Positions 1 to 64,000 of a DNA stretch of 64,000 nucleotides are shown in pieces (within the stretch, counting starts at the first letter, position 1; the number at the start of each line of letters is the position of its first letter). The position numbers and the translations under genes are program-made. The DNA comes from an uncultured Planctomycetota bacterium. GTDB lineage: Bacteria; Planctomycetota; Planctomycetia; Isosphaerales; Isosphaeraceae. The stretch is taken from contig CAWGMQ010000010.1 of the NCBI GenBank assembly GCA_963823665.1, positions 1,440,001 through 1,504,000 on the forward strand, in the 5' to 3' direction. The notes beneath the pieces were generated by a model that did not search any database, had not been told where the DNA came from, and saw only the letters and a program-made list of their open reading frames with translations.

Positions 1-2
1 GC

Positions 3-536
3 ATGACCAAGCTGTCGACGCTCCAGCTCCGGAGTGCCGCAATTACGGATGCTGGGTTGGCGCATCTGGAGGGTCTGACCAACCTCAGGGCGCTCGCTGT
101 TTTTGACACACGAATCACGGGCGCCGGGCTCGTTCATCTGAAAGGGTTGAGCAAGCTTTCGGGCCTCTTTCTCAGAAGCTCGCAAATCGACGGCAACGGG
201 CTCGAGCACCTGAGCGGGCTGGCCGGCCTCACGTCGCTTAGCCTCATTGGATCGCCGGTGACCGATGCGGGGTTAGCGCATTGCAAGGACCTGACCAGGC
301 TTCGTGACTTCAGCCTCGATGGCGCGCAGATCTCTGACGCCGGAGTTGCGAATTTGAGCGGGCTGACGAGCATCGCCATGCTCTCGCTCTCCGGCACGAA
401 GGTCTCCGACACAGGATTGGTGCACCTGAAGGGGTTGACCAAGCTGACCAGCCTCAACCTCGGCGGCACTCGAGTTACTGACGCTGGAGTGAAAGAACTA
501 CAGAAAGCTTTGCTGCGCCTGGAGATCTCCCGCTGA
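3..536 (+). CDS. Leucine-rich repeat protein (5' end outside the window)
   Basis: 24-aa LRR units LxxLxLxxxxITDAGLxHLxGL; C-terminal cap VTDAGVKELQKAL shared with the next gene. Confidence 0.9.
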   Translation: MTKLSTLQLRSAAITDAGLAHLEGLTNLRALAVFDTRITGAGLVHLKGLSKLSGLFLRSSQIDGNGLEHLSGLAGLTSLSLIGSPVTDAGLAHCKDLTRLRDFSLDGAQISDAGVANLSGLTSIAMLSLSGTKVSDTGLVHLKGLTKLTSLNLGGTRVTDAGVKELQKALLRLEISR

Positions 537-689
537 TCTGCGGCCCGTGCAAACGGCATCGAATCGTCCCTGTTGCAGGCGCGAGTTGAATCGCAACCGA
601 TGGAATGAAACGCGCGAGTACTTGGTATGATCTGAGCCGGCGGAGCGAATCGCCTTCGAAGGGCCCCGGATCCCGGGAGAATTTCGACG
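537..689 (+). repeat. Duplicated 153-bp intergenic spacer, copy 1
   Basis: Same length as, and clearly homologous to, 2001-2153 (tct.cggcccgtgcaa.cggcat.gaatc...); contains TGGTATGAT at 623-631. Confidence 0.85.
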
Positions 690-2000
690 ATGCCGGCCAA
701 ATTCGGCCCACTTCCCTGGCGAAGATTCTTGCGATTCAGCGTGCTTGGGCTGATCGTCGTTTTGCTGATCGGTGGATGGCTTGGGTGGTTCGTGCGAAGC
801 GCGCGTATTCAGCGCGAGGCGGTGGCTGCGATCCGCAAGGACGGCAATTTCGTCAAATACAACTGGGAGTGGAAGAATGGGAGTGTCGTTGGCCCGCCTG
901 GAAATTCCCGAGCACTACGCCGCCTGGTCGATCTTCTGGGGATCGACTATTTCGGCCATGTCACGTCCGTCTGGCTCCGAGATACCACCCCTACCGCGAT
1001 CGCGCACGTCGCGCGTCTCGAACTTCTCGAGCAACTCCGCCTCGATGGTTCTCCAAAGTTCGGTGATCGGTCCAACATCGACGATTATCTGGCGCAGTTA
1101 AGCGGCCTGACTGAGCTCACCGAGCTCGGCCTTGGCCGCTTGCGCATCACCGACGCCGGAGTCGCGCATCTGAAAAACATGACGAAGATGTCGAAGCTCC
1201 ACCTCTACCAAGCCGAACTTACCGATGGTGGGCTGGCGCATCTGCGGGGGATGACCGAACTCACAGAACTCGACCTCGGCCAGACGCACGTAACCGATGC
1301 AGGGCTAGCGCGCCTGAAACACTTGACGAAGCTGTCGAAGCTGCGCCTCCGCGGCGACAAGCTTACCGATGCAGGACTCGCGCAACTGCACGGCATGACT
1401 GAACTCACGGAGCTCGACCTTGGCGTCGCGCCGGTTACCGATGAAGGGCTAGCCCATCTGAAAGACATGACCAAGCTGTCGTCGCTGCACGTCTGGAGTG
1501 ACAAAATTACCGATGAAGGGCTGGCGCATCTGGAGGATCTGACCAACCTCTCGACTCTGGTTCTGAACGACACGCGAGTCACCGACGCAGGGCTCGCACA
1601 TCTGAAAGGGCTGACCAAGCTTTCGGCGCTCGTCCTCGAAGGTTCGCAAATCGACGGCACTGGGCTTGAGCACCTCGGCGGGATGGCCGGCCTAGGACTA
1701 CTCAGCCTCAACATATCGCCGGTGACCGATGCGGGCTTGGCGCATTGCAAGGGGCTAACCAGTCTCCGCGACTTGAGCCTGGACTACACGCAGATCTCCG
1801 ACGCTGGACTTGCGCACTTGAGCGGGCTGACGAACCTCGACATGCTCTCCCTCTGGGACACTAAAATCACCGACGCCGGATTGGTTCATTTGAAAGGGCT
1901 GACCAAGCTGACCAGCCTCAACCTCTACGGCACTCAGGTCACCGACGCTGGAGTGAAAGAACTACAGCAAGCTTTGCCGCGCCTGGATATCTCGCGCTGA
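690..2000 (+). CDS. Membrane-anchored leucine-rich repeat protein
   Basis: N-terminal RRFLRFSV plus a hydrophobic helix, then QREAVAAI...YNW, then many 24-aa LRRs. Confidence 0.93.
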   Translation: MPAKFGPLPWRRFLRFSVLGLIVVLLIGGWLGWFVRSARIQREAVAAIRKDGNFVKYNWEWKNGSVVGPPGNSRALRRLVDLLGIDYFGHVTSVWLRDTTPTAIAHVARLELLEQLRLDGSPKFGDRSNIDDYLAQLSGLTELTELGLGRLRITDAGVAHLKNMTKMSKLHLYQAELTDGGLAHLRGMTELTELDLGQTHVTDAGLARLKHLTKLSKLRLRGDKLTDAGLAQLHGMTELTELDLGVAPVTDEGLAHLKDMTKLSSLHVWSDKITDEGLAHLEDLTNLSTLVLNDTRVTDAGLAHLKGLTKLSALVLEGSQIDGTGLEHLGGMAGLGLLSLNISPVTDAGLAHCKGLTSLRDLSLDYTQISDAGLAHLSGLTNLDMLSLWDTKITDAGLVHLKGLTKLTSLNLYGTQVTDAGVKELQQALPRLDISR

Positions 2001-2153
2001 TCTACGGCCCGTGCAATCGGCATGGAATCCTCCCTGCTGTATCGCGCGAGTGGAGTCGCAATCGATTGAATGAAGCGCGCGCGTAATTGGTATAATTTGA
2101 TCCGCGGAGCGAATCGCCGCCGAAGAGTGTCGAATCCCAGAGAGTGTCGACCA
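2001..2153 (+). repeat. Duplicated 153-bp intergenic spacer, copy 2
   Basis: Homologous to 537-689. Confidence 0.85.
2066..2096 (+). promoter_or_regulatory. Putative sigma70 extended -10 promoter
   Basis: TGGTATAAT at 2088-2096 with TTGAAT 19 bp upstream of TATAAT; the -10 is conserved as TGGTATGAT in the paralogous spacer. Confidence 0.55.
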
Positions 2154-3128
2154 ATGTCGGCCAAATTCGGCCCACGTCCCTGGCGAAGATTCCTGCGCTT
2201 CAACGTGCGGGGATTGGTCGTTCTCGTGCTCGTCATTGGCGGGTGGCTTGGCTGGCTCGTTCGAAGCGCGCACATCCAGCGCGACGCGGTGGCGGCGATC
2301 ACGAAAGCCGGGGGAATTGTGTCTTATGACTGGAACTCCGGCAGGGGGACGTTGAAGCCGGCACGGAAACCTTGGGCGCCGTGCTGGCTCGTGGATCTTA
2401 TTGGAGTCGACTATTTCGGTCACGTCACCGAAGTCACGCTTTATGAGAAGGGAACCGATGCCGTGATGCGACACGTCGCGTGGCTTTCGCAGGTCGAGCG
2501 ATTGATTCTCGATCAATCACCAGTCAGCCGCGACGTCGCGCTGAACGGGCTCACCTTCCTCGAGGTCAAGGACACACGTGTTACCGACGCCGGGCTGGCG
2601 CATCTCAAGGGGCTGACCAAGCTCTCCTACCTGATCCTCGACGACACTCCTATCACCGACATCGGGCTGGCGCATTTGAAGGATCTGAGCAATCTCTCCG
2701 TCCTTGACCTTGGAAACACGAATGTCACCGATGCCGGGCTGATGCATCTGAAGGGGTTGACGAAGCTGTCCCATCTCGACCTTCGCGGCACCGTAGTAAC
2801 CGATGCCGGGCTGGCGCATCTCGCGGGGCTGACCACGCTCGAAGAGCTGCTTCTCGGCGGGAAATCGTTCACCGACGCCGGACTCGTGCATTTGAGAGGA
2901 TTGACCAACCTCAGCACGCTCGACCTCGACGGCGCTGTGATCACCGACGCCGGGCTCGCACATTTAAAGGGGTTAAGCAAGCTCGCCGACCTAGACCTCA
3001 GCTTCACGCAGGTCACCGATGAGGGGCTCAAGCACCTGAAAGGGTTAACCAAGCTCTCTGGCCTCGAGGTTGACGGCACTGCTGTCACGGAGTCTGGAAC
3101 GAAGGAGCTCAGGGAAGCGCTGCCTTGA
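2154..3128 (+). CDS. Membrane-anchored leucine-rich repeat protein
   Basis: MSAKFGPRPWRRFLRF start matches the upstream paralogue; 24-aa LRRs. Confidence 0.92.
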   Translation: MSAKFGPRPWRRFLRFNVRGLVVLVLVIGGWLGWLVRSAHIQRDAVAAITKAGGIVSYDWNSGRGTLKPARKPWAPCWLVDLIGVDYFGHVTEVTLYEKGTDAVMRHVAWLSQVERLILDQSPVSRDVALNGLTFLEVKDTRVTDAGLAHLKGLTKLSYLILDDTPITDIGLAHLKDLSNLSVLDLGNTNVTDAGLMHLKGLTKLSHLDLRGTVVTDAGLAHLAGLTTLEELLLGGKSFTDAGLVHLRGLTNLSTLDLDGAVITDAGLAHLKGLSKLADLDLSFTQVTDEGLKHLKGLTKLSGLEVDGTAVTESGTKELREALP

Positions 3129-3187
3129 CTCTCGATCAACCATGATTAACGTGGCGCTCAGGCTCTTTGAGCAAGACGCCAAGAACT

Positions 3188-3595
3188 TCAGAGCTCTTCG
3201 ATCTGACTCGCCTTGCCCGAATCAAGCTTGGCTCCGCACTTCGAGCAAAATCGGGTGGGGGAGAACCAGTTGTGGTCCACGATCGTGGCTCCGCACTTAC
3301 CGCAGAATTTCGTGAACTTCAGGTTCAAGTAGCAGATCAGTGTTAGCGCCGGCACCACGAAGACCAACATCCAGAGTGAAGCGAACGAATTTGACCCAGC
3401 AACCGTCATCGCGGAGACGAACAGCACGAACAGAACGCCAGTGAGCACGATGTATCGCGGAAACCACTTCCGTTTGAACGCGGCGTCACGGCTGAGAAAG
3501 AAGACGATGAAACCGGTGACTCCCAAGACAACCCACGTGGCGACGAACAACACGGGCACGATACCGGCAAAGTTGCGCGCTGCGATCTCGTTCAT
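3188..3595 (-). CDS. Small membrane protein with C-terminal zinc ribbon
   Basis: Three hydrophobic helices followed by CGKC...CSKC. Confidence 0.75.
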   Translation of the reverse strand: MNEIAARNFAGIVPVLFVATWVVLGVTGFIVFFLSRDAAFKRKWFPRYIVLTGVLFVLFVSAMTVAGSNSFASLWMLVFVVPALTLICYLNLKFTKFCGKCGATIVDHNWFSPTRFCSKCGAKLDSGKASQIEEL

Positions 3596-3696
3596 GTGGT
3601 CGCTCCGCGTTTATCAGAGGGCCATCCTCATGCTCTGCGCTTCACAAGATCGGAATACAAGGGGCTGGCGCTTGTGAACGGTAGGAACGAGGGCGG

Positions 3697-3725
3697 GGAC
3701 GCACTTTCGCGGAGCGAAAGGCGAC
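3697..3725. repeat. REP-like palindrome
   Basis: ggacgcactttcgcggagcgaaaggcgac (hairpin ctttcgc/gcgaaag), identical to 33016-33044. Confidence 0.8.
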
Positions 3726-3948
3726 TTTACCGGCTTCCCGGCGGTCGAGACCAGCGCGGTTCTCCGCGATCTTGTCCCAGCGATTCAAAGGCTTTGCAAA
3801 CCCGTCTCAACTGGCTAAGATGCTTTTCCGTCAGGATATTCGGCGGCTGTTGGACTGGCCGCGCGGACCGCCTCCGGGCCGTTCTGACGTGCGTCTCAAT
3901 CGCCATCAGCCCACTGGACAAACCCGCAATGGAGACAACGCGGCGATC

Positions 3949-5655
3949 ATGGTGAAAACACTCTCGATGGTCGGCTGGCTCTTACTCGCCCTGATCGGGG
4001 CAACAAGCACAATGTCGAAGGCAAGTGAACCGAACTCCCTGGACGACCCCATCGCCGCGGCTCGCGAGTTCATCGCCGAGCACGAGAAAACCGTGCGCCC
4101 GCTCGAGTATGCCGCGGCGCTCGCCTGGTGGAATGCCAACATCAGCGGGAAAGACGAGGATTTCGAGGCCAAGGAACGAGCGCAGAACCGGCTCGACGCG
4201 GCGCTTTCCGACCATGAGAAGTTTGCACGGCTCAAGACGCTCAAGGAAGCCTCGATCGCAGACCCACTCCTGGCTCGCCAGATCGCGGTGCTCTACCTCG
4301 GTTATCTGGAAAAGCAGGTCGATCCCGAGCTGCTGCGCCAGATGACGGCCAAGGCCAATGCCATCGAGAAGGACTTCAATGCGTACCGCGCCAAGGTGGG
4401 CGGCCGGACGCTCGCCGATAGTGACGTTCGCCGGATCCTCAAGGACTCGCGCGACTCCGCGGAGCGCAAGGCTGTCTGGGAAGCGAGCAAGGGAGTTGGC
4501 CCGGTCGTCGAGAGCGAGCTCAAGGCGCTCGTCAAGCTGCGCAACGAGTCGGCCCGCAAGCTCGGGCACGCCAATTATCAAGCTCTTCAGCTCTATCTCA
4601 ACGAGCAATCAGTCGCGCAGGTCCTCAAGCTCTTTGACGAGCTGGACGAGCTGACACGCGAGCCCTTCCGCAAGCTGAAAGGCGAGATCGATGCCAAGCT
4701 CGCCGAGCAGTGCCGCGTCACGGTCGACGAGCTGCGCCCGTGGCATTATCACGACCCGTTCTTCCAGGAATCGCCGGCGATTTTTGCAGCCGACTTCGAC
4801 TCCGTTTACGCCAGGGCCGATATCCTCAAACTCTGCCGCGATTTCTACGCCGGCATCGGCCTGCCGATCGACGACGTGATCGCCCGCAGCGACCTTTACG
4901 AAAAACCGGGGAAGAGCCCGCACGCATTTTGCACTGACATCGACCGGAAAGGCGACGTGCGCGTGCTCGCCAACATCGTGCCCAACGAATACTGGATGGG
5001 CACCATGCTCCACGAGCTGGGCCACTCGGTCTACAGCAGCAAGAACATCCCGCCCTCTGTTCCCTACATTCTCCGCACGGATGCCCACATCCTCACAACC
5101 GAGGGAATCGCCATGCTCTTCGAGCGGTTCTCGATGGACGCTGACTGGTTGACCGGGATGGGTGTGCACGTCTCCGACCCTGCGGCGTTCGACCGCGCCG
5201 GGGCCAAGATGCACCGCGCCAAGCTGCTGGTTTTCTCACGCTGGGCCCAGGTGATGTTCCGGTTCGAGAAAGGGCTCTACGAGAATCCCGATCAGGACTT
5301 GAACACGCTCTGGTGGGATCTGGTCGAGCGGTATCAACTGGTGCGCCGGGGCGAGGGTCGCAACCTGCCCGACTACGCCAGCAAGATTCATATCGTGAGT
5401 GCGCCTGTCTATTACCACAATTATTTGATGGGCGAGCTGTTTGCCGACCAGGTGCTCGCGGCGATTGCTCGAGACGTGCTGCACGGAGTCGAGCCGTCGC
5501 GGGCGAGCTTTGTCGGCAACAAGGCCGTCGGGGAGTTCTTGAAGACCCGTGTCTTCGCACCGGGCCGGTCGCTCGACTGGAACGGCCTCACTCGCCACGC
5601 AACCGGTGCCGACTTGAGCGCCAAGGCGTTCGCCGCCGAGATCGCCGCGGAATGA
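3949..5655 (+). CDS. Secreted M2/M3-type (gluzincin) metallopeptidase, peptidyl-dipeptidase A-like
   Basis: Signal-peptide-like N-terminus, HELGH zinc motif, downstream TEGIA, and HI...PVYYHNY. Confidence 0.9.
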   Translation: MVKTLSMVGWLLLALIGATSTMSKASEPNSLDDPIAAAREFIAEHEKTVRPLEYAAALAWWNANISGKDEDFEAKERAQNRLDAALSDHEKFARLKTLKEASIADPLLARQIAVLYLGYLEKQVDPELLRQMTAKANAIEKDFNAYRAKVGGRTLADSDVRRILKDSRDSAERKAVWEASKGVGPVVESELKALVKLRNESARKLGHANYQALQLYLNEQSVAQVLKLFDELDELTREPFRKLKGEIDAKLAEQCRVTVDELRPWHYHDPFFQESPAIFAADFDSVYARADILKLCRDFYAGIGLPIDDVIARSDLYEKPGKSPHAFCTDIDRKGDVRVLANIVPNEYWMGTMLHELGHSVYSSKNIPPSVPYILRTDAHILTTEGIAMLFERFSMDADWLTGMGVHVSDPAAFDRAGAKMHRAKLLVFSRWAQVMFRFEKGLYENPDQDLNTLWWDLVERYQLVRRGEGRNLPDYASKIHIVSAPVYYHNYLMGELFADQVLAAIARDVLHGVEPSRASFVGNKAVGEFLKTRVFAPGRSLDWNGLTRHATGADLSAKAFAAEIAAE

Positions 5656-5673
5656 CGTCAGCGAAGGGTCTGG

Positions 5674-6420
5674 TCAGCCGACAGGCTGTGAGAGGCCAGT
5701 GCGGGCCTGGTTCTTGGTCTCGATCGCTCGAGCCGGGTTGCGATCGGTCTGTTGAATCAGGACGCGCAAGCTTCGTCCAAGATCGATGACCAGGATGATG
5801 AGCACGGTCGCCGAGAGCGACAGGAGCAGGAATGCGATCGTGCCGACGCAGCCGATGATGAGAGCAGTGATCGAGGAGCTGAGGATATGGCCTGCGACGA
5901 GCGCGCTCAAGAGCAGGAAGCCCAGAACGGCAAGCGACGAGGCGGCAAAACCGAGGACGACGTAGAAATGAACCCGTCCCCAGGACTCGATGACTTTGTA
6001 ATACCGCGGAACCACCAGCGCGGATTCCGAGCTTTCGGATTCGAACGCCGGAACAGTCTCGACCTCGTCCGAGCCTTCAGCCGCGGACGTGAAAGCCGGC
6101 AGCTCGACCTGCGAGTCGTCCGGGTCGCCTCCGAGCACGGCGGATGAAGTCGCCTGCTGCCAGTCCGATTGCGGCGGCGACTGGAATACCGGGTGATCGT
6201 CGTCCGTGTCGACCTCAGTCCTTGAACGGACCCGCTCGTGGACGAGCCGCGCAATCGCGCCGGCGACTGCCAGGTCTGATTGATCCAGCCCGTTCGTCAC
6301 TGGCGTCCGGTCAATCTTGAATCGAGCCCCGCAGGGGCGGCAACGAACCGTCTGCGATACGCGACCCCGGCTATCCGGAGCGTTCCCTTCACGTCCGCAG
6401 CTCGGGCAGCGGATGATCAT
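5674..6420 (-). CDS. Zinc-ribbon membrane protein
   Basis: N-terminal CPSC...CRPC, acidic linker, two C-terminal TM helices. Confidence 0.75.
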   Translation of the reverse strand: MIIRCPSCGREGNAPDSRGRVSQTVRCRPCGARFKIDRTPVTNGLDQSDLAVAGAIARLVHERVRSRTEVDTDDDHPVFQSPPQSDWQQATSSAVLGGDPDDSQVELPAFTSAAEGSDEVETVPAFESESSESALVVPRYYKVIESWGRVHFYVVLGFAASSLAVLGFLLLSALVAGHILSSSITALIIGCVGTIAFLLLSLSATVLIILVIDLGRSLRVLIQQTDRNPARAIETKNQARTGLSQPVG

Positions 6421-6949
6421 GGATCCGAGTATCCTTCTGTGTGGCCACGATCGAAAGCCCAAACGGAGAGGAACTCTATCGTGTTTAACGGAGAGCGAAT
6501 CCGTTATAGAAGACAAGTGAACCAAAAGCAACAAACTGCTTCGCTTAAATCGGCTATTCCGCGCCAACCATATCTTCTTAATCGGAAGATCCACGACTCT
6601 TTCGTCCAAAGGCGAACAAAGGATAGGTTTTTATTGGCTAGTAATGGGCCCGAGCGCTGCGGTGCTGGGCAACGATGAGATGAGATAATGATCTCCGGGC
6701 GGCGAGCCCCTGGGTCACGAGGGCGTTTCGCACGGTGAGAGGCGTGAAGAGGCCGCAGAACCGGCCGAACACCACGTCGACAGGATGCCCACGGGTGCTG
6801 ACCATGAAGTCGACGTGCTCGGCGCTTTGGTTATCCCGCAGAACACCGGCCGAAGGATACGAGGATTTTGCCGAATCTGCGGAAAGTACCCAATGTGTTG
6901 CCAAAACACAATGGTTGCCATCAAGTGTTGCATACGTGGAGTTGCCAAA

Positions 6950-8329
6950 TCACAACAAAGTGCCGCGGAGGAGCACTATGGCGATGCTGAAGTAGATAAT
7001 CAGCCCGGTGACGTCGACGAGAGTCGCCACGAACGGCGCGGAGGAGGTTGCCGGGTCGAATCCAAGTCGCCGCAGCAGGAATGGAAGCATCGAGCCGGTC
7101 AGGGTTCCCCAGACGACGACACCGATGAGCGAGAAGCTGACCGTCATACCGACCAGGATCCAGTGTGGTCCGTAGATGTTCGAGAACGCGTTCCAGGCGG
7201 CGATCCGGACGAAACCGATCGAGCCCAGGATACATCCGAGCAACACGCCTGCGAGCAGCTCGCGGCGCATCACGCGCCACCAGTCCTTGAGCCCGACTTC
7301 GCCGAGCGCCAGGGCGCGGATGATCAAGGTGGCGGCTTGCGAGCCGGAGTTGCCACCGCTCGAGATGATCAGCGGCACGAAAAGCGCGAGCACGACGGCG
7401 CGGGCGATCTGCTTCTCGAAGAAGCCCATGGCCGTCGCGGTGAGCATCTCGCCCACGAACAGGATCACGAGCCAGCTTGCCCGCTTGCGGATCATCGCCG
7501 GCAGGGGCGTGCTCATGTAGGGCTCGTCGAGCGCTTCCAGGCCGCCGAAGCGCTGCAAGTCGCGGGTGGCTTCCTGTTCGGCGACGTCGAGCACGTCGTC
7601 GAGCGTGACGATCCCTGCCATCCGTCCCTGGGTGTCCACCACCGGCAGCGCGGTCCTGTCGTACTTGCCGAAGACTTCCACGGCCTTCTTGCGGCCGTCG
7701 GTGACGCAGAGACTCACGAACTCGTTGTCCATCAGATCCGAGACATGGGCGTGCAGGGGCGCGAGCAGAATCTCGCGAATCCGCAGGTCATCGACGAGCT
7801 TGTTGTGCTCGTCCGTGATGTAGATCACATTCAAGGTCTCACGGTCGCGGCCGTGGGCGCGGATGTGGTCGAGCACGTGCCGGATGGTCCATTCCCGGCG
7901 CACGACCAGGTAGTCGGGAGTCATCAGCCTGCCCACGCTGTCCTCGCGATATTCGAGCAAAGCCCGGGCGATCGCGCGCTCACTCTGATCGAGCAGGTTG
8001 AGGAATCGCTCGGCCTGTTCCGAAGGCATCTCGGCGAGGAGGGCCGTCCGGTCGTCGGGAGCCATCTCGTTCAAGACGAATCGGGACTCGTCTTCCGAGA
8101 AGGTGGTCAAGACGGTCTGCTGGGTGTCCAGATCCAGATAGGCAATGGTCTCTGCCGCTCGTTTGGGCTGGACGAGCCGCAGCACCTGAACACGCTCGGG
8201 GCCCGACAGCGCATCGGCGAGCTCGGCAAGGTCGGCGGGCAGCCAGCGGTTGAGTGCCTCGCGGAGCGTGTTGTCGTCGCCGGTGGCGAGCAGCTCGCGA
8301 ATCGATGGCAGCGCGAGCTTTCCCAGCAT
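6950..8329 (-). CDS. mgtE: Magnesium transporter MgtE
   Basis: MgtE N-domain, CBS pair, PLIISSGGNSGSQ and PFVATLVDVTG motifs. Confidence 0.95.
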   Translation of the reverse strand: MLGKLALPSIRELLATGDDNTLREALNRWLPADLAELADALSGPERVQVLRLVQPKRAAETIAYLDLDTQQTVLTTFSEDESRFVLNEMAPDDRTALLAEMPSEQAERFLNLLDQSERAIARALLEYREDSVGRLMTPDYLVVRREWTIRHVLDHIRAHGRDRETLNVIYITDEHNKLVDDLRIREILLAPLHAHVSDLMDNEFVSLCVTDGRKKAVEVFGKYDRTALPVVDTQGRMAGIVTLDDVLDVAEQEATRDLQRFGGLEALDEPYMSTPLPAMIRKRASWLVILFVGEMLTATAMGFFEKQIARAVVLALFVPLIISSGGNSGSQAATLIIRALALGEVGLKDWWRVMRRELLAGVLLGCILGSIGFVRIAAWNAFSNIYGPHWILVGMTVSFSLIGVVVWGTLTGSMLPFLLRRLGFDPATSSAPFVATLVDVTGLIIYFSIAIVLLRGTLL

Positions 8330-8458
8330 CGCTTTTCGTCCGGTTGTCCTGCGGGATAGGGCGAGTTCGACAGCGTGGACCAAGGTGGCCATGCACAGGC
8401 ATCGAGCGTACTGCCCGGGACGTCCCGGGGCCAGCCTGATAACCGGCAGGTTGACGAT

Positions 8459-8545
8459 TTAGTCTGTCACAGCAGAGTAAAGCTTCACCGCGAGCTGGTG
8501 CTTCTGGATGATGAGCGTTCCCTGCCAGATCGCGCGTACGGTCAC
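8459..8545 (-). pseudogene. 28-codon N-terminal remnant of a Ku (NHEJ) gene
   Basis: RAIWQGTL...AVKLYSAV resembles the Ku N-terminus RAIWKGxIxFGLVxIPVKLYSA; GGAG RBS and GTG start, then a premature TAA. Confidence 0.65.
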
Positions 8546-8606
8546 CTCGCTCCACCTTTCACTCTGCCGGTCGCGATTCCCCCGATACCGGCTGAGATCG
8601 CCAGCA

Positions 8607-9461
8607 TCACGATGAGTGCGCCGGCACGGCGTCTGCAGGAACGCCGTCCTCGTCGAGCGGTAGAAGTACGTCACGAGTCTGGAGCCTCGGAATCAAGCCT
8701 CGGCTCTGGAGCGTCTCACGAACGAAGAGAAACGCGTCTCCCGCCGCGGAAACGTCGGGATAGCTCAGCCAGCCAACGAAGCGGCCATCTTCGATTTGTG
8801 ACCTGGCCGCGACGACAGACCCCGTGCGTAGCTGCCCGAAGAGCTCGATCAATGTATGCAGAGTCTCGCCGGATGAGGGAAACTCAACCGCGCGATCTAC
8901 CAGCGCATGCGGCGGCCATGATATGACCATGCACACGCTGAGAGTGGCGTCATCCGCCTCTTGTGTCAACGAGAACGGGCCCACCGCATCCTTCTCATAC
9001 CGGGTCCAGACCAGCTCGACGTTGACGCGGCGTAGCTCATCTGGTTCCGGCCGGAAGTCTCCCGACTCGTGGGATGCTCGAGCCGGCTCCTCGTCCGCAA
9101 CGGCATCAGATCGGGGACCCGTATCGTCTACCGGGGCCGCATGGGTGCTCTCCCAGCGAGGAGCCGAGGAATCGGCCCGGCTGGAGGATGCACCTCGAGC
9201 CCAGCTCCAGCGTTGTTCCTGATCTGGAGCCGGGCCGCCCGGCGCCCGCTGCTCCCACGGATGAGATGATTGTACGCTCGCGGTTGTCTTCAGGACCTCA
9301 TAGGCCCGTGCCACCATGCGGAACGCCCATTCGTCGCCACCCGCATCGGGGTGGTGCTTTTTCGATTTCGCATGATAAGCCTCTCGAATCTCGTCCGGCG
9401 AGGCGCCAAGGCTGACGCCCAGCACCGTGCGCGGATCCAGTGAAAATGCGTGACAGCTCAT
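8607..9461 (-). CDS. J-domain (DnaJ-like) protein
   Basis: N-terminal VLGV...IREAY...HPD...AYEVL J-domain. Confidence 0.88.
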   Translation of the reverse strand: MSCHAFSLDPRTVLGVSLGASPDEIREAYHAKSKKHHPDAGGDEWAFRMVARAYEVLKTTASVQSSHPWEQRAPGGPAPDQEQRWSWARGASSSRADSSAPRWESTHAAPVDDTGPRSDAVADEEPARASHESGDFRPEPDELRRVNVELVWTRYEKDAVGPFSLTQEADDATLSVCMVISWPPHALVDRAVEFPSSGETLHTLIELFGQLRTGSVVAARSQIEDGRFVGWLSYPDVSAAGDAFLFVRETLQSRGLIPRLQTRDVLLPLDEDGVPADAVPAHSS

Positions 9462-10087
9462 GTTTGCTCCGCGAGGGTTGGTAGCCTGGGGCCAGCGTCT
9501 TTCTGAACCAAGTTCGGGCCGGACACCGGCGCCGGAGCTTCGCCGGCTGCGTGCTCGGCGGCTGCGGTGTCATCGGCTTTATCTTCAATCTCGTTTTGAA
9601 TCTGGCGGACGATCTCGGCGTGCTTCGTCTCTGCCTCGAATGCCCGTCCGTTGTTACATTTGTGCAGACCGAGCCCGGAGTGCTCGCAGAGAAGCCGCAA
9701 AAGACGGAGGATTTCTGTCGTCTCTTGCTCCGCGAGCATATTGATTTGCAGATCGAGATGATTGCGCCGCTCGCTCAGTTTTGCTTGCCGGTTCTGGCTC
9801 ATCATCAGGATTGGCGCGGCGTAAGCGGCCTGGAATGCGAGCACAAGATTCAGGAGTACAAATGGATAAGGATCCCAATGCTCGATCCAGGCGGCCAGGT
9901 TGAAAGCGATCCATACAAGCAGGGTCGCCGACTGCACGACGAGAAACGTCCAGCTTCCGACCCAGGCCGCCAGCCGATCGGCCACGCGCTCCCAGCGGGT
10001 CCGGACCTGGGCCTCGGCCTTCTCCATCTCGGCGATGATCGCCACGTTTCGGCGCGTGAGCTCTTCGATCGACTTCTCGGGTTCCAT
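9458..10087 (-). CDS. DUF1003-like membrane protein
   Basis: GSWTF...WDPYPFVLLNLVLAFQAAYAAPILMMSQNRQ signature. Confidence 0.9.
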   Translation of the reverse strand: MEPEKSIEELTRRNVAIIAEMEKAEAQVRTRWERVADRLAAWVGSWTFLVVQSATLLVWIAFNLAAWIEHWDPYPFVLLNLVLAFQAAYAAPILMMSQNRQAKLSERRNHLDLQINMLAEQETTEILRLLRLLCEHSGLGLHKCNNGRAFEAETKHAEIVRQIQNEIEDKADDTAAAEHAAGEAPAPVSGPNLVQKDAGPRLPTLAEQT

Positions 10088-10088
10088 C

Positions 10089-10601
10089 TTAGCCGCCCAC
10101 CGCTTGCTCAACCTCGGCGGCCATCGGCAGCAGTTCATCCTCGGAAATGGAGGTCAGCTTCTCATCCGCCGCCGATTCCTCATCGAGCGTTTCTTGCAGG
10201 AGCTCGGCAACGTCCGCATGACCGAGCTGCTGAGCAAACGTTCGGGCGGTACCATACGCCGAGATTTCGTAGTGCTCCACTCGCTGCGCCGCGGCGATCA
10301 GCGCCGAATCGATGACGGGTCCAGGTCCCTCGGCTTCAAGGACTTCGGCTCCCTCTTCGATCAGTCCCTCCATCGCCTTGCATTTCTTCCCGGAGAGCTT
10401 GATGCCGAGAGACTCACCGATCTGGTCCAGTCGCTCGACCTGATGCTTGGTCTCTTCCAGGTGGTTTGTGATCGCTTCCTTGAGACTCTTGGCCGAAGCC
10501 TTCTTGGCCATCTTCGGCAATGCCTTCACGAGCTGATTCTCCGCACTATAGATGTCTTTGAGCTGATCTTCGAGCAACTTGGTGAGCGTCGGCATCTTCA
10601 T
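10089..10601 (-). CDS. Ferritin-like protein (YciE/YciF, DUF892)
   Basis: LKDIYSAENQL...HLEET...CKAMEGLIEE...AAQRVEHYEIS..YGT. Confidence 0.93.
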   Translation of the reverse strand: MKMPTLTKLLEDQLKDIYSAENQLVKALPKMAKKASAKSLKEAITNHLEETKHQVERLDQIGESLGIKLSGKKCKAMEGLIEEGAEVLEAEGPGPVIDSALIAAAQRVEHYEISAYGTARTFAQQLGHADVAELLQETLDEESAADEKLTSISEDELLPMAAEVEQAVGG

Positions 10602-10776
10602 GTTGCACCTCAGTTGGATTGAATTTCGAGAGTGAACGAACCGGACACAGTCATCAGGGGCCGGGCGGGCCAGCGTGTCGCGAATCCGTCATCACACGAA
10701 TGGCGTGCGCAGTTTTTCGTCCGCCCCTGGAATGCTGCGAATTCCACGGAGCAAACGGTATGCCGAGATCTGGTGA

Positions 10777-10971
10777 GATGATGGGCTATCGCTGGGATCA
10801 TTTGGAATCGACGGCTCAACGGTCGGATTCGATGTCAATTTCGCGAATGCCAACAATGCGATCTACACCGCACTGGTTCCGGAGCCGAGCAGCTCACTAC
10901 TGCTGGTCCTTGGCGTGGCCGGACTGGCCGGCGCGCGCCTGTGGCGGGCTCGCCGGCAACGGTGCGCATGA
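10777..10971 (+). pseudogene. Orphan C-terminal fragment of a PEP-CTERM protein
   Basis: Frame 1 reads ...IYTALVPEPSSSLLLVLGVAGLAGARLWRARRQRCA*; in-frame TGA at 10774 and no usable start. Confidence 0.75.
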
Positions 10972-11123
10972 TGCGCCGCGGCACGATGGCGGCGCTCGAA
11001 GCGGCGGCTCCAAGCGGCGAGAGGCTTCGGCCCACTTGACGTCCCGCGGCGGCGTCCTCTAGCATCAAACCGATACTACGCCTCGAGCCCAAGCCGTCTT
11101 CCTCTGTTTATTGAATGCACGCC

Positions 11124-11488
11124 ATGCCCACGTTGATCGAAAAGCCGGTCCGGATCGAGGCCGCTGGAAACAAGCCCAAGCTGATCGATGAGTTCGTCGG
11201 CCGGGTGAACACCCAAGATTCCACGGTGAGCATCGCACGGATGCGGTCTCCCTCCGGGTGGGTCGAGCCGGGGCAGAGGCCCGACTTTGACGAATACACG
11301 ATTGTTCTTGCCGGGTCACTGCGAGTCGAGCACGAGGCCGGGCTCATCGACGTCGATGCCGGGCAGGCTGTGCTTGTGAGACGGGGCGAGTGGGTGCGTT
11401 ACAGCACGCCCGGGCCCGGGGTGCCGAATATATCGCGGTCTGTCTGCCGGCTTTCTCGATCGAGACTGTTCACCGCGACGCGTCGTGA
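11124..11488 (+). CDS. Cupin-domain protein (frameshift near 11420)
   Basis: GWVEPGQRPDFDEYTIVLAG cupin motif; the other frame continues AEYIAVCLPAFS...HRD*; the ORF track fuses it to the SDR. Confidence 0.85.
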
Positions 11489-11522
11489 GGCACTCACTTT
11501 CCTGGCGGTGCGGAAGGGCTGC

Positions 11523-12410
11523 ATGCAAGGACAGGTCTGCCTGGTGACCGGCGCGACCGCCGGAATTGGTCTGGTCACGGCGCGCGAGCTGGCGCGAAAG
11601 GGTGCGCACGTCATCCTGGTCGGGCGCTCGAGCGAGCGATGCTCGCGCGCGGCGGACGAAATCCGCGCGGCAGCCGGGTCGAGCTCGGTCGAGTGGCTGG
11701 TGGCCGACCTCAGCTCGCAGGCCGAGGTTCGGCGGCTCGCTGAAGACGTGCGCCGGCGAACGCAGCGTCTGGACGTGCTGGTCAACAACGCCGGCGGCAT
11801 CTTCTGGAAACGGCAGGAAAGCGCCGACGGAATTGAAATGACGTTTGCCCTGAACCACTTATCCTATTTCCTGCTGACCGACCTGCTGCGTCCGCTGCTC
11901 GAGAAGAGCGCACCGGCACGCGTTGTGAGCGTTTCTTCCGAAGCCCACAAGGGCGTTTCGATCGAGTTTGGTGACGTCGAAGGGAAAAAAAAGTTCGGCG
12001 GCTGGCGTGCCTACAAGCAGTCAAAACTGGCGAACATCCTGTTCACGCTCGAGCTGGTGCGGCGGCTGCATGGAACGCGGGTGACGGCGAACACGCTTCA
12101 TCCGGGTTTCGTGCGCACGAGCTTCCTGCGTCAGGGCGGCGCGATCGGATGGCTGCTGCGACGCGCCAGCGACTTGATCGCCTTGTCGCCGGATGAAGGA
12201 GCGAAGACATCCATTTATCTCGCATCCTCACCCGACGTGGCCCAGGTCACCGGCCGCTACTTTATCAAGGAACGGCCGGTCGAGAGCTCGCGGCAATCGC
12301 GCGACGCCCACGCCGCCCTTCGCCTCTGGCGGCTGAGCGAGGAAATGACCGGCCTTCAATCCGACGAGCGAACGGAAACGGCGGAAGGGAGAAGGTCGAC
12401 CGAGTCCTGA
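11523..12410 (+). CDS. SDR family oxidoreductase (retinol-dehydrogenase-like)
   Basis: TGATAGIG, NNAG, YKQSK catalytic motif, HPGFVRT. Confidence 0.93.
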   Translation: MQGQVCLVTGATAGIGLVTARELARKGAHVILVGRSSERCSRAADEIRAAAGSSSVEWLVADLSSQAEVRRLAEDVRRRTQRLDVLVNNAGGIFWKRQESADGIEMTFALNHLSYFLLTDLLRPLLEKSAPARVVSVSSEAHKGVSIEFGDVEGKKKFGGWRAYKQSKLANILFTLELVRRLHGTRVTANTLHPGFVRTSFLRQGGAIGWLLRRASDLIALSPDEGAKTSIYLASSPDVAQVTGRYFIKERPVESSRQSRDAHAALRLWRLSEEMTGLQSDERTETAEGRRSTES

Positions 12411-12412
12411 TT

Positions 12413-12973
12413 CTAGGCTTCCGTTCCGTGCAGCCGTTTCAGAAGCTGAATCTGGCCGGCGTGATAGACGTCGTGCAACGCGATTCCATAAATCTGCGTG
12501 AGGAAGCGAACCTTGCCTCCCTGCGGAAACTCGTCGAGCCGGTCCGGCGGGAACGCGGCGATCGTCTGGCGCAGCGCGAGGTGTTCCCGGTCGAGGAGTG
12601 CGGTATATTCCTTCCACGCGGCTTCGCTCAGAGACGAGGCGATCGCGAACCAGTTGCTGCCCTTGAGCGGGAATGAACCGCGTTTTTCGCCCGTAAGCCG
12701 CCGGCGGACCGCGTACTTCCAGTAGGCGCAGTGCACGACATTATCGGCGATCGAATGGCGCGGCGGGCTTGGGCGCCATGCGGCTTCTGCCGCGGAGACC
12801 CGGCGGATCGATCCTTTCAAATTCGGTCCGTGCCAGGCTTTCTTGTCGTAGCCTTCGTCGACCAAGCGGAGCAGCAAGGAGATCTCGGCGCCGGGGCTTG
12901 CAGTGGACGCGGGAATCTGGTCGTGCTTGAGGCCGGGACGGACTCGATGTCGTTCTGCGTGGATGACTGTCAT
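12413..12973 (-). CDS. DinB family protein
   Basis: AWHGP, HSIA...H..YW, HDVYHAGQI. Confidence 0.88.
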   Translation of the reverse strand: MTVIHAERHRVRPGLKHDQIPASTASPGAEISLLLRLVDEGYDKKAWHGPNLKGSIRRVSAAEAAWRPSPPRHSIADNVVHCAYWKYAVRRRLTGEKRGSFPLKGSNWFAIASSLSEAAWKEYTALLDREHLALRQTIAAFPPDRLDEFPQGGKVRFLTQIYGIALHDVYHAGQIQLLKRLHGTEA

Positions 12974-13186
12974 GGATCGCTCGCGGGATGAGGCCCCGGC
13001 ATCCTGGTGCGCCGGTCGGGCTAGGGCGGGAAACGTGTGGTGCGCCTCTCGTTTCGATTATATCGCCGCAAAATCACTCACAACAGTTTCGGCCGTTGGT
13101 TTAGAATGCGCAAATCGATCCGCGGCGCCTCGGGTTCGCGGCAGGCGGCGTTGTTTTTTTGATCATCAGGGTTGAGGTGAATCCTC

Positions 13187-14410
13187 GTGCGCGTGAACGT
13201 TAACTTCCACGGCGAGACTCTCGAGATTGAGCTTCCGGACGAGCAACTGGTCGCCGCCTGGCAGGCGCCGGTGGGTCGCACTCGCGCGGAATCCGCGGTG
13301 ATGATCGGCGCGGCGCTGGACGCTCCACGGGATTTTCCACCCTTGCGGCAGACCGTCGTTCCGGGCGACCGCGTGACGCTCGCGTTTGACCCATCGATTC
13401 CGGATGGCGGCCTCGTTCTGGAAGCGATTGCGGGCAGGTTGATCGATGCGGGCGTCGAGCCCGGGGGCCTGACGGTGCTCCTGCCGCAGGCGAGCTCGAT
13501 CGAGCTGGAAAAATCGCTGCCTGCCGGAGCGGTGCTCGCCGTGCATGACCCGGATGATCGCAGCCAGTTGGCGTATCTCGCGACGACGAAGCAAGGGCGG
13601 CGTGTCTACCTCAGCCGGCATGTCACCGACGCCGACCTGGTCATTCCGGCCGGGCGCATCGGATTCGACCCGATTCTGGGCCACTGCGGCCCCTGGAGCG
13701 TTCTCTTTCCTGGGCTGGCCAGCCGCGAGATTCTTCAGGAACATCGGAGCTTACTTCGTGCCGACGACGGCAACGCCCGCCAGGAGAGCTCGGCACGGTC
13801 GAACCGCGAGGAGTCACTCGAGGTGAGCTGGCTGCTGGGCACGCAATTTCACGTCGGGGTTGTCGCCGCCCTGGATGGGTTTGCCGAGGTGACCGCCGGG
13901 CGGGAGACCTCGGTGTGCGAGCAAGGGATCGCGTGGCTCGACGAGCGCTGGACGTTTCGTCCGGAATCGCGCGCGGAGATCGTCGTCGCCGGTGTGGGAT
14001 GCGGCCCGGCGGCGGCCACGCTCGACGCCCTTGCGGAGGGCCTTGCGACCGCCAGGCGGCTGGTGCAGCGCGGGGGCAAGATCGTCGTGCTCTCGCGTGC
14101 GGCCGGCCCGGTTGGACCGGCGCTTCGATGCCTGATCGACGCAGGTGGGGCAGAGCGCGGACCGACTCTGCTACACGGCCACCAGAAGGACGACGACTTC
14201 CACATCGCGCTACGGATCGCGGAGGCCGTTGCCTGGGCGGACGTGTTCCTGTACAGCGGGATGGATCGCGAGCTGGTCGAAGAATTATCGATGGTCGCGC
14301 TCGAGAAACCGGAACAGGCCCGTCGCCTGGTGGCGCAATGTCGCTCGGCCACGTTTGTGAGCGCGGCGGACTGGACGAGAGCACGTGCGCAGGGCGACGA
14401 TGAGTCTTGA
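13187..14410 (+). CDS. Lactate racemase (LarA) N-domain-like protein
   Basis: AALDAP.DFPPL...PGDRV, HDPDD...YLATT..GRRVYLSR...DADLVI. Confidence 0.75.
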   Translation: MRVNVNFHGETLEIELPDEQLVAAWQAPVGRTRAESAVMIGAALDAPRDFPPLRQTVVPGDRVTLAFDPSIPDGGLVLEAIAGRLIDAGVEPGGLTVLLPQASSIELEKSLPAGAVLAVHDPDDRSQLAYLATTKQGRRVYLSRHVTDADLVIPAGRIGFDPILGHCGPWSVLFPGLASREILQEHRSLLRADDGNARQESSARSNREESLEVSWLLGTQFHVGVVAALDGFAEVTAGRETSVCEQGIAWLDERWTFRPESRAEIVVAGVGCGPAAATLDALAEGLATARRLVQRGGKIVVLSRAAGPVGPALRCLIDAGGAERGPTLLHGHQKDDDFHIALRIAEAVAWADVFLYSGMDRELVEELSMVALEKPEQARRLVAQCRSATFVSAADWTRARAQGDDES

Positions 14411-14455
14411 TCGAAGCCGGGAGACGACTGAACTTCATTGCGGATCGAGAGCACC

Positions 14456-15481
14456 ATGTCTGACGCCCAGGTTTTTCACAGCATCGCGGGCCGCGCCGGC
14501 CTGTTTGATCGATCGGACCGCTGCCGGCTCGCCATCAGCGGGCCGGACCGGGCCAAGTTTCTGCATAACCTGGTCACAAACGAGGTCAAACGGCTGCCGG
14601 TGGGCCGAGGCTGCGAGGCGTTCGTCACGAGTCCGCAAGGCAAAACGATTGCGTTCGTGATCGTGCTGGCGACCGAGGACTCGATCTTGCTGGGCACCGA
14701 CCCGGGTGGAACCGACGCGCTGCTTCCTCATCTGGCGAAGTACGGCGTTTTCGACGACGTCGCGATCGAGGATCGTTCGGGGTCGACGTTTGAGTACCAC
14801 GTGGCTGGTCCCGCGGCTGAAGAAGTCGTGAGGAAGTGCCTGGGCCAGCTTCCGGAAGGTGTTGACTTGGCGCACGTGCAAGCCGCGTTCGGGGGAGAAC
14901 CCGTCAGGCTCATTCGTGAATCGCCGGCGGGAATGCCAGGCTTCTCGCTGGTCGGCAATCTCGACGCGGGTGTTGCGCTCAAAGCCGGCTTGCTCTCAGC
15001 CGGGAGAGGGCTGGGCCTGGTCGAAGCCGGTGGTGACGTATTCGAGGTCTTGCGGATCGAGGCGGGCACGCCGGTGTTCGGCAAGGACATCACCGAGAAG
15101 AATCTTCCCCAGGAAATCGGCCGGGATTCTCGAGCGATCAATTTCGTCAAGGGTTGCTACCTGGGTCAGGAGACCGTGGCGCGACTTGACGCACTCGGGC
15201 ACGTGAATCAAGTGCTGAAGGGCCTGCGATTTGAACCGGGCTCGCCGTGCCCTGAGCCGGGATGCCCGCTGGAAGAAGAAGGCAAGAGAGCGGGCGAGGT
15301 GACATCGGCGGCATTCTCGCCGGTACGAAACGCTCCAATCGCTCTGGCGATGGTTCGGACCAAGCCGAGCGCGGCGGGCACGAACGTTCAGATCGCACTG
15401 CCGGGCGGCAGCGTGGTTGCCGCGATCGTCAGCGACTTGCCGTTTCACGCTCACTCGAGCGAAAAAAATGGAACGCTTTGA
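14456..15481 (+). CDS. YgfZ/GcvT family folate-binding protein
   Basis: KGCYLGQETVAR signature, GPDRAKFLHNLVTN, LRIEAG. Confidence 0.92.
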   Translation: MSDAQVFHSIAGRAGLFDRSDRCRLAISGPDRAKFLHNLVTNEVKRLPVGRGCEAFVTSPQGKTIAFVIVLATEDSILLGTDPGGTDALLPHLAKYGVFDDVAIEDRSGSTFEYHVAGPAAEEVVRKCLGQLPEGVDLAHVQAAFGGEPVRLIRESPAGMPGFSLVGNLDAGVALKAGLLSAGRGLGLVEAGGDVFEVLRIEAGTPVFGKDITEKNLPQEIGRDSRAINFVKGCYLGQETVARLDALGHVNQVLKGLRFEPGSPCPEPGCPLEEEGKRAGEVTSAAFSPVRNAPIALAMVRTKPSAAGTNVQIALPGGSVVAAIVSDLPFHAHSSEKNGTL

Positions 15482-15530
15482 ACTTTGACTGCATGAAGAG
15501 AGTGAGTCATCGATCTTGACGTACGGGGTC

Positions 15531-17008
15531 ATGGCCATGAGGCAGTCGCCGGCGGTTCTCCACGACATTCACACGCTGTTTCAGGACGGGACGAGCAACG
15601 GCCTGACTGACGCCGACTTGCTCGATCGGTTCAGGGCGCGGTCTGATCTCGATGCGTCGGAGGCCGCATTCGCAGGTCTCTTGGCCCGCCACGGCCCGAT
15701 GGTTCTTGGTGTCTGCCGTCGCGCCCTGCGAAACCCGGAAGACGTCGCCGACGCGTTTCAAGCGACGTTCTTGATCCTGGTTCGTAAAGCGGATTCCGTG
15801 CGGGTGGACGACTCGCTGGGACGCTGGCTCTACGGAGTGAGCCGCCGGGTCTCGGTCCGCGCGAAACTCGCGGAGGCCCGCCGGTCGGCCAGGCAGGTTC
15901 CAGGAGCCGAGCTCGCGGCAGCCCCGGCTGACGACGCCGATCGGGACGAGCTGCGCGACGTTCTGGACGAGGAGATCGGCCGGTTACCAGAGAAATTCCG
16001 CTCGGCGGTGGTGCTCTGTGAACTGCAAGGATTCGGTCATGACGAGGCGGCGCGGCGATTGGGATGTGCCGTGGGCACGGTCAAGAGCCGGCTGAGTCGC
16101 GCACGGGAGAAGCTTCGCTCTCGGTTGATTCGCCGGGGCGTCGCGCCCGCGGCCTGGGCGGTGTATGCCGAGTCTTCATCGGCCGCGGTACCGGCAAAAC
16201 TGATGGAGGCGACAATCAACTCCGCGACCGCCGGCGCGGATGGGTCTATTCCACCGGCAGTCACTTTTCTTATCGAAGGAGTGTTACGAGCCATGTTACT
16301 GAAAAAGGTGTCGATGATCGCGGTCACCGTCGTCGCGGGCCTCGCTCTGGCGAGCAGCGCGGCAGTCCTGCGCGACAGGCAGCAGCGTTCCCGAGAGAAG
16401 GGCAACAGGACGGGCAACGCGATGAACGGAAATTCAGCGGCGACAATGAATTGAGCAACACTTCCGCTTCGTCCGGCGCCCTCTCTCGCGAATCGACGGA
16501 ACAGCAGGATGAAGCGATTGACCAGCTCGAGTTACTTCGCTTGGATATCGAACTACTCGCAGGGGAAGTCGACGCTCGTAAACTGGCGATCGGTCATACT
16601 ACTCAGAGTGTCATTCAGATGCGAGTTTCGGGCCGCGTTTCTAATACCAACGACGTTCTCCAAGGGCAGGCCAGGCAAGATCGCCTCGAAGTGCTGGAAA
16701 AAGGTCTTAACGAGGTACGGAGAGTATGGATCGCAAAGAATCGGGAGCTCAGGAAGAAAAAATCCGAGCTGGGCGAACTGGAGGCGAACGCCCAACGTGA
16801 AAGAAACAATCGGGTGGCTGGAATCAGATCCCCGCAGACGGCTGGCAAAGACAAAAGGGAAGCCGACAGGAAGAACGCAGCTTCCAATCAGCTCGCAGGC
16901 TCGCCCTCGATCGCACCGGTGCTGGAGAAACGTTTGTCCGAGATTGAACGGAAGCTCGACAGTGTTTTGAACGCACTGGAGGACTTGAAACGCGAACCGC
17001 GCGAGTGA
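15531..17008 (+). CDS. ECF RNA polymerase sigma factor with TM helix and coiled-coil extension (frameshift near 16370)
   Basis: RHGPMVLGVCRR...DAFQATFLIL (region 2), GTVKSRLSRAR (region 4); C-terminus continues in ORF 16064-17008 (LEKRLSEIERKLD). Confidence 0.88.
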
Positions 17009-17087
17009 CTCGCCTTCACGCAGCGGGCACGGCGGCGATAAGTCAGCAGGTAACAGCTTTGCTGTAGGCCGCGTGAACAGTGATTGT

Positions 17088-17241
17088 CTAGGACCCCTCG
17101 AGTCGGCCGTCCCGCTCGTCGCGCTCGAATCTGCTCGTCCCAGAGGCGATCGGCATATTCCGCGAGCCAGGCCCGGACGCGAGCCACATCGCTGGCGGGC
17201 AGACGTTCGATCGCGGCGGTAATCTCGTCGAGTGTGCTCAT
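17088..17241 (-). pseudogene. Truncated small antitoxin-like protein
   Basis: MSTLDEITAAIERLP...RVRAWL...WDEQI, then (after a 1-nt shift) ERDERDGRLE ending at ggggtcctag; no partner toxin seen. Confidence 0.55.
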
Positions 17242-17284
17242 GAGCAACTCAGCAATCCACAATTCTTGAAGTTATGACTGATGT

Positions 17285-18154
17285 TTATCGACGGCTTGGT
17301 GCCAGGGTAAGCCGAGAACTGCTACAGGTGGATTCGGCGCTCTTCTCGGCGATGATTTCCAATACCATTGGTGTCAGCATCACGGTTGTTGGATCCGATT
17401 CGGCCATCGCCCATTCGTTTCTCACTCGATCGCAGAAGCCCGCGTCCACTCGACCGAGCTCGAGGAGTCTCCGAAGATTGGTGTCCAGGAATGATGCAGG
17501 CCAGCGCCAGTGGAAATCTGCAGGGTGGACTGCGAAGATGATCGGTTCCACATGAGTAAGACGAAAACCTGCGGCCGTGAGCACGAGGGGAAGCGCGAGG
17601 GCCACGTCAGGTTCTCCGCCCGTGGCCTGCCAACTCGCCATTACCTCGGCAACGAATGCCTCGACGGCGTGTCGGCGTGGGGCGAGCCGCCAGGTCCGAT
17701 AGTCGGCGTATTCATGAAAGACAACTCTGCCCCCGACGCGGAGGGTCTGGTGGATCGCCCGCACGAGCTGCTCAGGGCTTTTGACAAATGACGCTACCCA
17801 CCGGCACCAGGCCACGTCGAATCCGGCTGCCTGGATCGGTTCGGACATCAAATCGAGCTCGTGGACGCGGACGTTGTTCAAACCGTGCCTGGCGACCGCA
17901 TCTCTCAACGCAGTGACGAACCGATCTGACCGCTCCGCCGCCACGACCTCGCCGCGGTCTCCGACGATCTCGGCCAGATCAACGGTCGCGAAGCCGGGGC
18001 CCGCACCAACGTCGAGGACGCGCGATCCAACCGTCGCGCCTGCGCGCCTCAGTGCGTCGAGCATCCTTGGCCGCCAGACTCGGTGCTGCAGGCCCAGTCG
18101 CTGTAGTTCCTCCTCATGCGTTCCAAGGACATAGTCGCGATCCAAAGTACCCAT
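17285..18154 (-). CDS. Class I SAM-dependent methyltransferase
   Basis: YVLG...EL.RL..QH N-terminus, VLDVGAGPG motif I, FDVAWCRW, LRVGGRVV. Confidence 0.92.
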   Translation of the reverse strand: MGTLDRDYVLGTHEEELQRLGLQHRVWRPRMLDALRRAGATVGSRVLDVGAGPGFATVDLAEIVGDRGEVVAAERSDRFVTALRDAVARHGLNNVRVHELDLMSEPIQAAGFDVAWCRWVASFVKSPEQLVRAIHQTLRVGGRVVFHEYADYRTWRLAPRRHAVEAFVAEVMASWQATGGEPDVALALPLVLTAAGFRLTHVEPIIFAVHPADFHWRWPASFLDTNLRRLLELGRVDAGFCDRVRNEWAMAESDPTTVMLTPMVLEIIAEKSAESTCSSSRLTLAPSRR

Positions 18155-18476
18155 GTCTTGCCCTTTCCCAACGTTTGACCTGGTGGGGAGTTTGGACAAG
18201 ATATCGCGAGCGGAACGAGCCGTCTCGCCGTTTCCGGCCGTGCAATTGCGATTCGGGCAATCTGGAGCCAGAGGCATTCTGGAGCCAGACACCCAACCTC
18301 TGGAGTTGGTTCCGGGGCACCCGTTGCAGACATCCACCGCTCAGGGGGCACCCGAGCTGTTCGCAGCAGCGGACGCGTCCAAACGCTGGCGACCTACCCG
18401 AGCGCACACGATTGCTGACCGTGCGTCTTACAGCGCGTGCTGTGCGCAACGTCGGCCGCGAGGCGCCCTGCGAACG

Positions 18477-18544
18477 CGGGACGCGAACCGGTGTCAGTCA
18501 CGTGTGCAGGTTTCGCCCGGGACCCACTCCGGTTGGTGGGTGTC
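18477..18544 (+). repeat. 68-bp direct repeat, copy 1 (ends in the intron target site)
   Basis: 67/68 identical to 26468-26535. Confidence 0.92.
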
Positions 18545-18545
18545 T

Positions 18546-19278
18546 TTGCGTCAGGAAAAGCTCGAGAAAGGAGGAAGTGCCTCGAAACACAGAAACCTTT
18601 CATCGCGACCCTGCGGGTTAACGAATCCCGCCCGGCAGAGCCTGGCCGGCAGCCGGAAGCAAGTCTTGCGTGGGGAGGGGTGACCCTCACTGCGAAGCGT
18701 AGACAGCGAGTCTCCATGCCATGCTATCGAGCCCCGAAATACTCATCGTGGGAGCCTCCGTTGTAGACACAAGCGGGGGCCGTGTCGACACGCCGCAATG
18801 GCCTGGCGTGTTCGGTCCTGCCGGGGTCCAAGAACATGGCGCAGGGACGCGAGGGTTGCTCGGGAACCTGAGAGCCCCATCCGTCTCCACTGACATTTCC
18901 GGCTCGGGAACCGGAATACCAACTCCCCGGCCCACGACCCCGCGTCGGGTCGCTGGGAGCGAACAAGACGCAAGGGTGGTATCGCCAAACGAAGGCAACG
19001 AAGTGCGGCGAAATGGGCGGACGGGAGTCGGAGTGCTCCGTAGTAGCAGTGAAGCGGGGGAATGGGCCCTCCCAGACCCTGTGGAGCGAAGGGGGTACCG
19101 TGTCGCGGACTGGAAGCCGGAACCACGCCGAGGGCATTGGACCTCAGAGCGCGTCACCGCGAGGCGACCAGATCGTGAGAGGGACAGCGACGCCGCGACA
19201 TGACGAGCCGGATGCCTTAATTGGGCACGTCCGGATCAGTGGGAGCCCTGGCGGAGCGATCCGCCAGGGCGACCCGGC
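18546..19278 (+). mobile_element. ORF-less group II intron, copy 1 (733 nt)
   Basis: Domain V GAGCCGGATGCCTTAATTGGGCACGTCCGGATC at 19205-19237; domain VI hairpin with bulged A at 19272; 5' TTGCG; EBS1 AGACAC (18765-18770) in a stem-loop pairs with exon end GTGTCT; domain IV only ~100 nt. Confidence 0.92.
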
Positions 19279-19302
19279 GGTTTCCCCGGTTGGTGGGTGT
19301 CT

Positions 19303-20035
19303 TTGCGTCAGGAAAAGCTCGAGAAAGGAGGAGGTGCCTCGAAACACAGAAACCTTTCATCGCGACCCTGCGGGTTAACGAATCCCGCCCGGCAGAGCCT
19401 GGCCGGCAGCCGGAAGCAAGTCTTGCGTGGGGAGGGGTGACCCTCACTGCGAAGCGTAGACAGCGAGTCTCCATGCCATGCTATCGAGCCCCGAAATACT
19501 CATCGTGGGAGCCTCCGTTGTAGACACAAGCGGGGGCCGTGTCGACACGCCGCAATGGCCTGGCGTGTTCGGTCCTGCCGGGGTCCAAGAACATGGCGCA
19601 GGGACGCGAGGGTTGCTCGGGAACCTGAGAGCCCCATCCGTCTCCACTGACATTTCCGGCTCGGGAACCGGAATACCAACTCCCCGGCCCACGACCCCGC
19701 GTCGGGTCGCTGGGAGCGAACAAGACGCAAGGGTGGTATCGCCAAACGAAGGCAACGAAGTGCGGCGAAATGGGCGGACGGGAGTCGGAGTGCTCCGTAG
19801 TAGCAGTGAAGCGGGGGAATGGGCCCTCCCAGACCCTGTGGAGCGAAGGGGGTACCGTGTCGCGGACTGGAAGCCGGAACCACGCCGAGGGCATTGGACC
19901 TCAGAGCGCGTCACCGCGAGGCGACCAGATCGTGAGAGGGACAGCGACGCCGCGACATGACGAGCCGGATGCCTTAATTGGGCACGTCCGGATCAGTGGG
20001 AGCCCTGGCGGAGCGATCCGCCAGGGCGACCCGGC
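19303..20035 (+). mobile_element. ORF-less group II intron, copy 2 (733 nt)
   Basis: Tandem copy at an offset of 757 bp; one difference seen (A18576 vs G19333); same GTGTCT|GGTTTCCC target. Confidence 0.92.
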
Positions 20036-20247
20036 GGTTTCCCCCCCGCGTTCTTTGCGGTAATGTGTACTGATCTCACGATAATGTTCTCACTTAGAGT
20101 GCTTGTGGCAAGTGGAAGCCAAATCGGGTCGTCAGCCGCTTGCCGGCGCCGGCATCCGAGGACGATATGCAGCTTCGGCCGGATTGTGTCGCGGACTGCA
20201 TCGGCTTGCTTGGCGTGAGCCAACGATAGGACCCTGGCGAAAGGATT

Positions 20248-23200
20248 CTACTTCGACGTCTTGCCCAGAAGTTCGTCGAGATGCGGAGTGACCGGCTCGT
20301 TTAACGGCAGGAACCAGATTGACGGCTTCTTCTGCGCACGGTATTGCCGGTCGAGAGATTCGAGCACTTCCTTGATCGTCTTGCCAGGGCCGAGGACCGC
20401 ATCGACGCGTGGCGCAATTTGTTCAGTCAGTGCCACAAACCAGGACGAGTTCTTCGCCTTCGCACTGTAGTGCTGGTCGAGCTTGTCGAGGACCTCTTTC
20501 GCGGGGATGGCCGGCCCGAGGAGTTGGTCCAGCAAGGGAGCGGCCCTTTGGTCGAGGCCGAGTTTAGTTCAGCGCCTCCCGAGCTTGATGGCGTGCGCGA
20601 GCCGCCTCGATCGCGGCCGGTGCGTCGATTGCGGGTTGGGGTGGTGGTATCCTTCCATCCTTCAATGCCGCGAGTAGCTCTGCCGACTGCGGACGGAGGG
20701 CGGGATCGATTGCCCCTACTTTCAGAGCGCTGTCGTACGCGGCGAGGGAGTCCTCGGCAGACTTTTGAGCCGCTGCCTGCGCGCCCAGACGCCACAGGCA
20801 TAGTGCGAGATGATAGCGAACTCGACCGTTCCACGATGCGTCCTCGGGCTCTGCCCGCTCGAGTTCCGGCATCAGCGCCGAGATCTCGTTGCAGGCTTTC
20901 TCCGCCAATCCGAGCTCGCGCAGCGCAGCCGCCCGGAGAATGCGAGTTCGAAGCATGGCAAAGGGCTTCACAGATTGGTCGGCCATGGGGTCTAGCGCGG
21001 CCTCGCAGAGCACGACTGAGTCGGCATGAGCACCCTCGTTGAAGGCGGCTAGGCCCCGTGCAGTCAGTTCATCCCCGTTTGGCCGAAGCAGGTTGTCGAG
21101 ATGCTGGGCGATTGGTTCATCCGGCCCGAGGAGATAGACAGCCGGCTTGCCCATTTCCTTGTAATGGCGATCCAGGAATGACAGCACGTCCGCGACTGAT
21201 CTGGTCGGGCCGATGAGCCTTTCCACCTCGGGAACGATCGGCGCCAGCTTGTCCGTCACCTCCGTCGTTGATTTGATCCGCCGGGAGATCTCGGGCTCGG
21301 CCAGCTTCAGCGCGGCGAGCAGTTGGCGGTAGTTATCGAGATTTTGACGCAGATTCGGATGCTCATGGCCCGTCGATCGTTGGAATCGCGATAAGATGCG
21401 AACGGCGCGTGCCATAAGTGGCTCGGCCGCCTCGATGCGGTTAGTGGAGAAAAGAAGCAACGCCTGATTGTTCAGGTCTCTTGCGACGGCGGGGTGATCG
21501 GGGCCGTACGTCCGTTCGTCGATGTCCATCGCCCGCCGATATAGCGGCTCGGCCTCCGACATTCGATTCGTCGCGCGGAGCAGCTCCGCCATGTTGTTGA
21601 GACTTTTTGCCACATCCGCGCTGTCGGGGCCGTACGAGCTCTGATCGATCGCCAGCGCCCGCCGCATCAGTGGCTCGGCCACCACCGTGCGGTTCGTGTC
21701 GTGGAGCAACCCCGCCAGGTTGCTGAGGTCGATCGCGACGTTGGGGTGGCGTGGGCCGTACGACCTTTCGTCGATCGCCAGCGCTCGCCGATATAGCGGC
21801 TCGGCGTCCGCGATGCGGTTCGTATCGTGGAGCAGCGTCGCCAGGTTATTGAGGCAATTCGCGACGAAAGGGTGGTCGGGCCCGTACGAATGCTCGTCGA
21901 TCGCAAGCGCCCGACGACAGAGTGGCTCGGCCTCCGCCATGCGATTCGTTGCCTGGAGCATCGCCGCCAGGTTATTGAGGCGATTCGCGACGAGAGGATG
22001 GTCGGACCCGTACGACTGCTCGTCGATCGCCAGCGCCCGGCGATAGAGCGGCTCGGCCTCCACCACGCGGTTCGTTGCCTGGAACATCGCCGCCAGGTTA
22101 TTGAGGCAATTCGCGACGAGGGGATGGCCGGGCCCGGTCGACGGCTCGGCGATCGCTAGCGCCCGGCGAAACAGCGGCTCGGCGTGCGCGGTACGGCCGG
22201 TCGCCTCGAGCAGAAGCGCCAGGTTGTTTAGGTCGGCCGCGAATTCAGCTTGGTCCGGGCCACGCGACCGCTCGTTAATCGCCAGCGCCCGACGGAATAG
22301 CGGCTCGGCCTCTGCGATGCGGTTGGTGTTACGGAGCAACTCCGCCAGGTTGTTGAGGTTAGTCGCGACGTTTGCATGGTCAGGGCCGTACGACCGCTCG
22401 TTAATCGCCAGCGCCCGACGGAATAGCGGCTCGGCCTCCGCGATGCGGTTGGTGTTGCGGAGCAACTCCGCCAGGTTGTTGGATCCCATCGCTTCCTCAC
22501 CGGGTTGCGCAGCCAGTTTCAACGCCTCGCGGAGATGGGGTTCCGCGTCGCTGTACCTCGCGAGTTCCAATAAGAGAACACCCAAATCGATACGCGAATC
22601 GAACCAGCTAGGATTCTCGCGAACAATCAGGTCACGAATTCTGAGTGCTTCGTCCCACCTCAGACTGCTTTCGTAAAGGTCAGCTTGAAGCACCGTCGGG
22701 CGATAGGCCTCGCGCAAGCGTTGGTCGGCACGATCGCGGAAAGACTTCGCCGCGCCGATTTTCCTTTCGATGGTCGGCTGTTTTTGTTCGAGGTACTTGA
22801 TTGCCGCATCGACACCCTCGATCGGTTTGTCGAGGATGTTGGCGGCTTCGATGAAAATCGGATCCGGATCTCCGGCCAAACCTTCGCGAATCGTCGCGAC
22901 GAGATCCTGTACGGCTTCCAAGGTCTGATCGCGGCGTTTCTCGATCTCGTCGCGCTTTCGCCAATCGTCAGGGGACCGCGCTTGCGCGGCGGCGATTTCT
23001 TCGACGGCCCGTCTGCGAATGTGGCTCTGCATCTTGCCGACCAGAACGTCAGGATCCGCGTCCTGTTTTCCCAGTGCTTCCAGGTTTTTGTTGACACTCG
23101 TGATTTGTGTGGTGAATCCTTGGCCGAGATTGAGCGTTACGGCCGCAACCGCCACCAGACTTGCCACGCCGATCGCGCCGAGGGCGACTCGCGTTCGTGA

Positions 23201-24043
23201 AGGAGGAGTCACGCTCGCCGGCCGCAGCCCAATCTCATTGCGCCGGAGTTCCCGCTGGAATCCACGGCGATCGGCGCCAGTGCGTTTCGTCAACAGCCCC
23301 CTGCAATAGCCCTTTAGAAGCTTGTATGCGGCTTCGGCTTGGGTCGGGTCCACGAGCACGGCAGTTCGGAGCTTGTCCATCGCCGCGTTGTCGGCATCAC
23401 CGTCGGTGCCGTCGGCACTGACATCAAGCGTATCGATTCTCATCATAGAGAAGAAATCGCGGAGATCCCTCGGCGAGGGCTCAGTCCCGTGAGTTCGGCG
23501 CCAGAATAAGTGAACATGGGAGAGGAGTATCTCAGACGCGGCTTTCTCCTCCTTGCTATTGGCGGCGTCCGTCAACACCGTACAGCGTGCATCGCCTTGG
23601 AACCGATCAAGTACGGCTGGTAGTTGCGAACAGGCCCACATAGGCGCCAGACCATCGGTCACCAGGACGAGACGATCGCGCTCCTGATCTAGCGGACGTT
23701 CCCACGGGTGATTTCCTCCCTTATGGAGTCGCTGTGACAGAAAGTGACGAACGAATTGCCCCACGGCTGATCCGAGCGCTGAATCCTCGGCGGCAGAAAG
23801 CCTTAGACCCCGCTTTGCTTGCAAATATACAGCGCCGCCGGCTGATGTGATGAGCAAGACGTCGTCGACGGGCAGTCCTGTCTCGCATCGAACTTCGGTG
23901 TAATAGACCGTTGGCTCCAACCCCCAACGCGGCGTCACAGCTTGTTCCGCGAGTACGCCGACCGCTGCCCATGCTGCGATGCTGTCCTGGAAGGAAAACC
24001 CTCCGGCAGCAGCAGCTCCGCCTCCTGTGCCAACGGGTAACAT
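20248..24043 (-). CDS. Restriction-endonuclease-like domain + TM segment + TPR repeats + C-terminal ~42-aa repeats (frameshift near 20568)
   Basis: GG..A..GFSFQ...E....VDD....YLQAK nuclease-like motif; nine 42-aa TPRs; removing one A near 20568 joins ORF 20248-20535 (ALTKLGLDQRAAPLLDQLLGP). Confidence 0.85.
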
Positions 24044-24890
24044 GCCGGCGCCCTGGTCTGATTGAGTTCGCGAACATCCCCACGAACGGGAAAAGCTCGA
24101 TTATACCAGGGCGCCGCGTGCGCCACGTGGCCATTTACTCCGGCAGCGGTTTGGGCACCGTCCGCATGCAACGGCTGAGCGGCGGTTTGTTCCTCGTATC
24201 AAAGCTCACGCGACTCGCGCTCATCGCTCGGCTTTAGGCCCGCGCGCTCGAGAAGTTCGGGGCGACGTTGGCGTTCTTGAGAACTGAGGCTCGCCACGAA
24301 AGCGGCGAGGTGGTCGTCGGTCGTCTGGGCGTCGGTTTCATTGCAAACAGGATTACAACGAGTGAACGGCCTCGCCGTTAATTGGGACGGGCTCTCCTTT
24401 GCGATCCATCGACCTTTCACTCCTAAACAAAACATCGTTCCTCGCATTTATCAGTCATGATTATGTTCGACATCAACCTGATTCGGTTTTCTGCAATTCT
24501 TCTGCACACATTGCCCATGTCAGCCCAATGCGACTACAATGCGAGCGAACACCGACGGCTATCGTGGACCTCGGCAAAATCCCTGAAATCAACGTCAAAT
24601 CAACATCAGCCCAACGTCAGACAGATGGCAGACGCGCCGGTCCCAAAATCCCGATAGATGAACGACCTCCAGATCATTGGCCGAGCTCGCCGCATCGGCG
24701 CGGTCCTCAACCGCGAATCTATTTCTCCTCTTCCGGCCGACCGTCGGGTTCCGTCCCAGGAGCTCGCCAGCCGGCCTCGGCCGAATCGGCGGTTGGCGAC
24801 GTGGCCGGGATCGGGACTTCAAGCGAGGAGTGGCGGGATCTGGTACGCTGAAGTGTGCTCAACGACTGGCGCACCAAATAGCGAGCAATT

Positions 24891-25720
24891 ATGCTAATCC
24901 GAGTCGGCTGCGAACTTCGTTTCGTCTTTCCAGAGCCCACGGCCATAATCCTGATGCTAAGCCTCCATCCGTTACGCGCGCCACGATTCGTCAGCACGAG
25001 CAGTTGCAGGTTGAACCGCTGGTTCCGTTATCTGCGTATTTTGACCAATACGGCAACCGCTGCCACCGCGCGTTCGTTCCGTCAGGCCTCGTGACGTTTA
25101 GAAATAGCGCAGTCGTCGATGACTGCGGGCTGCCGGATCTGCAGGTCCTCAATGCCCCACAAAACAATGTCCAGGACCTGCCCCAGGAGGTCCTGCAATT
25201 TCTCCTCGGCAGCCGTTATTGCGAGGTGGACAGCGAGCTGAACCAATTCGCTTGGTCCCAATTCTCACAGACCCAGGCGGGTTGGCCGCGGGTTCAAGCA
25301 GTGTGCGATTTCGTGCACCAGCATATTCGGTTCGACTACCAGAAAGCCCGGTCCAGTCGAACGGCGTGGGACGCCTATCATGAGCGCACGGGTGTATGCC
25401 GCGATTTCACGCACCTCGCGATCACCTTGTGCCGCTGCTTGAATGTGCCCGCGCGCTATTGCACCGGCTATCTGGGCGATATCGGCTTGCCACCGACGCC
25501 AAGCCCGATGGATTTCAGCGCGTGGTTCGAGGCATTCCTGGGCGGGCAATGGTACGCGTTTGACGCGCGTCACAACGTTCCCCGCATCGGTCGCGTGCTC
25601 ATGGCCCGCGGTCGTGATGCCGCCGATGTTGCCCTGACGACGACGTTTGGAATCAATCAGCTCCAGTCGCTCACCGTCTGGACCGACGAAATTGGTGTCG
25701 GATCGACCGCAGAACCGTAG
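24891..25720 (+). CDS. Transglutaminase-like protein (frameshift near 24972)
   Basis: MLIRVGCEL start; GVCRDFTHL, PARYCTGYLGDIG, DFSAWFE, GRDAADVA. Confidence 0.9.
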
Positions 25721-25776
25721 CATTGTTGCTATGGCACTCGATTCTTCGGGCCGGAGCCGTGCGAGGGGATGCTCTT

Positions 25777-26328
25777 ATGGAGTCGTGGTACTTTGCTTAT
25801 GGCAGCAATCTCTGGATGGACCAAATGATCGAGCGCACGGACTCGATCGGCCATCCCGAGAACGGTCCCAGGATCGCTCGATTGGCGAATCATCGGCTCG
25901 TGTTTCAACGGCTGGACGCCGCAGACGAAGCCTTCGCCAACATTTTATGTCCGGGAGACGGCGTGCTTGGCGTGGTCTATCGCTGTAGCCAGACGGACCT
26001 CGAGCGGTTGGACCACTACGAAGGCGGGTATGAGCGCCGGTCGATTACCGTAACCGACCAGCATGGCGAAGTCTTGGCAGCCGTTGCGTATGTCCTGATC
26101 CCTGCGCAGGCAGCAATCACCGGCAGACCCACCGCCGCGTACCTGGAACGAATCGTTAGCGGCGCGCGGCAGCATGGATTTCCCGAGGAGTACATTCGCA
26201 ACATCGCCGCCATCGCGGATTCGGCAATTCTTCGAGGCGATCACTCCGAGCAATTCGATTGCTGTTCTAACGAGGAGTTCCAGACACCCACTAATTCCCA
26301 GGTCGGAGGTGGGAATCGAGGAGGTTGA
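25777..26328 (+). CDS. Gamma-glutamylcyclotransferase family protein
   Basis: YFAYGSNL, V.GVVY...LD.YEG; the C-terminal tail runs through the repeat site at 26274-26292. Confidence 0.9.
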   Translation: MESWYFAYGSNLWMDQMIERTDSIGHPENGPRIARLANHRLVFQRLDAADEAFANILCPGDGVLGVVYRCSQTDLERLDHYEGGYERRSITVTDQHGEVLAAVAYVLIPAQAAITGRPTAAYLERIVSGARQHGFPEEYIRNIAAIADSAILRGDHSEQFDCCSNEEFQTPTNSQVGGGNRGG

Positions 26329-26449
26329 CTCGACCGATTCAGGCTGAACCGCCCGGGCATGCTGTCGGCAGGTGGTCGCCTCAATGCGCAGATTATGTCG
26401 ACGGTTGCGCACAGGGCGAATGAGGCCGGTGGCATCTTGATCGCAAAAA

Positions 26450-26467
26450 GTGGGTGTCTTTGCGTCA
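26450..26467 (+). mobile_element. Target site plus 8-nt stub of the group II intron 5' end
   Basis: gtgggtgtct|ttgcgtca is identical to the exon/intron junctions at 18536-18553 and 19293-19310. Confidence 0.7.
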
Positions 26468-26544
26468 CGGGACGCGAACCGGTGTCAGTCACGTGAGCAG
26501 GTTTCGCCCGGGACCCACTCCGGTTGGTGGGTGTCCGGTTTCCC
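26468..26544 (+). repeat. 68-bp direct repeat, copy 2, with an empty intron target site
   Basis: Matches 18477-18544, then continues gtgtcC|ggtttccc with no intron. Confidence 0.92.
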
Positions 26545-26554
26545 GTATGACCTC

Positions 26555-27285
26555 TCAGCGCGCCGGAGGTAGTTTGCTCGGCGAGAGGCGATACACTGTT
26601 GCGAATTGTTGACCACCCCGTTCGGTGACTTGATCGAGCAGGTACAACTTACCATCCTGTCCGAGGGCCATCCCCTGGATAATATCAGCTCGGCCACGGT
26701 CGAAGTTGGGCAGGTAATAGGACGTTGCCTTGCCGCTGACCGTGATCCGGCCGATCTCGAGCTCCTTCGAAGAATCGTTCGTGAACCAGAGCGATCCGTC
26801 GTCCCAACCCTGATCAATCAAGAATGGCCCGGAATTCGCCGCCGGGATCTTGTAACGCGTGACGGCGCCAGCGGTTGACACCTGGAAGACTTCGTTCTGC
26901 CCACTCAAGGTTTGGCCGTACACGATGAGGGTGCCGTTGGGCCCGTTTGCGACGCTCGGCTCAGAAAGTTCAGGGACTGGGAAATCCGTCACAACGCCGC
27001 TCGGTGACATCCGGCCGAAAACGGACTCGTTGCCCGAGTCGCCCACGCTCTCGGCGAACCAGAGATTTCCGTCGGCTCCGGCCGCGAGCGAGTCGATTGT
27101 AGGCCAATACGCGATAGTCGGCCCGGAGCTGACGGAGGAGATGGGGAACAGCTTGACAGCCCCAGCGGTCGTCATCCGTCCGATGTAGTCTGAGTTCTGA
27201 CCGTGGGAACCGAAGACCGTATAGCCGAACCAGAAGTCGCCGTCGGGCCCACTGACGATTGAGGTGTCCTGAGCGCCTCCTTCCA
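26555..27285 (-). pseudogene. 5'-truncated beta-propeller protein (virginiamycin B lyase/NHL-like)
   Basis: GPDGDFWF, GADGNLWFAE, GQDGKLY blade repeats; homology starts right at the repeat site 27286-27304. Confidence 0.75.
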
Positions 27286-27433
27286 GGGAATCCAAGACAC
27301 CCACTCTCCGCCGTGGAATCAGTGGGTGTCCGGGAATCTCTGGCAGCCCTAGCAACCCTCTGGCAACCCCTGGCTTCCCCGGGGGGTCGATGTCTGGCTT
27401 CCCAGAGGGTGGATGTCTGGCTTCCCGGCTTCC
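27286..27433. repeat. Cluster of GTGG(G/A)TGTC(T/C)GG.TTCCC sites (one inverted pair plus degenerate tandem copies)
   Basis: agacacccact 27295-27305 with agtgggtgtcc 27321-27331; gtcgatgtctggcttccc 27386-27403; gtggatgtctggcttccc 27409-27426. Confidence 0.8.
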
Positions 27434-27837
27434 CTTAGCGCGTTTGGATGCTCATTTTTACAGATCTTCGCGTACGACCAGCACAACTGGCCGGCGGTTG
27501 ATGAAAACAGGCGAAATTCTGGCGATTTCTGGCAAATGGCTCGACGCTTTTGTAGATCATATTGGTAAAGAGCGGCGTTGCGTTGCCGTCGAACGGGGGC
27601 GAGAACGCAAGGCTGGATAGGAAAGCCTTCATCGGTTTGGCGTGCCCTGGAGGATTTGCTGAAGAAACGAAGAAGCCGTGTTTTCTGTACGTGGGACGGT
27701 TGTCTTCGATATTGATCGGACGATTCGGCGTATTGCCTTGGTATGGGACGAGAACGGCGATTGGGGGTGAGACGCTTTCTCGTGATTTCGTCCCATTTCG
27801 TCCCATCAGAGCTCGATGATCCGTTTGGTCGGACCAA

Positions 27838-27955
27838 GGGCGGAGGGTGGAGGACGGAGGACGGAGGAAAGGCCGAGACAAAGATCAGGGCGGCGGGACG
27901 GAGGGCGGAGGACGGAGGAAAGGCGGAGACAAACATCAGGGCGGAGGGCGGAGGA
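27838..27955. repeat. Low-complexity GGAGG(A/G)C 7-mer repeats within longer duplicated units
   Basis: ggaggacggaggacggaggaaaggc..agacaaa.atcagggcgg occurs twice. Confidence 0.7.
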
Positions 27956-28413
27956 GACTTGCTCGAAATGGACGAATTCCACATCTATTGCGCAAATAAA
28001 CTGGGGCGTTTGTAGATCATTTGGGTAGAGGCCGAGGGTACCGTCATTAGAATACGAGTACGAGTACGAGCAGGAGGGGACGTGTCGGGCCTACGACTTC
28101 GAGATCGACCTTCGTTGCGTCGGCGGTAAAGATGTCGCCACGATGCCCGGCCGACCAGCAAGGCGACGTCCTCCGCTATTGCCACCGTTTCATCGTTTCA
28201 AAACGCGTTGAACGTGCTCATCTGAATGAGAATCTTTAACGCGAGACTGATGGTTAATCGCCTATCGCGGTTGAATTTGTGTTTTTACGCAGAGATTTAC
28301 AAGTGTGATTGAGAGATAGCCAACGCCCAAAACCCGCGCATAGTATAAGAGGAGGCCGGCTGCGGGCATGGTGGTCGAGTCACCGTTGGTCTGCGCGGCG
28401 ATCCGCCTGGCTT

Positions 28414-28459
28414 CCCCCCCCACCGCCGCCTGCGGCGGCACCTCGCCGACGGTGGGCTA
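28414..28459. repeat. REP-like palindrome
   Basis: ccgccgcctgcggcggcacctc; related copy ccgccgcgtgcggcggcacctc at 29800-29821. Confidence 0.6.
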
Positions 28460-29629
28460 CTCGATCACGATCGCCGACGCCCGAGTTGGCGCGATCGGCA
28501 CCCACGTCTCTGGAACCGAGAATGACTGCTTCGTTTGCTCGATCGCGTGCTCGAGGACCTCAGCCCGGCCTGGCGATGCCCGTGCAGTGGGAAAAACGCG
28601 GCCGCACTGCGCCTGTAAATAGGGATCGGTGCTCGACGAAATTCCACCAAATCTTGAGCTGTGCCGGGCGTGGGACGGGTCTGGACCCCGGTACGGGTGA
28701 GTTTTCTCCTCGCGGGCCGGGCAAACCTGGAGAGGGGCTCGTGGCGTTATCCTCTTTGGCGGTCAGCATTTCCGTACGGCTGCGAGGCTTCCCGGCCAGC
28801 CATCGGACGGGGTTCAAGACGGCAACCAAAATGAGACCTTTTTCAGGGTGATTCGTCCCATTTCGTCTCATTTTGTCTCATTCATTTCTACTTATTTGAA
28901 GCCTGCGAGACATTTCTCGAGAGCCCATCCGCGGAACGCAACAGGGCACTGCGATCTTATGTGGGGAATGCCCGAAACAAGAACGACGAGGGCCACGTAC
29001 CGCCTGCTGGCGCTGCCAATTTACCCCGGTGTACGGATGCTTGATGGGCTCCGGTACTTGCCACTTTTTGCCATTTTTCGAGTCGGCGAACGGTTGTCAC
29101 GCGCGGAGCACGTTATCTGGAACTTCAGTTTGTTCCAGGCATAAGAGGCTGATGGATCGACCGAAACCTTTTTCACATGTGGACTTGCGGAGGGCGGACG
29201 AGGTGGGCTCTGGGGGTGGAGCGCTGCGCCGTCTGCGGGGTGGCGATTCGGGGCCGGAATCAGGACGGAGGGCGGAGGGCGGAGGACGAAGCGCGGAGCG
29301 AAAAGAGCCGGAAGCCGGAAAGCGGGGATCGGAAGAGACCTTCATCGTGGTATCACTCTGGTATCATTTCGCACCAGGGGGCGAGAGGCTGGTGGATCGA
29401 CCGAAGACATGTGCGCATTTGCGTTTGCGGAGGGCGGCCGAACCGGATTCGGGGGGCTGTGCCAGGTCGCGGGCCGCACCTTGGCGATTTTGGGCCAAAG
29501 CCGGGCGATTGCGGGCGAGGTTTCGGCTTCGAATTCGGCCCTTGGCTCGGCATCTGGACCGCGTTAGGGCGTTCCCGTAGTCCTTGTGGGGTAAGGATGC
29601 GCGACGAATAAACAAAACGAAAGCGGGGA

Positions 29630-29752
29630 TGAAATCCGAAATTCGAAGTACGAAATTCGAAGGGGAAGGAGCAGCGAAGGGAGGAGGACTGAGTACGAGT
29701 AAGAGCAGGAGTACGAGTAAGAGCACGAGTAAGAGTAAGAGTAAGAGCAGGA
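29630..29752. repeat. Short tandem repeats (AAATTCG 7-mers and GAGTA(A/C) 6-mers)
   Basis: gaaatccgaaattcgaagtacgaaattcgaa; gagtacgagtaagagcaggagtacgagtaagagcacgagtaagagtaag. Confidence 0.75.
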
Positions 29753-29992
29753 GAGAATACCGTCGGGCTCCGGAGCCATCCGACTGCACGACCCCCGTTC
29801 CGCCGCGTGCGGCGGCACCTCACCCACGGGGTGGGGGGCTACGCGAGCGAGTGCCGATCAACGTTGACCGCCTTTGCGAATTATGACAAAACTCCCCGGC
29901 CAGTTACGGCCGATCGAAAGTGTGTCGGCTGGACGCATCTCACACCGACGTCGTTCTTAGCATCGTCGACCTCTCAGGACGAGGAGTCGCTC

Positions 29993-31563
29993 ATGGGGGC
30001 AGAGAAGCCGCACTCAGAGACTTTGCGCTCTGCGCTCATTCCCCATCGCTGGACCCGTGTTGAAGATCCGGCAAGTGTCTCCGTCGTAGCCTCGCACGAA
30101 ACGGTGATTGCCGGTGGTGGACCCGCCGGGCTCACCGCCGCGTACGAGTTGAGCAAACACGGAAGATCGTGCGTTGTGCTCGAGTCAGATCCACGCATGG
30201 TCGGTGGCATTAGCCGCACGGATCACTACAAAGGATATCGTTTCGATATCGGGGGCCATCGGTTTTTCTCGAAGAGTGACGAGGTCAATCGATTGTGGCG
30301 CGAGGTGCTTGGTGAGGAGCTGCTCACTCGCACTCGGTTGAGTCGCATCTACTATGATCAAAAGTTCTTTCACTACCCGCTCAAGCCGGCTGATGCGCTC
30401 ATGAAACTGGGGTTTGTGCGATCGTGCCGGATCGTGCTGAGTTATCTGCGAGCGAAGATGGCCCCCATCAAGCCGGAGCTGAGCGTAGAAGACTGGGTGG
30501 TGAACCGGTTCGGCCGCGAGCTGTTTGAGACCTTTTTCAAGTCGTACACGGAGAAGGTGTGGGGGATGTCGACCCGCACGATCACCGCCGATTGGGCGGC
30601 TCAGCGCATCAAGGACTTGAACCTCGTCAAGGCGGTGACGTCGGCGCTTTTCGGGCGGTTTCGCCGGCGCGGCACCGTGATCAAGACGCTGATCGAGGAG
30701 TTCTCGTATCCGCGGCTGGGGCCCGGCCAGATGTGGGAAGTGACTCGTGACCGGATCAAAGAGCAGGGGGGGGCCGTGCACCTGGACCGCCGCGTGGTGC
30801 AGGTGGAGCACGACGGGTCGAAGGTCACTGCCCTCGTGGCGCGCGACAGCGAGGGGCGGCTCACACGCTACATGGGCGAGCACTTCCTCTCAACCCTGCC
30901 CATCCGCGACCTGATCCGAGCCATGAGCCCGGCGGCGCCCGAGAACGTGATCCGCGCTGCGGAATCGCTCAAGTATCGCGATTTTCTGACGGTTGTCCTG
31001 ATCGTCGACCGCGCCGAGACGTTTCCCGACAACTGGATCTATATTCATGAGCCGTCGGTCAAGCTCGGCCGCATCCAGAACTTCAAGAACTGGTCGCCGG
31101 ACCTGGTTCCGGACCCGCAGAAAACCAGCCTGGGCCTCGAGTACTTCTGTTTTGAGGGCGACGACCTGTGGACCAGCTCGGATCAGGACTTGATTGCGCT
31201 GGTCGGCGCGAGGTCGACGCGATCGGGCTGGTGGAAGCCAAGGACGTTTCCGATGGGTGCGTGGTGCGGATGCCCAAGGCATACCCGGTCTACGACGAGG
31301 AGTACCTGGGGCACCTTGCCACGATTCGCGGCTGGCTGGCCAAACTTCCCAATCTCGAGCTTGCCGGGCGTAACGGCATGCATAAATATAACAATCAAGA
31401 TCATTCGATGATGACGGCTCTGCTGGCCGCCCGCAACATCCTGGGGATTGGAAAGTTTGACACCTGGAAAGTGAACACCGACGCCCAATATCACGAAACG
31501 GATAGTCCCGAGAGTTGTCAGAAAGCAGGGCGGGCGGTGCCAGAGCGGATCAGTGTGGCTTAA
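29993..31563 (+). CDS. FAD-dependent oxidoreductase, protoporphyrinogen oxidase / UDP-galactopyranose mutase-like (frameshift near 31200)
   Basis: GGGPAGLTAAY, FDIGGHRFFSK, KSYTEKVWG; C-terminus GRNGMHKYNNQDHSM in ORF 31168-31563. Confidence 0.9.
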
Positions 31564-31615
31564 GGGGTGCGCCACGCGCGCGATCCGAGCAGGCTCGTTC
31601 CAGGTGCCTTGACCG

Positions 31616-32949
31616 ATGAAACGAAACAAGAGCGGACGACGGCGATCGCTCGGCCTCTCGTGCGCTCTGGAAATGCTCGACCCGCGAGTCTTGCCCAGCG
31701 GGTCATCTGCTGTTTCGTCGCTGCTGGCGAATCCAATCGGTTATCGGGCGGTCGCGCCTAATCGCCCGGTCATGCCCTTTTCGACTCCGCCCAAGAAGGC
31801 GACGTATATCGACCCCACCGTTTCGATCGAGAATGGCAATTCCGTTATCGTCGGCTACCAGTGTTTCATCGGGCCGTACGCTAATTTGAACGGCGGCGGC
31901 GGGGCGATCAAGATCGGCAACAGCTCGAGCGTGCTCGATAACGCGATCATCCGTGCCAACCACGGTTTTGCCGGCAAGAAAACCGAGATCCTGATCGGCA
32001 ACGAGGTCGTGATTGGATTCAACGCCAAGGTCTACGGGCCGAGCGTGATCGGGGCGTATGGATCTGCAAACCAGCCCACGTCGATCGGGCCGGGGGCGTT
32101 CATCGATGGTGCTACCATCGAGCCCGGCGCGATCGTCAGCCCGCGGCGCGGGTCGGGCCCGGCGTGACTGTTCCGTCCGGCTATATGGTCCTTCCCGGCG
32201 TGAACGTGACCAGTAACGAAGAAGCTTCCAACCCCAAGCTGGGCCTGGTGGTCAAAACGACCTCGAGCGAGATCGCGACGATCAAGTCGACCATTTCAGA
32301 TAATGTTGCGCTCGCGAATGGATATCTTACACTATATGAGGGCAATTCGGCGACGGGTGCCAGCCAGGGGGTGAGCACCGCGATCAGCGGTGTCTTCAGC
32401 GGCAATCTCTCGACGATCACCGGCGCCAACCTGCAGCCTGGCCCGACAACCGCCTCGTTTGAACCGGCCAAGACCGGTCCTCAGTTCCTGACGCCGAACC
32501 GGGGATTGGTCGGCGTGGTGCTACCGAACTTCTCGTCACGGCTGACGGGCGGGGTCATGATCAGCATGAGGGCCTGGCAGGCGGCACTGCACATGGGGAG
32601 AGCCAACGCGTATCGCGGCGATCAAGGTCAGCCGATCGCAATCGGCTCGATTGCCCACACCGGCGCGCACGTGTCGATCAACTCGCCGGTAAGCGGCACA
32701 CTCACGATCGGCGAAGACCTCCGGACCGGCTCGAACGTGGTGATCTTGAGCGGGAACAAGGTGAACGCTGAGATCGGTGATCGAGTCACGATCGATTCGG
32801 CCGCGGTCGTCATGCAGACCTCGATCGGCTCAGACTCGACGGTGGGCAAGGGAGCGGTCCTCGAGAATTCGACATTTCCCGCCCACACCGTCATTCCGCC
32901 GAATGCAATTTATGTGAACAATAAATTTATGGGATATGTTCAGTGGTGA
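31616..32949 (+). CDS. Exported left-handed beta-helix (hexapeptide repeat, gamma-carbonic-anhydrase-like) protein (frameshift near 32145)
   Basis: LEMLDPRVLPS planctomycete export-like signal; hexapeptide repeats in both halves. Confidence 0.75.
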
Positions 32950-32959
32950 GCAACTGAGG

Positions 32960-33077
32960 CGGCCCGGAGACCTTCGGTCCCGAAGACGGCGGGGTCAGAG
33001 ACCCGCGCCCAACCCGGACGCACTTTCGCGGAGCGAAAGGCGACACTGGGGCGGGGTCTGGAGACCCGCGCCCGAAC
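32960..33077. repeat. Composite REP/BIME-like element between convergent genes
   Basis: ggcggggtc..agacccgcgccc twice, flanking the 29-bp palindrome also at 3697-3725. Confidence 0.75.
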
Positions 33078-33079
33078 GA

Positions 33080-35222
33080 TCAGAAGAAGAGCTGAAACCT
33101 CAGCCAGTAGATATCGGCGGTCGAGGCGAATTTGTCGGGCCCCATCGTGACCAGGTTGCCGAAGCCGGCATGCTGCCAGTCGAGCTGGATCTTGACGTAA
33201 AAGTTCAGGTACCAGTTGGCCCCCACGTCGGTCGCCCAGACGTGATTGGTATAGATCGACGGGTCCGCGAAGCCCCCAGTGAAGATGTTCTGGCCCAGAC
33301 TCATCGTGCTGTATCTGGCTTGAAGCTCGACGGCGCCCGGGCGGAACTCACCCCCTCTGAACCAGTCGAAGTTGAAGTCTTGCCGCGGCTGAAGCACACT
33401 GACGCGGCGGGTCAGCTCTTCACCCGTCAGCATGTAAGAAGCCTGAACGAACCAGCCGTTATAATTGACGGGTGTGGAATACTTGCTGCCCGAGAAGCCG
33501 TATCCCGCCCGCCCGCCTCCGTACTCCGCCATCAGGAATAAACTTTTGTAGAACCAAACGGCATGCGCACCCCATTGCACTCGCTCGCCTTGTTCGATGA
33601 CGTTCTTGTTCAAACCAAGAAAGGTCGGCGACACTTGCTGGGCGCCGGTGCCACCGGTCTGGTCGTTGGCTGTCTCGAAATAGGTGGGCTGTGTGGGGGT
33701 GTTGGCTTCGTAGCCCGCATCCCATGAACCGCCCAGATTCAGGTAGCGCAGGGCAGGGACCATCGTCGTGGTGAGGAACGGGCGGGTTGTAACGGTTCCG
33801 ATCCAATCCCTCGAGCTGTCGAAAGCCCCGAACGAATTGCGCGGACCGTTGTAAATGCCGGTCGCGTAGCTCAGCCGATCTTCGAAGAGATTGCCGAGAA
33901 ACAGCATTCCGATCTGGCGATTGAGCCCCATGTTGTTGGCGTAGATCGACCGTTCGGGGGCAACCAGGTCGCCTTCAGCGATCGAAAAGTATTCGTAGAG
34001 ATAAGGGGTCTTCATCCTGCCGACGCGAAGTCGCAACCGGTCGTCGATTCGAAGGGAAATGAAGGCGTCGAGCAGGTCGAGCGTCCCGTATCCACGGTTG
34101 ATCACCGTGTAGTAACCGACGTTTTTGGTGAGATTTCCGGTGAAATACCAGCGTTCCCTGGGAATGAAGAACTCGGACTGGAGGATGCCCTGGTTCTTGG
34201 TCGGGAAGCCCCGATAGTCGACCTGCGTGAGGTTGTGGAACTGAATCGAATACTCGTCGTCGTCGGTTTTGAACTCGAGCCCCTCGCCGAACCGGACCAC
34301 CGCCCGATGGACCGGCGGGCCCGAGTCGGGTTTGTAGACCCAGATTTCGCCGTCGGCCCCGGTGAGCCCCGGACGCGACGGCTGCTGCGTCGGGCTGACG
34401 CGGCCGCCAGTCCCTTCGGCACCGACGCCGATGCGGTTCGCCCCGAAGCCGCCGAATCCTTCCTCCATTCCACCTGCGCGGCCGCTCGGGCCTTGAGTGC
34501 CCGCTCCCGCGCCTGCACGCGCCGGGCGGGGTCTGGTCAGGCAAGGCTTCCGGCAAGTCCGGTCCGCTCGGCTGGCCGCCGCGGCCGAGGCGCCCCTGGG
34601 CACCAACGCCGCTCTGTTGCATAAGGGTGATCCGTGGGGGAGCATCGCCTGCCTCGTTTTCCAGTCCCAGAAATCGGGCGAGATCAGGCGATACCAGCAC
34701 GTCGTCCGGCGCTTTCTCAGATGGCTTGCTCTTCGGGTCCTTCTCGACCGACGGGCGCAACGACTTCGACAGGTCCTGATATTCACGCAAAAGGTTGCTG
34801 TACTGTTCTTGAATCCGCCGGTTGCTCTCCTCCATGCGCAAGTAGGCTTCTTCCATGCGCCTGAGTCGCTCGTCAACGGAAACCTCGGTTGAGCTCGCCG
34901 GTTTGGGACTTCCGGTCGGGGCGCTCGCAGCGCGCGCGATCTTGGGTGGTTCGACTGCTGGTGCTCGCGCGCCATCGACCAAAGCACCAGGCTTCGGCCC
35001 CACATTGGGTCTGGCCGTCAAAGACTTCGGCGCGCTCGCCGGTTCGTTGGGCTCGGCGCCCTTCGCGCGCGAGACGTCTGAAACAGGCTTCGGAGAGGGC
35101 TGGGTCTCTCCCGAGGAAGGGGGAGTTTGCGCGAAGCCGATGGCTGTCGCGCCGCCTGCAAGTGCAGTGAGAATGACGAGCCGAGCTGCGACCCGGAGAG
35201 CCCTTTCTCGTCCCAGTTTCAT
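33080..35222 (-). CDS. OprO/OprP-like porin (frameshifted N-terminal part)
   Basis: Signal and coiled coil in ORF 33975-35222; barrel in ORF 33080-35005 (LLDAF..RVGRMKTPY.YE, GANWYLN, C-terminal RFQLFF). Confidence 0.85.
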
Positions 35223-35437
35223 CCCGCTACCTTTCCGTAACAGCCCATGCGGGCCGGCGCCTCAGATCCATGAAGGAAGGCGAGGTCGGTTTGCTTGGCG
35301 GGTGCTTCGCGCGCGTAGCACGCCATGATCTCTCATCGAAGATCGAGACAAGCAGACTTTAGCGAGAGTGCCGATTTCAACGACCGAGCCACACTCACGC
35401 ACGCAATCAGCTTCAGGTGGGGGCTGTAGGCAACCTT

Positions 35438-35604
35438 GACCCAGTGCCTGGGCGCGCGCGATTTTGGACAGGGTGCCTGGGCGCGCGATAGTGGGTTTCG
35501 TGAATCGTCAGGCTAAAGCCTGACCGACCCAGTGCCTGGGCGGGCGCGATAGTCGGTTTCGTGAATCGTCAGGCCGAAGCCTGACCTACCAGTGCCAGGG
35601 CGCA
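35438..35604. repeat. Tandem ~60-bp REP-like repeats
   Basis: gtgcc(t/a)gggcg four times; gcgcgatagt.ggtttcgtgaatcgtcaggc..aagcctgacc twice, with hairpin gtcaggc/gcctgac. Confidence 0.8.
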
Positions 35605-35614
35605 CGTTTGTCGA

Positions 35615-35977
35615 TCAAAACTTCTTGAGGGCCGCGGCCTCGTCGGGGAAGATCTCGAAGATCTTGTCGAAATTGCTGACCCGGAAGGCGTCCATGATCA
35701 CCGGGCGCAGGCAGCAGAGCCGGATCTTGCCTTTGACTTTCTGAATTTCCCGGTGCAGCTTGACCAGATGTGCGAGCATCGCACTGGAGACAAACCGCGC
35801 GTTGGTCATGTTCAGCAACAGCTTCGTGTATTTCTTGGAGTCGACCAGATCCATCAGCTCGTTGCCGACATCGCGAACCTTGTCGCCGTCGAACATCGAC
35901 ACGGTTTCCAGGAAGTTGACGACAGCGGCACCGTCGACGTTCTTATAGGTGATGTACTGATACTCAGCCATAGACAT
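35615..35977 (-). CDS. STAS domain anti-sigma factor antagonist
   Basis: LLLNM....FVSSAMLAHLV.L...GKIRLC...F.IFPDE. Confidence 0.9.
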   Translation of the reverse strand: MSMAEYQYITYKNVDGAAVVNFLETVSMFDGDKVRDVGNELMDLVDSKKYTKLLLNMTNARFVSSAMLAHLVKLHREIQKVKGKIRLCCLRPVIMDAFRVSNFDKIFEIFPDEAAALKKF

Positions 35978-36215
35978 TCCAGTAGCTCCTCCTCACCAGG
36001 ATTCATCATCGCGACAGACATGATACCGAAATGCTCGGTTATTTTCGCCCCTCTGGTGGGGATCGGGCCTTCCTTCCACTTGATTGACGTCCTTGGAAGA
36101 TACTCCTAACATCAGAAGTAGCCGGAGTCTTCGATGCCGTCACGGCCTTCGCTCTTCCGCTGGGCAGGCATTTTTCAAGACCGCGAGCACGATTGCTTGA
36201 AGAGAGGATGACAGA

Positions 36216-37698
36216 ATGTCGCCGCACCAAATGGCGTCGGCCCAGGTCGTCAAACCCTTGCCGCAGCCCGAGTTGGGGAGCAGGGCAAAGAGTGTGCATG
36301 CGGGCTCCAGGTGGATGCGGATCATCCTGGTAGTCACCGTGCTGCTGGCCGCCGGAGGCGGGGGGGCTTACCTGCTCGCCTTCGCCAAGGGGCAGGACGG
36401 CAAGCGTGCCGAGGCGAGGCCCGTCGAAGGTGGCTCCGAATCGACTGCGGGAGAGCCGAGGGTGCAGGTGGTCAAGCCCGAGCGTGGCGGAATGGAGCGC
36501 ACCACCAGCCAGCCGGGCACGATTCGCGCGTTCGAATATGCCGAGCTTTTCGCCAAGGTCTCGGGCTTCGTGAAGACGCTCAATGTCGACCGCGGCAGCC
36601 GGGTCAAGAAGGGCGATCTGCTAGCGGCAATTTACGATCCGGAGCGAGACGTTGCCGTCGAGCAAGCCAAGGCGGCACTCGAGCACGCCCATGCCGAGGT
36701 CGCTCAGGCCGAGTCCACCATCCTCACGGCGCAGGCTGCTGTACTGGCCGCCCGGGCACAACAGAACGAGGCGAAGGCGGTTCTCAAGCAACGGACGGCT
36801 GAGCGCGACTATCGGAAGAAGCAGTACATCCGATTCACCGAGCTCGTCAGGAAGGGCGATATCGAGGAGCGTGTGGCCGACGAACAGCACGATAACTACC
36901 TTTCGGCCGAAGGAGCGGTTGATTCCGCGGAGGCCGGAATCGAGACCGCCGCCGCCCAGTTCGCCGAGGCGACCGCCGCGGTCGAAAAATCCAGGGCCGA
37001 CCTCAAGGCCGCGGAAGCCAAAGTCAGGGTGAGCACGGCCAACGTTGATATGGCCAAAGTCTTCGTCCAGTACACCAAGATCCTCGCACCGTACGACGGC
37101 GTGGTTACCCAACGCGGTGATTCGGTCCATCCCGGCACGTTCATCCGCTCGGCATCCGAAGGGACGAGCACCCCCTTGCTCACCGTCGCCCGCGACGACA
37201 AGATGCGCACCATCGTGCTGGTGCCTGACCGCGACGTGCCCTATTGCGAGGTCGGCGACCCAGCCACCGTGCAGCTCGACGCCTTGGCCGGCAGAGTATT
37301 CAAGGCCAAGGTCAGCCGGATCGCGGAATCGGAAGACCTCAAGGACCGCACCATGCGCGTCGAAATCGACCTCGAGAATGCGGATCGCGCTCTGATGGAC
37401 GGCATGTTCGGCCGCGCCGAGATTCTGCTCGAGAAGCTGATCAAGAAGTCTGTCCATTCCCTCCTCGTGCCTCGTTCAGCGCAACGGAAGAGGCGAGGCG
37501 GCCGTCTTCGTCGTGAAAGACGGCGGACTGCACCGGGTTCCCATCCACGTCGGCCTGGATAACGGACTGCGCGTTGAGGTCACCTCCGGGCTGACCGAGA
37601 CGGATCAAGTCGTCCTGCGGCCTGACGCCTCGATCCCTGACGGGACAAAAGTCCGGGCCGAGGCGGTGAAAAACCCCTCGGCGAATGGAAATGAATGA
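36216..37698 (+). CDS. RND efflux periplasmic adaptor (MFP) subunit (frameshift near 37447)
   Basis: AKVSGFVK..VDRGSRVKKGDLL, coiled hairpin, APYDGVVT, RTMRVEIDL; tail in ORF 37513-37698. Confidence 0.9.
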
Positions 37699-37800
37699 CG
37701 ATCGCGCTGATGATATCGAGACGCGCGGCCCATCCAGCCGATCATAGAACGAGGAGGTCAGGTACGCGCCGGCGAATGATTGGCGCATGGAGGAAGCGGG

Positions 37801-38742
37801 ATGGCTTCGAGACCGGGACGCGGCCTTGCCCTGCGACTTGAGTCGCTCGAGCCCCGGCTGCAGTTAAGCGAGACGGTTCCTGCAAACTCGATCGGCACGA
37901 GCGAAGGAACTGTGCTCGAGCCAGGCGGCGTGGGCGCCGCGAGTGTAACCGTTGCCGCCAGGAACCTCACCGCCGGCAAGCCATCGACGCTCTTCGGCAT
38001 TTTCGTCGCACCGGCATCGGGAAGTGGTCTGGCCCCGCGCATCGTGGGCGTGAAGGAGAGCGACGGGCGCTCACTTTCGATCAAGCAGGGTCGTCCGTTC
38101 GTGGCCGGCCGCGGCGATGGGCAGGCAGCCGCGTTTGTGAAGGTGAACCAGGCAGGTCCGCTGACAGTGCTCGTCAGTGGCGCACGCCATTCCACCGGCA
38201 CCTACACCCTCGATGTCACACTGGCGGGGGATGTCAACGGTGACGGAACAGTCAATCTGGCCGATCTGGCTCCCTTCGCCGAAGCTTACCTTTCCAGCGC
38301 CGGCGGCAAGGATTACAACGCCGCGGCCGACTTCAATCAGGACGGCATCGTGAACCAGATCGACGCCAAGGCGCTTGAACAGAACATGCCTCCCTATAAG
38401 GCTCATCCGCTCAACCTGGACATGAATCTCAGTCCCGCCGATCAGGCTCATTACAAGACGCCGCAGAACTCCGGGGGCGCCACATCAAAGCAGGATGTCA
38501 CGATCGTGGGCCGCACGCTGCCGGGGAGCATCGTGATTCAGGACGGCACCACGGGCTACTACAAATGGGTCGGGCCCGCCTACGCCACCAATTCCAACGG
38601 TTACTTCACCGCACCTGAAGAGCTCACGGAAGGCATCAACACATTCAACTTTCTGATCATCGCTCCCTCGGGCCAGCAGCTCATTCGCACATTTCCGATC
38701 TTCTGGCTGCCATTCGCTGCGCCGGGCTCAAAGCTGAAGTAG
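37801..38742 (+). CDS. Exported dockerin type I / EF-hand protein
   Basis: LESLEPRLQLS signal; GDVNGDGTVNLADL...DFNQDGIVNQID. Confidence 0.85.
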   Translation: MASRPGRGLALRLESLEPRLQLSETVPANSIGTSEGTVLEPGGVGAASVTVAARNLTAGKPSTLFGIFVAPASGSGLAPRIVGVKESDGRSLSIKQGRPFVAGRGDGQAAAFVKVNQAGPLTVLVSGARHSTGTYTLDVTLAGDVNGDGTVNLADLAPFAEAYLSSAGGKDYNAAADFNQDGIVNQIDAKALEQNMPPYKAHPLNLDMNLSPADQAHYKTPQNSGGATSKQDVTIVGRTLPGSIVIQDGTTGYYKWVGPAYATNSNGYFTAPEELTEGINTFNFLIIAPSGQQLIRTFPIFWLPFAAPGSKLK

Positions 38743-40515
38743 TGGCAGCTTTGCAAACAGGTCAGCCAGCGCGGTCCTGTAGTTCTTCCAGCGCGCGACA
38801 GACCCGGAATAGATCGGCTGTCGGACCTGCACGACGCTTGCGGTTCGGATCGGCCTCTGGGTACGGTAGAACTCCAGGCAGGAAGGCTCCCATTCCAGGC
38901 CGCATGCCGACACCAGCCGGCGAGCCACCCCCTCCAGGTCAGCGACCGTCTCCTCATAGTCGACTTCGTGCATCGGCACCGGCAAGACGGCCCGCCAGTG
39001 GTCCATGAGCCGGCGATATTGCTGGAATCGAGTGGCGATGTGCTCGACTTCATTCGCCCAGCCGATCATCCCGAAGTCAGTCATCCAGCACGAAACGGCG
39101 ACGTCGCGCAGGTCGCGCCGGCAATGGATGAAGGTCGCCTTCGGGAAGAGTGTGGCCAGGAAGCCGAGGTGCAGGTAATTGTCCGGCATCTTATCCACAA
39201 CTCGTTCGGCCATTCCGTCGTCGAACATGGACAGCCATTGCAAGTGTTGGTCAGCGATGCGGTGGATTCTCGCCGCGTCGAGGTGCGGAATGCGCTCGAG
39301 CGGCGACTCGGTGCGGCCCACCATGCTTGGAATGGCGTTGACCGATTGCTGAGTCGGCCGGGGCTCGCCAGCGCCGTGGACGCGCGAATGACTGGATAGC
39401 ACCTGCTCGATCAGTGTGGTCCCCGAGCGCGGCAGACCAAAGACGAACACCGGCCGCTGCGTTGCCAGACCTAAACCGGCCACCCTTTTGAAAAAGTCGC
39501 AGCCAAAAGCCTCGACCAGCCGTTCGACGAAGGACACATGATCCTCTGTAGCAAAGTCCCAGCGGCTTCGGGCTTTTCCCGCGGCCAGTGCGTTCGCCTC
39601 GAGCAGACACGACGCGGCGCGGCCGTACTCACCGCGCGCGTCGAGGACATGAGCGAGACCGAACAAGAGCCTGGCGCGGGGCTTCTTGCCCAACTGTGGG
39701 TCGTCCAGTCTCTGCTCGACTGCGGCGCGATCCTCGTCCGGCAGATTGCCTCGGAGAAGCGTCGCGAGTCGAGCGTGTGCCAGCGGAAACCCGGGCTGGA
39801 GGCGCAAAGCGGTGCGAAATGCGGCCTCGGCTTCGGCCAGCTCACCCCGCACCTCGTGGAGCGCGCCGAAGTGCTGGTGGACGGCCGCGGAATCTGGCTG
39901 TAGCCGATGCGCAGCGCGGAAATGCTCTCCGGCCTCGCCCGGCCGACCATCTTGTAACAGCGCTGCGGCCAGCGAAAGGTGGTGGGGCGGCAGATCGTCC
40001 GTTGCCAGGTCGAGCGCACGCTCCAGAATGGGCACAGCCTGGGCGGGCTCACCCCATTCCACGTAAAGGTCGCCCAGGAGTTTCTGGAAGCTGGCGTTCT
40101 CCGGCTCGAGCTCGACGGCCTGCTTGAGCCACGGCAAGGCATCGCCGAGGTGTCCCTCGCGCTGTAAGGTCACGCCGAGACGGGCGTGGGCGTGGGCCAA
40201 GTCGGGATCCAGCCGGAGGGCATCCAGAAAGGCGGCGCGAGCGTCGACCCATCGGCCGAGCGCTTCGAGCGCGTTTCCCAGGTTATGGTGCACGGCAGGC
40301 AGGTCGGGCTGCAGCCGGGCTGCTTCCTGAAAGTGCAGCAAAGCTTGCGCCGGTTGGCCGCGGTCCAGGAGCATCTGGCCCAGGTTGTTGAGCGCCGGCG
40401 CGAAGCTTGAATCCAGCTCGACGGCGCGGCGAAAGTGTTCCAGGGCCTCGTCGAGCTGTCCGAGCTCTCGCAGCACAATGCCCAGGTTATTGTGGAACGG
40501 CGCGAAGTCGGGTCG
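38728..40515 (-). CDS. TPR-repeat sulfotransferase (5'-truncated)
   Basis: 34-aa TPRs, GLPRSGTTLIEQ PAPS motif, DKMP.N, RTAS..QVRQPIY; homology stops mid-TPR at about 40515. Confidence 0.85.
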   Translation of the reverse strand, partial: RPDFAPFHNNLGIVLRELGQLDEALEHFRRAVELDSSFAPALNNLGQMLLDRGQPAQALLHFQEAARLQPDLPAVHHNLGNALEALGRWVDARAAFLDALRLDPDLAHAHARLGVTLQREGHLGDALPWLKQAVELEPENASFQKLLGDLYVEWGEPAQAVPILERALDLATDDLPPHHLSLAAALLQDGRPGEAGEHFRAAHRLQPDSAAVHQHFGALHEVRGELAEAEAAFRTALRLQPGFPLAHARLATLLRGNLPDEDRAAVEQRLDDPQLGKKPRARLLFGLAHVLDARGEYGRAASCLLEANALAAGKARSRWDFATEDHVSFVERLVEAFGCDFFKRVAGLGLATQRPVFVFGLPRSGTTLIEQVLSSHSRVHGAGEPRPTQQSVNAIPSMVGRTESPLERIPHLDAARIHRIADQHLQWLSMFDDGMAERVVDKMPDNYLHLGFLATLFPKATFIHCRRDLRDVAVSCWMTDFGMIGWANEVEHIATRFQQYRRLMDHWRAVLPVPMHEVDYEETVADLEGVARRLVSACGLEWEPSCLEFYRTQRPIRTASVVQVRQPIYSGSVARWKNYRTALADLFAKLPLLQL

Positions 40516-41895
40516 TACTCGCGGCCCTGCTCTGGAGTCGCCGGCCCCTCTCGCTAGCCCAGCTCGAGGCGCTCGAGCTGGTCATGATCGTGCTGCTGGC
40601 AACTCTGGTCTGCGCCGCCCAGTACCAGTTGATGCTCATATATTCGTTGCGTGAAGATCCATTGGGGGCGCTGATGGTGATGAGGAATGTGGTGCTCAGA
40701 ATCTCGATCATGATCCTCACCTGTGCCCTCTACGTTCCCAAGAGCTGGCGCAGCGCCGCTTTTGTAACGAACTCACTGGCTGTGCTCCCATTCGCGACCC
40801 TTCTGGTGCTGTATCTGCGGAATCCTGAGGCGATTGGCTGGCTGGAACGGGGATGGATGAACCAGAGGACGACCCCGCTGGCGCTGTTCAGCTTCGATGC
40901 GATGGTCCTCTTGGTCTTGGCCATCGGTTCGACGTACGGCGCCGGCACGATGTTCCGCCTGCGCCGGCAGGTCGCCCTGGCGCGGCAGCTCGGCCAGTAT
41001 CGGCTCTGTCGCCGGCTCGGAGCCGGCGGGATGGGCGATGTCTACCTGGCCGAGCATCAGCTCCTGAAGCGCCCGTGCGCCCTCAAGCTGATCCGCCCGG
41101 ACCACCAGGCTGATCCGAAGTCCCTGGAGCGGTTTGAGCGCGAGGTCCGACTGACGGCCACGCTCTCACACCCCAATACCGTTGAGATCTTCGATTACGG
41201 CCGGACCGAGGAGGGGACCTACTACTACGTCATGGAATACCTGCCGGGCCTGAGCCTGGCGGAGTTGGTCGGGCGCTACGGCCCCTTGCCGCCGGCGCGG
41301 GCGGTGTACTTGTTGCGGCAAGTCTGCCTGGCGCTGCGCAAGGCGCACAACTCGGGCCTGATTCATCGCGACGTCAAACCGTCCAACATCTTCGCGGCTC
41401 GACGCGGCGGGACGGATGACGTGGCCAAGCTGCTCGACTTCGGCTTGGTCCTGCCCGTAGCGGCAGGGTCGCACACTCCATTTGTCTGGCGAAGACAAAG
41501 TCATCGGCACGCCGCATTTCATGTCGCCGGAGCAGGTGTTGAACGGCCACGAGCTCGACGAGCGCAGCGACATTTACTCGCTGGGAACGGTCGCCTATTA
41601 CCTGCTCACCGGGCGCCCACCGTACGACAGGGGCGGCGGGATCGCGGCAATGATCGCGCACGCCCGCGACCCCGTCGTGCCCCCGTCGCCCGTCCGCGCG
41701 AGCATCCCCCAGGACCTCGAGCGCGTCGCGTTGCGGTGCCTGGCCAAGGAACCGGCTGATCGGTACCAGGATGCACTGAGCCTGGAGCGAGCCCTCGGCG
41801 AGTGCGTCTGCGCCGGCGAATGGAACCAGGATCGTGCTTCAGCGTGGTGGCGCGACGCAGAGGGGGCTGGGCGATGTGGCTCGGCAGCGCTCTGA
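40512..41895 (+). CDS. Membrane Ser/Thr protein kinase (5'-truncated; frameshift near 41480)
   Basis: TM helices, LGAGGMGDVY, ALKLI, HRDVKPSN, DFGL; GTPHFMSPEQ in ORF 41482-41895. Confidence 0.85.
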
Positions 41896-43789
41896 AGAAA
41901 GGAACCGGGCGCCCAATGAGCCGGATTCTCCGCGAGATACCCCCAGGCCATCTGCAACGCGACGGGCCCGCTCTGGAGATCGAGCCGAACGAACCAAGCA
42001 GGACGACTCGTTGGCCCTGCGTGCGGCTCAGCCCCATGGAGCCAACGGCCGGGTGCACGGGCACCTCAGGGGTTTCGAGCGGCGGCGGCGATCCCAGCGC
42101 GACCCAGAGCGAGAACTGGGCCTGGTCGTAATGCACCAGTGCGCGGATGAGATTGACGCGCGCCTGGGCGAGGAGCGTCAGGCTGTTGAGCACTTCGATC
42201 GGGCGCCCCAGGCCTTGCCGGCTGCGCTCGAAGTCTTCCTTGAATCCGAGCTCGGCTGATGCGAGCTCTTGCCGGGCAACGCCGATCTGGTTCCGCGCGG
42301 CCTGTGCGTCGGCGAGCGAAGCGGCGACCTGGCCGCGGGCGAGGTTGATGGTCCGCGCTTGCTCCGCGGTCATTTCGCCGACGCGAGCGCGGCGCCCTCT
42401 GATCAGCGAGAGGTTGCCTGCGCCCATGTTGAGGAAGGTCCAGTAGAGGCGACAGTCGAAGTCGGTTCGGCCGGCGAAGTTGCCGACGAGCGGAGGAACC
42501 AGATTGCTGCCGCCGCCAAAGGCACCGCCGCTGAACCCCAGCCAGAGCGTGGGCAAGAGCGGCCGGCCGACTTCCTGTTTGAAGTGGGCCTCGGCCTCGG
42601 CGATGGCGGCCGTTCTGGCGGCGATGTCGGGCCGCTGGCGGAGCGCGATTTGCAGCAGCTCGCGTTGCGGAGTTGCGAGATCGACGAGGTCGAGTGGAAT
42701 GAGCGGGCCGCCGGCGGCCTCGAGCCGTGCGGAGGGATCGAGGTTCAAGCGCTTGGCCAATCGGGCGGCCGCGACCGCCAGCTCTTCCTCGGCCTTGAGC
42801 ACGTCGGCCCGTCGCCGTTTCCACTCGGAAAATGCCCGGTTGGCGTCGGAATCGCGACCCTGCCCCACTTCGGCGAAATGCCTGGTGATGTCGACGACGT
42901 CGTGCACCTGCCGTTCCGAGAGGCGCTGGGCCTCGAGGATCGATTGGTTGCCCAGCAGCTCGATGTACAGATTCGCGACCTCGAGCAGGATTTCGTTGGC
43001 TGTCGCCTGTGCATGGAATCTCGAGCCGATCACGCGCTGGGTTGCGGCGAGCGGCTCGTACCAGGCGTCGGTGAGCGGGGTCATGATGTTCACACCGGGC
43101 AGCACCGGCGTTCCGGAGCCGACGACGCCCGCACCAGCGCCCAGATAGAGGGATTGTTCCGAGAGCGAGATGATCTTGCCTGAGACTCGCTGGAGCACGC
43201 CCTCATGCCCATGGTAGCTCACGCCTGAGTTGAGCGAAGGAACGAGCAGCACCCGCGCGGCGAGCTGATTGGCCAGTGCTTCCAGGATGAGGGCCCGTGC
43301 CGCGCCGATCGTGGGATTGGCGGCGTCTGCCAGCCGCAGGGCTGTCGCCAGGTCGATCGGATGCTCCGCAAACGGCAGCGGGATGGAGAACGGAGCGGGC
43401 ACGGTCGACCGATCATCCGTGGCGACGAACACTTGACGCGGTCCCGGCGCTTCGCCTGGAATCGGTGGCACGACAGGCGCAGCATCCTGTTCGGCGCGGG
43501 CGGCCGCGGCTGCTGGCGGGTTCTCAACCGGTGCAGGGGAGCCGGGAGCCTGCTGCCCACGTGCTGCGCTCGTGAATCCGACAGGCTCGACTCCGGGGTC
43601 GAGAGCGCTTCTGGCCATCACACCGCGGCGCGAGGTTCTCGGGTCTGCCGTTTGCCGCTTTGTCGCGCGCGAGTTTGTCGCACAACCGGAGGCCATGGTG
43701 CCACAGATCACAACGAGCAAGAACAACTGCAAGGCGCAGCGATGTCCGCGACTTCCGGCTGTGACGGATTTAGCAGAGCTCATGCACAT
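41606..43789 (-). CDS. TolC/outer-membrane efflux lipoprotein (true 3' end probably near 41900-42050)
   Basis: MASGC lipobox-like, IDLATALRLA...NP, ALRQRPDI, YDQAQFSLWVALG. Confidence 0.85.
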   Translation of the reverse strand: MCMSSAKSVTAGSRGHRCALQLFLLVVICGTMASGCATNSRATKRQTADPRTSRRGVMARSALDPGVEPVGFTSAARGQQAPGSPAPVENPPAAAAARAEQDAAPVVPPIPGEAPGPRQVFVATDDRSTVPAPFSIPLPFAEHPIDLATALRLADAANPTIGAARALILEALANQLAARVLLVPSLNSGVSYHGHEGVLQRVSGKIISLSEQSLYLGAGAGVVGSGTPVLPGVNIMTPLTDAWYEPLAATQRVIGSRFHAQATANEILLEVANLYIELLGNQSILEAQRLSERQVHDVVDITRHFAEVGQGRDSDANRAFSEWKRRRADVLKAEEELAVAAARLAKRLNLDPSARLEAAGGPLIPLDLVDLATPQRELLQIALRQRPDIAARTAAIAEAEAHFKQEVGRPLLPTLWLGFSGGAFGGGSNLVPPLVGNFAGRTDFDCRLYWTFLNMGAGNLSLIRGRRARVGEMTAEQARTINLARGQVAASLADAQAARNQIGVARQELASAELGFKEDFERSRQGLGRPIEVLNSLTLLAQARVNLIRALVHYDQAQFSLWVALGSPPPLETPEVPVHPAVGSMGLSRTQGQRVVLLGSFGSISRAGPSRCRWPGGISRRIRLIGRPVPFFRALPSHIAQPPLRRATTLKHDPGSIRRRRRTRRGLAPGSVHPGTDQPVPWPGTATRRARGPGGCSRGRATGARRGRGRARSLPRSRRPCRTVGAR

Positions 43790-45569
43790 GTCCTATTCTG
43801 TGCAACAGGCAGCGTGAGCTCACCGTACTGCGGCGGCGAATGTTGACCCGTCGCGCGGGGGCGGAATCGGCCGTCGCGTCTGGGGTCGATCTGTGGCTGC
43901 AGTCGGGGCGCCGAGGCGCTTCCGGCATGGCACGGGGCGGAATGTTCCGGGGAGAGACTCCCTCGACCGGGACGGGATGGGCCAGCGAGTTGGCTGGAGG
44001 CTGGCCGAGTGCCACGTACATGCCGAACTGGGCGCGGTTGTAGTCGACGATGGCGTCGACGTATTCGACGCGGGCACTGGCGAGCAGGTCGAAGCTATTC
44101 AAGAGCTCGATCGGCAGGACGTCGCGCGGCCGGTCTGCGGCCAATCCACGAGTCCGTTCCAGGTCCTGGTGGAAGGCGAGGTAGCCGGAGCGGACGGCTT
44201 CCTCGTAGATGCCGATCTGTGCGTAGCGAGCGTGTGCACGCGCATAGGCTTCGGCGACGTCGGCCCGCACGCGGTTCAGGATCTCAACCTGCTGGAACTG
44301 GGCGACTCTGAGCTGGGCATTTGCCGCGCGAATCAAGGCGATGTTGCCGACGCCGAGGTTTTGCACGGTCCAGTACATGATCGCGTCCAGGTCGGTGCGG
44401 CCTCCCAATCCGCTGAAGATTGGGCGGACCAGGTTGCTGCCGCCGCCGAAGGCACCGCCGCTGAAGCCGACGATCGTGGTGGGCGAGAACGGCAGGACCT
44501 TGGCACCATCGAGGTTCAAGAAGGCCGCCGCGATGGCGGCTCGCTGAGCGGCCAGCTCGGGCCGATTGAGCATGGCAATGGCGATCAGCTCGGCTACCGG
44601 GATGGGATCGGGTACGAGCGGTTGCGGGACGACGACCGCGTCGGTGGGATGAAGGCGGATGGAGGGGTCGAGATTGAGCAGGCGGCACAGATTGGCCGAA
44701 GAGACCAGGATCTCGGCCTCGGCGGCCTGGACGTCGGCCTCGCGCCTGGCGAGCTGAGTGGCGGCTCGGTTGGCGTCGGCGGCGCGCCCTAGCCCTGTCT
44801 TGCTGAAGTCGGCGGTGAGCTGCGCGATGATTTTCGCCTCATCCCGAGCCTGCATCTGGGTGGCGCGTCTGCCCTCGGCGCGAAGGAGCTCGCTGTAGGC
44901 CTCGGTGACCCGGAGGAACATCTGGTTGCGCACGGCGATGGATTCGAACTCGCGCTGCCGCACAACTTGTCTGCTCGCCAGGAAAGTGAAGAGCCCGGCT
45001 CCGAGGTTGATGTTCTCGTACACTCCGGGAATATTCACGGTGCCCGACCCCACCGCGTTGGAGCCAGCACCCACGTAAAACGCCGAGCGGTTCAGGGAAA
45101 GTATGTTCCCGTCCGACTGCTGGAGGTTGCCGGTGTGCGAGTCGTAATTGAGACCGGGGTTGATCGACGGCAAGAAATACGCCGCCGCGAGCTGGCGCAT
45201 GGCGGCGGCCTCGAGAACGCGGGTGCGCGCGACGTTGAATTGGGGATTCTGCACATTGGCCAACTGGAGGGCGGTGCTGAGGTTGATTGTCTGGGCCTCG
45301 ACCGCAAGAATCGTGGGCGGCGTCACCGGCGGCGGGGCGACCGCATTGGCAGGCGTGCGTGCGTTTGCGGCGTCCTGCAGCGCCTCCGCGGTTGGCTGCA
45401 GTGGGGGGTTCGGCCGCGCCGGTTGCTGCGCCACCGCGGCTGGCTGGGCGAGCCACAAGCACGAGGCGACAATCCAGGTCGCGTTTTGCAAGAATTGCCT
45501 GATCCGATTCACCGCGGCCTCCTGGGTTCGGCACCTCGGTACCGAGAGCGCGCAATTTGCCGGTTCCAT
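43770..45569 (-). CDS. TolC/outer-membrane efflux protein
   Basis: Paralogue of the adjacent gene (INLSTALQLA..QNP, NRPEL, GFSGGAFGGGSNLV, YNRAQF..YVALG). Confidence 0.88.
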   Translation of the reverse strand: MEPANCALSVPRCRTQEAAVNRIRQFLQNATWIVASCLWLAQPAAVAQQPARPNPPLQPTAEALQDAANARTPANAVAPPPVTPPTILAVEAQTINLSTALQLANVQNPQFNVARTRVLEAAAMRQLAAAYFLPSINPGLNYDSHTGNLQQSDGNILSLNRSAFYVGAGSNAVGSGTVNIPGVYENINLGAGLFTFLASRQVVRQREFESIAVRNQMFLRVTEAYSELLRAEGRRATQMQARDEAKIIAQLTADFSKTGLGRAADANRAATQLARREADVQAAEAEILVSSANLCRLLNLDPSIRLHPTDAVVVPQPLVPDPIPVAELIAIAMLNRPELAAQRAAIAAAFLNLDGAKVLPFSPTTIVGFSGGAFGGGSNLVRPIFSGLGGRTDLDAIMYWTVQNLGVGNIALIRAANAQLRVAQFQQVEILNRVRADVAEAYARAHARYAQIGIYEEAVRSGYLAFHQDLERTRGLAADRPRDVLPIELLNSFDLLASARVEYVDAIVDYNRAQFGMYVALGQPPANSLAHPVPVEGVSPRNIPPRAMPEAPRRPDCSHRSTPDATADSAPARRVNIRRRSTVSSRCLLHRIGHVHELC

Positions 45570-46232
45570 CGGTCTTCATCGTCATTGGGATCGTACGGAC
45601 TTAACGGTATGTTTCGATGTTGCGGGGTGGGATGGCCGCCGAGATTCGTGTGGGAGGCACGCAAAATTGGCGGAACCGATTGATGTGTCGTCAGGTGTAA
45701 GTCCTGATGTAGGCGATTGATTCGTCAATTGGGCTCGAGTTCGAGAAACGGTATCTTTGGACGTAACTTCAAATCCACCAGGCAGTTGACGGCAGGACGG
45801 GCAGGACGGCGGTTTTTGGAGCGGCGCAGCGGTTTCGCACGGGTGGCTGATTCAGCATCATGGGGATTCGATACCCCGGCTAGGGGGAATTCGCGAGATC
45901 GAGTCCTGGAAGCCTCTCCAGGCTGAGATTGTACAGTCACGTCGGCTTCCAGACGGACTCCTCTGTTGGTGTGAGACGTGGGAGAGTGAGCGGCGCGGGA
46001 CCAAGCGAGGCGGAAGAAGATGATGAATGAGATCGAGCGAGTTGCGGGTGTGGCCTCGGTTGTCGAAGCCGGCCCGTCATCCGGCTCTGCGCGGACGTCT
46101 CACCAACGGGGAAGCGGGAGACATGCTGGCCCGGGGCGAAGCGTTACGGAGTTGACACGGTGAACGGCTGCGTTACCATAAAGTGAAGGGATTTCTTGAC
46201 TTTCGGTGGCCGGTGCCAGCATTTATCGAATC

Positions 46233-46562
46233 ATGGCTTCCCGATTGCTGCGAACATGGTTCCTGGTCTTGCTCGGGTTATCCCTGGGCTCGCCTCCATT
46301 GCGCACCCTTCAGCGGGCGGCTGAACGGACTGCCTTCGCCGGAAGCTCAGCGGTTTTCCAACGCAAGCCGACGCGGGCGCGAACGGTCAACCCTCGAATC
46401 GCGACACCGCCCTCGTGGCGAACGAAGTCGGTCGACGTCGCATCGGCCTGCGCTCTGCCCATAACCGGATCTGACGGTGGCTCGCGGCCGGCAGGCTTGG
46501 CGGCTCACCCGGCCCACGCTCAGGCTTACAGCGACCCAGTCTGTCATCCTCTGCGCTGTTAA
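46233..46562 (+). CDS. Small hypothetical protein upstream of the RND gene
   Basis: Signal-like N-terminus; ends CHPLRC. Confidence 0.4.
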   Translation: MASRLLRTWFLVLLGLSLGSPPLRTLQRAAERTAFAGSSAVFQRKPTRARTVNPRIATPPSWRTKSVDVASACALPITGSDGGSRPAGLAAHPAHAQAYSDPVCHPLRC

Positions 46563-46792
46563 CGAACGCGGCTCGCTGGCAATACTGAGTGGACGGTGCG
46601 CGACCGGATGCGTGCTGCGGTCCCGGCAAAACCTGGCCCATCCGCCCTCCACGTGTCGCTCCGGGACGTGCGCGCCGCAGGAGAGCGCTCTAACGCTCTC
46701 CCGCCCTGTGATGTTCCTCCGTGCCTGATATCGCCGCGCCTCGCCGGCAAGAGAGCCTCCGCCCCAAGATTCCCAGTACGAGGAAATCGCAC

Positions 46793-49700
46793 ATGAATGG
46801 CTTGATTCGTGCATCGCTCGGCAATCCGTACGCCGTCACGGTCATGTCGCTGACCTTGATCATCCTGGGCGCGCTTTCCCTGACGATGATTCCGATCGAC
46901 ATCCTGCCGGTGTTCAAGAGCCCTGCCGTGCAGACGTTGACGTTCTACGGCGGCATGTCGGCGGAGAGCATCGCCAACGACATCAGCAATCGCATGGAGC
47001 GCTGGACGGGCCAGGCCAATGGGACGTTGCGGCAGGAGTCGCGATCGATCATCGGGGCCAGCATCGTGCGCAACTATTTCCAGGGCGACGTCGATCCCAA
47101 CGGGGCGCTGACTCAAGTCAACTCGCTGGCACTGGGCGTGATTCCCAACCTGCCGCCGGGCACACTGCCGCCGGTCGTGCTCCCGTTCGACCCGACCGCG
47201 ATGACGCCGGTGTGCATCGTGGCGGTTGACAGCAGCAACCCCGAGAACAACGAGTCGGTGCTCTATGACGTGGGTCGCTATGAAGTTCGTAATATGATCA
47301 TGGGAATACCGGGTGCGGTGGCGCCGGTGGTTTACGGCGGCAAGATCCGGGCGGTGATGGCCTATCTGGATCGCGAGCAGATCCAGGCGCGCGGGCTGTC
47401 GCCCCTGGACATCATGAACAAGCTCGATGCAGCCAACGTGTTCCTGCCCAGCGGCGATGCAAAGATCGGCGACCTCGACTACGTGCTCGACTCCAATTCG
47501 ATGTATCAAGAAATCAGAGACATGGGAGATATTCCGCTCCGCTACGAGAACGGCCGGGCGCTTTATCTCCGCGACGTCGCGACTCCCAAGGATGCCAACT
47601 ATATTCAGACGAACGTGGTGCGGGTCGACGGCAAGCGCGAGGTTTACATTCCGGTCTACCGCCAGCTTGGCGCCAGCACGCTCAAGGTGGTTTCGACATT
47701 GAAGGATTCGCTGCACAGGTTCGAGGAAAAAGTGAGCAAGTCCGGTATCAGCCTGAAGCCGGTCATGGACCAGTCGGTTTACGTCCGGAAGTCGATCGAG
47801 GCCCTGGTGCAGGAAGGGGTGCTGGGAGCGATTCTCTGCTCGTTGGTCATCCTGCTGTTCCTGGGCGAATTGCGGATGACGGCGATTGCGATCATGACGC
47901 TGCCGATCTCGGTCATGGCGTGTTGCGCCTGTCTGTATTTCACAGGCCAGACGATCAACGTGATGACTCTGGCCGGGATGACGCTGGCGATCGGGCCGAT
48001 GATCGACAGCGCCATCATCTGCCTGGAGAATACACATCGGCACCTGGGAATGGGTGCGACCACGCACGAGGCTGCCTTCCTGGGGGCGAGCGAGGTCGCG
48101 ATGCCCGAGCTGGTCTCGACGCTTTGCACGTTCCTGGTGCTTTCACCGCTGGTGTTCACGCCCGGGCTGGGCCAGTTCCTGTTCAAGCCGATGGCGATGG
48201 CCGTTGCGTTCTCGATGATTGCCGCGTACATCCTGTCGCGGACGCTCGTGCCGGCCTGCAGCGCTTTCTGGCTCAAGGCGCACGGGCCGGGACACGGGCA
48301 CGGCACCGGCGGGCACGGCGCGGAGGCACAAGGCGCGCATGCCGCGGACGGGCATGCGACCCCACCGGCTGAGTCGCAAACCTTTCAAATCAACGGCCAC
48401 GGGAACGGCCACGGTGAGGAGGGCCACTCGCCGGGCAAGAAGTGGTGGATTCAGCGAGCGTTTGCGCGGTGGGAGCAGATGATCGAGAGCGGCATCGGCT
48501 ATTACGTGAAGGGGCTCGACGGTGTCCTCAAACATCCGTTCCTGACGATCGGAGTGGCGTTCGGCCTGCTGGCGACAACGCTCGCGGTGATGTGGCCGAT
48601 CATGCGCCGCGATTTCTTCCCCGAGGTCGACGCGGGGGCGTTCGAGATGTACGTCCGCGCCGAGAGCGGCACGCGCATCGAGAAGACCGAACAGCGAATC
48701 AAGGCCGTCGAGGATTTTGTGCGCAAGACCATCGAGAAGGAAGACCTCAAGCTGATTCTCTCCGAGATCGGCGTGACCTCGGACTGGTCGGCCGCATACA
48801 CGCTCAACGCCGGGCCGATGGATGCAGTCGTGAAGATCCAGCTCTCGGATGAGCGGTCGAAATCAGCCCAGGAGTATGTGCATATCCTGCGCACGGTTTT
48901 CGCGCGCGACTCCCGTTTCAGCGACCTCGAATTTGCGTTTGACGCCGGCGGCATGGTTCGCTCGGCCATGAATGAAGGCCGGTCGACGCCGATCTCGATC
49001 CGCGTGACCGGAAAGGACCCGAAGGTCACCGACAAGATCGCCCAGGCGATCAAGGTTGAAGTCAAGAAGATCGACGGCGTCGTCGACGCGCGGGTGATCC
49101 AGCGGCAGAACTATCCGGAGTACCTGATCAACGTCGACCGCGCCAAGGCGGCGGAGCTCGGGCTCTCTCAAGAGCGGATCATGAAATCGGTCGTGGCGGC
49201 GTTCAACTCGAGCATCCAGTTCAACAAGCACAACTTCTGGATCGACCCCAAGAACAAGAACCAGTATTTCGCGGGGGTGCAGTACTACGAAGAAGACATC
49301 AAGAATATCGATACGCTGCTCGACATCCCGATCACGACCGAGCGGCCGGACAAGCCGGTGGAAACGGTCAACCTGCGTACGCTTGTTTCACTCGAGAGGA
49401 CGAGCGTGGCGACGGAGGTGACCCACTACAACATCCAGCCGACGATCGAAGTGACCCTCGGCGTGTACGGCCGCGACCTGGGTCACGTCTCGGACGATGT
49501 ATCCAAAGTGCTGGGCAAGTTTGGAATTCTGGAATCGCCCGGGAAGTGGGAGCCGTATGATCCGAACAACACCAAGGAAAAGGTGCGGGTGCCCGGCTCG
49601 ACGATTCAGTTGAGCGGCGAGTACCTGCGGATGAAGGAGACGTTCAACAGCCTCTTTGGAGGGCTGGGGCTGGCCGCGCTCTTGATTTACTTTTTGATGG

Positions 49701-50152
49701 TTGGGCTCGACAAGTCTTTTGTGGTTCCCCTCTCGGTGATCTCGATCGTGCCGCTGTGCCTGGTGGGCATTTTGCCGGCACTCTATATCACCGGCTCAGC
49801 GGTCAACGTGCAGTCGCTGCTGGGCTTCATTTTCATTGTGGGCATCAAGGTGGCGAACTCGGTGCTCATGACGGATTGTGCCCAGGAGCTGCGGCGTCAC
49901 GAGGGTCTGACGCCGTTCGAGGCCATCCGCAAGGCGGCGGCCCTGCGAGTGCGACCGATCACGATGACGGCACTGGCTGCGTTCTTTGCGCTCATTCCCG
50001 GCGCGATGGCGATCGAGCGCGGCAGTGAGGCGAATGCTCCGCTGGCCCGCGCGATTCTGGGGGGGCTTCTGGCCGGCGAGCCGGCGACCTTGTTCGTGCT
50101 GCCGGTGATCTACACGCTGCTGGTCAGGGATTCGCCCAAGCAACGCGCCTGA
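46793..50152 (+). CDS. RND efflux permease (AcrB/CusA family) with His/Gly-rich loop
   Basis: IPIDILP, GPMIDSAIICLEN, FFPEVDAG, RVRPITMT. Confidence 0.95.
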   Translation: MNGLIRASLGNPYAVTVMSLTLIILGALSLTMIPIDILPVFKSPAVQTLTFYGGMSAESIANDISNRMERWTGQANGTLRQESRSIIGASIVRNYFQGDVDPNGALTQVNSLALGVIPNLPPGTLPPVVLPFDPTAMTPVCIVAVDSSNPENNESVLYDVGRYEVRNMIMGIPGAVAPVVYGGKIRAVMAYLDREQIQARGLSPLDIMNKLDAANVFLPSGDAKIGDLDYVLDSNSMYQEIRDMGDIPLRYENGRALYLRDVATPKDANYIQTNVVRVDGKREVYIPVYRQLGASTLKVVSTLKDSLHRFEEKVSKSGISLKPVMDQSVYVRKSIEALVQEGVLGAILCSLVILLFLGELRMTAIAIMTLPISVMACCACLYFTGQTINVMTLAGMTLAIGPMIDSAIICLENTHRHLGMGATTHEAAFLGASEVAMPELVSTLCTFLVLSPLVFTPGLGQFLFKPMAMAVAFSMIAAYILSRTLVPACSAFWLKAHGPGHGHGTGGHGAEAQGAHAADGHATPPAESQTFQINGHGNGHGEEGHSPGKKWWIQRAFARWEQMIESGIGYYVKGLDGVLKHPFLTIGVAFGLLATTLAVMWPIMRRDFFPEVDAGAFEMYVRAESGTRIEKTEQRIKAVEDFVRKTIEKEDLKLILSEIGVTSDWSAAYTLNAGPMDAVVKIQLSDERSKSAQEYVHILRTVFARDSRFSDLEFAFDAGGMVRSAMNEGRSTPISIRVTGKDPKVTDKIAQAIKVEVKKIDGVVDARVIQRQNYPEYLINVDRAKAAELGLSQERIMKSVVAAFNSSIQFNKHNFWIDPKNKNQYFAGVQYYEEDIKNIDTLLDIPITTERPDKPVETVNLRTLVSLERTSVATEVTHYNIQPTIEVTLGVYGRDLGHVSDDVSKVLGKFGILESPGKWEPYDPNNTKEKVRVPGSTIQLSGEYLRMKETFNSLFGGLGLAALLIYFLMVGLDKSFVVPLSVISIVPLCLVGILPALYITGSAVNVQSLLGFIFIVGIKVANSVLMTDCAQELRRHEGLTPFEAIRKAAALRVRPITMTALAAFFALIPGAMAIERGSEANAPLARAILGGLLAGEPATLFVLPVIYTLLVRDSPKQRA

Positions 50153-50334
50153 CTAGCCGCGCGGCAGCAGGCGGCGGATGCGGCCGCGGCCGACCCGACG
50201 CCCGGCAACGGGTGGAACGAACTCGAAGAAGGCAACGGCGCCGAGCCGACGCACTGAGCGGAGTGCAACGTTCCCAGGGAAGGAGGCGAGAGGTAATATG
50301 GTGGCCATCTTCGATCTTTGAGGGGAATGGATTC

Positions 50335-52212
50335 ATGACCTCGCGGCTTTCTTTGCATGCTCGCCCAGTGCACTCGGAAATCGATCCGGATCGTGAAGCG
50401 GAGAGCGCGGCGGATGATGGCTGGTCCACGCCCGGCGGCATTCCTGTTTCCTTTCATGCGGAGCCGTTCCTGGCGGGGCGCTCGACCGCCGATCCGCGTG
50501 ACCTCTGGCTGCATCAGGAACATGCGCGGTTGAGCCTCTTGCGCGGGTTCGACGAACTGCTGTGCCTGGAAGGTTTGCGCGGCGTCGAGCATCTGCCGCA
50601 TCAGATCGAAACTGTCCGCAAGGTTTTGCGTCATTTTCGCGGCCGGGTGCTGCTGGCCGACGAGGTCGGTTTAGGGAAAACGATCGAGGCGTGTCTGCTG
50701 CTTCGCGAATATCTGCTGCGTGGGATGGCGCGACGGGTGCTCATTCTGGTGCCCGCGCCGCTCGTCACGCAGTGGTACGAGGAATTGAGCAGCAAATTCG
50801 ACTTGGATTTCACCGTTCCGTCAAAGGGAGTGACATCCGAACGAGCCGCGTTCTGGAAGGGGCATGACCGGGTGCTGGCGTCGCTGGCATTCGTCAAGAC
50901 GAAGACGCGCGCGGCGCTCGTGGCGGCTGAGCCCTGGGACCTGGTGATCGTCGACGAGGCACACCACTGCAAGAACCGGGCGACGCTGAACTGGCAACTC
51001 GTCAACTCACTTCAACGGCGGTTCATGTTTCTTCTCTCCGCGACGCCGGTGCAGAACAACCTGCTCGAACTCTACAACTTGCTCACGCTTCTGGCCCCCG
51101 GTCATCTGCGAACGGAAACTGATTTCAAGAAGCAGTATGTCAAGCGCGGCAACCCGCGCGACCCGCGCAACCGCGAGCGGCTGCGATCGCTGCTGGGCGA
51201 GGTCATGGTCCGTAACACACGGAGCCTTGTGCAGCTCAATCTGCCGGCGCGTTATTCCCAGACCATACAGGCCAAGCCTCTTGGTGCCGAAGCCGACTTG
51301 TATCGGAAACTGACTGAGTTCCTGCGACGACGTGGCAGCGGGCTGGTGAATGAAATCGAGCCGAGCGACGAAACGGCGGCCGACCTATTGTGGGACATCG
51401 ATTCCTCGAGCGATGCCGCCGGGATTCCGGCGCGTGTATCGCGCCGGCAGTTGAGCAGCCTGCTCGCCGCGCAAGGCAGTCACCCGGTCGCGGTGGCTGG
51501 ATCGCTCGAGCGAATCGCGCTTGTTGATTCGGAGGCGGCGGCGCTCGCGCGCCTGGCCGCGTCGATCGGTGAGTCGGCGAAGGATGCTCGCTTGCTGGAG
51601 CTGGTCGAGCAGTCGCAAGGCCACAAGCTGTTGATCTTCGTCAATTTTCGCCGCACGCTGGGCCATATCGAAGGTCTGTTGCAGTCGAAAGGGCTGGGGT
51701 TTTCGGTGTTTTCCGGCGAGCAGACGGCTCGGGAAAAAGATGATGCCGTCGCGGCATTTCGCGACCGCGTGCCGATCATGCTCTGTACCGAGTCTGGAGG
51801 CGAGGGACGCAATCTGCAATTCGCCGACACGCTGATCAACTACGATTTACCCTGGAACCCGATGAAGATTGAGCAGCGGATCGGTCGCGTGCATCGCTTC
51901 GGCCAGACACGCGAGGTGTTCGTCTTCAACCTGTGCACAGCCGACTCGCTCGAAGCCCGCATTCTGAATGTGCTGAACGAGAAGATTCGCATGTTCGAGC
52001 TGGTCGTGGGAGAGGTCGGCTCGATCCTGGGCAACCTGGAGGACGGCGATCAGTTCGAGTCGCTGGTGCTCAACCTCTGGCTCCGCTCGCGCGACGATGC
52101 CGAGCTCGAGAAGTCGTTTGTGACCCTGGGCGAGACGCTGCTTGAAGCACAGGAACAGTACGTGCAATCCAAGGAACTGGACGAAGCTCTGTTTGGCGAG
52201 GATTTTCAATAA
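50335..52212 (+). CDS. SNF2-related helicase (YqhH-like)
   Basis: LADEVGLGKT, DEAH, SATP, EGRNLQF, QRIGRVHR. Confidence 0.92.
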   Translation: MTSRLSLHARPVHSEIDPDREAESAADDGWSTPGGIPVSFHAEPFLAGRSTADPRDLWLHQEHARLSLLRGFDELLCLEGLRGVEHLPHQIETVRKVLRHFRGRVLLADEVGLGKTIEACLLLREYLLRGMARRVLILVPAPLVTQWYEELSSKFDLDFTVPSKGVTSERAAFWKGHDRVLASLAFVKTKTRAALVAAEPWDLVIVDEAHHCKNRATLNWQLVNSLQRRFMFLLSATPVQNNLLELYNLLTLLAPGHLRTETDFKKQYVKRGNPRDPRNRERLRSLLGEVMVRNTRSLVQLNLPARYSQTIQAKPLGAEADLYRKLTEFLRRRGSGLVNEIEPSDETAADLLWDIDSSSDAAGIPARVSRRQLSSLLAAQGSHPVAVAGSLERIALVDSEAAALARLAASIGESAKDARLLELVEQSQGHKLLIFVNFRRTLGHIEGLLQSKGLGFSVFSGEQTAREKDDAVAAFRDRVPIMLCTESGGEGRNLQFADTLINYDLPWNPMKIEQRIGRVHRFGQTREVFVFNLCTADSLEARILNVLNEKIRMFELVVGEVGSILGNLEDGDQFESLVLNLWLRSRDDAELEKSFVTLGETLLEAQEQYVQSKELDEALFGEDFQ

Positions 52213-52214
52213 CC

Positions 52215-53255
52215 ATGTCCGCGACAGTCCTCGATCGCGATTTGCGGATGTTTGCGGTCGAATTATTTGAACGCAGTGGCGGGGCCGCCGATTGGCCAGT
52301 GCTGGAGTTTCCCGGGACGGTGGTGGTGCCGCGTGATGTGGCGGCGGCCGCCCATCTCCCGGGCGAAGAGTTTTCGCTGGACGTGGCGGCAGGCCCGAAA
52401 ACCCTACAGGTCGGACTCGCGGGCGAGTTTCTCGACGTGGCAGCACGCGTGCTCGATGTGGCTGTGCCACGCGACGGCTCGTTTTGCATCATGGAGCGCT
52501 ATCTCACCAGCCGCGACCTGACGGACAAGATCATCAACACGTTCGCCTGGCAAAACGCCCGCGCCAAGTATCGCACGGCCGAGCCGATGCTGGTCGAATA
52601 TCACCTGTGGACGCTGCTGGGCGCGCTACGCTCGGAGGACGTGTGGGAAGCGATCTTCCGCGTCTCCGTCAACGCGGAAAGCCAGGCCATCGTGGCGTTG
52701 CAAGACGTGTTTCAGGAGCCCGACCTGGTCGCGGAGGAACTGGCGAACGCGCCCGAAGTTCCGGTCACCTATGCGACGGCGGTGGCGGAAGGCAGGCGGC
52801 GACTCATCACGGAGTCAACGGAATTCGTGCGCCGTGTCGAAGCGCGGCAACAGCGGGACCGAAAGCGTCTGCAGGAGTATTATTCGGCGTTGTCGCGCGA
52901 AGCTCACGGCTCGAAGCGCCGTGCGGCGGCGGTTTCATCGCCCGAGGAAATCGCAGCGAAGAAGAAGGCCGTGGATCTGGAACTGCGCCGCAAGCTGGCG
53001 GAATTGAATGAGAATTACGCCCTTCGGGCCGAGCTGCGGCCGTTGGTCGTGGCAAGGGTCCGCCTTCCCGCTCTCGTCGTTCCCGTGGTAATTCAACGCA
53101 AACAAGCGATCCGGGACTACAGTCTCTACTGGAACTCACTGCTCAAGAAATTCGAGCCGCTCTCGTGCAGCCGCTGCCGCCGCTCCACATTTTCGGCAAC
53201 GTTTACCAATGAGACAGTCGACTTGCTGTGCGCGAGCTGTGCGCAACGAAAATGA
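52215..53255 (+). CDS. YqhG-like helicase partner with coiled coil and C-terminal Zn finger
   Basis: Starts 2 bp after the helicase; RLQEYY coiled coil; CSRC...CASC. Confidence 0.7.
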   Translation: MSATVLDRDLRMFAVELFERSGGAADWPVLEFPGTVVVPRDVAAAAHLPGEEFSLDVAAGPKTLQVGLAGEFLDVAARVLDVAVPRDGSFCIMERYLTSRDLTDKIINTFAWQNARAKYRTAEPMLVEYHLWTLLGALRSEDVWEAIFRVSVNAESQAIVALQDVFQEPDLVAEELANAPEVPVTYATAVAEGRRRLITESTEFVRRVEARQQRDRKRLQEYYSALSREAHGSKRRAAAVSSPEEIAAKKKAVDLELRRKLAELNENYALRAELRPLVVARVRLPALVVPVVIQRKQAIRDYSLYWNSLLKKFEPLSCSRCRRSTFSATFTNETVDLLCASCAQRK

Positions 53256-53290
53256 GCGATGGGGAAGATCACAGCGAAACGCCCAGACGG

Positions 53291-55357
53291 TCACTTCCCT
53301 TTTCGATGTTTATCGAACCAGCTCAGAATGAACAAGATCTTTGCAACATGGTGGCTGGGCCGGGCCTGGATTCCGTGAGGCTCGTCCGGGACACGGACGA
53401 GAACGCTTTCCACGCCCAGGAGTTTGAGCGCCTGGTAGTATTGCTCGGAATCGGACATCGGGGTTCGATAGTCGGCTTCACCGGTCAGCACCATCGTCGG
53501 CGTTTTGACATTCTTGACGACGGAGAGGAGCGATCGCTGTTCGTAATGAGCAACGTTGTCCCAGGGAAGGCCCGGGAACCAGTACTTGTAGATCCAGCCG
53601 CCAATGTCGGAGGTGAGTACGAAGCTGTACCAGTTGATGACCGGGTAAACGGTGACTGCGGCGCGGAAGCGCGTTGTGTGCCCGATGACCCAGCATGTGA
53701 GCACGCCGCCGCCGCTGCCGCCGGTGACATAGAGCTGTTCCGGATCGACGTAGCCGCGGGCGAGGACGGCATCGACGCCGGAGTTCAAATCGGCGAAATC
53801 GTCGCCAGGATAGGCGTGGTGGATCAAGTTCCCGAATTCGCCGCCGTAGCTGGTGCTCCCTCGCGGATTGGTGTAGAGCACGACGTAGCCGCGCGCTGCC
53901 ATGAGTTGTTTCTCCAGGTCGAAGCGATCGCCGTAATTGGCAAATGGGCCGCCGTGAATCTCAAGGATCAAGGGATACTTTTTCTTGGAATCAAATCCCG
54001 GCGGCTTGATGATCCACCCCTGGATCTTGCGGTGATCCTTCGCGGATTCGTACCAGATTTCCTCGACCTGCCCGAGCGTTCGACCCGAGAGAAGTCCTTC
54101 GTTCACGCTGGTCAGGATCTTGGGCCCCGGGGTAGCCTTGGTGCCAGTGGCGATTTCTCCGGGCACATCAGGTCGCGTGTGCGTCACGGCAAAAACGCCG
54201 TTGTTCGCGATGGAAAACGTCGCGGCGCCGCCATAAGCGCTCGTCGTCGACCCGATGTTTTCGGCGAGCTTCAGCGTATGGCCTTCGAGGTCGACGAAAT
54301 AAAGCCCCGTGTTGCCGTGGACGGCGGACGCGAAATAAATGCCGTTACCGTCGGGCGACCAGCGCGGAGCTTGAACGTCGTCATCGAACTCGCCAGTAAG
54401 AAGCCGGCTGTCGCTGCCGTCTCGATTCATGAGGTAAAGCTTACGGACCTGATAGCCCTGGTAGTGGTCATCGAAGCCGACATAGGCGATCTTCTTGCCG
54501 TCCGGCGAGACTTCCGGGCTATTATCGGGACCTTTGCGCGTCGTCAGTGCCTTCACCGAGCCGTCGGCGACCGAGAATTCGTATACCTCGGTATTGAGCG
54601 GATCACTCTCGAAGTCGGAGTGACGGTTGGCCGACATTAATAGATACTTGCCGTCGGGAGTCCAGACGGCTTCACTGGATTGAAATGCCAGGCCGCCGTG
54701 GTGGAATTTGCCGTCCGAGATCTGTCGCGGTGTGCCGCCGTCGGCGGGAACCACAAACAGTTGCGTGTAACCTTCCTTGAGATAGCCGGCGCCGTTGAAG
54801 CGGTAGATCAGACGGTCGATGACCTTGGCCGGCTCGGCCCATTTGGCGCCTTCGGGAGCGGCCGGCATCTCGATGAGTTTTTGGGCTTTGTCGGGCACGA
54901 ACATCGTGAACGAAATCCACCGGTCATCGGGCGACCAGGCGATCCCGGCAGGCTCGGCCGTCAGGTTCGTGAGCTTGGCGGTCTGGCCGGAATCCATCCA
55001 GCGGCGGTAGATCTGCGAACCGCCGTCGCGGTTGGAAGTGTAAATGATCTGGTCGCCATCGTGTGACCAGCGGGGAGAGGCGTCGTTGAAATTGCCCGTT
55101 GTGAGCGCGCGATGATCAGAGCCATCACTGTTAATAATCCACAAATTAGAGTGACGGTGATCAGACATGATATCGCTGAACCGGCGGACGTAGACAATTC
55201 GCTTACCGTCCGGTGATATCTGCGGATCAGTTGCCAACTGGAGATTGAAAACGTCTTGAACAGTCAAGGTTTTTGATGGCCCATCGCCGCGCACATTTGC
55301 GGGAGCGAGCATCGCTGAAAAGCCAATGAACCAAACCGTCACAATCGCCGTGCGCAT
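53291..55357 (-). CDS. S9 family peptidase (dipeptidyl aminopeptidase / acylaminoacyl peptidase)
   Basis: Signal peptide, WSPDG propeller repeats, HGGP, GGSGGG nucleophile, D.RTP, HG. Confidence 0.95.
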   Translation of the reverse strand: MRTAIVTVWFIGFSAMLAPANVRGDGPSKTLTVQDVFNLQLATDPQISPDGKRIVYVRRFSDIMSDHRHSNLWIINSDGSDHRALTTGNFNDASPRWSHDGDQIIYTSNRDGGSQIYRRWMDSGQTAKLTNLTAEPAGIAWSPDDRWISFTMFVPDKAQKLIEMPAAPEGAKWAEPAKVIDRLIYRFNGAGYLKEGYTQLFVVPADGGTPRQISDGKFHHGGLAFQSSEAVWTPDGKYLLMSANRHSDFESDPLNTEVYEFSVADGSVKALTTRKGPDNSPEVSPDGKKIAYVGFDDHYQGYQVRKLYLMNRDGSDSRLLTGEFDDDVQAPRWSPDGNGIYFASAVHGNTGLYFVDLEGHTLKLAENIGSTTSAYGGAATFSIANNGVFAVTHTRPDVPGEIATGTKATPGPKILTSVNEGLLSGRTLGQVEEIWYESAKDHRKIQGWIIKPPGFDSKKKYPLILEIHGGPFANYGDRFDLEKQLMAARGYVVLYTNPRGSTSYGGEFGNLIHHAYPGDDFADLNSGVDAVLARGYVDPEQLYVTGGSGGGVLTCWVIGHTTRFRAAVTVYPVINWYSFVLTSDIGGWIYKYWFPGLPWDNVAHYEQRSLLSVVKNVKTPTMVLTGEADYRTPMSDSEQYYQALKLLGVESVLVRVPDEPHGIQARPSHHVAKILFILSWFDKHRKGK

Positions 55358-55561
55358 GCTTCAACCTCCCGGGTGAATGAAAACCCGCGTCGCTCTGAAG
55401 CGGCATGCAGGCGATTCTCTCTGGTGCGGTTTCTGAACGGAGCTCGGTCAGTCCTGTTGCCCTGGCCGCCTGCACGGAAAACGTTCTACCCGACTTTTCC
55501 TTGGTGAACAACAACTCGAGCATCGGATTCGATGGTCTTTCTTCGGTAGTTTCGTCTTGAC

Positions 55562-55590
55562 TATTGCAAAGTACTTTGTATTGCAAAGTA
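55562..55590. promoter_or_regulatory. Putative transcription-factor operator
   Basis: tattgcaaagta direct repeat (period 17) overlapping the perfect palindrome CAAAGTACTTTG, between divergent genes. Confidence 0.55.
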
Positions 55591-55649
55591 TCAGGTTCGC
55601 CGTTGGGGGCAATGTGTGTTGATTGGTCTGTTGCGGAGCAGGTATCGTC

Positions 55650-55922
55650 ATGGCGCTCATTGCGAGAATCGCGGGCTGGTCCTTGCTCAGTGGTGGGTTG
55701 GGTGCAGGGCTTGGGCTTGTGTTTTTTGGCCGATATTCGGACTGGCTTTTCTCCGAGTACGTTGTCCCCACTGTTTTGCTCGGGTGTGTCGGCGGGATCA
55801 TCGGAGTGATTGCCGGAGCCGCACGAGAAATTGTGACTGCGTTACGAAAGGGGCCTCCAAGCAAACGACCTGGGGTGTTCGATGGCCAATCCGAAGAGCG
55901 GTACTGTGAAGCGGTTGATTGA
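55650..55922 (+). CDS. Small two-TM membrane protein
   Basis: Two Gly-rich hydrophobic helices. Confidence 0.55.
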   Translation: MALIARIAGWSLLSGGLGAGLGLVFFGRYSDWLFSEYVVPTVLLGCVGGIIGVIAGAAREIVTALRKGPPSKRPGVFDGQSEERYCEAVD

Positions 55923-56144
55923 GTGGCTGGTGGATCGGGCGATTCGTGGGTATGCAGCCAACATTCTGGCCGTTACGAAGGCGATCGAATCGGGGTGGAT
56001 TCCCGAAGGGGAGGAGCCCGGCGTTGCGGAGCAACTTCGTGGTGGGAATGGGTGGCGCCGCAACTCACGTATCTCGTACGTTTGATGTTATGTTCGAAAC
56101 TCGTTTTGTTGCTCGCGAACGCACAATCGTTTCCGCGGGTGCAC

Positions 56145-57441
56145 TTAGCTCAACTCTTTCGCATAGTGTTTGGCGTTCTTAGCGACGTCTGCGTTCGCAT
56201 CGTTGAACAGCTTCCGAATTTCAGCGGCGTATGGCTTAGCGGCCTTCTTCCAGCGGCTGAGCGCGAGAATGGCGAGCCGGCGAACTGTCGCGCTGCGATC
56301 CTGCAGAGCGGGCCGCCACGGCGGGCAGGATGCGAGTGGCGAGCTTGGCCCCGAGTCGCCGGTCGCCAAGCACCGTAACCGCATGTTCCCGGATCACGGC
56401 GTGCTTTGATTCGAGACCACGCAGCGCCTCATCGACGTCTCCCTCGTCAATGTGGCAGTTTCCGCTGAAGAAGTCGCGCACTTTACCCTTGCAGGCTGGC
56501 TTTTCCAGCAGTTGCTCGAGCGGCTGGTAGTCGAGGGTGCGGAATTGCAGGCACAAATCGAGCCAGACGGAATAGAGGCCGCAGATTCCCTCAATCGCAA
56601 TGTCTCTTGTCTTGGTCGAGTCGGCCAGCTCGAGCAGGAAGTCGACCTCGTCGAGCAGCGCCAGCGCGATCGTGTCGTGGCACGCGATTTCGTGTCCTTT
56701 CAGAGCGTGTTGCTTCAAGATTCGGATGACATCGGGGTCGGGGATACCGATCCTTGCCAGGAGGTCCGCCGCCGCCCATCCCTGCTTTTTGTCCTCCAGG
56801 GCGTGACGCAACATCGGCAGGGCTTGTGCGCCGAGTTTGAGGATCTCGTTCTCATACTCTCGAATGTGCTGACGGTAAATCTGCAGTTTGCTTTCGAGTG
56901 GGCTGCTTCCTCGTCGTTTCGCCTCTTCAAGATTGGCCTGCAACTGTGGGAATAGCTTCTTGAATTTCGCCGAAGTCATGCAGCGTTTCAAGACATCGAC
57001 TTCGTCCTCTTCGTGGAAGATGAATACGCCAAAGTCCTTTCCGGCGCGGGGATGCTTCCTGAGCTCGTCGGTCAGCTTTTTGGCGACGTTGACGAAGGCG
57101 TCGATGAAGCGCGCGTGCGTCCGTTCCCAGAGAGACTCATCGCCGCTGGTTGCGACCTTTTCGATGGCGCGATGGAGCTTCCTGGTCTGGGCGGTTGCAT
57201 ACTTGATCTGCGTCCACTTCCAGTCGGCCGAGCTCCAGCGGGAGACGTCCTTAGCTGCCAGATATTCCTCCGTGTTGGCCGCCAGGCACGGCATCGCGAT
57301 CACACCGTCCCTTTCCGCGTAGAACTCGTGAAAGGCGACGCCGTAAAACGACGCCGCGTGACGATTCATGAGCTGGGTGATCGCAGCCAGAGCGGCGTCA
57401 AAAACCGCGCGTTCAACGTTCGGCCAGTCAATTAACGGCAT
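56145..57441 (-). CDS. DUF4303-like protein with C-terminal HEAT repeats (frameshift near 56305)
   Basis: FYGVAF...AANTEE...RWSSADW; HEAT tail LQDRSATVRRLAILAL in ORF 56145-56384. Confidence 0.7.
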
Positions 57442-57509
57442 GATGCGCCCCTTTGCCAATGGGCTTCGCCGTGCCCGCGACGCGCAAGCACGGCGCTTGC
57501 CTGATTACG

Positions 57510-59343
57510 CTACTTCTTGGGCACGGCGATTTCCATCGCCCGTTTCCTTGCATCGCGGATCTCGCTCAAGGCCTCATCCAAGATGGTCGCCGGGTTAAAG
57601 CTCGGCGGGATCGAGCGGGGCGGGAACTCTTTGAATGTCGCCGCGAACGTGGAAACCTGTTCGATCATTCCGTATACACTTCCGATGTGGTTGAGCTGCC
57701 AGTCCCAGAAGGTATTGGACGTGATGTCCGCCCGTTCGAACGGGTCCTGGAAAAGGTTGTAGATCTTTTGCAGGCGCAGTTTCGTGAACGGCTCGGCCCA
57801 GACGCCCATCGTGCCCTGCATGCGCTGCTCGGCGAAGACGTACTTGTAGTCGCCCTGCCGCAGTGCGACGAGCAGGCCGTCGTCGTCAGAGTAGAAGAAG
57901 GTGTTCCGGGCGCTCTTGACGCCATTGTTTTTCGCCGCGGTGCCGTTGACTGATTCGGAGGAATTCCGACTGATCGTAGCCATCGAGATGCACCTTGTAG
58001 TTGATGCCGTTGGCGGTGTAGCCCTGCGTGAGCTTGGCCGACCGATTTCCGGCTCACCCGCGATGGAGCAGAAGCGTGGGAATCCAGTCGTTGTGGCTCA
58101 TGAGCTCGTTGGTCACGGTGCCCGGCTTGATGACCCCCGGCCAGCGGACCAGGCACGGCACGCGGAAGGCGCCTTCCCAGTTCGTGTTCTTTTCGCTGCG
58201 GAAGTGCGTCATGGCGCCGTCGGGCCAGGTGTTCATGTGCGGGCCGTTGTCGCTCGAGTAGACGACGATGGTGTCGCTTGCTATCCCCATGTCGTCGAGT
58301 GCCTTCAGCAGCGAGCCGATGGTTTCGTCGTGTTCGATCATGCCGTCGATGTACTCGCTGTCGCCGTGTTTGTACCGGCCGCGGTGCTCGGGGCGAACGT
58401 GCGTGCGGAGGTGCATCCGCGTGCCATTGAACCAGCAGAAGAACGGCTTGCCGGCCTCCTTTTGCCGCTTCATGAAGTCGATGGCCGCGGCGGAGGTCTC
58501 GTCGTCGATGGTTTCCATCCGCTTCTTCGTGAGCGCTCCGGTGTCTTCAATGGTTTGTTTGCCAATCTTGCCGAAGCGAGGATCGATGGTGGGGTCGTCG
58601 TTGTCTGCAGCCTTGCATTTGAGCACGCCGCGCGGGCCGAACTTGGCGCGATAGGCCGGGTCTTTCGGGTAGTCGGGCAGCTCGGGCTCTTCCTCGGCGT
58701 TCAAGTGGTAGAGGTTGCCGAAGAACTCATCGAATCCATTCACGGTTGGCAACGCTTCGTTTCGGTCACCGACGTGGTTCTTGCCGAACTGGCCGGTTGC
58801 GTAGCCGAGGCTCTTGAGCAGACCACCGATGGAGGGGTCGAGCTGGCTCATGCCCATCGGTGCTCCGGGGAAGCCGACTTTTGTCAAGCCGGTGCGAAGC
58901 CCATGCTGGCCAGTGAGGAACGCGGCACGGCCGGCGGTGCAGCTTTGCTCACCGTAGTAATGCAGGAAGCGGATGCCTTCGCTCGCAATACGGTCGATGT
59001 TGGGCGTTGTGTAGCCCATCAGGCCGTCGCTGTAGCAGCTCAGATTGGTGATGCCAATGTCATCGCCGAAGATGACGAGAATGTTGGGCTTCTTGCTATC
59101 CTTCCCCGGCTGACCGGCGGCCTGCGGGCGAGGCTCGGTCCCAGCGGCCATTGCCAGCAGCAAGCCCCGGTCTGCCCCTTGTGAATAACACGCCGGTTTG
59201 AGCTCACCTGCCGGGGAGGGCTGGCGTCGCTGCGAGGCTTCGGCCTGCCAGACTCCTGCGAGCTCGGCGGCCGCCGCGGCGCAGCCGAGCAGTCCGCCTA
59301 CAGCCATGATGCCGACGGCTATCAAGTGTGAGCGCTTGAGCAT
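57510..59343 (-). CDS. Arylsulfatase (several frameshifts at 57950-58075)
   Basis: PNILVIFGDDIG, SCTAGRAAFLTG FGly motif, GKNH.GD, SDNG, NLFQDPFER. Confidence 0.92.
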
Positions 59344-59426
59344 GATGATGTCTCCTTGACGTGATTCAACGGTCCCGCGTGGGCTTACATGTTATCGGTT
59401 CTGGCGATCTCGAGTAATACACCAGG

Positions 59427-62400
59427 TCATCTGAGTGGCGAATCGGCCAGGCGCTCGGTGATCACGCGGGCCCGCAGGTTGCCGTTCATGCTGGCGAGCA
59501 CGTGATTCAGAACGATATCCTGCCGGGCGACGGAGCGGGCGCGGTCTGTTGTCGCCGTGGCCCGATGCCGCGATGCAGGGGGGGCCACCTTTGGTTTCGG
59601 CCGATGGGCTTTCGCCTTGTGGCCATCGCGGGCCTGCGCACCTACCGATCCAATGACGCCACCAGTCGCCAGCATGCTGTCTGGCGCAGGTTTGACGGTG
59701 ATGGGATTGGACTGGGCCTTGACCAGGTTCTGGGCGGTGAACAGGAGGATGATTGTCTCGGCCGTGTCGTCCTGTAGGTTTGTGAAGGTCGCGATGCCGC
59801 CTGACGCCGTGATTGTGGTCGTTCCCAGAAGCGGCCCGGTGCCGACGCGGAGGGAGACAGTCACCTGGGTCGTGTCGTCGCCGGTAACGACGTTTCCATT
59901 CTGATCTTCGACGTAGATCACCGGCTGGGTGGGGAAGAACTGGCCGGCCGTGGCGGTGGCCGAGGGCTCAGTGTGGATCACGAGCTGTGTCGGGGTCTGC
60001 TGGAGGATCACACCGGTGTGGTTGGCCACCGTCGTGACCATGTAGTTGTTGCCGCCATTGCCGTCGTTGATCGTGTAGGTCGCGACCGAGAGCGTCTTGC
60101 CCGTACCCACGGCCGAGGTGTCGTAGGTCTCGCTCAGGTTTGTCACCGTGTCGGTGCCCTTCAGGCCCGAAACGGTCGGGATGGCTGCTGCGCTCGTGGT
60201 GCCGTCGTAGAACTTGGTGTTGGTCACGGCCGTGATCGTTAGTGGCGCCGTTGTGATCACGCCCGTCGACACCGGGACGAAGGTGTAGGTGTAGTTGTTG
60301 CCGCCGTTGCCGTCGGTCACGGTTCCGCTGGGCGTGAGCGTCAGGCCGGTGCCCGCGTTCTTGGTGGAGTAGGTCTCGACGAAGTTGGCTGTGTCCATGC
60401 CCTGCAAGCTTCCTGAGGTGATTGCCGGCATGGCCGCGGCGCTCGTTGTGGCGTCGTAGGTCTTGGTGTTGGCCACGGCCGTGATGGTGAGGGCGTCGCG
60501 GGTGATCACTCCGGTCTGGTTGGGTACCGTGGTGACCATGTAGTTGTTTCCGCCGTTGCCGTCGTTCACGGTGTAGGTCGCGACCGAGAGAGTCTTGTTT
60601 GTGCCTGCGTTCCGGGTGTCGTAGGTCTCGCTCAGGTTGGTCACCGAGTCGGTCCCCTGGAGGCCGGAATCGGTCGGGATGGCTGTCGCGCTCGTCGTGC
60701 CGTCGTAGACCTTGGTGTTGGTCACCGCCGTGATCGTCAATGGCGCCGGGGTGATCACGCCGGTCGACACCGGGACGAACCTGTATGTGTAATTGTGCCC
60801 ATCGTTGCCGTCGTCGACCGTTCCGCTTGGCGTGAGGGTCAGGCTCGTGCCGACGTTCTGCGTGCCGTACACCTCAGTGAAGCGGGGCGTGTCACCTACG
60901 CCGAGGCTGTCTGAAGTGATCGCGGGAACTGCCGCGGCGCTCGTCGTGGCGTCGTAGGTCTTGGTGTTGGCCAGGGCCGTGATCGTGAGTGGCTCGGCTG
61001 TGATCACGCCGGTCGAAACCGAGACGAAATGGTAGCTGTAGTTGTCGCCGTCGTTGCCGTCATCGACCGTGCCGCCTGGTGTGAGCGTCAGGCCTGTGCC
61101 GACGTTCCGCGTGCTGTAGGTCTCAATGAAATCCGCCGTGTCACCCGGTGCCAAGCTCCCCGCCGTGATCGTGGGCATCGCCGCGGCGCTCGCGGTGCCG
61201 TCGTAGGTCTTGGTGTTCGCTGTGGCGCTGACGCTGATCGGCCGCTGTTTGATGTTGAACGAATCGGAGGGTGGAGCGGCGTTGAGACCGGGTGACGTGG
61301 CCGCCAGGGCGTAGGCCATCCCCGCCTTGCTGATGGTCAGGTCTTCGAACGTCGCAGTTCCGGCGACGGCGCTCTCGAGTAGTGTTCCGCCGAGCGATGC
61401 GCCTGTGGGATTGGTGCCAAGCGAGATGGTGATGGAGGCCGTGCTGTTGACCGGATTGTTGTACTGGTCCGTGACCTCCACGGTTACAGGCGGACTGATG
61501 GTGTCGCCGTAGGTCGTGTCGGTCGGCTGCTGCACGAATTCCAGGTTGTCTGCCGGGCCTGGTGTGTTGGTGAGGCTGAAGTTTGTGGTGACATTCACGC
61601 CGGCCGAGGCGGCGACGGCGTAGCCGCCGGCGATGGTGTTGGCGGCGACGGCGATGCTGGCCTGGCCGGACGGGCCGATGGCGGCGCTGCCGGTGCCACC
61701 GGGAAATGTGGCCGACGCTCCGCTCGAAGGTGAGATGTAGGTGACCACGCCTCCCGCAATCGGTTCGCCGAATGGGCTTCTAACGGTGACGACCAGCGGT
61801 GCGGCGAAGGTCGTGCCTACGGTGGTCTGCTGGTTGTTGCCGCTGCTGGCTGTGATGATGAAGCCGCGCAATTCGAAAGCGCCGATATCAACCGTACCGC
61901 TCACAACACGCTGAGATCCGCGCTGGTCGGTGATGATACCAGTGGGAATGAGGGCGACACTGCCGGCGGCGATGGCTGGGCTGCCGGGCAGGAGGGCCAT
62001 CGTCTCGGTGGGGCCGCCATTATTCTGCAAGGGGCCCAGCAGCGGATTGACGTTGTGCAGGTCGGTGGCCGCGAAGCCGCTCGAGCCTGATGTGTTGCCG
62101 ATGAGGTTAAAGCCCAAGCTGTCGACCGTCCCGTTGACATCCGGCCCTGTCGTCGCGGTGTTTCCGGCGATGATCGTGTTGGCGAGGGTCGTGGTGCCCA
62201 TGGACGTATCGAAGCCGCCGCCGTCGAACGCAGCGCCGTCGTTCGAGAGAGTCGAGTCGGTAACCGTTAACATCCCAAAGTTATCGATGCCGCCGCCCAC
62301 ACCGGCCGAGTTGCCCGAGAAAGTGGAGTTGGTCACTGTCAGAACGCTCTCGCTGGTGTTGAGGACACCGCCGCCGCCCCGCGAGGCAGAGTTGTCGGAG

Positions 62401-63914
62401 AGTGTGGAATCGATGATTGTCAGTGTGCCACCGTTACAGATGCCGCCGCCGCCGATGCCGACTTGGGCTGAGTTGTCTGAGAGAGTGGCGCTGGTTAGCG
62501 TCAGCGTGCCATCGTTAAAGATGGCGCCGCCGCCGAGTTGGGTATAGCCGTCGGCGATGGTCAGCCCGGCGATCGTCGCGGTCACGCCGGCATTGACGTT
62601 GAACACCTGATATGCCCCATTGCCGCTCACAGTCAGATTGCTGGCGCCTGGGCCGAAGATCTGGACGTCGCTGCTGATGGCCGGCAGGAGGCTCGCCAGG
62701 GTGATGACGCCGCCGGTCGTGATGTCAATGACGCTGCTTCCGTCCTGGTTGGCGTTGGTCAGGGCGGCGCGCAGGGAGCCTCCGCCGCTGTCGGCTGTGC
62801 TGTATACCGTGTACACCTGGACTTCGAAAGCACCGATGTCGACGCCGTTGACGTCGCGCGGATCGCCGCGCTGGTCGGTGGTGACACCAGAGGGAATCAG
62901 GGAATCGCTGCCTGAGTCGATAGCGGGGCTGCCGGGGAGGAGGGCCATCGTCTCGGTGGGGCCGCCGTTGTTCTGCAAGGGGCCGAGGAGCGGATTGACG
63001 TTGAGCTGGTCGGTGGCCACGAAGCCGCTGCCGTAGGATGAGTTGCCAATCAGGTTGTAGCCCAGGCTGTTGACCGGCCCGTCGACGTCGGCTCCCGAAT
63101 TGGCTGAGTTCCCGGCGATGATCGTGTTGGCGAGGGTCGTGGTGCCAGAGTTAGCATCGATGCCGCCGCCGATGCTGACGGCGGAATTGCCGACGAGAGT
63201 GGAGTTGGTGACGTTTGCGGAGCCATTGTTAAAGATGCAGCCGCCCTCGTCCTGGGCCGAGTTGGTGGAAAAAGTGGAGTTGGTCACGGTCAACGTCCCG
63301 TCGTTCAAGATGGCGCCGCCGGCGATGGCCGAGTTGCCGGACAAAGTGGAGTTGATGACGTTCAACGCCCCGGTGTCTTCGTTAGCGATGCCACCGCCTT
63401 CGAAGGTGGAATTGCTGCCCGAGAGAGTGCAGTTGCTGACGTTCAGCAAGCCAAAGTTTTCGATGCCGGCGCCGTACTCTGTGGTATAGCCATCGGCGAT
63501 GGTTAGCCCGGCGATGGTCGCGGTCACGTATTGGTTGACAAAGAACACCTGATTTTTTCCATTGCCGCTGATGGTCAGATTGCCGGCGCCGGGGCCTTCG
63601 ATGTTCAGGTTTTGGTCCATGTCCAGGTCGCCACTGGTCAGCTTGATGGTGCCCGTGACACCACTCGCGAACTCTATGGTGTCGTCGGGGTTGGCACCAC
63701 TGATCGCCGCGCGCAACGAACCGCTGCCGCTATCGTTGGTGTTCGTGACTAAATCGACGCTGAGCAAGGTTCGATCTTCCAGGACATCGAGGAGCGGACG
63801 AGAAAACCTGTGTCGGCCGTGAGCGCTCCGGCGGCCTTGACGGGTGCGCACGGGCCCGGAATTCACACTGTCGTTTGTGAGGCAAATCGGAACTGGAAGC
63901 AGCATCGGAGGCAT
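59427..63914 (-). CDS. Large exported adhesin-like protein (two beta-helix/choice-of-anchor-Q-like modules, Ig-like domains, five YDG/MBG-like repeats)
   Basis: LDVLEDRTLLS signal; DSGxGSLRAA and NPLLGPLQNNGGPTETMALLPGSPAI twice; NTKxYD(G/A)TxSA five times. Confidence 0.9.
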   Translation of the reverse strand: MPPMLLPVPICLTNDSVNSGPVRTRQGRRSAHGRHRFSRPLLDVLEDRTLLSVDLVTNTNDSGSGSLRAAISGANPDDTIEFASGVTGTIKLTSGDLDMDQNLNIEGPGAGNLTISGNGKNQVFFVNQYVTATIAGLTIADGYTTEYGAGIENFGLLNVSNCTLSGSNSTFEGGGIANEDTGALNVINSTLSGNSAIAGGAILNDGTLTVTNSTFSTNSAQDEGGCIFNNGSANVTNSTLVGNSAVSIGGGIDANSGTTTLANTIIAGNSANSGADVDGPVNSLGYNLIGNSSYGSGFVATDQLNVNPLLGPLQNNGGPTETMALLPGSPAIDSGSDSLIPSGVTTDQRGDPRDVNGVDIGAFEVQVYTVYSTADSGGGSLRAALTNANQDGSSVIDITTGGVITLASLLPAISSDVQIFGPGASNLTVSGNGAYQVFNVNAGVTATIAGLTIADGYTQLGGGAIFNDGTLTLTSATLSDNSAQVGIGGGGICNGGTLTIIDSTLSDNSASRGGGGVLNTSESVLTVTNSTFSGNSAGVGGGIDNFGMLTVTDSTLSNDGAAFDGGGFDTSMGTTTLANTIIAGNTATTGPDVNGTVDSLGFNLIGNTSGSSGFAATDLHNVNPLLGPLQNNGGPTETMALLPGSPAIAAGSVALIPTGIITDQRGSQRVVSGTVDIGAFELRGFIITASSGNNQQTTVGTTFAAPLVVTVRSPFGEPIAGGVVTYISPSSGASATFPGGTGSAAIGPSGQASIAVAANTIAGGYAVAASAGVNVTTNFSLTNTPGPADNLEFVQQPTDTTYGDTISPPVTVEVTDQYNNPVNSTASITISLGTNPTGASLGGTLLESAVAGTATFEDLTISKAGMAYALAATSPGLNAAPPSDSFNIKQRPISVSATANTKTYDGTASAAAMPTITAGSLAPGDTADFIETYSTRNVGTGLTLTPGGTVDDGNDGDNYSYHFVSVSTGVITAEPLTITALANTKTYDATTSAAAVPAITSDSLGVGDTPRFTEVYGTQNVGTSLTLTPSGTVDDGNDGHNYTYRFVPVSTGVITPAPLTITAVTNTKVYDGTTSATAIPTDSGLQGTDSVTNLSETYDTRNAGTNKTLSVATYTVNDGNGGNNYMVTTVPNQTGVITRDALTITAVANTKTYDATTSAAAMPAITSGSLQGMDTANFVETYSTKNAGTGLTLTPSGTVTDGNGGNNYTYTFVPVSTGVITTAPLTITAVTNTKFYDGTTSAAAIPTVSGLKGTDTVTNLSETYDTSAVGTGKTLSVATYTINDGNGGNNYMVTTVANHTGVILQQTPTQLVIHTEPSATATAGQFFPTQPVIYVEDQNGNVVTGDDTTQVTVSLRVGTGPLLGTTTITASGGIATFTNLQDDTAETIILLFTAQNLVKAQSNPITVKPAPDSMLATGGVIGSVGAQARDGHKAKAHRPKPKVAPPASRHRATATTDRARSVARQDIVLNHVLASMNGNLRARVITERLADSPLR

Positions 63915-64000
63915 CTCCAGGGTAAGTCAGTAAGGGGCCGGCCGGGACGCCGGCCGGGTGCGGAACAGGATTCACGCGACAAGGGCGCCGAGGACGAAAC

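Follow-up and report, generated by a model that had tools for sequence, protein, structure and literature searches.

A recurrent motif in a planctomycete gene island as the probable terminus of Y1/HUH elements and a probable target of group II introns

The motif repeated across an island in the window (the whole 64,000-nt stretch of planctomycete DNA analyzed here) appears, from its sequence context, to be the outward-facing terminal motif of a multicopy Y1/HUH-encoding element of ~1.8 kb and of its short derivatives. The island itself is a patchwork of scars, in which three derivative clusters have tips that face the cargo, and not an ordered gene-cassette array. In the model that we consider probable, the motif ends Y1/HUH elements, an enzyme from elsewhere would nick 7–8 bases outside it and rejoin the tip, and a group II intron would home to the motif.

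The motif and the elements that it ends

An earlier note on this DNA had listed 11 copies of the site GTGG(G/A)TGTC(T/C)GG(T/C)TTCCC, and all 11 were recovered where it had placed them; what they share is a 9–10-base core, RTGGRTGTCY, and the full 18-mer is matched by only three. The 10-base core GTGGRTGTCY is exact at nine sites and has one mismatch at two (27386 on the plus strand, 18287-18296 on the minus strand). The 8-base tail GG(T/C)TTCCC is exact at three sites only (26527, 27386, and 27409), with 3–7 mismatches at the remaining eight, at three of which the tail is TTGCGTCA, the intron start. With up to three mismatches the 18-mer gives 3 matches vs 0.32 expected, and the exact core occurs nine times in the window, every time inside 18328-27418, vs 0.43 ± 0.59 in 40 shuffles (maximum 2). 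When one mismatch is allowed, the core has 19 matches vs 12.9 ± 3.6, of which 7 lie outside the island, so that the statement that no site occurs elsewhere in the window holds for the exact core only. Inverted site pairs and short stuttered duplications beside sites, as described before, are present; the pairs recovered here are 26282/26459, 27295/27331, and 18328/18545.

The motif is not specific to the island and occurs genome-wide. The genome-wide scan proposed earlier shows it to be clustered, with 253 matches of DTGGRTGTCYG vs 25 for the reversed pattern, a control that is lenient, since many relatives have a 2–5-fold excess over it despite no expansion. Counts beyond these pattern searches were taken from motif-rich stretches of the genome. 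The tail consensus after the core is G-G-(C/G)-(A/T)-T-C-C-C (GGGA-NN-YC-AGAC on the other strand), and the tip on the opposite strand reads GGGA-NN-YC-AGACACCCA.

Facing outwards, the motif stands at either end of the ~1.8-kb element that carries the gene, and likewise at either end of derivatives of 37–220 bp. Among the 24 loci of the protein family in the genome (two pairs of which are the same element), 11 have outward ends on both sides and 7 on one side, and 6 have no motif nearby, including two open genes at 45% identity; nine elements, of 951–1786 bp, were cut out of the genome. The Y1 gene has 50–66 matches, with three open near-full-length frames, and a 135-bp derivative has 42. The Y1 gene is bracketed by the motif in other phyla too: the exact motif stands beside 36 family loci in other genomes at both ends in 14, on the left in 21, and on the right in 22, and 27 of the 30 motif-like matches adjoining eight gammaproteobacterial homologues face outwards. 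A search for a local hairpin at single tips found none.

The protein (G000:C8:1396555-1397781) has 409 aa and carries the motifs NHLH, WAGRF, and YVDLNP; across 91 sequences H76, H78, W, and Y189 are invariant or near-invariant, in NHLH and YVDLNP, and the ~170 aa from H23 to Y189 are followed by a long C-terminal tail. It is 34–50% identical to gammaproteobacterial proteins of 321–365 aa, has at least 6281 homologues at E ≤ 1e-20 among 8000 candidates scored, and matches NF047646 at E 4e-8 (33 bits, under the NCBIfam cutoff of 80). Pfam Y1_Tnp is matched in 12 of the 91 members and missed in 79, and the atlas neighbors have PF01797 in 20–27% of members (0.95 to clusters of which 25% of members have PF01797). 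The predicted structure is of poor quality, with a pLDDT of 56; in a PDB sequence and profile search the transposase matches were not significant (E 0.5), and phmmer against the PDB gave none. Ten further Y1-type loci occur in the genome, so that the cutting enzyme is assigned by association. The earlier proposal of an HUH/REP-associated enzyme acting in trans finds support in a Y1 (RAYT-like) gene elsewhere in the genome that is flanked by the motif.

By its signatures, the protein would belong to TnpA-Y1 subclass 2.3, a subclass without a published end structure. The available part of Quentin et al. (2018, PMC6006769) states that no REP-like structure was found beside the genes of this subclass, gives NHYH, WE, and YVDLNP in its Table 1, and describes a 172-aa core, a ~55-aa insertion, and a long C-terminal tail, with a median of 325 aa. 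The present family resembles the subclass in NHxH, W, and YVDLNP, in the length of the protein, in the insertion that separates HUH from Y, in having several moderately diverged copies per genome, and in its homologues in Alteromonadales; it differs in its planctomycete host and in being longer still (409 aa vs the median of 325). Unlike the available part of that paper, the present analysis defines a conserved terminal motif that faces outwards, together with short derivatives and a boundary at +7/+8; a widespread Y1/HUH subclass with ends described as unidentifiable would thereby gain a substrate and a predicted cut site. A literature search of result listings and of the papers cited here, mostly in open-access journals, found no description of the motif, of the +7/+8 offset, or of an intron in Y1 ends.

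Joints at a fixed offset and the layout of the island

Duplications, gene breaks, and joints with foreign DNA have one edge at +7/+8 beyond the core and a variable other edge, and the offset is unchanged where the eight bases are the first letters of the intron. Gene breakpoints at the motif, as anticipated in the earlier note, were thus found at a fixed distance from it. Duplication junctions fall at +5 to +10 at 58 of 229 sites, compared with 8/229 and 13/229 in the inward bins, 2/229 and 5/229 further out, and 5/600 at random, the sites within stutter runs and in sister genomes not being independent of each other. Tail positions +6 to +8 are C-rich, so that junction ranges are widened; 25 of the 28 innermost exact duplications (lengths 7–103) fit +7/+8. 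Where flanks had matches (70 of 162 ends), homology to other loci begins at 0 to +9 in 25 and at +10 to +19 in 10. Remnants of the intron, TTGCGTC(A/T), run straight into other DNA at 26460, in four copies on C3 (a contig of this genome, G000), and at two more loci. Sequencing runs were compared as contigs, and X1, possibly the source sample itself, was not counted as independent; run X2 has the same boundary as the window, with the TTGCGTCA tail, next to a different flank.

It is unlikely that the motif marks Y1 ends while its stutters and joints are products of slippage or repair by the host at tip hairpins, or of IS608-like two-cut excision, in place of a nick-extend-rejoin process. The inverted tips are able to pair as a stem, short elements when whole are precise at both ends, and the tail is C-rich, with microhomology of at least one base at 14 of the 28 innermost junctions; at the other 14, however, microhomology is absent, single tips of the 1.8-kb elements also carry same-direction stutters, and the offset is kept across the TTGCGTCA tail. 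Head-to-tail tip junctions number 0 in G000 and in its sister genome G001, though inserting circles open there. For no whole element was a clean pair of an empty and a filled site found.

On the left of the island lies cluster A. Outside its left tip lies a class I SAM methyltransferase ORF (17285..18154, minus strand; Pfam Methyltransf_11, E 1e-13), for which 40 relatives gave no DNA match at E ≤ 1e-15. The left-facing tips (18262..18337, minus strand; cores 18287-18295 and 18328-18336, and a 17-nt partial stutter at 18262-18278) resemble Y1-element ends elsewhere in the genome. There follow, on the plus strand, the last ~190 nt of a Y1-element right end, a nonautonomous derivative (18353..18545) that ends in the core TGGGTGTCT and is 69–82% identical to the right ends of all nine Y1 elements cut out; ORF-less group II intron copy 1 (18546..19278; 733 nt, TTGCG...GACCCGGC, RF02005); a 24-nt stutter unit (19279..19302) of a 7-nt tail and 17 nt ending in the core, which supplies the second intron site; ORF-less intron copy 2 (19303..20035), one base different from copy 1; and, at the right end of the cluster, an 8-nt terminal tail (GGTTTCCC, 20036..20043). 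A repeat of period 757 covers 18529-19287 with one mismatch.

The 6.2 kb from 20044 to 26273 hold four ORFs and zero sites. A 95-aa ORF with a weak DUF5678 match and a 1159-aa TPR protein (20248..24043, minus strand) have homologues elsewhere in G000 and in G001, at ~70% identity. An unrelated dispersed repeat of ~165 bp, similar to an att remnant (24485..24651, plus strand; 10 further matches at 73–91%), is a second source of island DNA; as a tRNA it was found by ARAGORN at 0 of 8 loci, and Rfam gave none. The transglutaminase and GGCT block (24792..26275, plus strand) has its right edge where cluster B would be cut and no motif at its left edge, 24792. In G001, whose syntenic flanks are at 78–88%, a different locus matches it at 97% over 1485 bp, and the block appears to have moved recently.

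In cluster B, element B (26274..26467) consists of a 178-bp core with inverted tips and 8-nt tails, the right one being TTGCGTCA, the first 8 nt of the intron; a sister copy from run X2, which differs at 20 of 169 nt, departs from the window sequence exactly at 26467. Joined at its +8 is a 77-nt right-end piece in intron-free form (26468..26544, plus strand). It comes from the right end also seen at 18477-18545, and 68 nt of it match 18477-18544 at 99%. The Vgb-like beta-propeller gene (26555..27286, minus strand; Pfam Vgb_lyase) has its stop codon ~10 nt from the predicted cut site of cluster B and is 5'-truncated at that of cluster C, ~243 codons remaining vs stop-to-stop frames of 407–411 aa at two paralogous loci. 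Cluster C comprises a 37-bp mini-element with inverted tips and tails (27287..27339), 83% like four mini-elements on C3, and a right-end stutter run (27340..27426, plus strand; cores 27387 and 27410) with an 8-nt stutter ending at 27426+8; a run X1 contig departs from the window sequence at 27426.

The earlier cargo labels agree with Pfam for the methyltransferase, TPR, transglutaminase, GGCT/AIG2, and Vgb-like propeller; for a nuclease domain in the TPR protein, Pfam and NCBIfam gave no match. The variable region (15447-29860) reaches 2.4–2.8 kb past the outermost motifs, the motif is absent from both outer edges of the island, and its outer flanks joined as an empty site gave no convincing match. 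Near-identical second copies of the cargo genes were not found in G000, where the best match is 65–71%, and there is hence no in-genome donor.

An integron has an IntI integrase and attC sites, one per co-oriented gene. In its strong form, the earlier proposal held that the sites delimit gene-sized units excised and inserted precisely into an ordered array, which is now quite improbable. The 135-bp derivative does form same-orientation runs at 1–7-kb spacing (8/9, 5/5, 7/7, 5/5, 5/5, and 3/5; likewise in G001), a 1141-bp PIN/VapBC-like piece is flanked by two tips in both G000 and G001 (97.6%), and tips also flank the Vgb fragment. Co-orientation, however, may stem from replication-strand bias; the joints are one-ended and break genes, gene orientations in the window are mixed, 6.2 kb have no site, and the outer edges are motif-free. 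Head-to-tail tip junctions are lacking in both genomes, and among 18 pieces common to motif-rich loci of G000 and G001 (≥250 bp, ≥90%) ~5 have a convincing cut-site end and 0 have both ends precise in both genomes; no shared piece has more than one precise end. The claimed absence of attC sites stands, with 0 matches in 18000-27600 to a simple R-box pattern, and 0 of 18 TIGR02249 matches in the 92%-complete genome exceed the cutoff for an IntI integrase.

Group II introns at the same sites

The window contains two ORF-less group II introns, each of 733 nt and directly after a core. Rfam RF02005 matches at 138 bits (domains 1–4), EBS1 of copy 1 is AGACAC at 18765-18770, domain 5 starts at 19205 (copy 1) and 19962 (copy 2), domain 6 is a hairpin with a bulged A, and whole-RNA folding gives a z of −1.9. 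The genome has 14 full or near-full ORF-less copies and 6 ORF-bearing ones, and the intron-encoded RT/maturase matches TIGR04416 at 330 bits (cutoff 300), with two full open copies. That the introns use the same sites as the island is confirmed by their 21 distinct 5' flanks, all of which end in TGGGTGTCY; EBS1 AGACAC pairs with GTGTCT in 20 of the 21, and among related introns (26 loci), EBS1 covaries with the target in 17 of the 19 whose start could be located. For distant RT relatives (in 11 of 300 genomes of the phylum), the exact motif precedes a recognizable start at 0 of 18 non-G000 loci.

That the motif is a mere intron target word, and the rearrangements by-products of the intron reverse transcriptase, is very improbable. 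About 20 intron copies sit in motif clusters, and the core RTGGGTGTCT is what EBS1 with a candidate EBS2 (CCAT at 18714 or 18719) would read, but most sites are intron-free (253 tail-G matches vs 21 intron flanks) and the bracketing of the Y1 gene in other phyla also speaks against it; moreover, the breakpoints lie at +7/+8 and not at the intron insertion point (0), an offset by which this explanation is already largely refuted.

With the motif taken as a Y1 end into which the intron homes, the tandem introns of the window would have started from the 24-nt stutter, whose two sites were probably invaded separately. The 757-bp tandem was also considered as a single Y1-made duplication; this was rejected because its outer edge lies 733 nt from the core and because of a parallel on C3, where a 33-nt stutter carries two different intron forms, one ORF-less and one ORF-bearing. 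The ORF-less introns would be moved by their ORF-bearing sister copies, and the intron-transposase pair would form a compact case of parasite upon parasite.

Proposed mechanism and known systems

The Y1 enzyme would be supplied in trans by element copies elsewhere in the genome, and would nick the strand reading tail-AGACACCCA and stay on the 5' end of the element, the strand and polarity of the nick being read from duplication geometry only. The free 3'-OH of the flank could be extended over the tip by a host polymerase and then attack the phosphotyrosine; stutters of arbitrary length would result, with no need for homology, while attack by a 3'-OH from another place would lead to a one-ended deletion or capture. 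A nick-prime-rejoin model has been put forward for BIME amplification in the available part of one account (PMC3333891); the stutters look like the footprint of that process as proposed for REP/BIME amplification, and a 9-base motif and one protein make it testable. A fixed-distance, tail-tolerant cut, if true, would be unlike site selection in IS200/IS605 and RAYT.

As far as the available parts of the published accounts go, TIRtrons are the closest known system. As in TIRtrons/TIRYT (Di Nocera et al. 2013, PMC3733652), a Y1 gene lies between terminal inverted repeats unrelated to GTAG REPs, and the family is dispersed, with single, dimeric, and clustered copies. The TIR consensus GGGGWSAS, which only some TIRtrons share (mostly subclass 2.1; PMC3733652), differs from the tip GGGA-NN-YC-AGACACCCA found here, although an overlap with the TIR of their Figure 9 is possible; the cut rule, the stutters, and the intron do not appear in the available part of that account. 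With the REPtron/TnpA-REP (RAYT) system (PMC3333891 and PMC8266576, in their available parts) the present one shares HUH chemistry, nonautonomous repeats, and a proposed nick-prime-rejoin amplification, and sequestering of flanking genes is mentioned there. It lacks the GTAG-footed (GT(A/G)G) hairpin; REPtron cleavage, at C|T or C|A, occurs at a variable distance, whereas here the distance of the boundary is fixed and a change of tail is tolerated; and the REPtron gene (RAYT groups 2/3) is single-copy, the gene here being multicopy and appearing to move with its ends.

RmInt2 of Sinorhizobium meliloti, to judge from the available part of its account (PMC4615759), is likewise a group II intron that homes to a mobile element, at two sites per element, both in its inverted repeats. 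Its target is ISRm17, whereas here it is a Y1/HUH element end and the intron has an ORF-less form; unlike with RmInt2, the element here seems to be still joinable, with 7–8 intron bases kept as a tail. As in integrons with IIC-attC introns (PMC7923331, in its available part), repeated sites lie among accessory genes and are used by an intron. Unlike integrons, the present system has no integrase over the cutoff, no attC-like site, no one-site-per-gene layout, and truncated genes.

In IS91, ISCR, and Helitron elements, an HUH enzyme acts with a fixed end and a variable one and can take neighboring DNA along, and the ori and ter ends are distinct. An HUH enzyme and a fixed plus a variable end liken the present system to their one-ended rolling-circle capture; unlike theirs, with distinct ori/ter ends and another transposase family, it has the same motif, inverted, at both tips. 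A wider reading, which we hold tentatively and consider rather doubtful, would make the subclass-2.3 Y1 elements a one-ended gene-shuffling engine, similar to Helitron/ISCR except that its two tips are identical and its cut is of a ruler type, which would capture and trim neighbors, build co-oriented attC-free arrays, swap cargo between species, and shed introns by cutting 7–8 bases in, with an intron clade that tracks the Y1 end words via EBS1. Blocks at 97% occur in genomes that are ~80% alike.

Outward-facing motifs at the ends of a Y1 element

All 11 sites claimed in the earlier note lie where it placed them, but the word common to them is a 10-base core, GTGGRTGTCY, and not the proposed 18-mer: nine of the window cores are exact, two carry one mismatch, and the tail of about 8 bases that follows is exact in only 3 of the 11, the full 18-mer having 3 matches in the window against 0.32 expected. 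That no further copy occurs in the window holds for the exact core, all 9 copies of which fall within 18328-27418 (0.43 in shuffles, n = 40), but not with one mismatch, for which there are 19 matches against 12.9 expected. In the source genome (G000; 16.5 Mb in 12 contigs, 92% complete) there are 253 matches to DTGGRTGTCYG against 25 to the reversed control, and the genome-wide scan found the motif clustered, as had been anticipated, and not evenly spread. A comparable expansion was seen only in the same-genus genome G001 among 40 relatives (214 versus 26 for the control), the others having 5-63 matches each.

On contig C7 a motif cluster is adjoined by a Y1-like gene, which has 66 matches in G000, three of them near-full-length open frames, and whose closest named homologues are Isosphaeraceae/Planctomycetota records. 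The HUH/Y1 (RAYT-like) enzyme previously proposed for the sites is supported by the 24 loci of this family examined in G000, where the outward motif stands on both sides of the gene at 11, on one side at 7 and on neither at 6, usually about 200 bp ahead of the start and 300 bp past the stop; none of the 10 loci retrieved there by Pfam Y1_Tnp is so bracketed. From G000, nine elements measuring 951-1786 bp were delimited; their right ends match window positions 18353-18545 at 69-82%, and the same tips (outward-facing core plus tail) close both a 135-bp derivative, with 42 matches in G000 and 47 in G001, and 37-bp minis. In other genomes the exact motif was found at the left end of 21, the right end of 22 and both ends of 14 of 36 loci, a count from which 7 of 43 loci, mostly short matches, were excluded and to which a few genomes contribute many. 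Next to eight gammaproteobacterial homologues (from 13 records), 27 of 30 loose matches point outward; in one record both ends have exact cores, and most records have variants. Behind one Y1 gene of an Isosphaeraceae record (L125:+315..+806) more than 20 stuttered tips run in succession, a stutter being a short tandem duplication; another planctomycete record (L139) has three stuttered tips whose tail, TTGCGTTC, may be an intron remnant.

The protein motifs (NHLH, W, YVDLNP) are those characteristic of TnpA-Y1 subclass 2.3, a group in which Quentin et al. (PMC6006769) found no REP-like structure flanking the genes. Profile support for the Y1 identity is modest: the NF047646 match is under cut-off, Pfam Y1_Tnp is recognised in 12 of 91 family members and in 20-27% of the members of atlas neighbours, PDB sequence searches returned nothing significant, and the structure model has a pLDDT of 56.

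A fixed outer boundary and the group II introns

Conservation after the core stops at +8, and 58 of 229 sites have a tandem-duplication junction at +5..+10; the corresponding counts are 8 and 13 inward, 2 and 5 farther outward, and 5 among 600 places chosen at random. The innermost exact duplications number 28 (lengths 7-103), of which 25 fit +7 or +8 and 14 lack microhomology. The core at 26460 is followed by TTGCGTCA, the first 8 bases of the intron, beyond which lie 77 nt belonging to another element end, so that the offset holds with a changed tail; comparable intron-start remnants occur in four C3 copies, counted as one event with four different flanks, and at two further loci. A contig from another study is 88% identical along element B (26274-26467) and departs into different DNA exactly at 26467. 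Homology of the flank to other loci examined, present for 70 of 162 outermost ends and in many cases to other element pieces, begins within 0..+9 for 25 ends and within +10..+19 for 10.

Two ORF-less group II introns, which differ at one base, lie at 18546-19278 and 19303-20035, and the pair is best read as a 24-nt stutter that would have been invaded twice. G000 holds 14 full or near-full ORF-less copies and six ORF-bearing ones, whose RT is over the TIGR04416 cut-off. The earlier suggestion that the introns exploit the same sites is upheld, since all distinct 5' flanks (21/21) end in TGGGTGTCY, and the intron EBS1 AGACAC pairs with GTGTCT. Related introns were examined at 26 loci in 10 further genomes; 19 have a locatable start, and in 17 of these a change of target goes with a change at the EBS1 position. 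Among the targets are GGTCTGACC and TGACCTGACA, both similar to TIRtron ends, as well as this motif read on its opposite strand. The TTGCG introns of L301-L329 (G002, G003, G008, G014, G017, G001), whose EBS1 fits GGTCTGACC, TGACCTGACA, CCAGACA and ATGATGTCC, may form a retargeting clade, several of these words resembling Y1-element ends. At three G001 loci (L325, L333, L318) a second intron is inserted after AGACA, in the complementary strand of this tip.

Proposed mechanism and relation to known systems

At the level of sequence, the motif is shown to occupy element ends with a fixed outer and a variable inner edge, and to be the intron position; we hold this reading of ends and introns with high confidence. 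In the proposed mechanism, which we favour only slightly at the level of strands, the strand reading tail-AGACACCCA would be nicked, the enzyme would become attached to the 5' end of the element, and the 3'-OH of the flank would be extended and then rejoined. No homology would be required and stutters of any length would result, while an attacking end from another place would give a one-ended deletion or capture. Ends, introns and mechanism taken together make a probable explanation.

HUH chemistry (PMC8266576) and a similar amplification model (PMC3333891) have been described; in those systems cleavage falls at C|T or C|A, at a distance that varies, unlike in the element here. The element behaves like a TIRtron (PMC3733652) and falls within the loose definition of one, but lacks the GGGGWSAS consensus; Figure 9 of that paper may bear on the comparison. 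RmInt2, in the inverted repeats of ISRm17, is a published precedent for the intron (PMC4615759). The element is not a REPtron, nor is the system an integron: G000 has no integron integrase over cut-off, and the absence of attC sites claimed earlier agrees with our finding no attC-like site with a simple R-box pattern in 18000-27600. The literature and supplements searched gave no account of this end word, offset or intron.

Possible gene capture in the island

Capture in the island (18260-27433) is supported in part. G001 and G008 retain the flanks and lack the whole of 15447-29860, replaced by 4.3 kb of other DNA and by about 0.3 kb, respectively. The transglutaminase-GGCT block matches a different locus of G001 at 97% identity, compared with 78-88% for syntenic DNA; its right edge lies at the predicted cut site, 7-8 bases outside a core, and the joint is spanned by a contig from a further study (short side 31 letters). 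The Vgb-like gene, missing about 160 first codons, is cut at 27287. On the other hand, the 97% block has no motif at its left edge, nor has the region 15447-29860 at either of its edges.

A more ordered, array-like organisation would be favoured by the co-oriented runs of the 135-bp derivative, spaced 1-7 kb amid accessory genes and fragments (G000, C11:551k-580k, C6:910k-923k and C11:696k-717k; G001, C5:3395k-3430k and C4:3171k-3191k), and by a 1141-bp piece, PIN/VapBC-like by eye (L037:7185-8325, L318), that lies between two tips in G000 and G001 at 97.6%. The ordered cassette array that had been envisaged is nevertheless not supported, since of the 18 pieces common to motif-rich loci in the two genomes not one is precise at both ends in G000 and in G001 alike, 6.2 kb of the island is site-free and carries an unrelated repeat, and its genes stand in both orientations. 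A convincing cut-site end is present in about five of the 18 and a doubtful one in three more (chance 0.4-2.4% per end), and head-to-tail tip junctions are absent from G000 and G001.

Several side observations concern the surroundings. A repeat of about 165 bp at 24485-24651, att-remnant-like and with 10 further G000 matches, ends in what we take by eye to be part of a tRNA-Leu, ARAGORN and Rfam finding nothing in it; one copy lies about 600 bp off a tyrosine-recombinase match (C4:498746 versus 499532). Other dispersed, apparently non-coding repeats are piled up at 27435-29860 (e.g. 28460-28910, 29350-29620); every one of them is present in many copies in G000 and in several in G001, and the motif is absent there. 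At 15516-17008 an ECF sigma-factor ORF ending at 16454 is overlapped by an ORF that reaches 17008, and the two may be a single frameshifted gene. Around the G001 transglutaminase-GGCT copy (L216:9842-11594) lie end words of three kinds, GGGGTCAGAC, GGTGTCAGGAAC repeats and TGGCTGTCT, with another Y1 gene 1.5 kb away; in the same locus, the LQWGRAWLSAE recurring in translation of an ORF near 14473-15000 is suggestive of a CRISPR-like repeat array.

Follow-up and report, generated by a model that had tools for sequence, protein, structure and literature searches.

Two near-identical ORF-less group II introns of class E type stand in tandem at the end of a dispersed host repeat, each behind its own copy of a duplicated target site, and they belong to a family that has recently spread through the genome. 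The locus lies in a 64-kb window, the whole stretch of DNA analysed here (G000:C10:1440001-1504000), of the host genome G000 (16.46 Mb in 12 contigs). A first-pass annotation had described two 733-nt ORF-less copies that differ by one SNP and are separated by a 24-nt exon, and sequence comparison bore this out. Copy 1 (18546-19278) and copy 2 (19303-20035), both on the plus strand, repeat with a period of 757 nt and show a single mismatch (18576 A / 19333 G), the G being private to copy 2. Copy 1 is identical to G000:C11:579626-580358. The duplicated stretch extends from 18529 to 19287. The first target half-site (18531-18545, plus strand) is followed by copy 1; the 24-nt exon (19279-19302, plus strand) combines 9 nt of outer flank with the 15-nt second half-site and thereby equals one end-duplication unit, and the outer flank of the second site follows copy 2 (20036-20044, plus strand).

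The pair is intergenic, flanked by a methyltransferase gene and a TPR gene, both of them minus-strand genes. This opposite orientation of both neighbours counts against the explanation we prefer below, as does our search for a sigma-70-like promoter at the pair, which found none. The protein encoded at 20564-24043 (minus strand) of the same window has 1159 aa and eight 126-nt TPR repeats; its N-terminal region matches no Pfam family.

Ribozyme anatomy

The Rfam model RF02005 (D1-D4-6) detected each copy with 138.4 bits (cut-off 49), which identifies the domain I core. RF00029, the model for domains V and VI, gave no match even at E ≤ 5 over 2.5 kb, an outcome that the first-pass annotation had listed among those that would refute it. 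At its gathering cut-off it also failed on the RT-bearing relatives, its sole match among the members scanned being L076 (40.6 bits). Because these relatives are missed as well and domains V and VI covary, we read the silence of RF00029 as a gap in the model. A review of bacterial group II introns warns that forms with an unusual domain V could be missed (PMC4424553), and the warning applies here, since RF00029 misses this intron.

Domains V and VI are real. Across 22 aligned 3' ends, 94.6% of 589 cells were paired, with two-sided changes in 13 of 27 pairs; none of 500 shuffles reached the observed value, and slid controls paired at 26-48%. Folding of D5-D6 gave z = -5.4. The 3' part of copy 1 (19205-19278, plus strand) comprises domain V (19205-19237), which starts with GAGC and has a 5-nt loop, a linker A (19238), domain VI with its bulged A at 19272, and the end GGC; in 20 of the 22 rows the G of the triad is left unpaired. 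In copy 2, D5 begins at 19962. Folding and covariation thus uphold the domains V and VI and the bulged A of the first-pass annotation. Its reduced domain IV of about 100 nt without an RT ORF was found as well (D4 19100-19200; ORF absent from both copies).

The intron ends read UUGCG...GC and depart from the consensus GUGYG...AY. We examined the ends of relatives at 108 given loci, of which 49 rows remained once both ends were required and duplicates taken out, and one false start was dropped. U1 occurred with a penultimate G in 34/34 rows and G1 with A in 14/14. Because the first and penultimate bases covary, we regard the unusual ends as a lineage variant, not as decay. The Id3 stem-loop carries GGCC in its loop and could pair with a loop at 18642, which makes it a candidate alpha'.

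Class assignment

The RT-bearing sister intron encodes a 450-aa RT that passes TIGR04416, and a Pfam search for an En/HNH domain returned RVT_1 only. Its nearest classified relatives are two plasmid RTs (53.2% and 52.6% identical), both typed 'E' in supplement rows of Miura 2022 (PMC8919778); its nearest named relatives are from Planctomycetota, many of them Isosphaeraceae, so the host probably belongs there too. Identity to g1-g3 references (Table S2, Toro 2013; PMC3552965) was 29-35%, and the sister RT fell outside them in a 33-row tree built from references other than class E, g4 and basal F. By its nearest classified relatives, the intron-encoded protein (IEP) appears to belong to the class E clade, and we call the intron class E-type. 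Class F, as represented by g1-g3, was ruled out, the RT grouping outside these references. So was class C (IIC): a search for a terminator-like site at the locus found none, and the conserved 5' target spans 9-11 nt.

With class E introns as described in PMC3753933 the family shares an RT without En, a compact ribozyme and the 5-nt D5 loop, a feature of IIE that is common to IIF according to the same source. Class E introns have alpha' in the Id3 stem-loop, for which the stem-loop with a GGCC loop found here is a candidate. The family differs in having U1 with a penultimate G instead of G1 with A, in a length (733 nt) slightly above the range of 450-700 nt, in its use of a dispersed repeat end as target, and in an ORF-less satellite that is more numerous than the RT form.

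Target site and host repeat

The motif TGGGTGTCY precedes all 20 insertions of this family (family A; 14 ORF-less and six RT-bearing) in the host genome, and target positions -9 to -2 are invariant in 15/15 distinct 5' flanks. The repeat targeting proposed at first pass is thereby confirmed, with the same repeat motif at 20/20 insertions. EBS1 (AGACAC, 18765-18770, plus strand), in the Id3 loop, is complementary to IBS1 (18540-18545) at 6/6 positions and covaries with the target in relatives: among 25 parsed relatives with nine EBS1 sequences, it matched the 5' exon at 6/6 positions in 20 and at 5/6 in five (raw counts). The EBS1 of copy 2 is at 19522-19527. A proposed EBS2 (UCAUC, 18743-18747, plus strand) would pair with target positions -7 to -11 (IBS2, about 18535-18539), in agreement with the span conserved among the 15 flanks. 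These complementarities indicate that the target of the ribozyme is 11 nt long and is recognised through EBS1 and, likely, EBS2.

The target sites are the outward-facing ends of dispersed inverted-repeat units of 110-260 bp. TGGGTGTCTG occurs 194 times in G000, against eight in the control, 126 times in the related genome G001, and at most 28 times in each of the remaining 39 genomes. The pattern TYGGTGTCAGWT had only 2-3 matches in the genomes G014 and G003 and is too narrow to link EBS1 type with repeat abundance, so that high target abundance is established for G000 and G001 only. There, the repeat would provide an abundant intergenic landing site.

At the pair, the host element (18287-18545) is non-coding and TIR/MITE-like, and more than 20 relatives of its inner 190 nt occur in G000 at 72-84% identity, with others in G001. 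At the left end of the element (18256-18295, minus strand) the target motif (18287-18295) is empty, and 17 nt are tandemly duplicated on its outer side. A related element at 26282-26544 has the same end empty and unduplicated; 26468-26535 is 99% identical to 18477-18544. Within this related element, the 8 nt at 26460-26467 match the 5' end of the intron. Tandem site pairs at repeat ends numbered 46 in G000 (0 in the control), with periods of 21-45 nt; 43 of the 46 had no intron behind the second site, and three of these 43 had a 24-nt period. The geometry of the 24-nt exon is that of these empty end duplications.

RmInt1, of class D, homes into ISRm2011-2, and class C introns follow terminators or attC. 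With these introns and with IS elements in REPs the family shares a multi-copy, low-cost target. Here EBS pairing recognises the short, non-coding end of a repeat in place of an IS gene or a hairpin. According to the review PMC4424553, bacterial group II introns find their targets in three ways, at homing sites, at terminators and at attC, and two of nine introns in P. putida lie near REPs (PMC1525189). Our literature search, which covered few subscription journals, turned up no paper in which group II introns home into the ends of TIRs or REPs.

The intron family in the host genome

A genome-wide search for further copies and an RT-encoding relative yielded 14 ORF-less copies (13 whole, one interrupted) and six RT-bearing sisters. 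Nine ORF-less copies lie within 0-3 differences of each other, which agrees with the earlier proposal of a non-autonomous, recently active intron; the 14 dispersed copies imply a recent spread of the ORF-less form. The RT frame is intact in two of the six sisters and broken in the assembly in the other four, a further point against our preferred explanation; only C6:911026 is both intact and uninterrupted. What had seemed to be a third intron, at C11:568738, did not hold up.

Junctions of target and intron 5' end numbered 26 in G000: the 20 introns, one 26-nt relic and five 8-nt relics. These stubs of 8-26 nt (26460-26467 in the window; G000:C3:130169, 131451, 198247, 200624 and 1268723) stand behind targets in composite repeat units and are probably relics of lost introns that were later copied with the repeat.

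The ORF-less intron is a chimera of the resident RT intron's domains I-II and foreign ORF-less domains III-IV. Its identity to the RT sister is 95-99% over nt 1-485, 65% in D3, 43% in D4 and 89% in D5-D6. Against a second ORF-less family in the genome (A', described below) the corresponding values are 56-85%, 82%, 74% and 75%. Domains III-IV (19033-19200, plus strand) accordingly come from a separate, ORF-less lineage and not from the resident RT intron, and D4 retains a decayed remnant of the ORF start. Recombination would have joined a D3-D4 of old ORF-less origin to the guide domain of the resident intron. A parallel split separates the ORF-less intron of G003 from the RT intron of that genome (95-99% over nt 1-485, D3 75%, D4 39%). 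Simple deletion of the resident RT intron was rejected for G000 by the D3 and D4 identities; the ORF-less intron of G014 shows a pattern that fits plain deletion.

The resident class E RT is a candidate helper that may mobilise the ORF-less intron in trans. The near-identity of the RT sister over nt 1-485, its RT without HNH and the intact, uninterrupted copy at C6:911026 speak for it. Two observations count against this explanation. We looked for an intact RT intron with this type of D3-D4 and found none. In addition, D4 is only 43% identical to that of the RT sister, which speaks against help in trans because the RT binds domain IV in another intron (PMC12584367).

Like the ORF-less introns in Trichodesmium dnaN (PMC4424553), the introns described here lack an ORF and have a related RT intron in the genome. 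They differ in forming 14 dispersed copies and in their chimeric make-up, as opposed to deletion of a helper. ORF-less forms are treated as rare and splicing-only in that review (PMC4424553).

Relatives in other genomes and their targets

ORF-less relatives at 72-81% identity were found in the genomes G001, G002, G003 and G014. The motif GG[GT]GWSAS spans the junction in 14/34 U-type rows from about ten assemblies (strict GGGGWSAS in eight), with an identical register in 13 of the 14 matches, and is missing from the other 20/34. It was found in 0/14 G-type rows and at 58 of 9800 random positions (0.6%). The TIRs of Y1 TIRYT genes have the consensus GGGGWSAS (PMC3733652, PMC6006769). Judged by these 14 of 34 junctions, the relatives appear to insert in TIRYT-type terminal repeats, and in one case (G014:C16) the intron lies inside an inverted repeat flanking a Y1 gene.

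The host repeat resembles the TIRtron/TIRYT repeats (Di Nocera 2013, PMC3733652; subclass 2.1 of Quentin 2018, PMC6006769) in that it is multi-copy and forms inverted pairs, dimers and clusters; further links are the relatives' targets, which match the motif, and the one that flanks a Y1 gene. In contrast to TIRYT, the local motif GGGTGTCTG departs from the GGGGWSAS consensus, and its core is inverted relative to the flanks: compared with the relatives' repeat, the flanks are similar and the core is inverted, and the EBS1 of family A follows the inverted core. Family A still faces outward, because the other strand is read. A cognate transposase was not found either, as none of 11 Y1 matches in G000 was an intact gene bracketed by the GGGTGTCT variant. 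Inverted copies of the GGTGTCAG variant flank a Y1 transposase gene at G000:C10:640288 and, bearing the intron, at G014:C16. Elsewhere in G000, a Y1 transposase gene is truncated at its border with a copy of the repeat element (L068, G000:C8:1768807), and a long array of roughly 60-nt repeats precedes an IS200-like Y1 gene (L063, G000:C5:1393038).

Family A' consists of ORF-less introns at about 72% identity with the EBS1 UGUCUG, which enter the motif of the G000 repeat on the opposite strand (G000:C11:703078, C6:913080, C8:519607 and C8:471837; also in G001). In the genome G021, truncated relatives (L187-L191) start with TAGCG after GGTGTCA, the forward strand of the canonical repeat, in the register of family A.

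HUH nicking leaves a free 3'-OH. A Y1 (HUH) transposase might therefore nick the repeat ends and let an En-minus intron prime on the nick or on single-stranded DNA, a mechanism that would fit either origin of the pair discussed below. The single register of the cut in GG[GT]GWSAS (13 of the 14 matches among relatives), the G014:C16 relative inside a repeat flanking a Y1 gene, and the outward orientation that family A shares with its relatives although the repeat core is inverted all speak for such priming. We nevertheless think it unlikely: EBS pairing suffices to explain the target, the motif is absent from 20/34 related junctions, family A' inserts on the opposite strand, and the 11 Y1 matches in G000 included no intact GGGTGTCT-bracketed gene.

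How the pair arose

The right end of the repeat was probably duplicated before any intron arrived, and each site was then probably filled by separate homing with help of an RT in trans. A tandem duplication of 24 nt would have created two sites. Intron RNA would be spliced and then reverse-spliced into DNA, helped in trans by the resident En-minus class E RT, with priming at a replication fork as for other En-minus introns. The second site was probably filled from the adjoining copy or from its twin on another contig. According to PMC4424553, En-minus introns obtain their primer at the replication fork, and IEPs can assist splicing in trans.

Other arrays point in the same direction. Two arrays in G000, at C11:553553 and C11:556675, are partly filled. 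A third, at C3:194700, consists of an empty site followed by an ORF-less copy and then an RT copy, for which separate insertions are needed. In all three of these arrays, few as they are, the innermost site is the empty one. Two metagenome contigs carry an RT copy, a 32-nt exon and an ORF-less copy, and G093 has a domain VI remnant, a 33-nt exon and an ORF-less copy. Two of 13 array matches in the metagenome were kept (11 were chance matches); of six in other family genomes, three were chance matches and two had the downstream intron only. Intron-free tandem ends, together with neighbouring sites that hold different introns elsewhere, imply that arrays arise by repeated homing. The array formation predicted at first pass is thus seen in mixed arrays elsewhere, and its claim that each copy of the site holds its own intron stands as far as the two filled sites are concerned; that they were filled separately is likely only.

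The alternative that a single homing event was followed by a DNA duplication of 757 nt (half-site, intron and outer flank) and one substitution is somewhat unlikely in our judgement, and would leave the biology of the family unchanged. Both copies carry a rare allele and differ at one position only: A at nt 633 is found in the pair and in only one of 10 other near-identical copies (C11:579626), besides the diverged C11:571327. This sharing fits duplication equally well. Moreover, the empty paralogue at 26468-26544 has one site, and the borders of the 757-nt unit, with 2-nt microhomology, are those of the short end duplications. On the other hand, duplications of empty ends all measure 21-45 nt (longer ones lie outside the reach of the search), and the other arrays contain different introns.

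That the tandem is an artefact, produced when a multi-copy element was assembled or polished, is very improbable. Among the pieces listed from four sequencing runs available as contigs only, none bridges both copies. In one of these (X1), the flank of another host-genome copy is present, with a depth of 2-4 for unique flanks and 15-28 for the intron. Frameshifts in four of the six RT copies, together with seven 100% identical copies of a second intron with mismatched downstream halves (see below), suggest errors or recombination in this assembly. Against an artefact, 12 contigs for 16.5 Mb would imply reads far exceeding 757 nt, the spacer has the natural geometry of the family, and comparable arrays occur in other assemblies. 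An orthologous empty locus was sought in G001 and none was found. Contig-only RNA runs contained diverged relatives; a search of them for the splice junction found none.

Nesting inside another intron is known for Methanosarcina introns. These, like EcKTE56.groEL, form multi-intron loci by repeated homing, as would the introns described here. Tandem copies of the EcKTE56.groEL intron formed in the laboratory at the same site and without a spacer (Gomes 2025, PMC12584367), whereas the two copies described here occupy separate sites with a short exon between them.

A second intron in domain VI

Class E introns of the host genome are themselves hosts to a further intron (intron B) of 2420 nt, which encodes a 634-aa RT-HNH protein and ends in TCGCG...GGC. 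All seven copies are identical (G000:C6:913782-916200 and six others; loci L034, L035, L036, L038, L039, L043 and L258), and 7/7 interrupt class E introns where domain VI begins: four RT-bearing and one ORF-less member of family A and two of A'. The intron B loops AGAUCC and UUCCCA are predicted to be able to pair with the domain VI site.

GGATCT precedes the insertion site in 7/7 hosts, and GGATCA is found in the 13 whole ORF-less copies, none of which is invaded; one RT copy with GGATCT is also free of intron B. A linker base that spares the ORF-less copies is a lead suggested by this comparison. In two copies the downstream half is of another type. The copies are identical and non-independent and two have mismatched halves, so recombination or misassembly may contribute to the pattern.

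The observations can be joined into one broader picture, which we offer tentatively and consider rather doubtful as a whole. A class E lineage would be specialised in the repeat ends of Y1 transposases and would retune EBS1 as these ends change (here, the inverted core), perhaps with priming by the transposase nick. A protein-less satellite would acquire domains I-II, target guide included, from any RT intron that happens to be resident and would have outgrown its helper partly through a linker base that protects it from the domain VI intron. If this were true, repeat, intron, satellite and predator intron would be in layered conflict. A 733-nt ORF-less intron with 14 copies, an 11-nt target, a candidate helper RT and varied guides makes trans-mobilisation and guide retuning testable, and the conflict of intron against intron is likewise directly testable in this system. 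The intron might also serve as a compact scaffold for En-minus targeting. None of this implies that the host benefits.

In a Halomonas sp. MAG (L155), a class E-type intron is followed by the start of a second intron with zero spacer.
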